DNA of 63,285 nt, counting the filler, from Guillardia theta CCMP2712 (taxonomy: Eukaryota > Protista > Cryptophyta): assembly GCF_000315625.1 (NCBI RefSeq). It is 3 parts of 3 records of this genome, joined end to end, with 100 filler letters (N's around TTAATTAATTAA, not from the genome) between each part and the next. Parts side by side here need not be neighbours in the genome. Positions count along the whole stretch, not along the records: positions 1 to 29,652 come from NW_005434385.1; 2 more parts are not named here. One strand, 5' to 3'. Numbering within the stretch: the first letter of the stretch is position 1; each line of letters begins with the position of its first letter. Below the pieces are notes generated by a model. The model had not been told where the DNA came from. It searched no databases and was given only the letters and a program-made list of their open reading frames with translations. This document shows, piece after piece, positions 1 to 63,285 of the stretch. The translations under genes were made by a program, and so were the position numbers.

Positions 1-35
1 TGCTCGGCCTCGTTGTGGGCTTTTGCAACTTGATC

Positions 36-350
36 CTAGTCTAAAGAGGCGCTCGAGCACTGGGAGTACACGGCCTACAATGCGAACCCTGCTTCTGAGG
101 CGTCTTTCTACTAGTCTAAAGAGGCGCTCGAGCACTGGGAGTACACGGCCTACAATGCGAACCCTGCTTCTGAGGCGTCTTTCTACTCTCTACTTCTGCT
201 GTCTTCTCTTGGCTTCCTCAGCCTCAGTCAGGAGAGTTGCCTCTCCTCACCTTGGCCTTCGGTCACCACCTACTCGTCCTCCATTCAGCTTCCTCAGCTT
301 CAGTCAGGAGAGTTGCCTCTCCTCACCTTGGCCTTCGGTCGCCTCCTACC
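36..350. repeat. 3' UTR tandem units of copy A: 2 x 75 bp and 2 x 76 bp
   Basis: ctagtctaaagagg... recurs at 36 and 111. ggagagttgcctctcc recurs at 231 and 307. Confidence 0.9.
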
Positions 351-374
351 TTCTCTCCTTACCTTGGGCTCAGC

Positions 375-2522
375 TCAAGCTCGGTACGGGCTCGCCCCGT
401 CTTCTTCCTCGCCCTCGCCTTGCTCTTCCTCCATGTCTTCCTCTTCTTCGCCATCTTCCCTCATCTCCACTCGCAGTCGGTCCTTCTTGTCCACCTTCAG
501 CGAGCAGGCCAGCACATGCATCTCTGCGAATTTACTCAGTGCTATGAACAGGAGGCTAAGAGATCGACGCTCTATGTCGTCGCTCTCCGCCTCCTGCTCA
601 AGCTCAGCAGCTGCCGTTGCCCGTGGCGAGAACGCGCTGCCCCTCCTTGCCTTCTTGCTCTCTCCTTGCACGCGAGTCCAGCGCTTGCTCTGCAGCCACT
701 TCCCCAGCTTCTCCTTGAGCGCGTTGCGTCCCACTCCCTGCTCCTCTGGCATCTTCGCCCACTCTCCCAGCGCCATGAACTCCAGGCTCCCCGGAGAGTA
801 GAACGTGTCGTGGAGGTTGCCAACGGCCTTGTCCAGGACCAGCTTGATCGGCTCGCTCGTCCCTGCCTCGTTCAAAGAAGCTGCATCTTCGATGACTGCT
901 GACAGCTCGCTGACGAGCTGCATGTCCTCTTGGCTTGACGGAGATGCTGCCTCCATTGTGATCCTCTCCAGGTCTGTAAACTCCAGCCACTCTCCCTCGC
1001 TCTCCTCCTGTCGCTGCGCTGCGTCGCTGGTGCCCCGCTGACCAGCCGCCTCAGAGTCAGGCTCCTTGTCGAAGCCGACTGCTTCGAGCTTGGTTGCTGC
1101 GCCTTCGAGATAGAAGGGCAGCTCCTTCATCATGCGTCGAGCATCCTCCGTGGAGCCGAGGAGGATGCATAGCTTGGACCCGTTCCAGGACTTGGTGTTC
1201 AAATCCTCCTCCATGTCGATGCCTTCAACGTTGATCTCGAGCCTGTTAGCGATCTCCAACAAGACTCTCTTGACTCTTGCGATAGACGTGTTGCCGCCGT
1301 TGCACAGCCCCTCCATCTCCTTCCTCGTGAAGCGACCAGATGCCGCCGTCGACTTGATGATGATCTTGATCTCCTTGCCGTCCTTGCCGCCTGCCTTCTT
1401 CTGCATCCTTGATGCCTTCTTCAACTTATTTCTGGACACAAAGCGATCAGCTGTCAACTCGACTGCGAGCGCCTCTCTGATCTTCGGGTCCTCGCTGAAC
1501 AGAGTCAGGTGTACTCCCTCCATCGCTTCGCTCTCTCGGAAAGCTCGAAATGCTGTATCATTCGCCTCTGGGCAGCTCGAGGAGACGATCCACTCCACCT
1601 CCCTCTGTCTCCAGATGACGTTGGCCCCTACAGCGATGAAGCCTTTCTGACCTAAGCCTTTGTGGACTTGCTGTCCTGGCGCCCCAGCGACCAGCATGCC
1701 TGCCAGCGGCTGGAGTTGGACCGCTGCAAGGGACTGGCGCAGCAGCTGATAGCGATAGACGGCAGCTATCTCAGCCGTTGTCATGCCGCCCAAGGTTAGC
1801 AGGTGAGTCAGCTCTGCCAAGCTGCCCCCTTTACCCCAGGGTCCTCTCTTGGCTCGAATCTTGAAAGATCGATCGTGCACGATGCTCACATGTACAGCTG
1901 TGAACTTGCGACCATCGATCGCGAAGTCCTCTCTTCCCTGCCAGAGCTTCTCCGCTTGTGCATTGCGGAGGAAGGAAACAGTCACCGGGATCTCCTCAGC
2001 ACTCGCTATCTCGGGTCTATACGGAGCCTTCCACATGATTGCTTTACTCTCTTGCACTGAGTCTACGATCAGTCCGATCTCTTCAAATTTCTTCTTCAGC
2101 TTTTCTTCATGGTTGACATACACCGAGGAGATGCCCAGGAGAGTCATGGAGATGAAGGGAGTCACCTCGTTGCCTGCTGAGGCGGTGTATGTCTCGACCT
2201 TCTCCTTCTTGGCTTCTTCAATCTGCTGCATAAACCACTCTCTGGATGCGTCACTCCATCCAGTCATCGCTTCTTGCAGAAGCTCACGTCGTGCCTGCTG
2301 ACATGTCGAGCGGATGGCTTCTGCGATAGCGTCGGGGGTGCATCCCTCCACAGCCTTGCAAGCCTGGGCTGTCCTGCTGTTCGGATAACGCTTCGCGAAG
2401 CTCTTCACTCTCTCGACGAGATCAGCTTCGAGGACAGAGGCATCCACAAGTCCGCTCTGCGTGTATTGGCATGATCTCCGATACAGCAGGTTGCGAACAT
2501 TTTCATCATACTGAAGAACCAT
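375..2522 (-). CDS. ORF1/gag-like protein of the telomeric element (~715 aa from first ATG, MVLQYDENV...), with two RRM-like segments and an acidic C-terminus
   Basis: Intronless ORF. ISMTLLGI..EEKLKKKFEEIG..VTVSF..AQAEKLW..FAIDGRKFTAVHV and KLCILLGSTEDARRMMKEL..LEG..KLEAV fit an RRM beta-alpha-beta pattern. No RT (QGD/YxDD) or endonuclease motif seen. Confidence 0.65.
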   Translation of the reverse strand: MVLQYDENVRNLLYRRSCQYTQSGLVDASVLEADLVERVKSFAKRYPNSRTAQACKAVEGCTPDAIAEAIRSTCQQARRELLQEAMTGWSDASREWFMQQIEEAKKEKVETYTASAGNEVTPFISMTLLGISSVYVNHEEKLKKKFEEIGLIVDSVQESKAIMWKAPYRPEIASAEEIPVTVSFLRNAQAEKLWQGREDFAIDGRKFTAVHVSIVHDRSFKIRAKRGPWGKGGSLAELTHLLTLGGMTTAEIAAVYRYQLLRQSLAAVQLQPLAGMLVAGAPGQQVHKGLGQKGFIAVGANVIWRQREVEWIVSSSCPEANDTAFRAFRESEAMEGVHLTLFSEDPKIREALAVELTADRFVSRNKLKKASRMQKKAGGKDGKEIKIIIKSTAASGRFTRKEMEGLCNGGNTSIARVKRVLLEIANRLEINVEGIDMEEDLNTKSWNGSKLCILLGSTEDARRMMKELPFYLEGAATKLEAVGFDKEPDSEAAGQRGTSDAAQRQEESEGEWLEFTDLERITMEAASPSSQEDMQLVSELSAVIEDAASLNEAGTSEPIKLVLDKAVGNLHDTFYSPGSLEFMALGEWAKMPEEQGVGRNALKEKLGKWLQSKRWTRVQGESKKARRGSAFSPRATAAAELEQEAESDDIERRSLSLLFIALSKFAEMHVLACSLKVDKKDRLRVEMREDGEEEEDMEEEQGEGEEEDGASPYRA

Positions 2523-2630
2523 ACTTAGAAAGCTATTTGAAGTATACAAACCTCTCGCTTGCAGCTTCCTTGGCGCCCTGGCGGCTTCCCCTACACCTGA
2601 CGAGGAGCCATGCTGCCGAAAATAACGGCT

Positions 2631-2694
2631 AAAAAAAAAAACCCTAAACCCTAAACCCTAAACCCTAAACCCTAAACCCTAAACCCTAAACCCT
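2631..2694 (+). repeat. Telomeric repeat spacer: A11 followed by (CCCTAAA)7 CCCT
   Basis: Read directly. This is the plant/algal-type TTTAGGG repeat on the minus strand. Confidence 0.97.
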
Positions 2695-5399
2695 ATTATT
2701 ATTATTATTATGTGAGTTTATTAGAATGCTAGAATGTTGCTCGGCCTCGTTGTGGGCTTTTGCAATTTGATCCTAGTCTAAAGAGGCGCTCGAGCACTGG
2801 GAGTACACGGCCTACAATGCGAACCCTGCTTCTGAGGCGTCTTTCTACTCTCTACTTCTGCTGTCTTCTCTTGGCTTCCTCAGCCTCAGTCAGGAGAGTT
2901 GCCTCTCCTCACCTTGGCCTTCGGTCACCACCTACTCTACCTCCATTCAGCTTCCTCAGCCTCAGTCAGGAGAGTTGCCTCTCCTCACCTTGGCCTTCGG
3001 TCGCCACCTACTCGTCCTCCATTCAGCTTCCTCAGCCTCAGTCAGGAGAGTTGCCTCTCCTCACCTTGGCCTTCGGTCGCCTCCTACCTTCTCTCCTTAC
3101 CTTGAGCTCAGCTCAAGCTCGGTACGGGCTCGCCCCGTCTTCTTCCTCGCCCTCGCCTTGCTCTTCCTCCATGTCTTCCTCTTCTTCGCCATCTTCCCTC
3201 ATCTCCACTCGCAGTCGGTCCTTCTTGTCCACCTTCAGCGAGCAGGCCAGCACATGCATCTCTGCGAATTTACTCAGTGCTATGAACAGGAGGCTAAGAG
3301 ATCGACGCTCTATGTCGTCGCTCTCCGCCTCCTGCTCAAGCTCAGCAGCTGCCGTTGCCCGTGGCGAGAACGCGCTGCCCCTCCTTGCCTTCTTGCTCTC
3401 TCCTTGCACGCGAGTCCAGCGCTTGCTCTGCAGCCACTTCCCCAGCTTCTCCTTGAGCGCGTTGCGCCCAACTCCCTGCTCCTCTGGCATCTTCGCCCAC
3501 TCTCCCAGCGACATGAACTCCAGGCTCCCCGGAGAGTAGAACGTGTCGTGGAGGTTGCCAACGGCCTTGTCCAGGACCAGCTTGATCGGCTCGCTCGTCC
3601 CTGCCTCGTTCAAAGAAGCTGCATCTTCGATGACTGCTGACAGCTCGCTGACGAGCTGCATGTCCTCTTGGCTTGACGGAGATGCTGCCTCCATTGTGAT
3701 CCTCTCCAGGTCTGTAAACTCCAGCCACTCTCCCTCGCTCTCCTCCTGTCGCTGCGCTGCGTCGCTGGTGCCCCGCTGACCAGCCGCCTCAGAGTCAGGC
3801 TCCTTGTCGAAGCCGACTGCTTCGAGCTTGGTTGCTGCGCCTTCGAGATAGAAGGGCAGCTCCTTCATCATGCGTCGAGCATCCTCCGTGGAGCCGAGGA
3901 GGATGCATAGCTTGGACCCGTTCCAGGACTTGGTGTTCAAATCCTCCTCCATGTCGATGCCTTCAACGTTGATCTCGAGCCTGTTAGCGATCTCCAACAA
4001 GACTCTCTTGACTCTTGCGATAGACGTGTTGCCGCCGTTGCACAGCCCCTCCATCTCCTTCCTCGTGAAGCGACCAGATGCCGCCGTCGACTTGATGATG
4101 ATCTTGATCTCCTTGCCGTCCTTGCCGCCTGCCTTCTTCTGCATCCTTGATGCCTTCTTCAACTTATTTCTGGACACAAAACGATCAGCTGTCAACTCGA
4201 CTGCGAGCGCCTCTCTGATCTTCGGGTCCTCGCTGAACAGAGTCAGGTGTACTCCCTCCATCGCTTCGCTCTCTCGGAAAGCTCGAAATGCTGTATCATT
4301 CGCCTCTGGGCAGCTCGAGGAGACGATCCACTCCACCTCCCTCTGTCTCCAGATGACGTTGGCCCCTACAGCGATGAAGCCTTTCTGACCTAAGCCTTTG
4401 TGGACTTGCTGTCCTGGCGCCCCAGCGACCAGCATGCCTGCCAGCGGCTGGAGTTGGACCGCTGCAAGGGACTGGCGCAGCAGCTGATAGCGATAGACGG
4501 CAGCTATCTCAGCCGTTGTCATGCCGCCCAAGGTTAGCAGGTGAGTCAGCTCTGCCAAGCTGCCCCCTTTGCCCCAGGGTCCTCTCTTGGCTCGAATCTT
4601 GAAAGATCGATCGTGCACGATGCTCACATGTACAGCTGTGAACTTGCGACCATCGATCGCGAAGTCCTCTCTTCCCTGCCAGAGCTTCTCCGCTTGTGCA
4701 TTGCGGAGGAAGGAAACAGTCACCGGGATCTCCTCAGCACTCGCTATCTCGGGTCTATACGGAGCCTTCCACATGATTGCTTTACTCTCTTGCACTGAGT
4801 CTACGATCAGTCCGATCTCTTCAAATTTCTTCTTCAGCTTTTCTTCATGGTTGACATACACCGAGGAGATGCCCAGGAGAGTCATGGAGATGAAGGAAGT
4901 TACCTCGTTGCCTGCTGAGGCGGTGTATGTCTCGACCTTCTCCTTCTTGGCTTCCTCAATCTGCTGCATAAACCACTCTCTGGATGCGTCACTCCATCCA
5001 GTCATCGCTTCTTGCAGAAGCTCACGTCGTGCCTGCTGACATGTCGAGCGGATGGCTTCTGCGATAGCGTCGGGGGTGCATCCCTCCACAGCCTTGCAAG
5101 CCTGGGCTGTCCTGCTGTTCGGATAACGCTTCGCGAAGCTCTTCACCCTCTCGACGAGATCAGCTTCGAGGACAGAGGCATCCACAAGTCCGCTCTGCGT
5201 GTATTGGCATGATCTCCGATACAGCAGGTTGCGAACATTTTCATCATACTGAAGAACCATACTTAGAAAGCTATTTGAAGTATACAAACCTCTCGCTTGC
5301 AGCTTCCTTGGCGCCCTGGCAGCTTCCCCTACACCACGCGTGCAGCCATGGTGCCTGAAATAACCGGCGCTAGCCATGGTGCCTGAAATAACCGGCGCT
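2695..5399 (-). mobile_element. Telomere-associated non-LTR-like element, complete proximal copy B with (TAA)n 3' tail
   Basis: Flanked on both sides by telomeric repeats. (ATT)5AT at 2695-2711 is the 3' tail. The 3' UTR has 1 x 75 and 3 x 76 bp units. A 28-bp tandem duplication sits at the 5' end (5344-5399). Confidence 0.85.
3113..5377 (-). CDS. ORF1/gag-like RRM-containing protein, copy B (754 aa; the ATG equivalent to copy A is at 5260)
   Basis: Same protein as 375-2522 apart from two visible substitutions (TPF/TSF, MALG/MSLG). Confidence 0.65.
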   Translation of the reverse strand: MASAGYFRHHGCTRGVGEAARAPRKLQARGLYTSNSFLSMVLQYDENVRNLLYRRSCQYTQSGLVDASVLEADLVERVKSFAKRYPNSRTAQACKAVEGCTPDAIAEAIRSTCQQARRELLQEAMTGWSDASREWFMQQIEEAKKEKVETYTASAGNEVTSFISMTLLGISSVYVNHEEKLKKKFEEIGLIVDSVQESKAIMWKAPYRPEIASAEEIPVTVSFLRNAQAEKLWQGREDFAIDGRKFTAVHVSIVHDRSFKIRAKRGPWGKGGSLAELTHLLTLGGMTTAEIAAVYRYQLLRQSLAAVQLQPLAGMLVAGAPGQQVHKGLGQKGFIAVGANVIWRQREVEWIVSSSCPEANDTAFRAFRESEAMEGVHLTLFSEDPKIREALAVELTADRFVSRNKLKKASRMQKKAGGKDGKEIKIIIKSTAASGRFTRKEMEGLCNGGNTSIARVKRVLLEIANRLEINVEGIDMEEDLNTKSWNGSKLCILLGSTEDARRMMKELPFYLEGAATKLEAVGFDKEPDSEAAGQRGTSDAAQRQEESEGEWLEFTDLERITMEAASPSSQEDMQLVSELSAVIEDAASLNEAGTSEPIKLVLDKAVGNLHDTFYSPGSLEFMSLGEWAKMPEEQGVGRNALKEKLGKWLQSKRWTRVQGESKKARRGSAFSPRATAAAELEQEAESDDIERRSLSLLFIALSKFAEMHVLACSLKVDKKDRLRVEMREDGEEEEDMEEEQGEGEEEDGASPYRA

Positions 5400-5432
5400 C
5401 CTAAACCCTAAACCCTAAACCCTAAACCCTAA
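5400..5432 (+). repeat. Innermost telomeric repeat tract, ~4.7 x CCCTAAA
   Basis: Read directly. It marks the junction with unique subtelomeric DNA. Confidence 0.95.
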
Positions 5433-5899
5433 GGATTACCCATCTCTCCATCCTCTGAAGCACCATCAATTACATCCTCGCTGGCTGCGATTGCCTCCTC
5501 GAATTTTCCTCGCAACTTCTTAAACTTCTCTAGAGCATCCTTGAATTTCTTCCCATTCTTCCAAATGTACCCAGCATGCAGAAACAACGCCGTGACCTGA
5601 ATCTTCCACTCCAGCGGTCGGAAGAGAATTTTTCTAGACCTTCTGGAGACGGCTCCCACATTTCATGAAATTCTCCAACAAACGATCCAGTCTCGTCAAT
5701 CGGAAACAAGTCCAACAGTTTTAAGAAACAAGCCCCAAGATTCGGACGAAAACGACTCATGGCACCTGAGAAAGGAAGGAACAGGTCCTCGAGTTTTTCC
5801 TTGGAGGTAACCTTCCCATGCCTTCAGCTTGTCGACCTGAACATCACCATGGCTTCGTTTCAACTCCTCTTGCAGATCTGGCATGCTCATGATCGTCAA
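5433..5899 (-). pseudogene. Frameshifted coding-like relic that runs into the telomeric tract
   Basis: Three overlapping short minus-strand ORFs (5696-5899, 5530-5760, 5429-5659). The stop codon of the last one is supplied by the telomeric TAG. Confidence 0.35.
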
Positions 5900-7167
5900 C
5901 TTGGAGTTACCAATACCGTTCCAAAAAAATGAGTAACAGCGTACAGTACAACAACCAGGAGCCTTAAAGAGCCTTCAAACTCGTTGTCAATTCGACGCAC
6001 AAAGACCAAGAGCCCTTAAACTCGTTGTCCTTGGAATCTTATCGTAGAGTCTTTTTGTATTCCTTTGTTCGTGAATACAAAAAGAAAATTTTCTTTTTGT
6101 ATTGGAATCCATTCCTGACTCCTAGAGTCTGTGCACAGATGAATGACTAGTAGAACAGCTCAACAGCTGACTGATAAGTCCAAAGACCAAGACTCACAGA
6201 TGATGTGCGCACGAAGACACCAATGACTTTCACAGCCAACCAAACACCTCAGATAACTCAGATCAACTTCCCAACAATCCCCAGCACTTTATTCCCAACA
6301 CTCGTAGCAGCAAGACCAACCAAACAGCTTCCCTTCACACACCACCGCCTTACTTCCACCACTGTACGAGTGCTGCCTCTTCGACAGCCGGCGCCTCTTG
6401 ATTCCTCCGGCGCCGCCTCAGCTTCCCCAGGCTCCAACCAACCGGATCTTCTAAGTCACAGACTAAGCTCCAGCCCACTAGCTTGGACCTGCAGGCTTCA
6501 CTTGGTTCACAACCTGATTAGACGCATCCCTTGAACTTATCGCGTCTGAAAGAACTTCTGAGAGGTTTGTCAGAACCTGAGTTCTTACACGCTGATCACG
6601 ATTCCTTTGCAACGGTCACGGTTGGTCAGGACAATTATTATTTTAATACTGTATTGACTGAAAAAGAAAGGCAAACTGGATTTTATTTTTCTGCCGGAAT
6701 CCCTTCGATTTTTTAAAATGAATCCGATCCGTCCGAAAGTTTTCATCGCAACCGTCATATAACGGTTGGAGCTATGGAGCACAAGGACAAGTGTCCGCAC
6801 AGCATGTAGATTCAGATTGGAAAGCAGAGAGGGAGCAGAAGGAAGAAGTGAGCATGAGAGGAGGGGAGGGAGGAGGCATAATGGCAGGGCAGTGGCAGAA
6901 ATTATGTTCTGAAGCACAGAGAGACGAGGTGAGACTGGGGATTGGACGGAAACAGAGATATAGGGAAAGGCAGGTCCGAATAAAAAAGCAACTTGTGTCT
7001 GAGCAGTGAGTGAAGGTCACTAGTATTGGTTTGCAAGATTGAGCATACCAAACAGGTATAGAAGACTGTTGCCAACACGTCTCTCAAGGATTGGTTGTTT
7101 TTTGGGGGAAATAATATGCATCCTTTATAGGAATTGGATCATTGGATTGTTGGAGGCTCACTATAAG

Positions 7168-9003
7168 ATGGCCAAAGACAGCAAAGATCAAAAAGCTCAA
7201 GAATCGGGAAAAGTATCTGATGAAAATGCGAAGGCAGAAAAGCCCGCTGTCCTTATAGACCCTGTTACAGCAGCAATGCTGGGTATTCATCTACTCTTGA
7301 TTTGATTGATCGATCTGACCATCACATGTTTTAGAGTTAAAGAATTCCATGCAGACGATTGACAAAGCTGTCACCTCTAAGGAGAACAGATTTATGTCTC
7401 GAGTGATACGCCAGGTCACCAAGCTACGCCGACTTCTCAGCAAGAAAGTCCTGCTAAAGGCTCTAGAAACTTATGTTTCTCCTGACTCGCCTGTAATCGA
7501 AGGCGTGGTTGCTTTTGTAGAGGGTGTGACAGAAGACGACGTAATGCAAGTTGAAGCTCCTGCTACTGCCTCCCAAGAAATTGAGAAGAATGCCGTCATC
7601 GATAAGAAGGCTGAAGAAGAAAAGAATGCGGAGATCGAGAAGAAAGAGCGAGAGGAAGCTGCTTTCTACAAGAAGATGTTGAGTATCCCAGAAGCAGAGT
7701 CCTTTGTTCAACTCCTCGTGACTATCTATCTGCTCGACAAGAAATATCTTGACAATGCAATCTCCTGTGCATCTTCTTTGATACAACGTGCTCAGTCTTT
7801 CAACAGGAGGTATTTCGTGGAAATTTTCCTTGTCGAAACAATTTTTAATGTGCCCTGCAGGACTATGGATCAAATTTTGTCGAGAGGATACTTTTACTGG
7901 GCAAGGTGCATGGAACTCACAGGAAAATCATCGCAAATCAGAAACGAGTTGCTAGCCGCGTAATGCTCGTTCATCTTTTGCCACAATTCGACTTACTTCA
8001 TACTTCAGGTATAGGACGACGGCTTTGAAGCATGACCAAATTGGACAAGCCACTCTCTTAAACCTTCTCCTACGCAACTATCTGGAGTTCAATCTCTACG
8101 AACAGGCAGATACGCTGATGAGGAAAACTTCGTTTCCGGAGGGAGATGCCTCAAACAACCAGCTTGCAAGATACCTGTACTATACAGGAAGAATCAAGGC
8201 TGTCCAACTTGAATACACCGATGCGTAAAATTCATCGAATGTCGGCGATCGATTCATTCACTGTCTGTTGTAGGTTCTTGAATCTTCAACAAGCCGCAAG
8301 GAAAGCTCCTCAGCAAAGTGCTCTTGGATTCCGAAAAACGGTTTTTTAATATATTTCTGTGCATCGGAATACTTACATAACTATGCAACAGGTTTACAAG
8401 TTTTCAGTAATTGTTCAACTTCTTCTTGGCGAGATTCCAGATCGCTCGACGTTTTCACAGAAAGGAATGATTGCAGCGCTGAAGCCATATCTTCAGATAT
8501 GTCAGGCTGTACGGGTTGGAGATTTGGGGGCATTTCACCGGGCAATGCAAGAGCATGGGGATACTTTCAAGTCTGACAAAACCTACTCGCTCATCGTTCG
8601 TCTCCGCCACAACGTGATCAAGACTGGCCTGAAGAAGATCAATACGGCATATTCGAACATCAGCCTTGAAGATGTCTGCGCCAAGTTGTGTCTCGAGTCC
8701 GTTGAAGACACTAGGTTCATCGTGGCCAAGTGCATCCAGGACGGCGTAATAGACGCAACCATCGACCACGAGACCAACACAATGATGTCCAAGGCTAACT
8801 TGGACATTTACACCACAAGCGAACCTCAGATGCAGCTGCACAAACGAGTGGCGTTCTGCTTGGACATGCACAATCAAGCGGTCAAGGCAATGAGGTATGC
8901 AGAGAATACCAAGACAGAGTGGGAGTCAGCTGAGGAAAGACGCGAGCGCATGAAACAGGAAGAGGAGAGGATGAATAGCATGGATTCGGACGATGATTTC
9001 TGA
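7168..9003 (+). CDS. RPN3: 26S proteasome regulatory lid subunit RPN3/PSMD3 (spliced, ~5 short introns)
   Basis: [53 protein letters not shown] (PCI), [17 protein letters not shown]. First intron is 7283-7334, GT-AG. Confidence 0.95.
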
Positions 9004-9183
9004 GGAGTTGACTGCTACCACTGACGTTCAGGAAGTTAGCAAAGAAGAAGCTCGTGTGAAGGAGAAAGACTCAATAAACTTGATAGCTTCAAAGTTTGCT
9101 TGATCATTTTATAATTCGTCAAAAGGCATTCTGGCCTCGTAACGCACTTGCCATGGAAATGAAGAGATCGAGCTGCCAGTCTC

Positions 9184-12119
9184 TTAGATTCGTACTTGGC
9201 ACGTATGCAAGTTTACCTTGCTGCGGATGTGGTTTGATGGAGACGCTTCTTCTTGCAAGGAAACTGCAACAAGGCGTTGTTTGAGATCCTCCAACTTGCT
9301 GCAATCTTGATCTGAGCAGCACAGAGCAAGCATGCCCCTTGTCCTGGCCAGATCGAGTCACGTCAAGAGCACCACCAATGCGCTACACTCACTCCAGCAG
9401 ACTCACAAAAGCTTCAAGCCTGGAAATGAGCGCTGTCTCCTCCCCTGCTGCTTCCATAAGTCAGCATCAGCTGTGAACGGAATGTAAACCTCCGATCATG
9501 TTCATCGCCTCCAGCAGAATTCCAGGATTCGACTTGGCAGCTTCCGCTGCCACTTGTACAGATCCTCTCAACTTAGACTGGAGTAGACTCAGCATGGCCT
9601 CAGCTATCGTTCTTCGCTCCTCCTCCCCTTCCTCATTTGCTTCACTGCCTGCGCCATCGAATCTCTGAACCATAAGATGGAGAGCCGTCCGAAGACGATG
9701 AGGGTCTGTCTCTTCCTTGAGCATTCTCATCAAAAATGGACTGAGTAGCCTACGCAGAAAACGTCGAATCTTCATTCTGCTCATCCGCTTGGTCACAATC
9801 TCGACCCGCTGCCAGTCTCCCTCGGAACCCGACTCCTTGTCTTCGATATTCATCGCTACCGTGAGAAGAAAGCTCAACACGCTCTCTACTGGTTGAATGC
9901 TGCTGTCTGACAAAGCACACAACACATCGACTGCATACGCCATGACAGGAGGTGAAACTTCGGGGAGAACAAGGACATCGGAAAGTGCTGCCAGCATCTT
10001 ATCTGTGAGGGGTGCGAGGTAGTAGAGGAGTTCCAACGCAGCTGTCTGACAAGAGGCAGGAAGGCTTACAAAAGGCCCAGCCTGCATTTCACTGGCCCTC
10101 ATCTGAGCACGAAAGAAGGGAACGAGCAGTTGCTGAAGAGTGGCTCCTCCTCCGCACATTGTCTGGGCCGAAACGGAATGCTTCCCCTCGCCTGATACTC
10201 TCCTTGCCAACTTGCCGAGCAGGAGCAGGCAGTCCAGCGAGAGCTGGGGGTCGCGATCCTGAAGGGTCCAAAGCAGCTTTGGCAGCGCAGCGATCCAGCG
10301 GCTGGCATGAGGAGGAAAGGAGGTGGGCCATGTCTCCAGCTGCTGTGCAATGAAAGAGAGTCCAGCTCGCTTGAATGAGGAACGACTCTGCGACGCCTCC
10401 CAGCAAGAGGTGAAGCAGTCAAGAAGATCCTGCTCTACCGCTCGCTCTCTCCCTTCCATGCCGAGATACAAAACCTCATGTGAAGCATTTCGAACCAGCA
10501 GAAGCGAAACGGATGGGAGAAGCTCAGCTGCTGTCTCTGCTATTGCCTTGACAGTGGAGGGTGAAGGCAACGGATCTGCTCCTCCTCGCTTGCCACTGGC
10601 AGCTCGCGTTGATTTTGTCAGCACGATCCTCAGCTGCTCGAATTCATGTAGAGAGAAATTCAGCAAGTCCTGACGCATGTGGAAGTTACCACGTGAGATG
10701 AGGTCACAAGACAAGCAAGTCGTTGCGACAGACAGGATGGCACGGTTGAGAAACTTCAGCTCAGTTTGTGAGGCTGCTAGCAAATCCTCAGCTGCAAGAG
10801 GAAACTTGACAAGGAGCGAACCGACCGCTGAACCCACTTGACACTTGACAAGCTGCCATGGAGCCATCTTGGTCGGCACTTGTAGACGAATCTCTTGCAA
10901 GCAGCTGGCAGCTAACTGGAAAGTCCGAACCACCTGGATAGCTGAGCTGACAAGGCAGCGCGAGACGCGCGAGTCCGCAGCAGAAGAAGGGGACTGCAGA
11001 CTCTCCTTCCAGATCTGCTCCAAGAGAGGGAGAGAAGAGGAAAAGAAGCCCAGCAGCATGTAAGCACCCTCATGTTCCCTTGGCTTCTCATGCCTATGCC
11101 ATGAACACTCTCCCAGTCTCACAATGTTATACTCTTCTTCTCTCCATTCCAGCTCCCCTCCTGTCTCGTCCTGGTTCTTCTTTGGTTCTGAAGAAACTCG
11201 ACCTGCATCACCTCCTCCCTCCTTCGAGCTCCTTGGATCGGCTTGTTCTTTGCTAACGAGCTCAAAGAAAGAGCTCGCAGGCGGCCGACCCTCGAAGTTG
11301 GTCAAGGCAACAGCACACAAGAAGGCGTGCATGCGCTCAAGGATGAAGAGTCGATCTCTTGGTGAGATCGTCCGTAACCTCGGTGCTGACGACAGCAATC
11401 TCAGAGCGTCCTTTCTAGAGGAGGAGGAGGCGACGCTGATACCTCCTGCCACTTCCACTCCGCTCAGCATGTGGATGAAAATGGGGAGCAGCTGGGCAGA
11501 CAGCTGGCAAACTACCTTGGGATACTTGGGAACGAGGTCGTGAAGGAGCTCTAGAGCTGAGCTTCGGATCGACTCACTAATGTGTGAGAGTCCTCCACAC
11601 ACGTGAATTAGGTAGGCGTTGAGGTAGGGAGCTAGCACGCCTTCCTGCGCCTGACAGAGGACCAGGTTCATGAGCGAGCGAAGCTCTCCTCGCACCGCCG
11701 CATCTGCATCCGAGACCATCGATGAGATTCTGTCCAGCACAACTCCAACGTGCGAGGAAAGCAGCGAAGGATGGAGAGAGAAAAAATCCTTCACTCCCGC
11801 CACACATTCCTTCCTGACATTGGCACTGTAGTGCGAGGCGTGAGAAAGAACGTCGGCTAGCGTTAAGCCCCTGCTGTTGACTTCCTTGCCGCTCCTGTCC
11901 ACCGCAACTGACTGTCGAACAAGATTCAGCTTCTTTGATTGAATCGTTGTGCTCGTCTCATTCTCTTTCACAAGCTTTCGCCCTAACTTAACCTAAAATC
12001 CGTAAGTTCGTATTGTTCTCAAGGAGACGACGTACTTTCTTCTTCTTGAAGTCTGCAGGCTGCTTGTTCTTTGCTTTACCCTTACCCTTCTTCTTCTTGA
12101 TCCCCTGCAGGTCCGGCAT
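9184..12119 (-). CDS. TEX10: Pre-rRNA processing Rix1-complex subunit TEX10/IPI1 (3' end approximate)
   Basis: After removing intron 11993-12035 the N-terminus reads KQPADFKKKK|VKLGRKL..NETSTTIQSKKL, then LSHASHYSANVRKE and ..LSHISESIR..ALELL (Ipi1_N pattern). The body is HEAT-like. Confidence 0.85.
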
Positions 12120-12202
12120 GGCACCCAAGTTCCCCTACAAGATCACTACGCCACCGTGAAGCCACTGCACAAAGAAACTTTCTGCCGAAAACAAGTATCA
12201 GA

Positions 12203-13908
12203 GCAGCATGGGAGTAGAGCATGGGACTAGAGCATGGGAGTAGAGCATGGGTGTAGAGCATGGGTGTAGAGCATGGGAGTAGAGCATGGGAGTAGAGCAT
12301 GGGACTAGAGCATGGGACTAGAGCATGGGACTAGAGCATGGGACTAGAGCATGGGACTAGAGCATGGGACTAGAGCATGGGAGTAGAGCATGGGTGTAGA
12401 GCATGGGAGTAGAGCATGGGACTAGATCTGTAACTTTGTGGCACTCAAGTAGAGCATGGGAGTAGAGCATGGGAGTAGAGCATGGGAGTAGAGCATGGGA
12501 GTAGAGCATGGGAGTAGAGCATGGGAGTAGAGCATGGGAGTAGAGCATGGGAGTAGAGCATGGGAGTAGAGCATGGGAGTAGAGCATGGGAGTAGAGCAT
12601 GGGAGTAGAGCATGGGAGTAGAGCATGGGAGTAGAGCATGGGAGTAGAGCATGGGAGTAGAGCATGGGAGTAGAGCATGGGAGTAGAGCATGGGAGTAGA
12701 GCATGGGAGTAGAGCATGGGAGTAGAGCATGGGAGTAGAGCATGGGAGTAGAGCATGGGAGTAGAGCATGGGACTAGAGCATGGGAGTAGAGCATGGGAC
12801 TAGAGCATGGGAGTAGAGCATGGGACTAGAGCATGGGAGTAGAGCATGGGAGTAGAGCATGGGAGTAGAGCATGGGACTAGAGCATGGGAGTAGAGCATG
12901 GGAGTAGAGCATGGGAGTAGAGCATGGGAGTAGAGCATGGGACTAGAGCATGGGACTAGAGCATGGGAGTAGAGCATGGGACTAGAGCATGGGAGTAGAG
13001 CATGGGAGTAGAGCATGGGACTAGAGCATGGGGACTAGAGCATGGGAGTAGAGCATGGGACTAGAGCATGGGAGTAGAGCATGGGACTAGAGCATGGGAC
13101 TAGAGCATGGGACTAGAGCATGGGAGTAGAGCATGGGAGTAGAGCATGGGACTAGAGCATGGGACTAGAGCATGGGACTAGAGCATGGGACTAGAGCATG
13201 GGACTAGAGCAAGGGACTAGAGCATGGGACTAGAGCATGGGAGTAGAGCATGGGTGTAGAGCATGGGACTAGAGCATGGGAGTAGAGCATGGGAGTAGAG
13301 CATGGGACTAGAGCATGGGAGTAGAGCATGGGACTAGAGCATGGGACTAGAGCATGGGACTAGAGCATGGGACTAGAGCATGGGAGTAGAGCATGGGAGT
13401 AGAGCATGGGAGTAGAGCATGGGAGTAGAGCATGGGAGTAGAGCAAGGGACTAGAGCATGGGACTAGAGCATGGGACTAGAGCATGGGACTAGAGCATGG
13501 GACTAGAGCATGGGACTAGAGCATGGGAGTAGAGCATGGGACTAGAGCATGGGACTAGAGCATGGGACTAGAGCATGGGAGTAGAGCATGGGAGTAGAGC
13601 ATGGGAGTAGAGCAAGGGACTAGAGCATGGGAGTAGAGCATGGGACTAGAGCATGGGAGTAGAGCATGGGACTAGAGCATGGGACTAGAGCATGGGACTA
13701 GAGCATGGGACTAGAGCATGGGACTAGAGCATGGGAGTAGAGCATGGGAGCAGAGCATGGGACTAGAGCATGGGACTAGAGCATGGGACTAGAGCAAGGG
13801 TGTAGAGCATGGGACTAGAGCATGGGTGTAGAGCATGGGAGTAGAGCATGGGAGTAGAGCATGGGGGTAGAGCATGGGAGTAGAGCATGGGACTAGAGCA
13901 TGGGGGTA
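12203..13908. repeat. 13-bp satellite (AGAGCATGGGAGT/AGAGCATGGGACT), ~1.7 kb
   Basis: Read directly. One ~22-bp interruption at ~12426-12447. Confidence 0.97.
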
Positions 13909-14176
13909 GAAGCACCAGGGGCAGGGAGGAGCACGTGAAGTCATTTGAAAGGCAACGCCGAGTCACATAGCTAAAATCGGGAACGGACGGACAGATGTGA
14001 GCGCAAGGAAAAGGAGTGAAGGAGAAAGAAGAGGGAAAGGGACGACAGACAAGGTCAAGGATGTCCTGAGAGAAGGGGAACACTCACATGACAAGCAGAC
14101 GATGATCAGAGGTAGTGACAAGCAGACGATGATCAGAGACAAGCAGCATCGAGGCATCGTCGTTCATGCTCGTAAA

Positions 14177-15317
14177 ATGATGAGCACCTCTTACAACATC
14201 CTGCTTTCACTCTGCCTACTATTCGATCTGCCCTTGGGGGTTGTAGGGCTGGAGAGATTCGCTGCAGCTTCTTTCTTTGATCCGAGGTCGCTCAACGAGA
14301 CTGGTCTGCCTCTCAATGGCCTTGCGTGGGCTCAACACTGTGTCTCGCGATGCAGTGTCGCGTGCATGCAAGCAGACATTCCTCTGAGTCTTCTGCTGAG
14401 GATTTTGGATTGGGACCAAGACGAAGATTGTGCGTACAGGTGCCTGCATGCCTGCTTGGCCGTAGCAATCGACAACGGGGGTCGGATGTGGAAGTACAAA
14501 GGCAAGTGGCCCCACACGAGATTTCTTGGGATGCAGGAACCAGCATCGGTGTTGTTCTCATTCTTTAATGCTGTCAGCCATGTCTTAGGATTCAAGTTGT
14601 TGTTTGAAATAAGGAGAAACATGGTACGGACTGCTGGCAGCACAGTAGTTGATAGAAACCTGGTGGAGCACGTTGAACGGCTGCTAGCAATGTCCCTTTT
14701 GTGGGTTTCTGCCTGGATGGGTTCGATGGTGTTTCATTCACGTGACAACTGGGCAACAGAGAGGTACTCATTTCTACGAGACTGGCTGAAATTTTGATGA
14801 AGATATCTCAGGTTAGATTACTACCTTGGAAATGTTGCGATGGTGTGGATGGTCTACTCAGCTGTGATGCGAGCAGCCATCATCCATGAAGCAATCTCGG
14901 GTGTTACTACCCAAAGAGTTTTACAGCTGTCATTGTTTGGAGGAGTTATGGCACACATTATTTCAGGTTGGCACAAGATGAACTACTCCCAGAACATGCA
15001 GGTAATGATCGTCCTAATGGTTGCCAACACATGTGCTTGGCTTTCAGTTTGTCTTAAAATGAAACACAACTTTGTCAGGCTGTTCTACATTTCAACAGGT
15101 TTGTGAATTTGTTGCATCGAGATCTCATCATTAATTTTCAGGTTTGACATATGCGGCTGGTGCCCTAGAAATCTTCGATTTCCCGCCTGTCGCTGGGTCT
15201 CTGGACGCACATGCGGTCTGGCATCTTGCAACGCCATACCTTTCTTGGATGTTCTACAGGTTTCTAGCGCAAGATGCCATTGGGCTTGTCGAACAGCAGG
15301 CGAAGCGCGCCTCATAA
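14177..15317 (+). CDS. PGAP3: Per1/PGAP3 GPI-anchor remodelling protein (2 introns)
   Basis: Signal peptide, DEDCAYRC, KGKWPHTRFLGMQEPASVLFSFFN, SMVFHSRD..TER, EIFDFPP..LDAHAVWH. Confidence 0.92.
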
Positions 15318-16294
15318 ATCACAAAAGACTACAAGTTAAAAAAGTTGCAAGCAGCATGCCACGACCAACGTGTTTCTTTGGTAGATCTCTTCTATTGAAT
15401 GCTCGAATGATCAGATCACAAATAAAGACTTTTTACATAGTGTGAAACTGCGAAACAAAATAAGCGAACGAAACTCGGATAAAGTTGTGTGCACTACCTT
15501 CACGTTTTCCAACAGATGAAGAATGCAGAATTTCTTTTCACCAATAGTTGTGAAAGTCGAGTTGCAGAATTCCAAAGCGCTTTTACGTTGACCGTAGATC
15601 GATCGAAGGTTGTAGAGTTCCTAGAGTAACATATCACGAGAACTAAAAGCTTCAGAACTCGACGAGTGAAATCTAAGACTTCTAAATGGCGATCTCATGA
15701 AGAAAAGGAAACATACAAATATGTACCAAACTGAAGATTAATGCAAAATCGAATTTCAACAAACTCATCATTGTATCGAAATAAGTTGTCAGCGATCTGC
15801 TCATCCTCTACCGAAGTGAAAGCGACATGAAGCAAACACCACAAAAACGTCCCCTTTGCCCTTACTTTCTGATCCTCGCTTCAAAGCTCTCACAACCGCT
15901 CATGACATTGCCCTTGCCAAACAACTACTCGCTTCACTCGCGCAAGAATAGGCATCCAATATCGCCATTGCAGTGCCTCACCTGTCCCATCTCTTGCTAT
16001 GAAACTGTTTCCCTCCTCCCCCTTACTATACGGCTGAGCCCTCCTCCCTACATTGCCATGGTGCCTCCCCGCCTCCTCGCATTGCCATGGTGCCTCCCCG
16101 CCTCCTCGCATTGCCATGGTGCCTTGGCTCCCCTCTCCTCTCTTACCTCCATCTGCTGCTCCTCCGCGAAGTGCGCAAGGCTTGCGAACATGGCTGATCT
16201 ATTTTGGGACCACTTTCCGTTACAAAGTCGTTACAAAAGCAATTGCCTGCGAGTGGGCCCGCCACTGAGGAGTATCGGAGAGTTTTATCGCACC

Positions 16295-19200
16295 ATGGCC
16301 AGAGCTCGCAGCCTGCTGGAGGGAAGCGACGGAGGTGCGATGGCTCGGCTGCTGCTGGAGGAGGGGAAGAAGAATCTGAGAGATGCTGCTCTAGCCGGTC
16401 AAGACCTCAGACTCCTCAAGGCCTCCTTTGCTCTCCTCGATGCGGCTGACTTGAGCTCAGCTCGACTCGACGACGCCGATCTGTCGGAAGCCTCTGCTCG
16501 AGGGTGCCGGATGCTGAAGGCGCAGGCTAGTGGGGCGAGGCTAAGAGGCGGAGACTGGCAGGGGTCAGATTTTGAGGGAGCTCAACTGCAAGAAGCGGAT
16601 CTATCGGGCTGCAACTTCAAAGACTGCAATTTTACCAGCGCGCATATTGCAGGTGCAAGTTTGAGAAGCAGCAAGGTGGATGGCTCGAGATTTGAGGAGA
16701 TTGATCCTCGAGCACAGAGATGCGATTTGTCTTTCGTCTGCCTGTCAGGCTTGTCGCTCAAAGGAATTGACTTCTCCGGTTCCTGCATGGAAGGCGTGGA
16801 CCTCTCCGAATGCCTTGTGGAGCAGTGCGACCTGAGCAGGGTGAAGCTTGTCAAGGCAAACTTGCGGGGATGCAGATTCCTCGACGTGAAGCTGACCAGA
16901 GCAAATTTGTCGCATGCTCGAGCAGCTGGTTCGAGTTTCATCTCGTGCGATTTGAGCCATGCAGAGCTGGACGACGCGGATCTGAGGTACTGGAGGAAGC
17001 GGTAATGGTGAGAACTGACAAGACCACAACAACAGCAGCGCGACTCTTCGCTCCTCACTGTTCAGCGTCTCGGCTCAAAGAGCAACTCTTGTCCAGGTGG
17101 ATGCCTGCGAGAGCATCTTGGAATCATGCAACTTGTCAGAGAGTGACATGCAGGGTGAGCGTTGACGCCCATGCCACTTTCTGCAGATCTTATTCCCCCC
17201 ATGCTCAGGTTGCACGCTGGACAGAGCGCAAATGAGAAGGGCCAAGTTGAATGGGACGAGGATGGAGAAGAGTTCCTGCATAGCTGCTGACTTCGACGGC
17301 TCGGAGGGAGAAGGACTACGTGCGATGGTGATGTCAATTCGGATCTCAACTTTATTCTCTTGTCTCGGCGCCTCTTCACTTCTTTTCTGACTTCTGTCCA
17401 CCAGAACTCAAACTTCTCCTCTGCTCATGTGACCAACTGTTCCTGGCGATCTGCCAAGCTCATGGGCTGCGACTTTTCGCACGCTCACTTGTACTCCTCC
17501 GACTTTTCGCATTCGGATCTGCAGGAAGTGAGACTGATACCTACCTGCCACTCTTCCATCCCCCTCTTCTATCTCCCTCCTCTATCTCCCTCCTCTATCT
17601 CCCTCCTCTATCTCCGCCTTCTTACTCCCTCCTGCTCTGCTTTGTCATCAGAATGTGTCCTTGTCCTCTCCTCCGTCCCAAACTCTGAGTTGCCAGCTGA
17701 GTCACAACAGCAAATCCTTCCTCTCCTCCGTCCCAATCCGACTCTTATTTCCTTCACCTCTCCATTCCTCCTCTCTCTGTGCTATCGTGCTCCTCTCGTG
17801 CACTCCATCTCTCCTTTACAGTATCTTGCCCTTCATTTTCCATTCACTCCTCTTCCCTCCTCCCCCTAGTCTAGTCTTCTCTCCTCGCTCCCCTCTGGTC
17901 CGTATCTCCTCGCCTGATTCACTCCATTCCACTTGCATGTGCATATTCTGTTCACCTCACCTGACCATGCGCAAGGCTCTTATCTTGCAAGCCTTGTGGG
18001 TGTACGAGCAACAAGAGGGCGAGGAGGGACCATCGCATGGGTCGGCACGAGAAACGCCCAGACCAGCGGAGCTTTCTGGGGCAAACCTGCAAGGAGTGGA
18101 TCTAAGAATGACGAACTTGCGAGGGGTCAGCATGCACAGAGCGCGCATGGCGTATGCGAACTTGGAGGGCGCGAGGATGGAGGAGGCGGACTGCTCTCAT
18201 GCGGACTTGACAGGCGCTTGCTTGACTGACTTGCGAGGAAGCAATGTGAAGGGAGCAAAGCTGCGGGTGATCGAGGACGTGGGGATGAACTGTTGATGCT
18301 GAGAAGCTTCTAGGGATGCTTCCTGTCCTCTACTGCCCTCCAGCTTGGCGCGCTGGAAGAGACGCACCCGGACATGTCAATGGTCCGGATGCCGAACGTC
18401 AGCATGTCAAACAAAACTTTCGTGTCGAAAACCTTCGATCGAGCTGATCTCAACCAAGTTGACTTCTCCTTGTCGAGCTTTCTCCGGTAAGTTGCTCTCT
18501 TTCTCACAGCCTGTTCATCATCCTACATAGATGCTCCTTCGTCCGCGCGAAGCTTGGAGGAGCAAAACTTGACAACTGCGTGCTGGAGGACTGTCGCCTT
18601 GACGGAGCTGACATGACGGACGTGAGCATGGATGGCGCAACCTTATCGTCTTGCTCCCTGCTTGACGTCTCCCTTGACCGAGCTCGCGTCCGTCGGTCTG
18701 GACTCCAGCTGACTAGCTTGACACGGGCAGAATCGAAGGGTGCGATCTGGGAGGACGTGGAGCTGCGAGAATGCGACCTATCCTGTGCTCGGCTGGAGGG
18801 CTCGTGCGCTTTCCAGTTCTCCGTGTCCTATCTGACTGCAATCGCAGAAAGTTCGCGAGGTCGAGGCTTGAGGGCGTGAACATGCGGGAAAGTGACATGA
18901 GGGGCTGCCAATTCGATGCCTGCGATGTCAGCGGGGCCTCGTTTGCGCGATGCGACCTGCGAAGGTCTCGATGGACAAGGTGAAGCTGTGGAAAGAGCAG
19001 AGCAGAGGCGAGAGCAGAGAAGCGCAGTGCCGAACAGAGTAAGGGGGGGAAGAAGAGGGAAGAAGAGAAGAGAGCAGAGCAGAGTAAGGGGGGGGGGAGA
19101 AGAGGGAAGAAGAGAAGAGAGCAGAGCAGAGTAAGGGGGGGAAGAAGAGGGAAGAAGAGAAGAGAGCAGAGCAGAGTAAGGGGGGGAAGAAGAGGGAAGA

Positions 19201-20110
19201 AGAGAAGAGAGCAGAGCAGAGTAAGGGGGGGGGGGGAGAAGAGAAGAGAGCAGAGCAGAGCAGAGCAAGGCTAACTCTGAGCTCCTTCAGCTGCAAAGGT
19301 TCTCGGGCTCATCTAGAGTTTGCCGACATGTCGCAGAGCTGGTGGGAGGAGTCCGACTTGAGCGAAGCGTTCCTTGCCGGGGCTGACCTGCGGGAAAGTC
19401 GCCTGCGAGCTGTCAAGGTGGAGCGCATCGTGTGGCAGGTAGAAGCGGAGGCGCGAGGGGATGGGAGAGGTTGAGCACGAGGTTTGACGGCAGGACGGCA
19501 ACGTGAAATGCGATCTGTCGCGGGCAGACCTGGAGGGGATGGAGATGGAGGGGGCGAACCTCGCAGGCGTGAGACTGGAGGAGACGAACTTGAGGGCAGC
19601 CGTGCTGCGAGGAGCCTTGCTGGTGAAGAGCAACCTGTGCGACGCCAACCTCTGGTGAGTTGCATGTGAGGGAGGTCAGACGAGGATGAGAAAGATTGAC
19701 TACTTTGCAGCGCTGCCTGCCTGGACCAGGCAAATCTTGCAGGAAGCGACTTGACTGGAGCAAGGGTGTCGTGTGTGTCGCTCAATGACGCAAACATACA
19801 AGGAGCAAACTTGACGCGGGTTGTATGGAAGAGAAAGGAGGAGGAAGAGGAGGTGAAGGGGAAGGAGCTGGAACTGAGTGAGGACTTTATCAGAGCGAGA
19901 GGAGCGAACTTCACAGGGGTGGATCTGACTGGCGCAGACTTGAGCATGGCAGACCTGACAGGCGCCATGCTGAATCACGCTGACCTCACTCGCTGCAACC
20001 TCAAAGACGCTGTCCTGACCAACACGCAGCTTTTTCATTGTGACGTCGAGCAAGCGGTGGGGCTGTCCATGAACTCAATCTTGCAGCTCCGCGAAAACAA
20101 TCAGACATGA
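16295..20110 (+). CDS. Large multi-exon pentapeptide-repeat protein
   Basis: A(D/N)LxxA repeats in many exons (ADLSSARLDDADLSEA, ANLQGVDLRMTNLRGV, ANFTGVDLTGADLSMADLTGAML). Start and exon boundaries are approximate. Confidence 0.85.
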
Positions 20111-20706
20111 AGAGAGCACGAGCCACCGGTCTTGAGAAGAGAAAGACTTAATCAAGAGATAGGATGTAATAAGCAGCAACGATAAAGTATCAGATGTGCT
20201 CTTACAATCTTCCTTGCTGTACATTCGACTGAGTGAGATCACCAACATATATTTGTATCAGATAAGATTCAATGTAAGCGAATGCCATCTTCCCTGCTGT
20301 TCTTGCTCTCCCTCAACTTGACTGCCCTTTCTCTCCTCATCATTCGTTCTCGTGTTCCTTGGAGGGAACATTTGAGACCGTGACAGCGCGCAATGAGCTG
20401 TAGATCTGAGCCAGTCACCAGCTCCTTGACCATGGGATGTGATGCACTTGTGAAGGATCAGCGAGTGCGATACCGTATTCACGAAGAATGTTTGGAGATG
20501 AGTGCGATACCATATCATGATGAAGAAAATCAGCGCGATACTGCATTGATGAAGAATGTTAAAAAAATGTCCAACCTTGAAAAACAGTGGTGAGTTCAAG
20601 GACACAGGAGAAACAAGCGTTGACATGACATGAGATGGTTTCAAGGTTTTCAATTCAAAAGGATTTACATCAATCAAGCAAACTGAACATGTTTCAGCCT
20701 CCGATC

Positions 20707-21570
20707 TCAATTGAAGGGAGCTCGCGATGCAAGGAGGCCGAGGGAGTAGGATAAGGCAAGAGGGCTGCTGGACGACGGCAGAGACGCGTTGAGACTCATT
20801 TGGAGCGGGAGCAGAGACTGGAGTGACTGCTGTTGAAAGAGCGTCGCAGGCATGGCCTGACCTGTACAGTTGGCCTTGTACAGCGCCAGACTGAGGAGAA
20901 GAGGATTCGCCAAAAGGGTTCCTCTTGCATCACAAGGCGTGATTACACTCGGTTGCAAGACGGGAAGTTGCATGTCTTGAGATCCTTCGAGTCTTCGGGG
21001 GCTGTGAACAGCGGCGTCGCTTCTTGCTGCTGCTTCCGATTTCTTACTGGGTCCCTCCGCGTCTTCGTCCGACCCTCCAGCTGTTCGCCGCATGACTTCA
21101 TCCTCCGTCCAAAGATGTCTCGTAGCTTCAGCCCAGCTCCTACCGCTCCACACGTCTCTGATAGTCTTAGGTGTAACTCCGTACCTCGGAGCTACGGCCT
21201 TGCAGTGAAGCATGCTTCCTCGTCGCAAATTTCCGCCTTTGCAGGCTATCGGCCTCAGTTTATAAATCTCCACAGCTTCTTCTGCAGTTAATTGTTGTCG
21301 CTTGGAGCTGGCAGGTTTAAAGGGACGGCGAGAACCGCCAATCTCTGTGCTCATGTTGCTCGCTGCGCGATCTGACGGGACGGAGTGCTGGATGTTTGAA
21401 GTTTGAACAGCCTGTCGCAGCAAAGAAAGCGCTTCCTCTGACACCCCCGCAGTCTTAGCGAGTGCAGACAAAGCATCCTCTATCTCCTTCCCAGCATCGC
21501 TGTCTTTCTCATAAATGCTGCCTCCATCACTTGCAGAAGGCCCCTCAAGATGAGAAGAAACGCGATTCAT
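20707..21570 (-). CDS. Hypothetical protein with an HTH-like DNA-binding motif
   Basis: RQQLTAEEAVEIYKLRP...VAPRYGVTPKTIRDVWSGRSW fits a helix-turn-helix pattern. The flanks are low complexity. Confidence 0.6.
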   Translation of the reverse strand: MNRVSSHLEGPSASDGGSIYEKDSDAGKEIEDALSALAKTAGVSEEALSLLRQAVQTSNIQHSVPSDRAASNMSTEIGGSRRPFKPASSKRQQLTAEEAVEIYKLRPIACKGGNLRRGSMLHCKAVAPRYGVTPKTIRDVWSGRSWAEATRHLWTEDEVMRRTAGGSDEDAEGPSKKSEAAARSDAAVHSPRRLEGSQDMQLPVLQPSVITPCDARGTLLANPLLLSLALYKANCTGQAMPATLFQQQSLQSLLPLQMSLNASLPSSSSPLALSYSLGLLASRAPFN

Positions 21571-22891
21571 CAGAAATATCGTCTGCCCTCGAAACCAAAG
21601 CAAAGGCGAGCACCAGAGGTCAACAGAATACAGTCTGACGCTAAGATATGTAACAGGAGGGCTGAAAGTTAGAAGCAGCAATTGAAAGTTAGAAAAGCAA
21701 TTGTCAAGGTAAATGCAAACGTGCTAACGCGACAGGAAAACCCTAGAGTGTGTCTTGAAACTAAAGCACAACAGCAAAGGCAGAAGGGGCGATCGGAGGG
21801 AAGAGAAGGACTATGGGAAGGAGGAGGATGGAGAAGGAAGCAGACGAAGAAGGGGAGGAGCAGTAAACGATCGGGGAGGAGCAAGCGGGGACAGGGCCGT
21901 GTGTTGCTAATACAAGGAGGCCATTCACAGCTGCCCACTGCGCATGAACAAAGACGGACGCGGACGCACAAAAATAGTACCCCCCACCCCTTCCTCTGTC
22001 GATGTTGAATTTGACAGGGGTGGTATAAATGAGGGGGTACCAATCACGTAGGGGTACTTTATTGAGTGTGAATTACATTATTATAGGGGTCACAGAGTGG
22101 GTGGCTAAGGTACCGGTACTGGCTGCCATGGGTATGTTCATGTACTACCCCTTCCATACGACCACCACCCACCCACCCACCCACCGACCCAAGTTTTGAT
22201 CCTACCGATGTCCCTCGAAACTCCAGGGCTGTTGGGAGGTATCAATGTGGACACATTGGTTTACTCGTATTGGGTCCTAGCAAGATAGGACCATATCCTT
22301 AGGCTTGTGTCCCCAGACATTTCCTTGGACCTGGGAGATAGGAAAAAGTCTTAGGGTATTACGATCACCTATTACCAGGTACCCCATAGATGAAGATCTG
22401 ACCGAGAGTTGTGTTTGCTAGGGGGTAGGGTGGAAACGGAGGCGCCCCTCCCAGATGGTGGGGTGATCACGGTAGAAAGAACGGGTAGTGCAATCCAAGT
22501 TGGGATGGAAGGCATTGCTCTGTCCCCCCGTGACCAATATATTATAATAATTATATATATGAGGGGTAGTGGGTGGTGGTGAATGGTACCGGAGTATAAG
22601 GAAAATGGATTGGGGTGGGGTGATCGAACTAGGGACCTAGGGATCGGAAGGGGTACATAATTTTAGGGATTGAGGGTACAGGAAAGGAACACCTTCGTGA
22701 CCCACCTCTTCATTGATCACCCCTTCATTGATAGTCAAATACACCGGTACTCTCATGGGTGCCATGACATTCGATGATATAAGAACGAAAAAAAAGAAAG
22801 AAAAAGAAAAAAAGAAAATCTGATGACTAGGATGCATGTGTAGTAAACTTGAGCCTCTCCAGGTCTCCTCTCAGTAACCTCCCATTTGGTT

Positions 22892-22920
22892 GCCGGGCCC
22901 GGGCCCGGGCCCGGGCCCGG
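22892..22920. repeat. (GCCCGG)n self-complementary microsatellite
   Basis: Read directly. Confidence 0.9.
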
Positions 22921-23699
22921 ACGATCCGAACAGCTCCGATCCCTGAGGTAGCGGCTGCAATGAAGCGACTAGCCATGCTGCTAGCAATGGCACAAACTGC
23001 TGCGATCGGAGTGAAAACAGAAAGAACATGGCGTAGAATGACAGAAATGTGGAGTAGATGATATTGATACAAATGCGAAGAACGAGAGAGAATGAAAGGG
23101 AGAGGGGGGCGAGAAGACGAGATTGTCGGTGATCAAATATGATCATAATCGAGATGATCGAGATTATGATGATACAGATAATTTCGACGAGATTCGAACA
23201 TGTCTTGACACAATTACCATAGTCAGCACCAAACCCCAAACACGTCAATGGAAATGATGGTAGAGATGGTTCAGAAACGAAGATCATCTAAATAGAAGCG
23301 CTCATGTGCATGACAAAGGTGATCGTGAGGAAGAACAAGAGAAGCATGAAGATAGTGACGATGAAACAGTCTTCGAAACGCGAGCGAATGAAATGATCAA
23401 CAATGTGATGAAAATTTTATGGACAAGACAGAGGAATTCAGAGAAACGAGTGATGATATTGAGTTTCAAGATAAGCTGATTGATTTACTTCCAATGACAA
23501 AGGCAGTAATGCAAAACGACGGAGGTATGGGAAGAGAACATTAAAGGAGCAAGGAAAGGAGGCGGGAGTGGTTTGAGAAGGTAGTAGGTCTAGACGAAGG
23601 TGAATAGAAGAGCAAGCTATTCAAGTTGCAAACCTCACAGATAGAAGAAGTTCAAACACGAAGTGATGACAGCGAGAAGAGCACAGACAGAGCAAAAGA

Positions 23700-23792
23700 A
23701 AGAAAGAAAGACAGACAGACAGAAAGACAGACAGACAGACAGACAGAAAGACAGACAGACAGTCAGACAGACAGACAGACAGACAGACAGAA

Positions 23793-23823
<31 letters not shown>

Positions 23824-23851
23824 AAGACAGACAGACAGAAAGACAGACAGA
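23700..23851. repeat. (AGAC)n microsatellite
   Basis: Read directly. Confidence 0.95.
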
Positions 23852-24148
23852 GAGCATGCAATGCCAGGGAACCATGGACATCAACAGGTGGAGTGGAGGG
23901 AGAAAGCAAAATGGGAAGACTGATAAAGGAGCGAGAGCCAGTACAAGTTGGGCATTAAGTAGATTGCTTGAAGGCACGATTGATGCTTTGGAAGTAAAAG
24001 GAGAGCTGAAGGCTGCGAGGGGACAGCGGTGAATGACAACGTGAAAGAATTCACGGAGGGGGGGGAAATTGATAGAGAAGGAGGAGGATGCAGAACTTGA
24101 GGAGGAGGAGGCGGGACATTTTCATGCTAGTGATGTAGCTACTGATAG

Positions 24149-26864
24149 ATGGAAGGCGACTGCTGCGACGAGTGCGGGCCGACGGAAGTGAACACAGTGA
24201 TCATCTCGCATCTCGTGAAAGTTCGCAAGGACAAGTTGACGGTGATGTACAACGGCAAAGCAAATCACGCGCAGGATGTTGGAGTGAGAGAAACATCCTG
24301 CCGGCACCTCAACTCACTCGCTTTGCAGTCAGTGCAGGCCAATCGTCCCTTCTCCAAGACTTCGCTGGTCGGGTACTTTGAGATGACTGTCCTCAATGCT
24401 GGCACGCGAGGGTGGGGAGGCGAGCAGGGCGGCAGGAGCTGACTGACTTGCACAGGTGCATGTCCATCGGTCTTGCGAGCTCGGACTTCAACAACACGCG
24501 CCATCCGGGTTGGGAGCCAGGGTAAGGGGAGGAAGAAGACGGGGGTTAGAGGAAGGGAGACATGCTGAGGCAGATGTAGGTCGTATGGATACCACGGAGA
24601 CGACGGAAAGAAGTACTGTCATCCTTCGCGCGGGTGAACGAAGGAGCCTCGTCCCCCAACTCACTCACATCTCAGCGAGCCCTACGCGTCCAAGTTCGGC
24701 TCCGACGACGTCGTTGGCTGCGGTTTCAACTTCGTGAGCAGGGAAATTTTCTTCACGAAGAACGGAAAGAGCTTAGGTTACCTCCATCCTATTACCCGCC
24801 TTATCGTACCCGCCCCTGCGCCTCCTCCCCCCCCCCCTCCCTCCTCCTCCTCCCCCTCCTCTGTCTTCGCCCCCGTCCTCGATTCCTCCCCTTTCTTCCC
24901 CTAGCCTCTCTTCTCATGACGTTCACACAGGTGTGGCCTTCACCAATCCCGACGACAGGTAGGATCAATCTTTCTCCTGCTGCTCGTTATGTTGATCTTT
25001 CTTTCTTGTTGTCTGCTCTTGATTTTGCTGTGCTCGTCTCCACTTTGTATCCCCTCTAACTCAATCGCTCTTCCTCTCCCTTCGTCCTCTCAACCGCTGA
25101 AATTTCTTCTTCTTGATTGCCTCGTTTGGTCATCCTCGTTCCTCTCTCCCTCATCTACCCCCGTTCTCTGCTCGCTTGTGCAGCTACTTCCCTACTGTCG
25201 GGCTGCACTCGGAAGGCGAGCAGGTTCGTCTCAACTTCGGGGACGACCCTCAGCGTCCCTTCCTGTTCCCGCTGGACCTTCTCCTCCGCGAAGAGCGAGA
25301 CAAGATTACCTCAACTGTATCCAATGTGAGAGCAGAGAACGAGGAGAAGAGAGGGGAGGGAGACAGGGGGAGGAGGGGAGGGAGAAGGAAGGAGTGGGGC
25401 AGAGAGGGGAGGGAGAGGAGGCTGCATTTATACGAGGGTAGCAGGAGGGAGACATTGAGTGTGCGGGCAGATCCCAATGAGTGTGATGGACATGAACCGT
25501 CTAGTCGCCAACTTCCTGCGGCACGAAGGCTACCTCGACTCGCTCGTCTCCTTCCAGGTCTCACGCCGCACCCACAAACGAGCGACTGGAGTAACCCGCG
25601 ATTCACAGGAATGCGCGATGCTGCCTGGGGGAGGAGAGGAGCAGTGGAGCTCCAGCGAATCTGAAGAGAAGAGAAGCGGTGAGAGGACAAGAGAGATAGA
25701 GACAAGGGCAGAGCAGGGGAGGAAGGGAAGCCGGCACACCGGCAGGGGAGGAGAGGAGGACATGACAGAGGCAACAGAAGTAATAGATAAATAGAGTAGG
25801 AGGGAGGTGGGCGAGTCGAGAGAGTTGATCAGGATCTAATGAATGCATTGTTTGTCCCAGCTATTCGTCAGCTGATCATTCAAGGAAATATGGACAAAGC
25901 GGAAGAAGCAATCCGGGAAAGGTTTCCGTCGCTGCTCGAGAGCAAGAGAAGGTGATTGCTGCTGCGGCTGCGGCTGCGGCTGAGAGGGTGCAGGGCCAAG
26001 GCTTTCATCAACGGTCAGAAGTTCATAGAGATGCTGCTCGCAGAGCGACAGGAGGACGCGATCATGTTTGCAAGGTGATGCGGGGGGATGAAAACATCTC
26101 CACGTCCTGACCCCCCGACACCGTCACCGCCATCTTCATCACTCCCTCCTGCTCCTGTCTCCTTTCCACCACCTCCTCTTTCTCCTCTTCCACCACGATC
26201 TCTTCCTGCTTTTTCACCTGCATCTTCGTCCTCACCCCCTCCGTCTATGCAGAGAAAACCTGGCCAAGGTGCTTCACGAGTCGAGCACCGACGTGCACAT
26301 GGCCGACTGCCCCGAGGAGAAGCAAGGTCGCCCACCGACTTCAGAGATCGTCAGCTACCTCGAGGTGAGGGAGGGAGCGTCTACTGGGCTGTGACATGGC
26401 TGCAGGAGGTCATCGGTCTGCTTGCCTACGAGGACCCCGCAAACTCTCCGCTGTCCCACCTGCTCTCCTCCGAGCACAGGAAGAAGGTTGCAGACGTTGT
26501 CAACACCGCCATTCTCGGTCGGCCAGTGTCTCCCTGTGTTCCTGCCTGACTTGTGTCCTCCTCAAGAGCATGAGAATGTGGGGAGCCGCTCCGAGCTGGA
26601 AGTGCTCCTGAAGCAGCTGGTGGCCTGCCAAGACACCCTACGAAGAATGAAGGTGACAACGAGGGATAGAAGGGCATGGGAAGCGAGACGAGACAGGAGG
26701 CGAGATAGGGGAAATGGACGAGACAAGATAACGAGAGAGGGGAGGAGAAGAGGTGGGTTTGGCTGACGGGGAACGAGGAGGGAAAGGAGGGAGCAGAGGG
26801 ATGACCATGTTTCCAGGGAAGCAGGGGCCCAAAGTTTGTACTGGAGGAGGCGATCAGGCGGTGA
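24149..26864 (+). CDS. RanBP9/RanBP10-like CTLH-complex subunit (SPRY-LisH-CTLH-CRA), many introns
   Basis: [74 protein letters not shown] (LisH), [27 protein letters not shown] (CRA). Confidence 0.88.
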
Positions 26865-26869
26865 GAGGT

Positions 26870-27952
26870 TTATTCTCGCCGCCGCCCGCATGTGCCGCAG
26901 GTTGTTTGACGAGGGGAGGAGGGGGAGGAGGGGAAGCACAAGCCCTCGCAGAACGAGTCTGTGCAACGGTGGCTGCGATTAAACGCCTCGATCAGCTGCC
27001 GCTCCTCCTCGGGCCCTGCGACGCACAGGGGACAAGAGCAGAGGAACTGGTAGACCTTATGGAGCCAATCGCGCCTCTCCTCCTTGTTCTCCATCAGACT
27101 CGCGTCGCTGTAGCTGATGCACAGCTCCTCGCCTGCCACGATCTCTCGCAAGGTCACGACGGACAGGAGACGCTTGTTGCTCTCGACGCGTTGGACGATG
27201 GTGACATTGGGAAGGCAAGAGTGATTGAGAAAGCAAACTCGAGGGAAGATGCCGAAGCCTATCATGGCGACTCTCTTCCCTTCCTCCTTCTTCCATATCC
27301 CCACTGAGTTGCTCTGCTCTGCGCACAGAATGACTTCCAGCTCTTCCTCTTCGATGCGCGCAGAGAGAGGAAGCGCATCAAGGATGATGCTTGCCACTAG
27401 CGAGAGCTCCGATCTTCTCGCTGCAGGAACACGATCTTCGTTGGAAGCAAGACGGTCGAGGAGATCCCTGATCTTTGAACTTCCTCGTAGAGATTCTTCG
27501 GCCATGCGGCATAGCAACATGACCATGAGCCGAGCGAGCGGAACATCGTCCACCCTCAGCAGCTCGCGGTCCAATCGCATCAAACTATTGCACTCCCCGT
27601 CTCTGCTGCCCTTCCGCTGGTGCCTCTCCTCGTCTTCCCTCCAGCATTGCTCTGAGCACCACCATCCATTGCAGTCTCGACAGCTTCTGGGATGCTCAAG
27701 AGCCTCCCCGCTACCCATGCAGTACATGCACGTGCCTGGTCCCTCCTGCAGCCCCACCAGCACGAGCGCCTCGTCCTCTCCCACCACCTCCCCCCCTCTC
27801 AAGCCTCTCTGAGCCACCGTCCTCCTTCCCCGTCCCTCGTCTCTCCCCTCCTTGTTCTCCGCATCTCTCCCCTCCCCCTCCCCCTCGCCATCATCGTCCA
27901 CCACCGCCACTGCCTCCCATCCTGCCATGCCAGATGCCCTACCACCACTCAA
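26870..27952 (-). CDS. SET-MYND (SMYD-like) lysine methyltransferase
   Basis: RGRRTVAQRGLRGGEVV, CMYC..CRDC..WCSEQC (MYND), FLNHSCLPN, GEELCISY, FLCSCPLC (post-SET). Confidence 0.88.
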   Translation of the reverse strand: MSGGRASGMAGWEAVAVVDDDGEGEGEGRDAENKEGRDEGRGRRTVAQRGLRGGEVVGEDEALVLVGLQEGPGTCMYCMGSGEALEHPRSCRDCNGWWCSEQCWREDEERHQRKGSRDGECNSLMRLDRELLRVDDVPLARLMVMLLCRMAEESLRGSSKIRDLLDRLASNEDRVPAARRSELSLVASIILDALPLSARIEEEELEVILCAEQSNSVGIWKKEEGKRVAMIGFGIFPRVCFLNHSCLPNVTIVQRVESNKRLLSVVTLREIVAGEELCISYSDASLMENKEERRDWLHKVYQFLCSCPLCVAGPEEERQLIEAFNRSHRCTDSFCEGLCFPSSPSSPRQTTCGTCGRRRE

Positions 27953-29016
27953 CTATTGCTGCAGTACCCCTACCCCATGCACCAATGACCATGACCCTAC
28001 CCACAACAATCCAGAACTGATTGGATAATACTACCCCTTCAAATGACCCCACCCTGATTTCAAAGTACCATCCTGGCTACCCCCATTTTGACCGGAATCT
28101 GGAGGGGGTACGTGGGGTACCAGGTAGATGATGTTACTCACATCTGTTGTGTCTCGTTTCTGGATTCCTGCCGGTGAAGGTGTAAATCTGGTCAATTGAT
28201 TTGAAATAATTATTGAAATTGATGTTTTCAAGTATTTAATTTGGGTTTTTATCACATTGAATTCGAAATTGATGCAAAAGGGGACCCCAAGAGGAGGAAA
28301 TATTGTCGACAAACCCACACCATGCAGGTAACCCTGACACACAAGACAGGAAGGCATTACAAGACATGAAGCAGCAGCAACAGAAAGTAAACTATCACAG
28401 TCATCATGACATCAACCATGACAACAGTGGCAACTATGACAACAAATATGAAAGAAATATGAACATCGGAGCCACTGGAGCAGCAGGAGCAGGATCAGGA
28501 GGAGAGTGAGCAGAATGAGACCGTAGGATCATGAAAGAGGATGGCTGAAATCATTCTGATAGAGATAGACTTTCTCAAGACCATGAAAACGATGATGACA
28601 CGACTACGATGATTATCATTTTGAAGAAGAGAACAATTGAAGAAGAATGCGTAAGCGGTGCCGGGCTATGATTATCATCATCGATGATGAGCCAATGCAT
28701 GGATGATCAAGAAAGAGGAAGAGATCGTAACATGATCATGACGAGCTGGGAAACTTTGTCAGTTGGTTGCTCTCACACCCCTCAGAATGGTGCAAGTCCC
28801 TTATCCTTTCCTTCTCTGTACGGATGAGGTCTGGTCCTGTGTACTCACCTCTTCCTACCCAGGTGGCATATAGTCTGCTGGTCCTCGTCCTCCTCCTGGA
28901 GCATGTGCATCTCTAGGCGACGGGGCTGCTGTGCTGATCTTCTTCCAGGTGCTTTGCTTTCACTTGCATCCCACAAGCCTGCAGAATTTCAACGTGGGGA
29001 GAAGAAGTATCAAGGT

Positions 29017-29652
29017 AAGCTAGATCCATCACCATCACCATCACCATCATCTAAGCTAGATCCATCACCACCACCACCATCATCTAAGCTAGATCCATCA
29101 CCACCACCACCATCATCATCTAAGCTAGATCCATCACCACCACCATCATCATCTAAGCTAGATCCATCACCACCACCACCATCATCATCTAAGCTAGATC
29201 CATCACCACCACCATCATCTAAGCTAGATCCATCACCACCACCATCATCATCTAAGCTAGATCCATCACCATCACCATCATCTAAGCTAGATCCATCACC
29301 ACCACCACCATCATCATCTAAGCTAGATCCATCACCATCACCATCATCTAAGCTAGATCCATCACCACCACCACCATCATCTAAGCTAGATCCATCACCA
29401 TCATCATCATCTAAGCTAGATCCATCACCATCACCATCATCTAAGCTAGATCCATCACCATCACCATCATCATCTAAGCTAGATCCATCACCATCATCAT
29501 CATCATCTAAGCTAGATCCATCACCATCACCATCATCTAAGCTAGATCCATCACCACCACCATCATCATCTAAGCTAGATCCATCACCATCACCATCATC
29601 ATCATCTAAGCTAGATCCTTCACCATCACCATCATCATCATCTAAGCTAGAT
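29017..29652. repeat. Minisatellite: TCTAAGCTAGATCCA core with variable (TCA/CCA)n linkers, running into an assembly gap
   Basis: Read directly. It translates as SSKLDPSPPP in ORF 28903. Confidence 0.9.
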
Positions 29653-29752
29653 NNNNNNNNNNNNNNNNNNNNNNNNNNNNNNNNNNNNNNNNNNNNTTAA
29701 TTAATTAANNNNNNNNNNNNNNNNNNNNNNNNNNNNNNNNNNNNNNNNNNNN
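29653..29752. other. Assembly gap with artificial TTAATTAATTAA spacer
   Basis: N runs surround a six-frame stop linker. The same structure occurs at 54142-54241. Confidence 0.95.
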
Positions 29753-30311
29753 GTCGTTGCTCAGCGAGATCTTTAACGCCTGAAGGAGGAGGGCAAGTCT
29801 GGAGACAGCATGCCATCATCATGGAAGCGCAGCATCTCGTAACCCTAGTAGGTACTGTTCAGAAGCTTGAAGCCACGTTGCAATCCGCAACAAAGGCATG
29901 ATGGTATGGCAATCTCATCGTATCTGCACATTCTGATCAAGATTCTCCTCCTCTCCTCCTCTCCTCCTCTCCTCCTCTCCTCCTCTCCTCCCTCTCCTCC
30001 TCTCCTCTTTGTCCTCTCCTGCTCTCTTCCTCCCCACTCCCTTCTCTTCTCCTTTCCATGTCGTCGCCGCGCTGCTTCATCAAAGTTTTGCGCATGGATT
30101 GCTCATGTTTTCTCTAGAGTTCCAGCGCCTCTCACCGCTTATCTATAGCTCCTCCTCCCCTTCTTTCATGCCGAGCCAACAAGTCTCGTGAAAACCTTGA
30201 GAGCGGAGGAGCAAACAGGCTCCTCCTTCAGGGGAGGCAGCGGGAGACGGGCTGGGGAAGATAGGGGAGGAGGAGATCAGCAAGAAGAGGAGGGGCAGCA
30301 GCAGCGAGCAG

Positions 30312-32707
30312 ATGAGAAGCTGCGTCATACAGGTTTATGAGAACCTCCTCCTCCTCCTCCTCCTCCTCCTCCTCCAGCTCAGTCTCGTCTTCCCTTCATC
30401 CCTTCCGACTCCCTCCCCACGCACGTCTACCGACGAGAGGAGCGGGTATGGGAGGCGGTGGGAGGACGAGGACGGGGGCATGTGGCGGTGGTGGAGCGGA
30501 GCAGGTCGCAGCGGTCCAAGTGTCGCTTCTGCGGGCTGAGCATCGGCAAGGAGGAGGTTCGCGTCGGGTTTCCCTTGCGAGACCGTCGGGGAGCAGGAGG
30601 CGTCTTGACTGGCTGGCAGCACGTGGACTGCAGCAGGCTGGGCACGAGCGAGTGCCCCGAGCTGGAGGGATGGGTGGAGGGGCTGAGCGAGCTGGAGGAG
30701 GAGGAGAGGCAGCAGCTGGAGGAGGAGCTGCGGCGTGAGACGATGCCGAAGCACGAGGAGCTGGCGGAGGAGGTGGAGGAGGAGAAGGTCGACCTGTCGT
30801 CGTGTGTGCTTGAGACGCCCAGGGAGCTGGCGGTGGACCTGCTGCCGTTCCAACGAGAGTCGCTGTGGTGGATGGAGCAGCAGGAGGAGGGAGAGGTGAA
30901 AGGAGGCATCCTCGCTGACGAGATGGGGATGGGTAAGACCATCCAGACTATCGCCCTGCTCCTGCACCGCAAGGAAAAGGCGAGAGCTTGGGCGCGGACT
31001 CAGCCGGCGGAGGGAGGAGGAGAGAGCGATGTTGGATCGGGATGCAGTGGAGGAGGAGGAGGAGGAGGAGTGAAGAGGAGAGGAGGGACGCTGGTTGTCT
31101 GTCCTGTCTCTGCTATGAGTCAGTGGCAGGCTGAGATCACCAGCCGCACCCTCCCCAACTCGCTCTCTGTCCTCGTCTGGCATGGATCGGATCGCTCGGC
31201 CCTGCCAGCTTCTGCTCTCTCCTCCTTCGACGTCGTCGTCACCTCCTTCTCCGTCCTCGAGGCTGACTGGCGCGCGTCCTGCCATCGAGTCGCCTGCCGC
31301 TTCTGCCGCAAGCTCTTCCTCCCCCGCGTTCTTCTCCTCCACAACCGCTACTTCTGCGGCCCCTCGGCCGTTCGCACGCAGCGGCTGCAGCTGCGGGAGA
31401 GGAAGAGGGTGAAGATCAAGTCGAAGCTGATCCTCGGGTCCTCTCCTCCTACCCCCTTCAACATCTACAAAGAGCTGGCGGCGGCTGCGACGAAGAAGGG
31501 AGAGGAGGAGGCAACCTTGAAGGAGGAGGAGGGAGAGGAGGAGGAGGAGGAGGAGGAGGAGGAGGAGGAGGAGGAGGAGGAGGAGGAGGAGGAGGAGGAA
31601 GAGGGTTCCAGCAGCAAGAGGAAGAAGACGGAATTTTCTCCTCCTCATCCTCGTAAGCTTGTCCCTCGTTGTGCCTCCTCGGTCTCCAGCCCTAGCGAAG
31701 GCTCGAGCACGCGTGTGCTGAGGGAGGCCTCGCTCGAGCCGCGTGCCTCCTGCCTCTCCTCTTCCTCCGAAGGCGATGTGGAGGAAGCGACGAGACAGTC
31801 GATGCAACAGCGGCGAGTGCAGGAGGAGGAGCAGGAGGCAGGGCCGCAGGAGGAGGAGAGGAGGACCAAGGCGTCGCCTCTGCATGAGGTCGAGTGGTAC
31901 CGGGTGGTGCTGGACGAGGCGCACAGGATCAAGAGCAGGACGACCGGAACCTCCAAGGCTGCTCACGCGCTCCCTGCTCAGCATCGCTGGTGCCTCACGG
32001 GGACCCCCCTGCAGAACCGGCTGGGGGACCTCGTCTCCTTCCTCCGCTTCCTCCGCTGGCAGCCCTGGGCCTGCTTCTTCTGCTCGGTGAAGGAGTGCGA
32101 GTGCTGCGAGGTGCAGCCGGAGTTCGGGGAGGAGAGGAGGAGGTGCGAGAGCTGCGGACACTCGCCGCTGCGGCACTTCTCCTACTTCAACAAGTGGGTG
32201 CTCAATCCCATCCTCCGGTTCGGGTTCGTGGGGCAGGGGAGGATGGCGATGAAGCTGCTGAGGAAGGAGGTGCTGGGACGGGTCATGCTGCGACGGACCA
32301 AGGAGGAGAGGAGGGAGGAAGTGAAGCTGAAGGGAAAGGAGGTGAAGACGAGGATGCTGCAGTTGAGCAGGGACGAGCGAGCCTTCTACGAGAGTCTCTT
32401 CCTCGAGACCCGCGAGACCTTCGACACCTTTGTCGAGCACGGCAACCTCCTCCACAACTACGCCCACGTCTTCGAGCTCCTTGCTCGGATGCGTCAGGCG
32501 TGCGACCATCCTCTCCTCGCGCTCCTCTCCCGTCACTCTTCCCTCCCCGAGCAGCAGTCCTCCTCCTACTGCGACAAGTGCTTCAAGCTCTTCCTGCAGG
32601 ACGAGGAGCCGGTCCGCACCAAGTGCGAGCATAGCTTCCACAGAGCTTGCTTGACCAACAGCTCGACCAACAGCTCGACCGACAGCTCGCCACCTCCTCC
32701 TCCTCCT

Positions 32708-32767
<60 letters not shown>

Positions 32768-34044
32768 CTTAACCTTGAGGATGACATGCTGCCTCTTCGC
32801 TGTCCTGCCTGCCAGGCTGCTCTCGCCCTTGACCTGCGAGTCAATGCCAGCGGGTAGGAGGAGGGGGAGGGGGAGGGAAGGAGGAGCAGCAGCGAAAGGA
32901 GGAGGAGGAGGAGGAAGAGCAGGAGGAGGAGGAAGAGCAGGAGTCTCACTGAGTGCGCAGGTTTGAGAAGAGGAAGAGAGCGAAGAAGAAGTCGATCCTT
33001 CGACAGATCGACTTGCAAAACTTTCGTCCGAGTTCGAAGCTGAAAGCGGTAGAATGAGAAAGAGGGGAGGAGGAGGAAGAGGAGGAGGAGGAGGAGGAGG
33101 AGAGATGACGAGGGAGTAGGTGCGGGAAGAGCTCGAGGAGCTTCGCAAGGACAAGAGGAACAAGGCTGTCATCTTCTCTCAGTTTACGCGCATGCTCGAC
33201 CTCCTCCTGCACTACTTCGCCTCCTCCTCCACCCCCCTCAAGTGCGTCAGACTCACTGGCGACATGCCGCGAGCGGCTCGTGACCTCAACCTCAAGGCCT
33301 TCAACGAAGACCCTGAGACTGCGGTGAAGGAGGAGGAGGAGGAGGAGGAGGAGGAGGAGGAGGAGGAGGAGGAGGAGGAGGAGGAGGAGGAGGAGGAGGA
33401 GGAGCGGGAGGAGGCGGTGGCGGGGCTTTACTTGACTTGACTTGCAGGCTATTCTCATCAGCCTGCGAGCAGGAGGAGAAGGTTTGAACCTTCAGGCAGC
33501 CAACCATGTCTTCATCGTGGACCCGTATGAACCCCCAGCCCCTCGCTCCCCCCCCCCCCCTTCTTCTCCTCCCTCCTCTCCTCCCCCGCCCTCAACTTAT
33601 CGCCCTCATCAGCTGGTGGAACCCCGCGGCTGAGCTTCAGGCCATCGACCGAACTCATCGGATAGGACAGACGCGGCAGGTGAGCGACGGGAGCAGACAG
33701 GAGGAGCGGAGACACGACTCGAGAGGAGAACAGAATTGGAGAGGGAGGGGGAGGGGGAGGAGAGTAACGCGGTTCAAGGTGTTCGCCACAAGGTTCATAG
33801 TATCCGACAGCATCGAGGAGAGGATAATGGAGCTGCAGCGCAAGAAGCAGCTGGTCGGGTGCTCCTCCACCAGCCTCCCCAGCTGACGGCCATGGCAGAT
33901 CGTGTCGGGCACCATCGATGGAGAGGACTCGGCGATGATGCAGGTGAAGAAGCTTGCTCCCCCTCCTTCCTCTCCTCCTGCTCTTCGCTTCTCACGCTGC
34001 CGCAGCTGTCGCAGGAGGACCTCGCTTTCCTCTTCACCCGATGA
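30312..34044 (+). CDS. RAD16: RAD16-like SNF2 helicase with N-terminal PARP-type zinc finger and RING (start approximate)
   Basis: [122 protein letters not shown]. Confidence 0.9.
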
Positions 34045-34059
34045 CGCCACTCCGAGCCC

Positions 34060-35119
34060 TCACTTCTTCTTGAGCACGCCGACGCATCGACCACCTCGTC
34101 CTGTCGTCTTAGTGTGCTGTCCTCGCACTGCAAGCAACAAGAGCCTCGTCACACTCTCCAGTCAACACGTCCTCCTTATCCTCCTCTCATAATCACCTCC
34201 TCCTCCTCCTCCTCCTCCCTCTCTCACCTTTCCATCCCCACGCGTGTCGCAGACCGCGATGGACTCGCATCTTCCTCAGCCTGAAGGAGAGACATCGACC
34301 AAGCGTCAGCTGCCTCCTCCTCCTGCGTCTTCGGCGCCTACAGACCTGTCGAGGTCCTCGCGCAGCTGGAAGTCGAGCTTGTTCACTGTGTTGTGAAGGT
34401 CCAGGCCGGTCTTATAATCCTTCCTCCTGCAAGCACGACCCAGTGAGTGCGAGGAGGAGGAGGAGGAGGAGGAGTGACCGGTTCAGCATCCACGATGGGA
34501 TGTCATAGAGCTTGGGGTTCTCCACAACCTGCACGATCTTCTCGACCTCCTGGCGGCAGCAGAAAGTGAGTGGCAGCGGGAAGGCGGGGGGGTGTGGAAG
34601 AGGAGGAAGAGGATGAAGAGGATGATGATGATGAGGATGAGGAGGATGAGGAGGAGGAGACCTCGGCGGTCAGCTCTCCTGCCAGCCTCGAGTGTGCGAT
34701 GCCTGCTCGCTTGATCACCGCGTCTCCGAACCGACGGCCGATCCCCTTGATCATCGTCAGGGCGTACAGCACCTGCCCAAGCAAGCACAAGCGCGTGAGA
34801 GATGCGAAGATTCGCGAGGCAGCTCGCTCACGTTTCTGGTGCCGTCAATGTTGGTGTTGAAGATGCGAATGACGTGGTTGAATTCATGCCTCTCCTTGAC
34901 AAACGAAGGATACTCTTCCTCCACCTCCCCGCCTCCTCCTCGCACTCGCAGGCACCTGTTGATGAGGCCTCCGGCGGAAAGGCGGGAGGGGCTGGTGGAG
35001 GCCAGCGGATGCGAGAGGATGGCGGGGAGGAGGAGGAGGAGGAGGGCGATGAGCCTCGTGAGCTGCGCGATCGGCTTGAAGGCGAAGGACTGGAGGCTGC
35101 GGGAAAGGGGGGCGGACAT
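34060..35119 (-). CDS. RPS18: Eukaryotic 40S ribosomal protein S18 (uS13) with ~65-aa N-terminal presequence
   Basis: FNHVIRIFNTNIDG, YALTMIKGIGRRF, AGELT, IPSWMLN, RKDYKTG, LREDLDR, HRGLRHAWG, VRGQHTKTTGR..VGVLKKK*. Preceded by a hydrophobic stretch and LRVRGG. Confidence 0.9.
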
Positions 35120-36439
35120 GGTGATGCTTGTCTGAGCAGGGAGACGACTGGGGCTTGAGTGAAGCTTGGAAGGAGAGTCTAGGAGAGGCTCTTCGCTCCA
35201 GGCATGCAGGGGGCCAGTCGGATTCTTGGAGGTCCTTGAAGGGTAGAGAACGGGGAATAGTTGTTGCAGTGGTGGTGAAGTGAGAAGAGGGGGGAGGGGA
35301 TGAGATTGTAAGTGAGAGGGGAAGAGAGAGAGGATGGAACTTGCTTGTTCTCCTGCTGCTGTACCTCCTCCTGTTGCTGCTGCTTCTTCTGCTGCTGCTG
35401 CGTTTGCCGCTCTGCTTCACGCCATACAATCGGCCCCTACCTCCGCTCCCACCCTCAAGTATCTGTACCCCTACCTCCTCTTTGCCCTCGTAGTACCCAC
35501 CTCTTTCACCTGTTTGATGTCGAAATGTATTTGACCACCCCTCCACTCATATTGCGTCGATGCTACACACCCCTACCCCCTCTATGAAGCCTGCCATATC
35601 TTTTTCCACGGGTTATCACAATGTATTCAAATTATCAAAGTAATTTTCAATTTATGAGGTTATATTTGAAACTTTTTGTCTTCTTGTTTGAAATGATAAT
35701 TGAAATGTTTCTGTTAAATTTGAAAGTTTATGAACCTGAAACCTTCTTGCCAGCAGGACAAGTCCGCAGACAAGGGGTGGAGAGCAAACCACGTGGGTAG
35801 GGGTATAAATAATGGGGTAGTATATTGATAAAATGGTGGGTACTATAAGGTCGTCAGAGGGGGTACTCATCTGAGTGTAGGGGTTATGAGAATTTTTAGG
35901 GGGTGTAGTGAAGAAGGGAAATCCTCTGCCATGCTGGTCCGGGTCGTCGTGCTGGCGGCGATGATTGTGGCAGCAGGTAAGGAGGAGGAGGAGGAGGAGG
36001 AGGAAGAGGAGGAGGACGAGGAGGCGATAGACGAGGAGGAGATAGAAGAGGAGGGGCAGCAGCATCGCAGGTGGAGGATGTTGGGTGAGGGCGGGTGAAA
36101 TGAAGCAAGGAGAAAAGAAACATGTGAGGGAGCATGAAGGAACAAGACAGGGAGCGAGCTTGAGCTTGAATGGGAGAGAAGTTCAGATACAGGAGACACA
36201 AATAATGCGATGAAGGATAAATCGATTCAAGTCGACATCAAAGTTGAAAAGCAAGACAGCGTCGTTTCGCGACGGCAGACAGCGGGTACTCAAAAGAATT
36301 GCTGTATCCTGGAAGTGAAACCCCCATAGTTTGAGTTGGTTATGGAAAGATGACGATTGGATAACGGGATTGGAATATTATCGGGTAGAGTTGGAGGGAA
36401 AGTCTTGGAATTAGCAGGATAGCGAAGACAGGTAGCTTA

Positions 36440-37345
36440 CCTTGCTGTCTTACTCCTTGTTGTCCTCAAGCCGCTCAAGGAGGCGGAAGCAAACCGTCGC
36501 CCGCCAGCTGCTGCTCCAACATTGACGGCAAACCACTGCGGCAGCTCAACCTGGCAGAGACTCTCGAGTGGCTGCAGTGCAATCAGATCGCTTCCGACTC
36601 GATCGACATCATCAAACGGGAGAAAGTCGTCGGGTACGAGCTCTCGGTACGAGTGGCGAGGGGGATGACAAACTCTGAAAACACTCGCAGCTGATGTCAC
36701 AGGACGAGATGATGGAGCTGCTCGGCATGACCAAGGTCTCTCAACCTTGACAAGCTCTTCCTCGCTGACCGTCTCGCTCGTTCATGGTCAGATCCATGCG
36801 TGGAGGGTTAGCCGGTGCAAGGACGTGACCGATGGAACGCGTCGCTGGAGTTCGCAAGGACAACAAGCTCAGGCTTCTCCTCAAGCCTCTGCTCCTTCTC
36901 CTTCTCCATCTCCTCCCCCTCCTCCTCCCCCTCCTCCTCCTCCTGCCCCTGCTTCCGCTCCTCCCCCCAGCAGCTCTCAGGGACGACAGCAGCAGACGAG
37001 AAGGGGTAGCTCATGCAGGTGCGGAGGAAGAGGGAGAAGGAGGGAGAAGTGCAAGGAAGGGTCTCAAGCAACTTGAGCAGGTTCGGGGAAGATCTCACCG
37101 GCAAGCGCTGCTTCGGGCTAACTCGAGCTCCTGACCCCGCCTGGACCCCAGCAAGTTGCAAGGATCAGGTGGAGGAGAAGTTTGCGCTTGCTCTCTCTGA
37201 CTGGTCTGTCGGTAGTGCTGCAGGAGAAGCGATGAGTGCGGGTTGTGGCTCTACAGCTACGCTGAGGGATGCTGGTTTGGAAAGCCAGGGCAAGACTACA
37301 ACTGCCGGTGCTGCTCTCGCTGCCGTATCCTTGGATGATGTCTGA
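36440..37345 (+). CDS. Probable small spliced hypothetical gene
   Basis: Coding-like segments separated by GT..AG pieces, ending ...AAVSLDDV*. No recognisable family. Confidence 0.3.
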
Positions 37346-37743
37346 CCGCACATGTCTGAACGCGCAGGGACGAAGCGGGATGGTTCGGAGGGAAGGGGAT
37401 AGTCTGATGGTCACCACGCCCTCTGCCTCGCACGCTAACAGGGACGACAAGCTGTCTGTCTCCTCAGCCCCAGCTCGTCCTGCCCTCGAGCTTCTCTCGT
37501 AGGTTTGTACATACACAGTCATGCGGTCGCAACGACGTCGAGCCTCTTTCCGCGAGACTTGAGGACGAGGATGCATCCTGACGAGAAGATGCCGGGGGGA
37601 GAGGTGGGAGAGGTGCTGGGGAGAGCCTGGGGAAGAGGAGAAGGGCGGGTGGAGGACTAGTAGATCTCTAAACGCCCCCCCCCACACACACAAGACCCGC
37701 GTAGACCTGGACTGACCTAGCAGCTCTTCTAAACTCTCCTAGT

Positions 37744-37880
37744 TTCACTCAAGCCCCAGTCGTCTCCCTGCTCAGACAAGCATCACCATGTCCGCCCCCC
37801 TTTCCCGCAGCCTCCAGTCCTTCGCCTTCAAGCCGATCGCGCAGCTCACGAGGCTCATCGCCCTCCTCCTCCTCCTCCTC
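37744..37880 (+). repeat. Inverted duplicate of the RPS18 5' UTR and signal-peptide segment (35028-35163)
   Basis: ORFs 34757-35119(-) and 37788-38198(+) share the identical start MSAPLSRSLQSFAFKPIAQLTRLIALLLLLL, and the upstream ~40 nt also match. Confidence 0.92.
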
Positions 37881-38134
37881 CTCCTCCTCCCCGCCTCTGC
37901 CTCTTTCTGTTCTCCCTGCTCTCTCGTGCTCGCTCTGTTCTTTGCTACTCAAGGTCGATCGCAAAGTCCGCCGGCTTGTGTGAACTTGAGGCGTCCAATC
38001 AGTCTAGCTGGAGGAGGAGGGCAAGGGGGTGACAAGGAGAGGGAGGGGGGCAAGGGGGTGACGAGGAGGAGGAGGAGGAGGAGGAGGAGGAGGAGGAGGA
38101 GCAGTGAGAGCAAGGAAGAAGGTTTAATCGCCCG

Positions 38135-41100
38135 TCACTCGTTGTCGCTCTCGTCCGACAAGGCGACTCGACGAAGTCTCTTCCGTCCTGCGAGCTGATC
38201 CGAGCGGAACTTGTCGACGAGCGAAAGGGGGAGGGCGACTATGTCTCTTGCCTCTTCCTCCTCCCCTTCCTCCTGGTCATCCTTCTTCTCCTCACCCTCA
38301 AGCTCCATCTCATCTACTTCCTTCTCCATCTCCTTGCCCTGCTTCTCCTCCCCCTCCTCCTCCTCCTCCTCCTCCTCCGACAGGTTCTTAAAGTTGTATC
38401 GCCTGCCGTTCTCCTCCTCGTTCTCTGACTCTGACGTCGCTTCTCGCACGCGTCGCTTCGGCCGGGTCGCCATCGATGACGTGGCGTCTTCTTGCGTCCT
38501 CGCGGGAGGGTCAGGGGTCGCCTCTACTTCAGCTCGCCGCGTCTCCTCCACGGGAATCTCCTGCACCCCCCGCAGCTCCTCCAGCATCTTCTCTGCGCGC
38601 TCCTCGTCCTCCAGCAGGCTCGCGGGGAACCGCCAGAACGCGTGACCCTCCGTTGGCCGAGGGCCGAGCAGGCGCATGGAGCAGAGGAGCTTCGAGACGA
38701 GCGGGTCAATCGCGTGCTCCCACTCCGCGCTCTTCGTCGGGACCAGCGAGAAGTCTTGGACGCGCAGGAAGCTCGCGCGCTCTTCGCTCCTCCCCGCCGC
38801 TAGCCGCATCTCCTCGCTCGCTCTACACGCCAGCGCCAAGTTGTCGACGATCCAGTCAAGAGCCGCCGGCCGCGCGTTCCTGAGCCTGCGAGCACAAGTG
38901 TAGAGGTCCTGGCGAGAGGAGAAGAGGTCTTCTTCCTCCTCCTCCTCCTCTCCTTCCGACCAGTCGTCATGCCCGACGCGCACGAGCCCGAGCTTGTTCA
39001 TCCTCAGCGCGATCTGCTTGACCGACTTGCCCTCAAGGAGCATCGAGATCAGCTGCAGCGCGTTGGCCTTGGACCCGAACTGCTGATGAGCCTCCCGCAG
39101 TGCCAGGTCGTCGTCCTCCGTCCACTTCCCTGCGCTCCTGCCGATCTGCTGCAGGATCGCCTCCTCTCCCTTGCCCGGCTTCCTGCTCCTCTCCTCCACC
39201 ACGGGCTTGTAGGCGTTGGCGATCAGCTCGGCGTCTCTGGCCGATCGCGTCCAGGCGAGGAGCTCGAGGAAGAGACAAGGGCTGACGAGCGAGAGCTTGA
39301 AGAACTCCCGCACGATCCACCGCACGAAGTTGACCATCTCCTTGTACTTGTCCTTGCCGTCCAGCGAGGAGTCGCTCAGGATCCTGTCGAAGATGCGGAA
39401 GGCGGAGAGCTGGAAGAGCATGGGGAGGAACTCGCACTTGCGGGCGATCACGTCGAGCATCTTCACGACCTGATGGTTCGTCTGGTCCGAGTTGACCCTG
39501 TAGTGAGACAGCAGGTGGACGTACGTCGACACGACCTGAGGGTGAGCAAACCGCTTGAGGTAGCTGTTGAAGTTGAACATGACCTCGTGGTACTCCTCGT
39601 CCAAGATCTCTTCCTCGCTCTCCCCGCCCAGCCACTCGCCCTCGCCCTCAGCCTTCTCGACTCCCCGTCGGTTCCTCCTCCTCCTCCGCTTCTTCAGCCG
39701 TTGGAGGTTCTGGTTGTCCTCAGAGAAGCTCTTGATGAGGCGCAGGAGCGTGTGGGTCAGGTCGACGACGTCGGCAAGGTGGCTGCGGGTGTTGCGGAAG
39801 GGGCGAAAGTCCTTGATGATGCACAGGAGAGTGTCGCCGAGGTCCCACTCGTAGACCAGGTTCCTCAGCAGCTGACTCGCCACATCCTTGTTGTGCCTCG
39901 AGTACGAGAAGTAGAGTGACTGAACGGTCAGCACAAGCTCTCGCAGCATCGAGATGAAGGGAGGGACCTTGTGGTGCTGGGCTCCCCCGCTGCCTCTCTC
40001 CGGCTTCATCAGCACATTGATCTTCTCCAGCACCCACCGGAGGTTCGAGAGGTCGACGAGCGACGAGACGAAAGCAGCGTTGTAGTCGTAGGGATCAACT
40101 TCCTCCTCCTCCTCCTCCTTGCCCCCCTCCTCCTTCTCGTCCTGCTCCGCCTCTTGATGCTTGTCCGTCATGACCTCTTTCATCGTCGCTTCCTCGCCAT
40201 GTGGCTGCGATGCTTCTGCTCCTCTCGCTTCACCATGCTCTGCCTCCGAGGCGGGCTCTTTCATCGCCTCCTCCCCTTGAGCCTCGTCAAAGTTGAGTTG
40301 TCTCTCCACGCGACCCTCCTCGTCTGCTCGCGACAGGCTCGAGGCCGTCGCGTCCTCCCCTGCCTTGCTCTTGCTCTCCTCCCTCGCCTTCTCTCCATGC
40401 TCATGCGTCTCCTCCCTCGCCTCCTCTCCATGCTCATGCGTCTCCTCCCTCGCCTTCTCTCCATGCTCATGCGCAGCCACGCACTGGCTCACGTAGCTCT
40501 CGACATGATTCGCTTCCGAGCTGCTCGTCGCGTTGGCGACTGAAAGCACGAGCTCCTCCGTGAGCCCTGCCTGCGAAGCCTCTTGGCTTTCTTTCTCTTT
40601 GCTGGGCTTCGGGCGGGGAGGGAGGCTGGCGATGCGACGCTTCTCCTTCAAGCGGAAGTAGTGGAGGAACCAGGCGCTGACCGTCGCGAAGTTCAAGTCG
40701 TCCGACGCCACCAGCGCCGCGCTCTCCATGGCGTAGTCGTAGGTCACAGTGCCGAGGAGCGAGTTGAAGCCGACCTGCGGGAGTTCACAAGGGAGGAGTA
40801 GAAGTGATGTCATCACCTCGAGGAAGGTGGAGGCGTACGAGTCCAACGTCTTGAGCACGTCGCTCCTGTCTTTCTGCCTGTTCACTCGCACCTCCATGAG
40901 CGGCTTCCGTCGCGGACCAGCTCGCATGCTGCTGGGGAAGTCAGAGGCGGGAGGGGGGAAGGGGGAGACCCTCACGTCTTGCGAGGGCCTTCGGATCGAA
41001 CGGCGTCGATCTTGTGGCTGACAAACTTGACTTCCTCGTTGGTCTTCACTTGAAACAGACCTAGCCCTCATTACACGCCTCGAATCTCTTACACGCCTCT

Positions 41101-42624
41101 TCAACCTGCGAATCGTTGGTGCCGACTGAAGCAAGTCGACTTCCGCATGGTGTTGGTCTCAGCCTTTGGGATGCTCTTGAGAAGCAGCTCTCTCCTCATG
41201 CTGTTCAGCCAATCCCCACTCGAGATCTCCGTGCTCGCAAGCACCTCGGTAGGATCTTCCTTCACCTGCCAGGATTCAGTCCCGATGTATGGCGCGAGTC
41301 GGTCGCGTTACAAAGATGAGTGCAAAGATGTCCAGCAGCAGCAGATTCCAGTTGCGATTCTCCTCTTCCTCGATTTGTTGAGCCAGTAGGATCAGCATCT
41401 CCAGCACGTTCTCTTCCGCTGCCGTGCCGTCAGCGTCTGCTGCCCCTTCCTCTCCTCTCCTCACCCATCTTCAAGATCAGTGTGTCTTGCGCCATCGCCA
41501 GCTTCGCGACCAAGGCTGTGGGAAGCTCCACCATGGACCCAGCAGGAGGCTGCATTTGCAGCAGGTTTCTACAAAGAGTTGGTTCGATACTGAAGATGAG
41601 GAGGTAGAGGGAAGGAGGGGGGTACTGGGTGGTGGGAGGAAGGGAAAGGGGGTAAGGGATGGGAAGGGAAGGAGAGGAGAAAAGGAAGGGGTAGGGGATG
41701 GAAAGGGGGTAGGAAGAAGTGAAGGGAGGGAGGTGCAGAGAGGGGGTGGGTGGGTGAGGAGCACCTTATGAGGTTGAGGACCAAGTCGAGGACGAGCATC
41801 TCGGGCTCTGTGCGGTCGCTGCCCTCGTGCAGGAGGGGATCCATGAGCCACTTCATGATGATCTGCGAGGACCATCAGCCGGTGATGAGGAAGGAGGGGA
41901 TGAGGAGGGGCGAGGATGAGGAGGAGAGGCAGGAGGGGCAGCGCGCAGGAGGGGAGGGGGGAGAAGAGGCAGGGGAGGGTCGCGGGCACCGTCAGGACGT
42001 CTTGACTGTTAGCGAACTGCTCCTTGAAGATGGCAAGAGCCTCGAAGGCGGGGACGAGAGCGGCCCCGTAGACCTTGAAGGGTTCAGCTAGCGGCGGCTC
42101 CTGACAGACTCACCTTGTGCTTCTGAGCCCGGACATCCTTCTCATCGTCGAGGTGCACGATGGGGAGGGGAGGCAGGGAGGTCATGAGGTACGTCACAAC
42201 CATGCACTCGTACAAGATCTACCCAGCCCGTCAGCATCCCCGCACCTCCTGCACCTCCTGCAGCTCGGTCGCACCTCAGGGTCATCGCCTGCGTAACTAG
42301 CGATGAGCGGGAGGACATGGTTCTGAAGAATATTCCAGTCGGCGAGCGCTCTGTGGAGCTCCCATGGCACGCGAGGGGCGACTCTTCTCCCGAGACTGTC
42401 GACGCTGTTGGGTTGGTCTATGTCCCCCACAGAATCATCGCGATGTAAGAACTGCTGCAGGTCCTTGAGAGTCTCCACGCACTCCTCCCCTTTGATGTAT
42501 TCGTTCTGGTCCACTCGCCGGCCGAGCAGGGCACATGCCGCTGGTCCCAACACTCAGAGGCTCGGAGGACAGAGCATGGCATACCGAGAAGCTCGTCTTT
42601 CAGGTTGTAGTCGTCGTCCTCCAT
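38135..42624 (-). CDS. TIMELESS: TIMELESS/Tof1/Swi1 replication-fork protection protein (many introns)
   Basis: YIKGEECVETLKDLQQFLHRDD, WNILQNHVLPLI, WNLLLLDIF, FNSYLKRFAHPQVV..YVHLL..Y..NS, MLFQLSAFRIF, and a Myb-like KWTEDDD segment. Confidence 0.85.
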
Positions 42625-43154
42625 CTCGATCAAGCGCGACGAAGATGTCTCATGCTCCACTCTGAAGTGCAAGAAACATTCAATCCTAAAGTACCATCAA
42701 CTCGACCGAGACTTGACAACTTCATCCGTCCTGCTACGTGCAGACCTGACAAACCCTTATGCATCTCTTACGTGACCCCATCCTTCCATTTCGTCCTCGT
42801 CCCTTCCTCGTCCCATTCTCCTCTTATCATCTCTCTTCTACTCATCTCTTCTCCACTCCTCTCTTCCTTCTCCCCTCCCCTCCCCTCCCCTCTCCCTCCC
42901 CTCTCCTCCCGGTGTGGGCATGGACGACGGGCAGGTGGCGGGAAAATCATCCCCCTCATACCCAATTCTCCTTTTTCAGTCAATCAAACGGAAATAATAA
43001 GGAAAAACTCATTTAAAAATAATAAACAGACCTTGTTGTTTTAAATTTATTGACTAAAGTTTGAGTACAAAGTTTGGTACCAGGAACACATTTCAGGACA
43101 GTACAAATCATGATGAGTGTTTTCCAAACCTGGTACAAATGTGTACTGGATTAT

Positions 43155-43690
43155 TGTTTATAATCGAGTTGTATGTGAATGACTCGCGGCTATGTGCAAC
43201 ATTACACTGACTTGGTTGCCAGTCATCTTAGAGTCTAGTGCATGTCCATCGCTGTTATGCTCTCCATGTCAACGACTGAATGAGGTGAAGAATGAGTCTG
43301 TTGGGTCGTTGACGCCAACGTCTGAATTGTCAGAGCTCATAGGAACCGAGCCCGAGTCAGACAAAACCCGTGGGGGACTTACAAGGTAAACAGAAGGGGT
43401 GCGTCTTGTGGAGTACGACCCGTTGGAAGCAGCTTGCTGCCATGCAAGGACGGGGTTCTCTTCCCTGCGAGAGAGTGGCATGGTATCCTCTCGAAGGTCA
43501 GAGGGGATGCTTGTCAACTTCCCGAGAGTTCTCTAGCCAAGAGACGGTACTCCTGGCTCCTTCCTCGATGCTATAAAGGGATGAAACTCGTCAGAGCTAG
43601 GTGGTCCTCTTCCCCTTTCGTGTGTGTGCCACGATTGTGTGTCTGTGTGTGAGAAAGAAATAAAAGAGAGTTAGATCTCCTTCTGTTTCA
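43155..43690 (+). mobile_element. Possible LTR (TG...CA, TATAAA, AATAAA)
   Basis: Non-coding with promoter and polyA-like motifs, immediately upstream of a gypsy RT relic. No TSD or partner LTR seen. Confidence 0.3.
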
Positions 43691-43744
43691 CCGCTTTCCC
43701 TCTTGGTAGAGAAATCCAACGTGAGTTCTTCTTGAACTGCGCTT

Positions 43745-44070
43745 GAAGGTCCATCTTAGTCTACGTCGATGATGTCTTGCTCTATTCGCTGGGTACTCCT
43801 CAGGCTTTCACACCTCCAGCAGGTACGTCTCCTCCTGGAGCGCCTCCGCCACCACCAGGTCTTCGTTAAACGGAGCAAGTGTATGTTTCTTCAGACCGTC
43901 TCAGATCAGCGCATGGGATTGCACCCGAAGCTAACAAAGTTGCTGCCATCGAAGACTTTCCGTCTCCTGCATCTGTGAAACAACTTCGCCAATTTCTGGG
44001 TCTGGCAAACTTTCATCGGCGTTTCATCAAGAATTTTGCCGACTATGCTGCACCTCTCCCCGATCTTCTC
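43745..44070 (+). pseudogene. Ty3/gypsy reverse-transcriptase fragment (frameshifted)
   Basis: LVYVDDVLLYS, HLQQVRLLLERL..KRSKC, KVAAIEDFPSPASVKQLRQFLGLANFHRRFIKNFADYAAPL. Confidence 0.88.
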
Positions 44071-45307
44071 ATGATTCTCTCTTCGTCATGTTTGACTCGT
44101 TTTCGCAGCATGTCACTGAGTCACGCTGGCTCCCACGGATACACCCAACCACCCCTCCTTTTTACCAAATCTCATACACACCGGTCATTAGTGTCAGTGT
44201 TAACTTAGTGTCAGTGTTAACTTAGTGTCAGAGTTAACTTAGTGTCAGTGTTTTAACTTCGAAACCACCGGTATTCCAGGCCACAGTCCAGCCTAAGACC
44301 CACCCCCAAGACATGTCAGTGACCTCTTCATATTCGTCTATTACCCCTACACTCTTACCGGTGTCACTACACCCAACCACCCCTCCTTTTTAGCAAATCT
44401 CATACACACCGGTCAGTAGTGTCAGGGTTAACTTCGAACCACCGGTATTCCGGGTTTACCACCCCCTAGACATTTCAGTGACCTCTTCATATTCGTCTCC
44501 GCATCCACCTATCCCCACCCACATTCCCCACCGCTCGTCGGCGATGCCGTGGCAATGTCCTGACTGCAAGGCAAGACAGCAGCGATGAGATGCTATTACC
44601 TTCACTCTCATACTTGATTGAGATGCTTTCTTTACTCCCGTACATCTTTTCCTTTTGATCATTCACTTGCTTTGTGTTCGCGGCTCCTGCTCTTGCTTTT
44701 TCCACCTGACTCGAAATGCTGCAGATCATCAATGTCGATCCTGGTACCTATGACAGCACAAAATGCGTAAGTTGAATAGCTCCTTGTTGCCGTCATTTGA
44801 CTTTGTGTCTCTTACGTGTTACCATGGATTGTCCTTTCTTCTTGGGAAGGGGGTGAGCAATTGTCTGTTTGAAGCATGTGCTGTCAGGAGATGATTTGCT
44901 GACATGATTTGCTTCAATTTGGTCTCTTGTGGCTGGGATGGACTTGATTTGGGTCTGGATAGGCGGTAAACATCTTGATTGAAATGATGCGGTCAGGGAA
45001 CGATAGGGCTGACATGTAATTTTCAATGGTTGACATGTAATCTTGGGATTCTTTTGTTTTCGCTGGGATGGACTGGTGTGGATTGGGCTGGATAGACCGT
45101 AAGTATTATCTCGATTGAAACATGCGGTCGGTGGGGAGTGACATTCATTTTGAATTTTCTGGTATGTCTTGATCAACGAATGGCAACATCTGGTATGGAT
45201 CCACTAGTGCTGCGTAAGAGATTGACACCATCACATATCTTCCTGCTGATCTGACCTTGTTTTGATTTCAATATGCATTGGGACACTCACAGAATGTGAG
45301 TGATCGA

Positions 45308-45958
45308 TCATGTTTGAAAGCACATGGTTCGTAGAGGTTTTGTTGGTATTGATTGGTTGACTCATGTTTCAAAGCACATGGTTCGTAGAGGTTTTGTTTG
45401 TATTGATTGGTTGACTCATGTTTGAAAGCACATGGTTCGTAGAGGTTTTGTTTGTATTGATTGGTTGACTCATGTTTGAAAGCACATGGTTCGTAGAGGT
45501 TTTGTTGGTATTGATTGGTTGACTCATGTTTGAAAGCACATGGTTCGTAGAGGTTTTGTTTGTATTGATTGGTTGACTCATGTTTGAAAGCACATGGTTC
45601 GTAGAGGTTTTGTTGGTATTGATTGGTTGACTCATGTTTGAAAGCACATGGTTCGTAGAGGTTTTGTTTGTATTGATTGGTTGACTCATGTTTGAAAGCA
45701 CATGGTTCGTAGAGGTTTTGTTGGTATTGATTGGTTGACTCATGTTTGAAAGCACATGGTTCGTAGAGGTTTTGTTGGTATTGATTGGTTGACTCATGTT
45801 TGAAAGCACATGGTTCGTAGAGGTTTTGTTTGTATTGATTGGTTGACTCATGTTTGAAAGCACATGGTTCGTAGAGGTTTTGTTTGTATTGATTGGTTGA
45901 CTCATGTTTGAAAGCACATGGTTCGTAGAGGTTTTGTTTGTATTGATTGGTTGACTCA
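45308..45958. repeat. 54-bp tandem repeat, ~12 copies
   Basis: The 18-codon unit HESTNQYKQNLYEPCAFK repeats in the ORF track. Confidence 0.95.
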
Positions 45959-46395
45959 GTGCGCCAAATCTCGTGGATGGACCGAGTATGACGAGGTGTA
46001 TGATGAGGTGTATGAGCAGGTGTATGATTGGTTTGAGTGATGCGCGTGAGTCTCCTGTGACGTGTGCTGGTGGTAGAAAGGGTGCATGCATTGCAGGGTG
46101 AGGGGTGGCTGGACATGGCCAGTACCACCTGAAGATACCTTCCTCAGAAGATGAAGATTCCTTACAGGTAGAACTTGATACTGGCAATGAGCACGAGAAG
46201 TGATGGTCTTCGAATGCAAGTGATGACACAGGTGGTGACACCATAATTGAACTGATTTTCAAGTGGCCATTGATCACCTGAAGCAATTCAAGATGCTATG
46301 AAAACTAGCAGCCACCTCCAGGATCCTGGTGTCACCTGGTTTTGTTGGTTATTCTAGCCATATCTTATAAAATCGTTGGTTATTCTAGCCATATC

Positions 46396-47243
46396 TTATA
46401 AAATCGTCACGAAGTCAACAAGGCAGTGAATATAGAAGGTCTTCATGCAGTTCAGCGAATCCCCATACATCATCACGTAATCCACCCTGTGCACCCTCAT
46501 GAAGGGGGCGAGCTTGAGCATCACGCTGAACCGATCGTGCTTCTTCGCGGAATCCTCGATGTAGGTGTAGACAAAATTCATCAGGAAGTACATCGCATGA
46601 TTCACAGCACATCGAATGAGCTGCAAAAGCCTCACAGCAACGTCGTCCGGCTTGCACTGGAGGGCGGCAGCAAGCATCCCAACCCTCACACGGCGGGCGA
46701 TGGCACTCACACGCATGACGGCATCTTCCTTAACGATGTAGGAATCGTTAAAGTTACCCGCCTCACACATGAGCATGAACCCAGACAAGGTCTTCCACAT
46801 GGCGAGCACGACGATGTCATAGGCCGTGACGGTATCCCCGCTACCCGAGGAGAAGCTCGCAAGGGCATAGCCGAGCTGATTCGATCGAATCCTCATTATG
46901 CACATCCTGAGCAGTCCAAGCGGCTTCATTACACAAGAAAATCGAAAGAAAATTGGTCAGCCTGACATCGCTCATTGGCGTTGCATAGACGGTCTCGAGC
47001 TTGTCAACGAAGAAGCGGGACCTCACAAGGAAGGTTGTCAGCTTGCTAACAACTCTGAGACTCTCTCCTTGCACGTCATTCCCCATAGAGTAGCCAGTCG
47101 ACTTCAGCATCACGCTCCCAAGCATGAACATGATCTTCTCTGCTGAGGCCTCACCCAACCTCCCTGACTGGAAGACCCTCTCCCCCTCACCATTCACAGC
47201 GCTCCCGTAGAAACAGAGTGCCACAGAGAGGTATTTCTCCATC
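46396..47243 (-). pseudogene. Frameshifted intronless hypothetical gene (virus-like block)
   Basis: ORFs 46841-47524 and 46396-46929 overlap and read as one protein broken near 46930. Confidence 0.4.
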
Positions 47244-47329
47244 CTATCCCCGTGAAATCTCGAAAACCTCGCCAGAGCTGTCGCCTCGATGTCTGGGAGC
47301 TTGATCTGACGCACGCCGTTGTCGAGGAA

Positions 47330-49000
47330 GAAGCAAGGAAGATGGGAGGGAGAACGGAAGAAACCACCCTTGTTGTTGCTGCAGAGGAAGAAGTGCATCA
47401 CCGACCTCCCCCCCTCCACACACATGCCGGCGATATCGGTCCTGGTGTAGATGCAGTACTCATGGCCCGTGACGTTCATATGCATACGGGCCAGTGTCAG
47501 TGACAGACTCATCTCACTGATCACGGGTCACACGCTCCCGAACCACGACGTGTGCATACTCTGCGGGATCCTCCTCCACTCCCACCAAGATCGGAGGAGC
47601 AAGACGGTGAGGACCTTCAGAGCGATGCTCAACAATACACAACATCTGCCAGCACGCCAAGAACGAGAACGAGCGGCTCACGGCCTGCATGGCCTGCATC
47701 AACTGGATCCGCAGGTCCGTCCCCACCAACGAGTGCGCCAACAGGGCCGTCGAGAACAGGACGTTCCTGCTCATCGATCGCCTGATATTCTTCTCGATGG
47801 CACCCGGGGAGATCACGAGCCCCGACCTAAGGAACATGCGGAGGCTGATCCGCTGCCTGAACCAATCGGAGACGGTCGAAGGAGACCTTCACGAACTACT
47901 ACAGGGCGATCCTCCTCCCGCACCTGAAGCAGGCTATCGCAGAGTGCAAACACGACAATTTCGACGACATCTACAGGTTCATCCATGTGATCATAAGGAG
48001 GTGGTGGCATGACATTGCGAACGAGACACCCTTCTTCAGAAACCCGGACACCGCATATCTTGTCCGCAAGGCCATATCCGACAATCACCGCGAGAGTATT
48101 AAGACGGTCGTGAGCTTCATAGACACAGATGACACCGTTGAGCAAGATGGATCAGACTCAGGAGGAGACGAAGAGATCGATTACATTTCAGCTATACTCG
48201 AGGGAGCAGATGGAGGAATCGCTGCAGGAGGTGGAGAGCGCGATCCGGCAGGAGAGCATGTCCGAGAGGCTCACCTCCGACTGTTCGGCATGGTCCAAGC
48301 TCTCCACGAAGACGAAGCGTTCCGCGACATCTGCGATCCCCGCCTGGACCTCTCCAATCCCTTCCGCTCGGAGATTGCGGATATGCGCTGCTCGCTGTCG
48401 TGCCTCGAGGGCATGAAGCCCACCGAATCCAGATGGGTGATGTACATGATGACCCATGTGGAGGAGCAGAGGGATGCCTCCACGGTGGAGATCAAGGACG
48501 CCTACCTGAGGACCATAGGGAAGCACCGTGGCACCCTCAGGATGTACGAGGCGATCGTGGACATGGCGCTGAAGACGAAGGAGCTCTCGGCCGTGCGCTC
48601 CACCGTCAACCTCATCATGCACCGCGTGAATGAGCAGGCGTCGAGCTCGGAGGCCCCGATCCAGAGCAAGCTGGTGGCTGCCAGCAAGGCCCTGCACAAT
48701 GACGCGGAGGCGCAGAGGCTCTTATGCGAGCAGCTCGTGCAGATGGCGAGTGTGAAGGGCATAGACTTGCTATGTATGTGGGAGAGCGCGATATGTGTTC
48801 TTCAGGGGATGCTGCATGACATCAACCGCGTCTTTAGGCTAAAGAACCTAAACACAAACACAAACACAAACCTGAACCTCACGTGGATCCTCATGATGAA
48901 TGCCGTGTCTTATAGCATGCCCACGGAGCCGGCATGGGCGACCACGATCATGATATGCTTCGAGCAGATTCTGGCCGCCGTCTTCATCCTGATCAGCATG
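47330..49000 (+). pseudogene. Decayed intronless ORFs including a CxxC...CxxC protein (virus-like block)
   Basis: VCILCG (frame 47451), ACMACINWIRR (frame 47689) and RRWW..NETPFF (frame 47987) are consecutive across frameshifts. They are followed by a ~300-codon helical ORF that ends at a satellite. Confidence 0.4.
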
Positions 49001-49005
49001 GAGTT

Positions 49006-49231
49006 CCTCCACCCCCTCTCCCTGTCAGTTCCTCCATCCCCTCTCCCTGTCAGTTCCTCCACCCCCTCTCCCTGTCAGTTCCTCCATCCCCTCTCCCTGT
49101 CAGTTCCTCCACCCCCTCTCCCTGTCAGTTCCTCCACCCCCTCTCCCTGTCAGTTCCTCCATCCCCTCTCCCTGTCAGTTCCTCCACCCCCTCTCCCTGT
49201 CAGTTCCTCCATCCCCTCTCCCTGTCAGTTC
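49006..49231. repeat. 25-bp tandem repeat (CCTCCAYCCCCTCTCCCTGTCAGTT), ~9 copies
   Basis: Read directly. Confidence 0.93.
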
Positions 49232-49649
49232 TTCACGACCATGAGTCTTGACGTCAGAAGTCCTTGGATGATTTAACTGAATCTTCTATTCATCATGGAT
49301 GTCATGGTATCCTCCCGCAGCTTTTCCAAATGTCGTTGAGCTAGTGGAATGGCTCAGTTCACCTCAAAGTTTGTGATGATCAGCTCGTAAACGTCTTGCG
49401 GTAGCGACGTTGAAACATTCATCACTGTATCGTGCAACAGCTTTATTCCCTGTGCTTGACTCTCTCGCAGCTTTCTGATTTCATCCACATCGGAACTCCA
49501 GTGCAGGTCATACCGCATTCTTCGCATTCCCCGCGACAAAAACTGATATGATGCTCTTTCAATTCTAAAACTGCATTGTTCCCTTTTACTGCAAAAACAG
49601 GTGAGCTCTTAATCGATATTCATCAACAGGCGCAAAGGCCTTTGAATCG

Positions 49650-49899
49650 AGCCAACTGAGCCAACTGAGCCAACTGAGCCAACTGAGCCAACTGAGCCAA
49701 CTGAGCCAACTGAGCCAACTGAGCCAACCGAGCCAACTGAGCCAACTGAGCCAACTGAGCCAACTGAGCCAACTGAGCCAACCGAGCCAACTGAGCCAAC
49801 TGAGCCAACTGAGCCAACCGAGCCAACTGAGCCAACTGAGCCAACTGAGCCAACTGAGCCAACTGAGCCAACTGAGCCAACTGAGCCAACTGAGCCAAC
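49650..49899. repeat. 9-bp tandem repeat (AGCCAACTG)n
   Basis: Read directly. Confidence 0.96.
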
Positions 49900-50128
49900 A
49901 TCTCACGCCCTTCATCAACATCCGGATATCTCACAGAAACTAAAGGACGAACATATCAACTACTCCTACTTGCTCCAGGCTTCAAAAGCATCATCACTCA
50001 TCACCTGACAGTCCGCCGAGCCGTTCGGAGGCACGCGACCCCGCGTCAGAGGCCGCTCAGTCGTTAGTGCGATCACTCCATCCGGGAGTCGGAGCATCGG
50101 AGGGCGGGAGTCTTCTTAGTCTTATTAG

Positions 50129-50458
50129 TCTTTACTCAAAGTTAAGTTAAAAATCAGTACGAGGATATCAGTATCCTTCCATCCACGAGATATCTTTACT
50201 CAAAGTTAAGTTAAAAATCAGTACGAGGATATCAGTATCCTTCCATCCACGAGATATCTTTACTCAAAGTTAAGTTAAAAATCAGTACGAGGATATCAGT
50301 ATCCTTCCATCCACGAGATATCTTTACTCAAAGTTAAGTTAAAAATCAGTACGAGGATATCAGTATCCTTCCATCCATCCATTTTTCAGGGTGTCCGTGC
50401 GCTCCGCAGCAGCCGAGATATCTTTACTCAAAGTTAAGTTAAAAATCAGTACGAGGAC
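50129..50458. repeat. 64-bp tandem repeat, 4 copies plus a displaced partial
   Basis: tttactcaaagttaag occurs at 50131, 50195, 50259, 50323 and 50423. Confidence 0.9.
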
Positions 50459-50634
50459 AATATTAGTCACGTTGAAAGCGCGGGGTCGGAGCGTCGGAGT
50501 ATTTGAGAGGTGTAAGATGTAGTCCGCACTTATAGTCCTTTGGGAGGATTCCAAGAAGGAAATATCCTTGTGTTATACATTGAATCCTACCTAGATCCCA
50601 TAGCTCTACTAATATATACACTTTTGTAGTTTTT

Positions 50635-51435
50635 CACTGTGCTGTTTCACTTCCAACAAGCTCACTGTGCTGTTTCACTTCCAACAAGCTCACTGCGCTA
50701 TTTCACTTGCAACAAGCTCACTGTGCTATTCCACTTCCAACAAGCTCACTGTGCTATTTCACTACTTGCAACAAGCTCACTGTGCTATTCCACTTGCAAC
50801 AAGCTCACTGTGCTATTTCAATTGCAACAAGCTCACTGTGCTATTTCACTACTTGCAACAAGCTTACTGTGCTGTTTCACTTCCAACAAGCTCACTGTGC
50901 TATTTCACTTGCAACGAGCTTACTGTGCTATTCCACTTGCAACGAGCTCACTGTGCTGTTCCACTTGCAACAATCTCACTGTGCTATTTCACTACTTACA
51001 GCAACAAGCTCACTGTGCTGTTTCACTTCCAACAAGCTCACTGTGCTGTTTCACTTCCAACAAGCTCACTGTGCTATTTCACTACTTGCAACAAGCTTAC
51101 TGTGCTGTTTCACTTCCAACAAGCTCACTGTGCTATGCAACAAGCTTACTGTGCTATGCAACAAGCTCACTGTGCTATGCAACAAGCTTACTGTGCTGTG
51201 CAACAAGCTCACAGATCACTGTGCTATGCAACAAGCTTACTGTGCTATGCAACAAGCTTACTGTGCTATGCAACAAGCTTACTGTGCTATGCAACAAACT
51301 CACTGTGCTATGAAACAAGCTCACTGTGCTATGAAACAAGCTCACTGTGCTGTGAAACAAGCTCACTGTGCTATGAAACAAGCTCACTGTGCTATGCAAC
51401 AAGCTTACTGTGCTATGAAACAAGCTCACTGTGCC
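50635..51435. repeat. Degenerate 21-33 bp satellite with CAAGCTCACTGTGCT core
   Basis: Read directly. The unit shortens to 21 bp after ~51120. Confidence 0.92.
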
Positions 51436-51741
51436 AACAAGGGTGGTTTCGCTTACCCTGCATATCAAGCAGCAGCAGTCGGTCCTAATGTTCCGGTGTG
51501 TGGTAATGACTAATGTTCCGGTGGGTCCGTGACCTGGTACAAATGCTTTTACTCAACATGGGGGAGGACCGTCGGATGTTAATATCGAGCTCAGGTCCTA
51601 GGGAAGCCTACGAGGTGTCATAGGAACTCATCTAGGTAACTTCCAGTACCTCCGGCCCTACAAGGTCCTAGCCCCCTAAGCAACTTTCAGATCCCTGCCT
51701 CCTCCTCCTCCTGCACTACTACAAGCGTAGCGTGCTACAGC

Positions 51742-52325
51742 GTGATGTCTGTCATGGAGGGGTATGGAGTAGTGTAGCGTAGTGTGCTGATAGAGTGATG
51801 TCTGTCATGGAGTGGTATGGAGTAGTGTAGCGTAGTGTGCTGATAGAGTGATGTCTGTCATGGAGGGGTATGGAGTAGTGTAGCGTAGTGTGCTGATAGA
51901 GTGATGTCTGTCATGGAGGGGTATGGAGTAGTGTAGCGTAGTGTGCTGATAGAGTGATGTCTGTCATGGAGGGGTATGGAGTAGTGTAGCGTAGTGTGCT
52001 GATAGAGTGATGTCTGTCATGGAGTGGTATGGAGTAGTGTAGCGTAGTGTGCTGATAGAGTGATGTCTGTCATGGAGGGGTATGGAGTAGTGTAGCGTAG
52101 TGTGCTGATAGAGTGATGTCTGTCATGGAGGGGTATGGAGTAGTGTAGCGTAGTGTGCTGATAGAGTGATGTCTGTCATGGAGGGGTATGGAGTAGTGTA
52201 GCGTAGTGTGCTGATAGAGTGGGGTATGGAGTAGTGTAGCGTAGTGTGCTGATAGAGTGGGGTATGGAGTAGTGTAGCGTAGTGTGCTGATAGAGTGATG
52301 TCTGTCATGGGGTAGGGTATGGAGT
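51742..52325. repeat. 53-bp tandem repeat, ~11 copies
   Basis: gtgatgtctgtcatgg recurs at 51742, 51795, 51848 and onward. Confidence 0.93.
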
Positions 52326-52726
52326 GGTGTCCTTGCCTGGCCTGTCCATGGCAGCGCACAGACAGACGGTTGATGCTGAGGGTCTGCGAGTATTGTGACG
52401 GGGTCGCAGGTCTCACTGGGCGTCACGAGCACCAAGGGATGATTGGGCTTGGAGGCGACTCTCAGGTAGCTGCTGCTGCCCACTCGCGCCTCCTCCTCAT
52501 CCATGCATGCCAGGCTCAGGCGGGCACAAGCGCAGCTGGCAAGCAGACAACAGCGCCTGGAGCTGACGTCGGCGACTACCTGGTGACGCGATGACGACTT
52601 GCATGGGCGAGTGTAGGCCTGAGCGACTGACGAGCCGCTTGCATGCAGCACACCGCGATGAGCTCTTTGCTGGAGAGTGTATCTGGAGCTTTCAGACCGG
52701 TCCTGGTAGCGCTTCTACAGCTGGGC

Positions 52727-53430
52727 ATGGCTGGGGCATGTGACGTGCTTGCAGAAGAGTGAGGACAAGAAGAAGGCGAGGAAGAAGAAGCCTCAGCTCA
52801 CCATCCGACTAGACACAGGTTGTCAGCGCCAGCAGCGATCTTGTTCAATGTGTCTGACGGGGTCTGTCCTCAGACGTGAGCTTGCACGAAGAGGCTTCCA
52901 GCGACCGTCAAGCCGGTTCCGGTCGGAGTCACAAGTCAGCTCTGCGATCGCCGATGCCGGCCTCGCCGCAGAGCTTGAGCCTGCCGTCGCCGCTGGAGAA
53001 GAAGAAGATTCGCTTCATGGACGAGCCGCCGGAGACTTCCAGGTCGCCCTCTAACGCCCTCAAGACTTCGCTCGCCGAGACCCGCACGTCAGACCAGCGC
53101 ATTGCGCGCTATGAAGTACTGCAGCCTTGTACAGACAAGACCGGAAAGTCGAGAAACGATGCCGCGACAGCAGCAGGCTTCAACCCGATCGCCGCACAGG
53201 GTCGCCGTGGGAGTGAGGTGAGGGGATGGAGATGGTGCGAGCGAGTGGATGGTGATGTTGCTGACGGAGCAGGGGGGCCAAAGTTCGATCAGAAGAAACT
53301 CGAACGTGCAGCTTACAAAGCAGGTCCAAGAAGCAGTTGAGCTTCACCTTAATCAGGTGACAGTTGCTAGAGATTCTTATCTTGCTCTGATGCGATGGTC
53401 TTGCAGGAAAAACTCAAGGCGACGAAGAAT
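52727..53430 (+). CDS. Possible small spliced hypothetical gene
   Basis: Short Lys/Ser-rich exons separated by ~50-nt GT-AG introns. No family recognised. Confidence 0.35.
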
Positions 53431-53607
53431 CGTTTGCCGGATGGAGTTTGTCCTGACGTACAGAACGGCGTTTTATGGACATAGTGAGATAGAGGTAGAG
53501 GCGTTGTAGCAAAGCTGGTTTGTGTTCTTATAAGTTTACTGTGAATTGTTTGAGCTCTGCGGTTGGTACAGAGATAGAATTGTTGACATTGCTGATTGGC
53601 ACATACT

Positions 53608-53927
53608 GGCGCTAGTAGGAGAACATTGATGGCGCTAGTAGGAGAACATTGATGGCGCTAGTAGGAGAACATTGATGGCGCTAGCAGGAGAACATTGATG
53701 GCGCTAGCAGGAGAACATTGATGGCGCTAGCAGGAGAACATTGATGGCGCTAGTAGGAGAACATTGATGGCGCTAGCAGGAGAACATTGATGGCGCTAGT
53801 AGGAGAACATTGATGGCGCTAGTAGGAGAACATTGATGGCGCTAGCAGGAGAACATTGATGGCGCTAGTAGGAGAACATTGATGGCGCTAGTAGGAGAAC
53901 ATTGATGGCGCTAGCAGGAGAACATTG
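53608..53927. repeat. 23-bp tandem repeat (TGGCGCTAGYAGGAGAACATTGA), ~14 copies
   Basis: Read directly. Confidence 0.95.
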
Positions 53928-54241
53928 TGTCATCGTCATGGTGTCTGTACCGGTCGATTCGGCCCCGAGGTCAACCGCTGCGGTTTCGAAAAGCCTTACA
54001 ATGACCACTTAGTACCAGAAACTTTACTCAACTCAGTACAGATATTTCTCTGGGGCAGCCACGTAAGCTTCCTAGGACCTCGGTCCTACCAGAGGTCTAA
54101 GCTGATACGGTCTTGCGGGCCTATTGATTCAGGACAGCTTTNNNNNNNNNNNNNNNNNNNNNNNNNNNNNNNNNNNNNNNNNNNNTTAATTAATTAANNN
54201 NNNNNNNNNNNNNNNNNNNNNNNNNNNNNNNNNNNNNNNNN

Positions 54242-56673
54242 CTATACCGCTGATAGGTGGCGGCGCGTTTGCGAGCCAGGACCTCAGCAGCAGGGCCGTC
54301 ATCAGGCACGAAGTGCCGACCAAACGCCGCATCCTCAAGAGGCATCGAGCGCTGAGCAATGATGTCCGCGAGATACCAGATGAAGCGGAGGGTGTCAGGA
54401 TGCAGGGTACCGTCCGTCGAGATGGCAAGAGATAGCGGATTTACTGGCAGAAGGTAAAAAGTGCCTCAAGCAGAACAAAGCAGGAACAAGCTAAACCTCC
54501 AGGCACACAGCGCACAGCGAGAAGCTGCGAAGAGGGATGAACGCTCGAGGAGGAGGAGTCATAGCATATGCAGCGCGATGTTTGCGAATCTTCTCAGACG
54601 CTGCAACATGGAGGGCGTCGAGGTTGACCTCCCCCCACTTGGTCAGGTCGGCAGAGCTACCAATGTAAGGGTGGACCAACAAGCCTCGTACTGCTCGGAC
54701 CCTCGATCGCGGATTCCAGGGATGTGGATATCGCCCTTCATCTTGCGGCCATGAGGATGGGAGGGTACCTGCCGTCGAGAACGAGGATCCCCCACTGTAT
54801 CGATGACGCTCTGAAGACCAGCTTCGTTCAGCATCGACCGAATCGTACGAGTCACTAAGGTTGTCATGCGCCGTGGGAAGCTTGGAGGATCGGCGTTTGC
54901 AGGTCTGGAGATGATGTGCAGCAACGGAGGGATCGAGCTCGCGCTGACATCCATCACATTTCGTCGGACACTGGCAGATCGGCATGCCATGGAGATAGCA
55001 GTCGAGCATCTGAGCATAGCGGTGCGGGAAGGCCTTGAGGGGGTAGTAGCTCGAGACTCACATCGGAGAGTGGCTCAGGTCACGCTCAGGAAAATGAGCG
55101 AAGATGGTAGACTGCAAGACCCTATCCTGCGACTTGAGCGAGGTTATAGGATTTACTGGCAGAAGGTAAAAAGTGCCTCAAGCAAAGCGAGTGTGTCCTG
55201 CGGCTGTGCAAGGTGAGGATATCACGCTGCTGATCGGTCAGCGCAGCGCGAGCATGCACATGGCGAGGGAAGACGCGCATGACAAGAGGAGTCACATTTT
55301 GCTGCGCAGGGGGAGGAATGAAGTGCTCATGAGACGAGGTAGATATAGGATTTACTGGCAGAAGGTAAAAAGTGCCTCAAGCAAAACAAAGCAGGAACAA
55401 GCTGAACCGGCAGGCACACAGTCCACAGCGAGACGAGTCGACGAGAGCGCGCAAACCAGGGATGTGTACCACAGATGCCGGGGGGCGTCCTGCGTCATCA
55501 GGCACAGCAGCCGGGGCAGGTGCCAGTAAATCCTAAGTCCTCCGGATCGCCGCGCCATCTGCAGCCGGTGCAGGAGCCCTCACACGACGGTAGAGGATCG
55601 CAATCGCTCCAGCATTATGAACGAAGTATAGGATTTACTGGCAGAAGGTAAAAAGTGCCTCAAGCAAAACAAAGCAGGAACAAGCTGAACCGGCAGGCAC
55701 ACAGTCCACAGCGAGAAGCTGCACAATCACACACAAAACACAAGCCCGAAATCTTAACCAGCACTGCTGGCACCCAGACGCGGCAGCGCCAGCCCAAGCG
55801 CGAAGCCGCGCAGACAAGCAGCCTAAGGGCAAAGCAATCAAGCAACAAGCAGCAGGAGCATGCAGGAGGAATAAAATCCCTAACGTCCAGGCTATGAGGA
55901 GAGGTCAGCGTCCGGGACATGGGCTGGTCAGAGTACCAAGCGAGGAAGCGAGCGATAGCCGTATAGTAAACAGCGGGGTGTAGACCCTCAGAGGGCGTGA
56001 ACTCGTCCCCTCCCCGACTATGCGGAAGCTCCCGCTTGAACCTCGCAAACTCTAGCAGGTCGGGATGCGCGGCGAGGTACTGCGAGGAAGGCCAGCGGTG
56101 GTATTTCTCAAGCGCCAGGTGGACAGAGAGGTCAAGCTTCTGGAGATGGAGCCGCGTCTTGAACATGAAGCCATGCTGGACGAGCCCGAGCTTCGAGAGC
56201 TCTTCGTTGAGGTTAGAAACCTTCGCTCGGAGCTCACTAGCATGAAATCCATCCGTGCCGATAGGCAGGCCGCCAAGTGTAATCCCGCCAGTGACGACCT
56301 CGAAGTGAAGAAGTTGAGTCTTGAGACGGCGCTTAAGGCTCTTCTTCAGCTGCGAGAGATCAGGGTGTTGATGCCAGGAGGGGATGTAAACTTTCGACTC
56401 GCGAGGTTGAATCTCTAGCTTCAGATCAGCTAACATGTACTTCTTCATAGCGGACGTAGCTGCAACGGCATCCTCGAGTGGACCGACAAGCACGACGTTG
56501 TCAGCATAGGCCAAGACTCGAACAGAGGGAAAAAGCTCTGCGATATGGAGGAGCAGGGGGTGGATACTGTGGCAGAAAAATACGCTGGAGGGGACATCGC
56601 CCTGACAGACGCCCGAGGTACACTGAACGGAGGCTGACTGACATACCGGGCAGTTTCCCACCGCTCCCGGCAC
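54242..56673 (-). mobile_element. Cluster of nested/truncated CRE-clade (RLE-type) non-LTR retrotransposon fragments
   Basis: RT motifs SGVCQGD..F and VLAYADNVVLVGP. Zn-knuckle CDGC..HHLQTC..H. RLE-like KMKGDI..VHP..AASEK..KH..FIPL. Four same-orientation copies of the same 3' terminus. Confidence 0.82.
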
Positions 56674-57190
56674 CTCATTAGTAGTTCATCAATTGGGGTA
56701 CCTTCTTTGATGGGGGTGGGCTGCCTGGTTTGAATTTTTGTACCAGAAATGATTTTTGAGTAATTACATAAAAGTTGTTTTTGAGAGATTTTAGGATGTA
56801 TATATGGTACAAAAGCTCCTGGCAACCCCTCTGAATGACCCGGATCCTGAGCACCCCTCNNNNNNNNNNNNNNNNNNNNNNNNNNNNNNNNNNNNNNNNN
56901 NNNNNNNNNNNNNNNNNNNNNNNNNNNNNNNNNNNNNNNNNNNNNNNNNNNNNNNNNNNCATCCCCCGCCCCTCCAACCATCCCCCTCACCTCCAACCAT
57001 CCCCCTCCCCTCCAACCATCCCCCGGCGCCCCTCCGAGTCCAACCATCCCCCGCCCCTCCAACCAATCCCCCGTCCCTCCAACCATCCCCNNNNNNNNNN
57101 NNNNNNNNNNNNNNNNNNNNNNNNNNNNNNNNNNNNNNNNNNNNNNNNNNNNNNNNNNNNNNNNNNNNNNNNNNNNNNNNNNNNNNNNNN

Positions 57191-58301
57191 CAGAAGGGTA
57201 ACGCTAGTGATGGATGATGACGGGGAAACTCGGAAGCTTGAGAGAGATTGTGTACCTCAAATGATCAAAATCCCTTTTTTCTTCTCTCGGATGTTATTTC
57301 AGGAAGACACTGACGCTCCTCAACTTGTGCTTTGTGGTAGTAGAGAATCGCAAAAGCGCGAATTTCTAAAACCAAGTATGGGAATCTCGTTCTTGGACGT
57401 CAACAAACAACTCCGGCATGGTATGATACGAAAAGTAACCGAGAGTCATGTAGATGTTTACATTCTTTACACCAAGGATGTATTGAGACAAGTACAAACC
57501 AATGTCTTGAGTGGAGCTCGCTTGACGCAATTCATCTCTAGCCTTGATGATCATGAGTGCTTGCAGAGCATCTACACGGACCAAGTTCCATTGCAAGACA
57601 TTCAGGAAACTGTATTGCTGAACTATGCCCAATTCTCTGTAAGGACTATGCGGTGCAATAGCTTACTGATCGTTGGGTGGTTGTACTTCGGAATGCCAGG
57701 ACGCAAAAGTCAAGAATGTCAATTTTCTTACTTCAATACCATGACGGTTTTACCCCAGCAACTGAAAAACTTTGTCGATGTCACTCTTCTGCTTCAACTT
57801 ACAAATACCATTGAACTTCACTGGGAATTGGAATCGATCAGACGCAGTTTGAACAAGTGGCTGCAGCTGAGAGGAAAACCAAAGACTCGTTGTCTTGCTG
57901 CAGCAAAAGAAGCTCCCTTGAGATTCAATGTGGAGATACAGGATATGCGTGCAATGCTGTTCCTTTTTTCTGAGATTATGCAAACCGATCCCAATCTTGA
58001 AGCAGAGGCAATTAAGTGTTCCACTGTTAGCAAAAGTAGCCTGGTAACATGCTATTGGGTAATTCCTGAGACATATCTAAGAACCTCTGTTTTGCAAAAG
58101 CACTTGACTATACCCTTTCATGATTCACAACTACGGTTGCCAAATGGGACTGGTAGTATTTACGTGGAGGGGCCTGTGACAATCAGCTTACGAAGACAGA
58201 AAACTGCTAATGAGGCTGGGTTGCTCATTTTCAGATTTTCTAAGATCTATCGTTACGGCTGGACTGGAAAAGAAATGTGGAGGTTTCCTCCTCTCAAATA
58301 G
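57191..58301 (+). CDS. Transposon partner protein with BAH-like domain (5' end probably lost in gap)
   Basis: ~370 open codons. FLKPSMGISFLD..HGMIRKV..VDVYILYT..DDHECLQSIYTDQVPLQDIQETVLL fits the BAH pattern. Confidence 0.55.
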
Positions 58302-58391
58302 TTTGTTTATAGCGGCCGGCTTACCAAGTCCATTTCAAGAGTCGTGGCAAGCTCATCCGCGCCAAAGATAGCACAGAAATAAAATTTTCAT

Positions 58392-60908
58392 TTATGTACT
58401 ATTCAAAACCACTTGTAATTGTTTTGCTTTGCGTTCTAAATTGAACCAACTTACCATGCTCAGCGATGCTAAGGCGTAGTAAGACCAGGCTGCTTGGCGC
58501 GACTCCATCAAAGGTTCATGTTCTCCTTCACGGCGACGTTTCTTTGAGACGAATGCATTCACCTCTGGTTGGACTTGAAGATATGAAGGTCTTCCAAAAT
58601 GTCTGTGGCGATTCTCGACGTTACTAATGTTCAGTAATCCAAGAGGGATCCCATATTGTACCAAACGGTCGTAGAATTGTTGGCCAATGTGCCCAACAAG
58701 GAGCGAGTGGAAGTAGAATGACTGCATCAAAGTAGGATCTCCAACCAGATCGATAATGTTGAGCATGAGATTTCTCAATCTTACTGGAACGGTCAAACCG
58801 ATTTCAAAATTCAGGTTTTCAATTTTTTCAATTTCTTGACACTTCAGCATGCTGCTTAGCAAGTCCCATTCTTGCATTACTTGAGTCCATTGTTCTCTGT
58901 CATCTGCATAGGCAGGATCGCTGTAAAGGGTATTGATAACCACTGCGGCATTTTTGACGAATCGGGCACATTGTTCCCCGTTCAATTTTCTATTATGAGA
59001 CTTCTCAGTGAATTGCACATTCACTCCTTGCTCTTGTAATCGAAGGTTGACTGTCGCGACCTTTCTCATCTGCGCCGCTTTCTCTTGGAGGCAACCAATA
59101 ATCATGTTCGTCGTTCTTATGAAAGCATGAAACGAGCAACAAGCTGCTTCGCCGCTGCATCTGTCCATTTCAATGAGACGAATCACTGGGATCTTTGTTC
59201 CAATTTCCATGATCAATTCTGGGTCTTGCAGATAATTTTGCAGTCGAGTCTGATTTTCTTCAGCTAATAACTCTTGGAATTCTCCTTCCGAGGTATCGAA
59301 CATTCGTTGGAAAGCATCGGGACTTTTCAACATTCTGTTTAATTTCTTGATGCCCTCGGTAGACATGACTAGTCTTTCACACACTTGGGACAGAGTTTCG
59401 TCGCAAACGATTGTTTCGATTTCGAAATATTTGCCAGCCTTGTGATCTTTTAGGAGTTCGTTACAGTGGAGACAGAACTTACCCTCATTGTCGGACATTC
59501 CACCAATGCCGTACATATTCCATTGCCCTTGCAAATCAGATCTCTTGACGAACTCCACTTGGATAATCTTGTCAGGCTTACCACCTGCTAAAGTCTTTTG
59601 AAGTCCCCCGACTGCTTGATTGTTGTAGACGTGAATACCTTTCTCCTTCAAGAGATCAATAACTTGATCATATGCAGCTCTCACAGTCCTCTGAAAAACC
59701 TCAGGACTGTCTCCATATGGAATGTAGGACATCGTCATAAGGCATGATGAACTTCGGACAAGCTTTTGCCAGAATTTCCATTCTTTCTTCGAACAGTCTA
59801 CGCCGTAAGGGAAAATGGAAATGGTGACTTCAGTTGCCTTCTGAGGATTGCCAGCCGAGAAAGTCATTGTTGCACAGTCATAGTTGATCGTGATAACAAG
59901 GCGATGCTTCCCGTGAAGTTTGAAGATATCAATCCACTCTTCGACAAGTTGAAGGAGGCCGAGACAATGTGTCCCATCTGGCAAACAGAACAGTTTGAAT
60001 CTTTCGCACATCGCATGCTTCTCTTGTACTCTAACCCGTGATATTTTTGGCATTGGAATAAAGCAGCCAGCCATGCTATCGTTTGCACGACAGAATCCTT
60101 GGTACTGCGATTTCGTTATACCGTTTGCTGTCAGGGCAACTGCTGCCTCTCGCGCGCTCGGCATCATTTGCCTGACCGCAGGTTTCAGGCAGTTTTGAAG
60201 CTCCTTATTCGTGGCAAGTTCATTTTTTATGACTGTCTTGAAGGCTTGACTGCTCAGAATGCCTTCAAAGAACGTAAGGCTATCGTATTTCGAAGTTTTG
60301 CACTTCTTCTGCTTTCGAGGCCCCTCGGCCGCTTCCTGTCCAGAGTCATCCTCACACTGGTGGTGAAATAGATCAGCAAAATGTCCCCATTTCACTCGAC
60401 AATTGGCCTTGTGTGACGCAAAGTGCCGATCTACCTTCTTCGTGACCACATCTAGAAGGTCCTCATCAGTGTCACCCTGGATCTTCTTCAGAATCGCTGT
60501 TTTCACTTTTGGATCTTTGATAGAATCGTAACAAGCCGGAATTGGTTCATCAGAGTCGGAAATAATCCCTTCGCGTATGGCTTCATCCACATGATGACTA
60601 AAACCTCTCTGCTCCTCATACTCTTGTAAGATTCGAAGCAACAACTCAGGAGATCTACCTGCATCTCAGGTGTTACAAAGATTTGAATTATACAAATAAT
60701 CTCTTTTCAAACCTATGGCCTTCAGGCAAGCATTGACATTAGGTTGTCCTTGCCATTTTCCTTGTTTATAGAGGAAGCCCGCTCGACTTGCCAGAGACTC
60801 CCAGGTGAGCAATTCATCGTCTTCCAGGGTGATCGTTTGTTTGCGACGTCTGCACGAACTTCCTTGCAAAGGTGGGGATGACGGATTTGATAGATTTGGT
60901 CCTGACAT
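58392..60908 (-). CDS. RAG1/Transib-like DDE transposase, 820 aa, one 54-nt intron (60659-60712)
   Basis: Motifs in RAG1 order: ITKSQY, ITINYD, FVKRSD, FCLHC, FHAFIR, LNGEQCARF, FYFHSLLVGH, GIPLG..NVENRH. The GT-AG intron joins ORF 60666-60908 in frame. Confidence 0.8.
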
Positions 60909-61470
60909 GGTTAATCAATGTTTTAATGTTCAAAATGCCAGGCCAAATTTCAAGATCCCACTGACATGTCTCTCAACTTGTGCCGTGGCGACTGGCCTGT
61001 GGAAAAAATTCAAATCCCTGAAATAGGGATGGGTGGGGAACAGGGGGGACTACCCTACCCCCTATTTGTGAAAGCACTAGCAGAAAAGGACCCGGTGACT
61101 TCATTCTTGTACTAAACCCAGAAACACAGTACACAATGAATTTGAATCAGGCACAAAATATTTTCGAACCTTAGTATTGAATTTCTAAGTCTTTTCTACT
61201 GTGTTTCCAATTTATATTTATTTTATGATTATCCGTATCCTTCTAAAACGTTTTCGCAGCCTTAAAACATGTCGTCTGTTAAAAGTTTCGAGGGGAGTGG
61301 GGTGGTCTTGAAGGTTACCGCCCATGACAATTCAAATACCCCACCCCCTATTACTAGATGATAATGGGGGTAAAAGGGTGCTTCTGTGCGAGGGTAAGTA
61401 CCCGTATATGAGCAGTCAAAAGTACCGGTCATTGAAAGCGCTAATCAGTAATCCTGGAATTTCATATACC

Positions 61471-63285
61471 GGTGCAGCCCCCTGAATCCCAATATGCGGC
61501 GCCCGCTTTGTGGCGGCAGCGGACGTCTCGACTGACAGTGGTCAGTCGGCTGCCTCCGGGTATCGCGTGCTCGCAAGAGGGCAAGCTTGCGCCTTCAGTG
61601 ATGCTCCCATCAAAGTAGTCGCGACTCGCACGTCCCTCGATTGCATCGAAGAGAGCCTGGCGGTCGAGGGAGTTGAAGGCGTTCTTTGCATCCAAACTCA
61701 CCAGCACTGTGGGGTTGGCAACATCCTCATCATCACCGCGAGCGTGAAGGGGCAGGAGCGCTGACGCGGTTTGCGAGAACTTCAGACAGCCGTCTCGATC
61801 GAGTCCGAACTGAATCGCTCGAGGGTGAGACGAGAGGAAGTGCTGGTCAAGAAATGAGCGAATCGCTGCCAAAGCAAGCTTCGTCGCGAGTCGACGGTGT
61901 GCAGAACCGATGACAATTGGCCGGAGACCAGGTTTATCAGCTCCCTTGGAGAGGGGAATAAATCTGCCTCCTCGACGAATGGCTGACAGGGCAGGAATAA
62001 GAAGATCCGGCATCCGGCCAAGAAGGACCCCTTGGAGGATATGTTTGCAGTAGAGCTTCAAAGCTGCAGGATGACTAGAAAGGGGTGACAGGTGTTGCCG
62101 AATCCTCCACCCTTGGTCATCGGTCCCCGCAAAGGAGCTGTAGCGCTTGATTGCCTGGATCAGGCTAGTGGTGTCGAGGATGTCAGTCAAATCCACCTGC
62201 AGTACTGCAAGCGCTTGCTGGGTGAGATGATCCGCGGAAGCACTTCCAAAGGCAGGCGACGCACCATCAGGGAACTTCTCTTGTGCTTCAGCAAGAAGAT
62301 CAGCGAAAGATTCAGCCCTGTAGATGCCGGAGCTCAGTAGTGTCCGTACCGCCCGATGAAGGTCACCCGCAGTGAACTGATGAATCGCCAACTGTCTTTG
62401 GCGCTCGCTCGCAGAGGTGAGGGACAGTGCGAATGTCCTGCCTGACGAGGATGATCAACCTGACCTTGCTGATGCCGACCCTGATTCTGCTACGGATGTG
62501 CCCCCGGTTCCACCTATGGCGACCTCAGATTGGCCGAAGGGCTTGCAGTGGTTGATGTCCAACCTCCGAGTCTTCCTCTATATTCATGAGCGCTTTCGTC
62601 CTCATGTCACTGCGTCTCACCTGTTTGGTGAGACTGCAGAGCTTTGGCTGACTTGTCTTGTGTCTTTGCTGCAATTCATCGATCGATATGATCCTTCCTC
62701 GTCCAGCTATCAGACCCTTGTTCTGCTCTTTGAGCACCTTCCCGCCTTACTGCTTCCCGTACCCAACTCTGCCAATGGTCCTACTACCAAGGACGCTATT
62801 ATCAAGCGCCAGTGCCGACGTTTCTTGAAGGGTGAATGGAAAGCTCTTTTCAAGCGCTATCTGCCTGCCATGATGGGAAGAGAGAGCAGGAGGAATAGTG
62901 GATTTACTGGCAGAAGGTAAAAAGTGCCTCAAGCAAAACAAAGCAGGATCAAGCTAAACCTCCAGGCACACAGCGCACAGCGAGAAGCTGCACAATCACA
63001 CACAAAACACAAGCCCGAAAAGAACCAGCAGACCCGGCACCGCCAGCCCAAGCGCGAAGCCGCGCAGACAAGCAGCCTAAGGGTCAGGCAATCAAGCAAC
63101 AAGCAGCAGGAGCATGAAGGAGGAATAAAATCCCTTAGACGCGATACCCGGAGGCAGCCGACTGACCACGGGCGGCCGCGGATGGAGAAAGGGCAGCCGC
63201 CGACAAGGAGCCGGCGTTGCCCGGGGGTCCGCCTGGGGCAGCGGACGGAGGGAGGCTGGACACAGGAACACGGTACCGCTCGAGG
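61471..63285. mobile_element. Scrambled CRE-clade retrotransposon pieces in alternating orientation
   Basis: Minus 61570-62410: FIPLSK..GLRPIVIG..RRL..QFGL..SLDAKNAFNSLDR (RT N-half). Plus 62417-62870: pre-RT region LPALLL..RRFLKGEW. Minus 62900-63285: ORF end (..GYRV*) and 3' UTR. Confidence 0.82.

Follow-up and report, generated by a model that had tools for sequence, protein, structure and literature searches.

A probable ORF1-only, non-autonomous retrotransposon family seated in the telomeric repeats of the cryptophyte Guillardia theta

The window analyzed here is a stretch of 63,285 nucleotides (filler included) of Guillardia theta CCMP2712 DNA, and its positions 1-5432 are the start of a contig, i.e., a chromosome end carrying two 2.7-kb elements, copies A and B (Table 1). 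Read on the minus strand toward the end, 4.7 telomere units are followed by copy B, 8 telomere units (8.1 at 2639-2695 according to TRF), a T11 run, and copy A, the 3′ end of which is lost at the contig start about 40 nt short of the tail. Neither unit gave a Pfam match to a reverse transcriptase (RT) or an endonuclease, in agreement with the preliminary description of this DNA, in which each unit of about 2.7 kb was said to lack both. The two copies are approximately 99% identical across the open reading frame (ORF), carry different subtypes of the 5′-terminal unit, and differ in the number of 3′ untranslated region (UTR) repeats (75 bp ×2 in copy A versus 76 bp ×2.9 in copy B). Given these differences in 5′ subtype and repeat number, the pair did not arise by simple local duplication, and copies A and B represent two subtypes that inserted independently. 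The layout of two units is as first described, but the term “tandem array” used for it was an overstatement. From the innermost telomere tract it is about 2 kb to the first housekeeping genes. The 5′ unit of the element shares 12 nt with a 29-bp repeat at 16051-16124; this match looked like unrelated start-codon context and was dropped.

TABLE 1 Features at the contig start (window positions 1-5432)
Feature	Position	Strand	Description
Copy A, RT-less family A	1..2629	(-)	5′ end at 2629; GCCGTTATTTTCGGCAGCATGG-unit subtype, slightly 5′-truncated
Copy A 3′ UTR repeat	36..187	(-)	75-bp unit ×2; conserved TTTAGACTAG motif region duplicated by the repeat
Copy A ORF1-type reading frame	375..2522	(-)	715 aa plus stop, intact
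T11 run	2630..2640	(-)	Between telomere tract and copy A 5′ end; extra bases at the 5′ junction
Interstitial telomere tract	2641..2695	(-)	TAGGG plus 7 units; separates copy B tail from copy A
Copy B	2696..5399	(-)	2704 bp; 5′ end at 5399
Copy B tail	2696..2710	(-)	Five TAA triplets; family range 3-8
Copy B 3′ UTR	2711..3112	(-)	76-bp ×2.9 repeat at 2874-3096; TTTAGACTAG motif at 2774-2783; terminal motif TCTAGCATTCTAATAAA
Copy B ORF1-type reading frame	3113..5260	(-)	715 aa plus stop
Copy B 5′ UTR	5261..5399	(-)	28-bp 5′-terminal unit twice (5344-5399); junction TTTAGG|AGCGCCGG
Innermost telomere tract	5400..5432	(-)	4.7 units; C-strand on plus, i.e., TTTAGGG on minus; adjoins unique chromosomal DNA

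The element, hereafter family A, is present in at least 40 near-full copies genome-wide, with additional copies detected in a further scan, and chance can be excluded because so many near-identical copies exist. As had been predicted for an element residing at many chromosome ends, 39 of 40 copies lie at contig ends, and all 39 point outward. With the G-strand as sense strand, the 3′ tail of family A is directed at the terminus. Each of the 32 distinct 3′ ends examined consists of 3 to 8 TAA triplets followed by TAGGGTTTA, in a single phase of the telomere unit, which bears out the expectation that copies would always be joined to the telomere repeat. The 5′ ends are variable: the flank stops at TTTAGG in 23 of 38 cases, small 5′ truncations are present, and the 5′-terminal unit, 19 to 28 nt long, occurs from once to more than 15 times per copy. 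Family A has no terminal repeats. A precise 3′ junction bearing a simple-repeat tail, combined with variable or truncated 5′ ends, is what target-primed reverse transcription characteristically leaves. Telomere tracts flank the family A unit at both ends; several contig ends carry 2 to 4 copies in a row, and in L025 the stretch from one copy to the contig end consists of more than 100 telomere units. The fixed position in the telomere unit and the single orientation are found likewise in the three related families described below (A2, B, and C). In the annotation, the copies appear as fragments labeled “hypothetical proteins.”

Reads that were collapsed or chimeric where the end is repetitive might account for the duplication and the internal telomere tracts: the assembly is an older draft in 669 contigs, the contig start truncates copy A, and two arrays, in C72 and C176, lie inside contigs in a head-to-head arrangement, possibly as a result of misjoins. 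Such an artifact is nevertheless highly improbable, since the unit recurs on more than 40 contigs, following one junction logic throughout, and is also found on an independent environmental contig (L048). In addition, at least 16 sequencing runs from 7 studies each contain 50% or more of the words sampled from the unit. The repeats probably also produce scaffold errors at chromosome ends.

To the ORF1 proteins of families A, A2, B, and C, Pfam assigned nothing significant, RRM included. An AlphaFold (AF2) model of the family A protein reached a mean pLDDT of 68, and its best Foldseek matches were the multi-RRM proteins Prp24, UP1, and NONO/SFPQ (E value of 2e-5; probability of 0.99). With VIA, residues 380-485 obtained Z-scores of 7 to 8, tied with ACT domains and under the caution line of the tool. 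The fold thus looks multi-RRM with moderate confidence, and the earlier label of an “RRM-like” ORF has support at the level of the predicted fold but not at that of Pfam matches. Among 1.84 billion representative proteins, 47 ORF1 homologues were detected, and all those with a named source came from cryptophytes. Over its full length, family A ORF1 shows 29 to 31% identity to its counterparts in families B and C, which stand directly upstream of an ORF2 with an APE endonuclease and an RT. In the ORF1 tree, family A falls in a clade separate from B and C, and the gag-only clade formed by A and A2 groups with transcripts of Hanusia phi. From the identity of about 30% and the separate clade, it follows that neither B nor C gave rise to family A by a recent deletion.

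The ORF is intact in 27 of 35 distinct family A copies. These 27 copies have a mean divergence of 0.58% and a pN/pS of 0.18, variant codons being counted against the majority-rule sequence, and judging from these counts, the ORF is under purifying selection. Among the sequencing runs containing the family A unit, none is on record as RNA; some were guessed to be RNA (20 to 44 Mb of contigs) and were not counted as expression. MMETSP transcripts from Guillardia were found only for family B ORF1. A match to Telomerase_RBD (51 bits) at C21 corresponds to a fragment of the TERT gene, in keeping with the proposed coexistence of the element with telomerase-type repeats.

Purifying selection would also be expected if the ORF encoded a domesticated host telomere protein that serves in capping or length buffering, like HeT-A Gag, with the element retained to the advantage of the host, a reading that is compatible with retrotransposition. 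The grouping of A and A2 with Hanusia phi transcripts, which suggests an old lineage, and the presence of elements at dozens of ends fit a host function, as does the position of housekeeping genes some 2 kb from the innermost tract, which leaves little other buffer. However, selection of this kind is expected wherever the protein of an element prefers its own RNA, and the telomerase gene fragment together with the long terminal tracts indicates that end maintenance does not depend on the elements. We therefore consider a host-serving role rather unlikely.

Dozens of other chromosome ends carry larger telomere-specific LINEs. Two families are autonomous, B and C, and encode an ORF1 homologue together with an ORF2 protein of about 2500 aa that carries an APE endonuclease, an RT, and an N-terminal Ulp1-like domain. 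Family B, as found in L036/L037, has a 701-aa ORF1 and a 2500-aa ORF2, in which Pfam places Exo_endo_phos at aa 447-630 and RVT_1 at aa 1165-1418 (121.8 bits); a 5′-truncated family B copy directly follows a telomere tract in L044. Family C is present in L033 and L003, and its 3′ end was read from L003. Matches to the RT and to the ORF2 C terminus also occur at contig ends, pointing outward. The families are interleaved in an order that differs from end to end, and they include the second ORF1-only family, A2. In L048, which belongs to an environmental relative, an A-like 3′ end is followed by a telomere tract, a full family C element, and another telomere tract. The best PDB matches of the partner RT were R2 and L1; that of the partner endonuclease was the L1 endonuclease, a weak match (E value of 0.003), and the PDB search with this endonuclease returned no match to that of TRAS1 or R1Bm. 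A homologue search with the APE-RT part of ORF2 yielded distant matches of approximately 26% identity that assign it to no clade.

The terminal motif of copy B, TCTAGCATTCTAATAAA, 17 nt long, recurs in the autonomous LINEs, and its extent varies among the families: A and B have it, A2 has it from TAGCATT on, and C has just the TCTAATAAA core. The tails are TAA triplets in A and C and TAC triplets in A2 and B, so that tail type pairs A with C and A2 with B. A longer partner encoding RT and endonuclease and having the same 3′ end had been anticipated, with the last 150 nt of the unit in mind. The partner does occur in the same arrays, but the sequence common to family A and the autonomous families is limited to about 17 to 22 nt at the 3′ end. 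RNAalifold found no consensus structure for the 3′ ends. Folded singly, they have a common closing helix pairing UUAGA with UCUAA, and because this helix is invariant, it offers no evidence of covariation.

Family A is called non-autonomous because the unit has no RT or endonuclease match in Pfam and is bounded by telomere tracts. All things considered, it is very probably an ORF1-only non-LTR retrotransposon whose insertions, through RNA-mediated transposition, are confined to one fixed position within the telomere repeat, and it most likely borrows the enzymes of the larger telomere-specific LINEs. In the cycle that we propose, family A would be transcribed from the G-strand, and the 715-aa ORF1 protein, a predicted multi-RRM RNA binder, would coat its own RNA. 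The resulting ribonucleoprotein would then take up an ORF2 protein, with its APE endonuclease and RT, from a co-resident autonomous telomeric LINE, the most likely donor being family C because of its tail type and 3′ end. The endonuclease would nick the C-strand within a telomere unit, presumably at CCCTA^AA as the junctions imply, and the 3′ OH would prime reverse transcription at the UAA-repeat 3′ end of the RNA, with slippage giving rise to 3 to 8 triplets. The 5′ end would be joined less precisely, mostly after TTTAGG, and the 19- to 28-nt 5′-terminal unit would often be copied repeatedly. Finally, telomerase would add further repeats distally, as a result of which elements would be set apart from one another by short telomere tracts and all face outward.

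Counting against this explanation are the brevity of the sequence common to family A and the autonomous families (17 to 22 nt), the invariance of the 3′ helix, the ORF1 identity of only about 30%, the finding of Guillardia transcripts for family B ORF1 only, and the head-to-head arrays inside C72 and C176. Arrays could also grow by recombination or break-induced replication at interstitial tracts. Taken further, family A might be a subtelomeric gene family whose spread and homogenization are due chiefly to recombination, gene conversion, or break-induced replication, with retrotransposition not currently the main mechanism. The telomere tracts between copies are recombination substrates, by which MoTeR arrays expand and contract (PMC7367193), and both the low divergence among copies (0.58%) and the rows of 2 to 4 copies at several contig ends are compatible with such a process. 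Block copying, however, would not be expected to leave neighboring copies with tails that vary from 3 to 8 triplets, and neighbors also vary in the subtype and number (1 to more than 15) of their 5′ units, in their 5′ truncation points, and in the lengths of their flanking tracts. Copies A and B themselves differ in 5′ subtype and 3′ UTR repeat number, and the families are interleaved in differing orders at different ends. Moreover, an invariant 3′ junction opposed to a variable 5′ junction is typical of target-primed reverse transcription, and a pN/pS of 0.18 among copies fits replication via functional masters. Spread mainly by recombination is thus quite unlikely, and retrotransposition in trans remains the reading that we favor.

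Telomere-targeting retrotransposons are known from few lineages, namely, insects, Giardia, Chlorella, two fungi, rotifers, and an anole, and no cryptophyte was among the hosts in a 2023 survey (PMC10088271). Literature searches directed at Guillardia or cryptophytes turned up no description of telomeric LINEs. Guillardia theta, a model alga, provides a clear example of four co-resident telomere-specific families, two autonomous and two ORF1-only. This system opens testable questions: by what means an element limited to ORF1 recruits an ORF2 protein not its own, how the start of reverse transcription is fixed by a triplet tail together with the 17-nt 3′ motif, and whether retroelement-rich telomeres have evolved repeatedly alongside telomerase. 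On a broader and speculative view, which we consider doubtful, the chromosome ends of Guillardia, and probably of Hanusia, may consist of telomerase repeats permanently interleaved with specialized LINEs. The gag-only clade of A and A2 would then be an old lineage, evolving independently and under purifying selection since before the two genera split, as a convergent counterpart of HeT-A in a telomerase-positive protist, possibly serving the host in end protection or length buffering.

Several features of family A have counterparts in elements of other hosts. The Drosophila I factor has a 3′ end of TAA triplets, which vary in number and arise during reverse transcription, and HAL1 (half-L1) of mammals is an ORF1-only LINE derivative mobilized in trans; family A resembles the former in its tail and the latter in its coding content, whereas neither is telomere-specific and both belong to other host lineages. 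SART elements insert with the 3′ tail toward the chromosome end. The initial proposal that family A combines HeT-A-like coding content (gag/ORF1-only) with a SART-like orientation is upheld, since its 3′ tail faces outward, unlike that of HeT-A. SART1 and TRAS1 of Bombyx mori, telomeric-repeat-specific LINEs of the R1 clade, use an APE endonuclease to insert at a fixed nucleotide of telomerase-type repeats, with a precise 3′ junction determined by the 3′ UTR and by annealing to the target, and SART and TRAS have opposite insertion orientations (PMC7265360). Like them, family A occupies one fixed position, coexists with telomere repeats, and is associated with an APE endonuclease, in this case that of its partners. 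SART and TRAS are autonomous, encoding both ORF1 and ORF2, and have poly(A) tails, whereas family A is without ORF2 and ends in TAA triplets, and tails throughout these families are TAA or TAC triplets rather than poly(A). It also differs in its cryptophyte host, in the 7-base repeat unit, and in the partner ORF2 of about 2500 aa with a Ulp1-like domain.

HeT-A of Drosophila, which co-resides with TART and TAHRE, is likewise Gag-only and depends for RT on the telomeric LINEs that co-reside with it; its abundant copies lie head-to-tail, and selection acts on its ORF (PMC4700185). The genome of Drosophila has no telomerase repeats, and HeT-A is attached to bare chromosome ends, its 3′ end pointing to the centromere, whereas family A is surrounded by telomerase repeats, points its 3′ end to the terminus, and shares its genome with endonuclease-bearing partners and a TERT fragment. 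RT-less elements beside an RT-encoding partner in telomere repeats have been reported for MoTeR2, together with MoTeR1, in Magnaporthe oryzae and for the FoTeRs in Fusarium (PMC7367193). As with MoTeR2, family A is embedded in the repeats, lies head-to-tail with short telomere tracts between copies, and has an RT-encoding partner. MoTeR2 shares 860 bp at the 5′ end and 77 bp at the 3′ end with MoTeR1 and has a unique part without evident function; the partner endonuclease is restriction-like, and 5′ ends point toward the terminus (PMC7367193). Family A, by comparison, keeps a conserved ORF1 of 715 aa, shares only about 17 to 22 nt with partners of the APE type, and is inserted in the opposite orientation.

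The leading part of the window is the initial 29.6 kb of contig C289 from the Guillardia theta genome (87.1 Mb, 669 contigs), and on the plus strand this contig opens within an element. The preliminary description of the layout was accurate: the telomere tracts, the two units of about 2.7 kb (copies A and B), the TAA tail and the T run were all found in order. Between copies A and B, ORF identity is about 99%. Their 5′-unit subtypes and 3′ UTR repeat numbers differ, so copies A and B represent two insertions and no local duplication. Inward of the array come the Rpn3/PSMD3 (proteasome) gene, whose start is about 2 kb from the innermost telomere tract, and then an Ipi1/TEX10-like gene (genes at 7349-9003 and 9467-11971); housekeeping genes nearly adjoin the array, and a long subtelomeric buffer is absent. 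The window also contains 131 copies of a 13-bp unit (12205-13910), an (ACAG)42 microsatellite (23683-23851), and 19 copies of a 33-bp unit (29016-29652) reaching the end of the piece.

Layout of the telomeric array in the window, and 5′-terminal unit arrays in the window and in other element loci (L numbers)
Feature	Sequence	Position	Strand	Remarks
Innermost telomere tract	window	5432-5400	minus	4.7 units, after unique DNA
Copy B	window	5399-2696	minus	
Copy B 5′-terminal unit array	window	5344-5399	minus	28 bp, two copies
Copy B ORF	window	5260-3113	minus	715 aa; start is first ATG common to both copies
Copy B 3′ UTR	window		minus	402 nt; contains 76-bp repeat
Copy B tail	window		minus	five TAA triplets
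Telomere tract between copies	window	2695-2641	minus	TAGGG and 7 units
T run	window	2640-2630	minus	11 T
Copy A	window	2629-1	minus	ends at contig start, about 40 nt short of its own 3′ end
5′-terminal unit array	L036	3716-4300		
5′-terminal unit array	L033	8844-8922		
5′-terminal unit array	L037	9448-9961		

A whole-genome search with the unit returned at least 40 near-full copies of this family (family A), with identities of 97 to 100%, and a protein-level search revealed more on further contigs; the genome annotation describes the copies as hypothetical proteins. No more than 17 kb separates 21 of the 22 minus-strand copies from a contig start, and for all 18 plus-strand copies the distance to a contig end is at most about 33 kb, these ends being read partly from clipped flanks of the loci. 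The orientation is outward in 39/40 copies. In a short contig (L025), more than 100 telomere units follow a family A copy up to the contig end, which is therefore a genuine terminus. Element arrays internal to contigs, with head-to-head neighbours pointing apart, were also seen in G000:C72 (approximately 438-443 kb, L009) and G000:C176 (approximately 7.5-20 kb, L041), and reflect either misjoined scaffolds where ends are repeated or the relic of an end-to-end rearrangement. The loci examined hold 35 distinct full-length ORFs of family A, of which 27 are intact; the intact ORFs diverge by 0.58% on average (pS 0.016, pN 0.003, ratio 0.18), so family A has amplified recently through copies with a working ORF.

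The junctions with telomere repeats are exact on one side and ragged on the other. In all 32 distinct family A 3′ ends, CTCACA is followed by three to eight TAA triplets (mode five) and then by TAGGGTTTA, with an identical phase of the telomere unit. At the 5′ junctions with a telomere unit in reach, the flank stops at TTTAGG in 23/38, most of which continue with AGCGCCGG or AGGCGCCG; the others have lost a few bases or gained some, for instance, the T run of the window. An exact 3′ side paired with a ragged 5′ side is the signature of target-primed reverse transcription. A 4-bp target duplication (TAGG) and a 3-bp deletion are both compatible with the flanks and cannot be told apart, because the target itself is repeated. 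The initial 19 to 28 nt of family A are repeated 1 to more than 15 times, with unit boundaries that vary among copies. Each telomeric family likewise opens with its own 5′-terminal unit of 19 to 28 bp, present 1 to about 28 times with copy-specific boundaries. Such arrays could arise if templates are switched repeatedly at the 5′ end of the RNA, or they could constitute a monomer-type promoter.

A longer partner bearing reverse transcriptase and endonuclease had been predicted, and two such families, B and C, were found at contig ends joined to telomere repeats. The best RVT_1 matches of the genome are also at contig ends and point outward, and a genome search placed the ORF2 C-terminal domain at contig ends as well. 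C15 carries a full family B element (L036/L037) on the distal side of four RT-less copies. At its start a 21-bp 5′ unit is repeated about 28 times, followed by ORF1 (701 aa), ORF2 (2500 aa), and a 522-nt 3′ UTR whose terminal TAC triplets abut TAGGG. Its ORF2 matches Exo_endo_phos (aa 447-630), RVT_1 (aa 1165-1418, 121.8 bits) and, weakly, zf-RVT. In L044, a 5′-truncated family B copy stands immediately behind a telomere tract. Family C has its own 20-bp 5′ unit, an ORF1 of 717 aa, and an RT 59% identical to that of family B; its 3′ end, taken from C184, runs from TCTAATAAACTCAAA through TAA triplets to TAGGG. An N-terminal Ulp1/Peptidase_C48 match was seen in family B ORF2 (L037 1301-8800; aa 145-257, 17.5 bits), and the environmental family C ORF2 (L048 2443-10167) has one at aa 156-270 (37.6 bits, cut-off 20.7). 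A SUMO-protease-like domain is unusual for a LINE ORF2.

The window ORF aligns end to end with ORF1 of families B (29%) and C (31%, E 1e-81), identifying it as ORF1 and no ordinary host gene. Support for its description as RRM-like comes at the fold level. Family A ORF1 had no match in a Pfam search and has 47 homologues in total among 1.84 billion representative proteins. A Foldseek search of the PDB with its AlphaFold model (15 family members as input, mean pLDDT 68) placed Prp24 on top (E 2e-5, probability 0.99), followed by UP1, NONO/SFPQ, Sxl, and HuD, all multi-RRM. Residues 380-485 of the model superpose on single RRMs over about 80 residues, with Z 7-8 and an rmsd of about 2.7, a range of Z in which ACT domains score equally and in which, according to the alignment tool, Z under 8 may reflect a common arrangement. 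An RRM-like fold is thus plausible from the model, and it agrees with knowledge of LINE ORF1 proteins.

A second family without ORF2, A2 (the GUITHDRAFT_107162 type of Guillardia theta CCMP2712), is 62% identical to A and has telomere tracts on either side (L042-L047). The anticipated common 3′ end with a partner was found, but it is short: the sole nucleotide similarity between families A and B is the final 19 to 22 nt of the UTR, containing TCTAGCATTCTAATAAA. Farther upstream, all four families carry a (T)TTAGAC motif, extended to TTAGACTAG in A, A2, and B, which can pair with the terminal-motif TCTAA when the sequences are folded singly; this helix is invariant across the families compared and covariation support is absent. 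Tails consist of TAC triplets in A2 and B and of TAA triplets in A and C, a correlation hinting that family C may mobilise A and family B may mobilise A2.

One clade of the ORF1 tree unites A and A2 with three transcript-derived Hanusia phi proteins (support 99/99), and the other clade holds B, C, and the Logan contig “D,” ORF1s with ORF2 downstream, as well as a Rhodomonas salina ORF1 fragment. This separation suggests that the gag-only lineage did not arise by recent deletion. Homologues among transcriptome-derived proteins of Rhodomonas salina (P0019) and Hanusia phi (P0012/P0029/P0077), and family B ORF1 among Guillardia MMETSP transcripts (P0080/P0081), indicate that the ORF1 superfamily is expressed and extends beyond one species. 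Further near-identical ORF fragments from the protein search bear Guillardia names. On an environmental contig of a relative, whose ORF1 is 83% identical to that of family C, an A-like 3′ end is followed by a tract of three telomere units, a complete family C element, and at least 16 telomere units.

Family A most likely spreads by target priming with its ORF1p and a borrowed ORF2p, a mobilisation in trans that we infer. Family A would be transcribed in sense, from the G-strand, and ORF1p would coat its own RNA. The borrowed ORF2p would then nick the C-strand at CCCTA^AA, with reverse transcription primed at the UAA-repeat RNA end, with slippage, and imprecise 5′ joining during which the 5′-terminal unit may be copied repeatedly. 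Recombination or break-induced replication at interstitial tracts probably also remodels the arrays, as in Magnaporthe (PMC7367193), but does not account for the junction pattern. For target annealing, SART1 is a close precedent, and it initiates internally where a target-like triplet is available (PMC7265360). A family C copy on G000:C4 (L033 101-340), with its TAA tail and telomere junction within ORF2 coding sequence and without stop codon or 3′ UTR, looks like a case of this kind, with reverse transcription begun internally where AUA/UAA is frequent. A genome profile search gave a single Telomerase_RBD match above the curated cut-off, on C21, and long terminal telomere-repeat tracts are present; the elements thus coexist with telomerase-type maintenance, as had been proposed and as in Bombyx (PMC7265360).

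These elements were not encountered in a search of the literature, Repbase aside, that was aimed in part at Guillardia and cryptophytes. A survey from 2023 of retrotransposons that insert into telomeres covers insects, Giardia, Chlorella, Pyricularia, an anole, and rotifers, with cryptophytes absent (PMC10088271). A site-specific LINE with a non-autonomous dependant is a known kind; as far as can be told, the combination of a selected ORF1-only element, endonuclease-type insertion into telomerase repeats, terminus-facing triplet tails, 5′-unit arrays, and a cryptophyte host is new.

What the first reader, a model, noticed from the sequence alone, without database searches (positions are those of the whole stretch)
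58392..60908. Intact RAG1/Transib-like transposase in an algal (probably cryptophyte) genome
Seen: removing a 54-nt GT-AG intron gives an uninterrupted 820-aa ORF. Its motifs, numbered on the 750-aa track ORF, occur in RAG1-core order. AREAAVALTANGITKSQY resembles RAG1 ..FLSCSQY. ITINYD256 resembles VKESCD600. SSSCLMTMSY..GDS resembles SELCCKPLCL..DES. FVKRSD370 resembles GTGYD708. FC391LHC394 resembles ICTLC. FHAFIR resembles the Transib LHAxIR motif. LNGEQCARF resembles MNGNFARK. YFH646SLLVGH652 resembles YFHKTLAH. GIPLG..VE677NRH resembles GSIG..NE962SGN. Established: these are the DDE triad and C2H2 zinc site of RAG1/Transib, known mainly from animals. The D-D spacing of 114 is close to RAG1's 108. 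Inference: a possibly active member of this transposase lineage far outside Metazoa, relevant to the origin of V(D)J recombinase.
Basis: partly seen in the sequence, partly recalled or inferred. Interest (0 to 1): 0.92.

Follow-up and report, generated by a model that had tools for sequence, protein, structure and literature searches.

The report
RAG1-fold two-gene transposon in a cryptophyte
The window holds an intact, transcribed, multi-copy DNA transposon of a cryptophyte alga (Guillardia theta or a close relative) whose transposase is predicted to fold like RAG1/Transib without detectable sequence similarity to them, and which differs from known Transib elements in its ends, in lacking a target-site duplication and in carrying a conserved second gene.

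Summary

Pfam, PDB sequence searches and phmmer against 1.84 billion proteins find no RAG1 or Transib. An AlphaFold2 model built with 13 cryptophyte homologues (pLDDT 77.8) matches RAG1, amphioxus RAGL and HzTransib far better than anything else: Z 18-20 over about 430 residues, with P element next at 11.7. D256, D370, E677, C391, C394, H646 and H652 are conserved across the family.

New here:
- The element spans 56642-61496 and has short CAT...ATG inverted ends.
- It occurs at several different loci.
- One exact empty site shows no target-site duplication.
- Four subfamilies carry a conserved, convergently oriented second ORF of unknown fold.
- Copies differ with dN/dS of about 0.2, and family members appear in transcriptomes.

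RAG-like and Transib elements outside animals are already published (pelagophyte, plants, fungi, bacteria). So "outside Metazoa" is not new, but this divergent cryptophyte lineage appears unreported. Membership of Transib proper is not established.

The parts
56642..61496 (-). Whole transposon, about 4.85 kb including two 100-N assembly gaps. Reads 5'-CATATTGGGATTC ... CTGCCCGGTATG-3' on the minus strand.
   Evidence: The 5' boundary is fixed by copies with unrelated flanks: L002, L001 and contigs of runs X1 and X6 all diverge at 61496/61497. The 3' boundary rests on three points. The last 130 nt align colinearly with the ends of L003 and L004. Homology of retroelement-family contigs stops at 56642. 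L011 has a different flank after CCCGGTAGG.
61487..61496 (-). 5' terminal inverted repeat, CATATTGGGA
   Evidence: The same CATATTGG start is found in the 45%-identical subfamily (L003-L006). CATTCTGGGG starts a third subfamily (L012).
56642..56651 (-). 3' terminal inverted repeat, ...GCCCGGTATG (reverse complement CATACCGGGC)
   Evidence: It is identical to the CCGGTATG end of L004 and L005.
60713..60908 (-). Transposase exon 1 (ATG at 60908), encoding a conserved N-terminal motif
   Evidence: The motif L..LA...GF.Y..G.W.GQ.NV...L.A.G is shared with P0022, P0013, P0015, P0030 and P0031.
60659..60712 (-). 54-nt GT-AG intron
   Evidence: A joint in an X6 contig skips these 54 nt with CT..AC ends on the + strand. 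L003 has a 56-nt intron at the same relative position.
58392..60658 (-). Transposase exon 2, containing the RAG1-like core (track-ORF residues about 159-745)
   Evidence: AlphaFold2 model; Foldseek and VIA-align matches to RAG1, BbRAGL and HzTransib.
59877..59879 (-). Codon of D256 (spliced D326), first catalytic Asp candidate, at the end of predicted strand beta1
   Evidence: Invariant in 7 of 7 sequences. It lies on strand 248-258 of the model. Retroviral integrase cores align from residue 57 onto model residue 249, which puts HIV D64 near residue 256.
59535..59537 (-). Codon of D370 (spliced D440), second catalytic Asp candidate, just after predicted strand beta4
   Evidence: Invariant in 8 of 8 sequences; follows strand 359-368.
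58614..58616 (-). Codon of E677 (spliced E747), catalytic Glu candidate, at the start of helix 674-699
   Evidence: Conserved in 7 of 8 sequences; model secondary structure.
59463..59474 (-). C391-x2-C394, ZnC2-like motif 21 residues after D370
   Evidence: C391 conserved in 8 of 8 and C394 in 9 of 9 sequences.
58689..58709 (-). H646-x5-H652, ZnH2-like motif (YFHSLLVGH)
   Evidence: Both histidines conserved in 9 of 9 sequences.
57191..58301 (+). ORF2, a conserved second gene convergent with the transposase. The stop codons are 90 bp apart. The N-terminus is hidden by the N gap at 57091-57190.
   Evidence: Identity is 52%, 30% and 24% to ORFs in the same position and orientation in L003-L007, L012 and L008/L009. 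dN/dS is 0.22 against L011. There is no Pfam, PDB or Atlas match.
56960..57090 (.). C-rich 19-20-nt repeats (CCCCTCCAACCATCCCC) between two assembly gaps, in the ORF2 upstream region
   Evidence: Repeat family D3, sequence; homologous G-rich repeats occur in L001 and L011.
55660..56641 (-). Flanking retroelement, reverse-transcriptase part (QGD and YADN motifs)
   Evidence: Weak RVT_1 match, E 0.0017; very high contig depth in sequencing runs.
61497..62391 (-). Flanking retroelement, upstream reverse-transcriptase part (LDAKNAFNS motif)
   Evidence: other copies of this retroelement join 61568 to 56642 with 71 other letters between.

Best explanation
Window 56642-61496 is an autonomous, probably still active cut-and-paste DNA transposon of a cryptophyte nuclear genome. 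It carries two convergent genes. Gene 1 (820 aa, two exons) encodes a DDE transposase with the architecture of the RAG1 core and Transib transposase: a dimerisation/DNA-binding region, a pre-RNase H region, an RNase H fold split by a large helical insertion, a CxxC...Hx5H zinc site and a C-terminal domain. The proposed catalytic residues are D256, D370 and E677. Shown: the fold assignment, the residue conservation, the element boundaries, the multiple insertion loci, purifying selection and transcription. Inferred by analogy with RAG and HzTransib: the enzyme binds the short CAT...ATG inverted ends, nicks at the element/flank border, forms hairpins on the flanking DNA, and releases a blunt-ended element that is then inserted. 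Unlike Transib and RAG (5-bp duplication), insertion leaves no target-site duplication. This suggests either strand transfer without stagger or capture of the excised fragment by host end-joining. Gene 2 (ORF2, about 420-440 aa) is a lineage-specific accessory protein that co-evolves with the transposase. Its role is inferred only; it could be a cofactor in the sense of RAG2, or an end-binding or regulatory protein.
For: Fold: the AF2 model has pLDDT 77.8 and pTM 0.71. The top 49 Foldseek PDB hits are all RAG1, HzTransib or BbRAGL, with E from 2e-9 to 2e-5; the next hit is Hermes at E 0.014. VIA-align gives Z 18-19.7 with about 430 residues aligned at about 4 A, against 11.7 for P element, 9 for ISCth4 and 8.6 for Hermes. 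Language-model neighbours of two members only 21% identical to each other are RAG1_RNase_H, ZnC2 and ZnH2 clusters. Residues: D256, D312, D370, C391, C394, C503, H506, H646 and H652 are invariant, and E677 is present in 7 of 8. Mobility: identical 4.6-kb units with unrelated flanks; an exact empty site in L002 for the L003 insertion; truncated and internally deleted copies. Selection: dN/dS is 0.18 for the transposase and 0.22 for ORF2. Expression: MMETSP and Hanusia phi transcripts; a spliced contig and gene-limited depth in probable RNA runs. Two-gene architecture in four subfamilies.
Against: No sequence or profile method links the family to RAG1 or Transib, so homology rests on a predicted structure and on language-model features. 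AlphaFold2 was trained on RAG1 structures. Residue-level superposition and active-site geometry could not be inspected. The element-level hallmarks of Transib are absent: no CAC heptamer, no 5-bp duplication, and not a single-gene element. The absence of a duplication rests on one clean empty site plus four flank pairs, two of them from metagenome contigs that could be chimeric. No activity has been shown.
Confidence: 0.8

Rival explanations
1. The transposase belongs to another DDE superfamily that has no solved structure (for example CACTA/Mirage/Chapaev, or KDZ-like). It resembles RAG1 only because these superfamilies share an RNase H fold with a helical insertion domain and a zinc motif.
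For: The Atlas shape search lists a plant Transposase_21 (CACTA) cluster at TM 0.50/0.39 with 459 residues aligned, alongside the RAG1 and Transib rows, and unannotated fungal and rotifer clusters rank highest. The ends and the duplication are not Transib-like. Two-gene elements are typical of CACTA and PIF/Harbinger (my own knowledge).
Against: Transposase_21 and other transposase Pfam models do not hit, even at E up to 10. The named language-model neighbours are RAG1/Transib families plus one DUF1280-annotated fungal cluster; none is CACTA, hAT or P. The motif order and spacing match RAG1 specifically: D, then about 20 residues, then CxxC; LNGxxxxRF; YFHxxxxGH; E about 25 residues later (RAG1 motifs from my own knowledge). 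Termini are not CACTA and there is no 2-3-bp duplication.
Confidence: 0.12
2. The two genes are host genes (a domesticated recombinase and its partner) amplified by segmental duplication, not a transposon.
For: dN/dS is about 0.2. The L008 and L009 copies sit in colinear blocks longer than 10 kb at 99% identity that also contain a kinase gene.
Against: Discrete 4.6-4.9-kb units are bounded by inverted CAT...ATG ends. They lie in unrelated flanks, often inside other repeats, and one has a precise empty site. Some copies have premature stops, frameshifts and internal deletions.
Confidence: 0.04
3. The RAG1-like fold is a prediction artefact, and the ORF is an unrelated protein of unknown function.
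For: The single-sequence model was uninformative, pLDDT 34.6. The alignment used has only 13 sequences, all cryptophyte.
Against: Confidence is high across residues 160-700. An independent language-model search reaches the same family for two divergent members. The conserved residues fall exactly on the predicted catalytic and zinc positions. Retroviral integrase cores also align to the split RNase H core.
Confidence: 0.04

Closest known systems
Transib transposons (e.g. Helicoverpa zea HzTransib, PDB 6PQX/6PQN; Kapitonov & Jurka 2005, PMC1131882)
   Same: Predicted transposase architecture: Z 19.6 with 417 of 480 residues aligned to 6pqx_A. DDE plus a C2H2-type zinc motif. Element size is 4-5 kb. 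The ends begin with CA and end with TG; CATATTG matches the CACAATG consensus at 5 of 7 positions. A short intron is present.
   Different: No detectable sequence similarity. Position 3 of the 'heptamer' is T, not the universally conserved C. No 5-bp duplication. A conserved second gene is present. The spacer between the zinc half-sites is longer (252 residues).
RAG1 / RAG1-like of RAGL (ProtoRAG) transposons, including the Aureococcus anophagefferens RAGL (Tao et al. 2022, PMC9435367)
   Same: Best structural matches: RAG1 Z 18-19.7 and BbRAGL Z 18. Two-gene element with convergent orientation, as in ProtoRAG and the vertebrate RAG locus. Occurs in a unicellular alga.
   Different: ORF2 shows no kelch, PHD or RAG2 signal and no internal repeats. 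There are no CAC-type ends with a heptamer and a second conserved element (RSS-like), no 5-bp duplication, and no RAG1 N-terminal RING or zinc-finger region detected by Pfam.
Spy elements (PIF/Harbinger-related DNA transposons without target-site duplication; my own knowledge, Han et al. 2014)
   Same: A DDE transposon that inserts without a target-site duplication.
   Different: A different transposase superfamily, with a specific AAA^TTT target; no such target preference is seen here.
CACTA/En-Spm (CMC superfamily)
   Same: Two-gene elements. The transposase is a distant structural neighbour in the Atlas search.
   Different: No Transposase_21 match, no CACTA termini, and no 2-3-bp duplication.

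Membership tests
RAG1/Transib transposase (protein fold) | RAG1-core architecture: DDBD, pre-RNase H, an RNase H fold split by a large helical insertion, and a C-terminal domain | tested here: met
   AF2 model pLDDT 77.8. Foldseek top 49 hits are all RAG1, Transib or RAGL. VIA-align Z 18-19.7 over model residues 159-745, against RAG1 459-1008 and HzTransib 21-477.
RAG1/Transib transposase (protein fold) | DDE triad: D on beta1, D after beta4, E on the helix after the insertion domain | tested here: met
   D256 (7 of 7), D370 (8 of 8) and E677 (7 of 8) are conserved. Their positions relative to predicted strands and helices fit. The integrase-core alignment starts at 57 = 249.
RAG1/Transib transposase (protein fold) | C2H2 zinc site: CxxC about 20 residues after the second D, and HxxxxH shortly before E | tested here: met
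   C391-x2-C394 and H646-x5-H652 are invariant. The histidine spacing is one residue longer than RAG1's H937-x4-H942 (my own knowledge). Metal geometry is not testable here.
RAG1/Transib transposase (sequence family) | Significant sequence or profile match to RAG1/Transib (Pfam PF12940, PF26100, PF26101, PF26104; PDB sequences) | tested here: not met
   No hit at E up to 10. phmmer and a family profile against PDB sequences found none. phmmer against 1.84 billion representatives found only cryptophyte and metagenome relatives.
Transib superfamily (element) | Inverted ends starting with the invariant CAC of a CACAATG-like heptamer, plus a nonamer | tested here: not met
   Ends are CATATTGGGA/CATACCGGGC (window), CATATTGGTC/CATATCGGTC (L003) and CATTCTGGGG (L012). 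The defining features are taken from PMC1131882.
Transib superfamily (element) | 5-bp target-site duplication | tested here: not met
   The L003 insertion against the L002 empty site, CTCCAT^TGTGAT, shows 0 bp. No direct repeat of 3 bp or more flanks the window, L004 or L005 copies. L012 has only GTG.
RAGL (RAG1L+RAG2L) transposon | Second gene encoding a RAG2-like six-bladed kelch propeller (with or without PHD) | tested here: inconclusive
   ORF2 is conserved and convergent. It has no Pfam, PDB or Atlas match and no internal repeat in an hhalign self-comparison. ESMFold2 did not fold it confidently.
RAGL (RAG1L+RAG2L) transposon | Two genes inside one pair of inverted ends, tail to tail | tested here: met
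   Window: stops at 58392 (-) and 58301 (+). The same layout is seen in L003-L007, L008/L009 and L012.
CACTA/Mirage/Chapaev superfamily | Transposase_21-type domain, CACTA-like ends, 2-3-bp duplication | tested here: not met
   No Pfam hit; ends and duplication as above. Only a distant shape similarity, TM 0.50/0.39.

The most novel reading that the evidence does not exclude
These elements are a previously undescribed, superfamily-level lineage of RAG1-fold transposons confined so far to cryptophytes. It is a two-component system whose ORF2 is an obligatory partner of the transposase, functionally analogous to RAG2 or even a divergent homologue of it, and which integrates without staggered cuts. 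If it branches outside the Transib+RAG1 clade, it would give an outgroup for how the RAG1 core, its partner protein and its end recognition evolved.
Probability: 0.3. Interest if true: 0.85.

Novelty: new variant of a known kind. Interest (0 to 1): 0.68.

Why it matters
RAG1's ancestry is traced through Transib and RAGL transposons found by sequence similarity. This family is invisible to such searches yet is predicted to keep the whole RAG1 core. The RAG1-fold transposase clade is therefore wider and more varied than current catalogues show. The family combines that core with different end sequences, no target-site duplication and a different conserved partner gene. That makes it a natural experiment on which RAG properties (heptamer recognition, 5-bp stagger, need for a second subunit) are ancestral and which are lineage-specific. 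The window copy is intact and could be tested directly.

Tried and rejected
- Single-sequence AF2 gave an unusable model, pLDDT 34.6.
- Pfam, phmmer against PDB and a family profile against PDB found no RAG1 or Transib hit.
- tblastn against phage records found nothing.
- Complex prediction on transposase 159-750 plus ORF2 returned 'no answer', with the partner poorly folded. It is neither evidence for nor against binding.
- ORF2 had no Atlas, Pfam or PDB match and no homologue outside these elements. An hhalign self-comparison showed no internal repeats.
With the single protein it added only L011.
- Corrections of my own errors:
  - I first placed the 3' end at 56687 and treated 56643-56673 as retroelement. 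Colinear alignment with other copies and the read joints move it to 56642.
  - I first mislabelled the intron as 60645-60698; this was corrected.
  - I briefly read the loose ends at 61500 as an empty site with a 4-bp GCCG duplication. They belong instead to the inverted arm of the retroelement at 63139-63178, so that idea was dropped.
- Ends of the P0013 subfamily could not be defined, because L008 and L009 are colinear for more than 10 kb.
- A phylogeny with RAG1, Transib, Chapaev, P and EnSpm was not possible, because no sequences of those families could be obtained by reference.
Full report
**1. What is in the sequence**

On the minus strand there is a 750-aa ORF (58392..60644) preceded by an 80-aa ORF (60666..60908).

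Between them lies a 54-nt segment, 60659-60712, that begins with GT, ends with AG and contains an in-frame TGA. Removing it gives a 2463-nt CDS of 820 aa.

The element region is 42-46% GC and sits between flanks of 53-59% GC that carry reverse-transcriptase-like ORFs.

**2. Is the gene model real?**

Four observations support it.
- The N-terminal exon carries a motif conserved in paralogues 21-45% identical.
- The Guillardia theta gene model for the 45%-identical paralogue P0022 has a 56-nt GT-AG intron at the same relative position.
- A 95%-identical metagenome copy (L001) has a 1-nt deletion inside the intron, but only 3-, 3-, 9- and 3-nt indels in the exons.
- When contigs of four public runs were laid on 56400-61800, a contig of run X6 skipped exactly these 54 nt (ends CT..AC on the + strand, depth 480). 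Contigs of the two DNA-type runs were continuous across the intron.

X6 is labelled RNA only as a guess. In X6 and X7 the depth is high over 58.4-60.7 kb and near zero over 60.9-61.5 kb, as expected for a transcript. Family members also occur in MMETSP and Hanusia phi transcriptome sets.

**3. Relatives by sequence**

Pfam gives nothing, even at E up to 10. PDB sequences give nothing.

phmmer against 1.84 billion representative proteins gives 21 hits. Those with a name are hypothetical proteins of Guillardia theta CCMP2712 (for example GUITHDRAFT_110778, _162260, _149260, _107925, _142617) or Hanusia phi transcripts. The rest are unnamed metagenome proteins.

No hit carries a Pfam domain. A profile of 13 members (A1) still finds no RAG1 or Transib among PDB sequences. 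By sequence the family is isolated and, so far, cryptophyte-only.

**4. Fold**

The single sequence did not fold. With alignment A1, AlphaFold2 gives pLDDT 77.8 and pTM 0.71, with residues about 160-700 mostly above 80.

- Foldseek against the PDB: the best 49 hits (E 2e-9 to 2e-5) are all RAG1, HzTransib or amphioxus BbRAGL. The next is Hermes at E 0.014.
- VIA-align on those hits: Z 18-19.7, 417-436 residues aligned at about 4 A. Model residues 159-745 align with mouse RAG1 459-1008 and with HzTransib 21-477. P element scores 11.7, ISCth4 9.1 and Hermes 8.6.
- An exhaustive, Foldseek-independent scan of 48,161 PDB representatives gives the same order. It also aligns retroviral integrase cores (from residue 57) onto model residues 249-750, which is the split RNase H fold.
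- Protein-language-model neighbours are clusters carrying RAG1_RNase_H, RAG1_ZnC2 and RAG1_ZnH2, for both the window protein and the 21%-identical P0013.
- The Atlas shape search returns Transib and RAG1 clusters, unannotated fungal, rotifer and cnidarian clusters, and one plant CACTA (Transposase_21) cluster at similar TM.

Because of that last row, a relationship to another superfamily without a solved structure stays open as a rival.

**5. Catalytic and zinc residues**

- In A1 these positions are invariant: D256, D312, D370, C391, C394, C503, H506, R510, Y644, H646, G651 and H652.
- E677 is present in 7 of 8 sequences.
- D256 ends predicted strand 248-258, D370 follows strand 359-368, and E677 opens helix 674-699. 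This is the standard placement for a DDE triad on an RNase H fold.
- The integrase alignment 57 = 249 puts HIV D64 near residue 256.
- The order matches RAG1 (D600, D708, C727, C730, H937, H942, E962; my own knowledge): D, then 114 residues, D, then 21 residues, CxxC, then 252 residues, Hx5H, then 25 residues, E.
- I could not measure distances in the model.

**6. The element**

- Three independent copies of the 45%-identical subfamily share exactly 4612-4630 bp. They are L003 in the G. theta assembly, L004/L006 and L005. All start with CATATTGGTC and end with GACCG(A/G)TATG, with unrelated flanks.
- The window copy starts with CATATTGGGATTC at 61496. L002, L001 and contigs of runs X1 and X6 lose similarity there.
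- Its last 130 nt align colinearly with the L003 and L004 ends and finish with CTGCCCGGTATG at 56642. Retroelement-family contigs stop matching at that point, and L011 has a different flank there.
- A third subfamily (L012) has 24-nt inverted ends, CATTCTGGGGTC...CCCCAGAATG, enclosing both genes.
- The ends therefore share CAT...ATG. CATATTG matches the Transib consensus CACAATG at 5 of 7 positions, but has T at position 3, where Transib and RSS invariably have C.

**7. Target site**

Both flanks of the L003 insertion recur, contiguous, in L002 at 97-98% identity. The empty site reads CTCCAT^TGTGAT and the filled site reads CTCCAT|CATATTGG...CGATATG|TGTGAT.

The boundaries cannot be shifted, and nothing is duplicated. 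The window, L004 and L005 copies also lack any flanking direct repeat of 3 bp or more. L012 has GTG on both sides, which may be chance.

In the window, other copies of the host retroelement have 71 letters between the anchor points 56642 and 61568. The window has 71 nt (61497-61567) plus the element. This is consistent with no duplication, although those 71 letters differ in sequence.

A 5-bp duplication is the hallmark of Transib and of RAG-mediated transposition. It is not seen here.

**8. The second gene**

Downstream of the transposase, on the opposite strand, is ORF2 (57191-58301; its N-terminus is lost in an assembly gap).

ORFs in the same position and orientation are 52% identical in L003-L007, 30% in L012 and 24% in L008/L009. 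This tracks the divergence of the transposases. dN/dS against the decayed copy L011 is 0.22.

ORF2 has no Pfam, PDB or Atlas match and no relatives outside these elements. It shows no detectable internal repeat. The complex prediction gave no verdict. Its fold, and hence any relation to RAG2, is unknown.

**9. Activity**

The window copy has both ORFs open (ORF2 as far as the gap allows).
- L001 has a premature stop at codon 539 and a deletion of about 520 bp in ORF2.
- L002 is 3'-truncated.
- L011 lacks 60657-59531 and has frameshifts in ORF2.
- dN/dS between the window and L001 transposases is 0.18, with dS 0.075. Most divergence therefore accrued in functional lineages.

Together with the transcripts, this fits a family that is active or was so recently. 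No activity is demonstrated.

**10. Literature**

Tao et al. 2022 (PMC9435367) describe an active RAG1L/RAG2L transposon in the pelagophyte Aureococcus. They also report Transib-like proteins in bacteria, fungi, plants and ctenophores.

Their text and the supplementary files held here do not mention Guillardia or cryptophytes. No paper in the searchable library combines Guillardia with Transib or RAG1. Repbase reports could not be checked.

**11. Verdict**

It is not the first such element outside animals.

It is a distinct lineage: no sequence similarity, CAT-type ends, no target-site duplication, and a conserved partner gene of unknown fold. I file it as working like a RAG1/Transib transposase. 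It is not a demonstrated member of the Transib superfamily, because two defining element-level features were tested and not met.

Noticed in passing
window 55627-56641 and 61497-63178: The transposon sits inside a very high-copy retroelement; contig depth reaches about 92,000 in run X2. It has reverse-transcriptase motifs on the minus strand. It has direct repeats at 55627-55881 and 62896-63135 (94-95% identical). It also has a 40-nt inverted repeat at 61529-61568 and 63139-63178. This layout recalls DIRS-like elements. Other copies have 71 different letters where the window has 61497-61567.
   Followed up: partly
L002 10960-11003: A 3'-truncated copy of the element in the Guillardia theta assembly ends in an A-run followed by three GGGTTTA repeats, which look like telomere repeats. 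It lies about 7.5 kb from the scaffold end.
   Followed up: no
window 54433-55668 and 62896-62937: A 42-nt motif (TA..GGATTTACTGGCAGAAGGTAAAAAGTGCCTCAAGCA.A) occurs five times in the flanks, partly as inverted pairs (families D2, I2, I7, I8).
   Followed up: no
L008 and L009 (G. theta JH993271.1, JH993240.1): The P0013-subfamily copies lie in colinear blocks longer than 10 kb at 98-99.7% identity. The blocks also contain a protein-kinase gene with a repetitive N-terminus and about 332-bp tandem repeats. This could be a segmental duplication, haplotigs or a larger composite element. The element ends were not found.
   Followed up: partly
window 58761-59027 (transposase residues 540-628): There is a weak match to Pfam DUF1062, a bacterial family of unknown function (E 0.0086, 17 bits, below the cut-off of 23). 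It may be chance, or a hint toward bacterial relatives.
   Followed up: no
window 57485-57900, 59976-60028, 61147-61257: Contigs of the sequencing runs show other copies with internal deletions: 414 nt in ORF2; 51 nt replaced by 6 in the transposase, which stays in frame; and 109 nt in the 5' non-coding part. The family therefore includes deletion derivatives.
   Followed up: no
L012 8702-9877 (G. theta JH992983.1): The ORF2 homologue downstream of GUITHDRAFT_162260 is not annotated as a gene in the public assembly. The window's own transposase also has no full-length gene model in the protein collections.
   Followed up: partly
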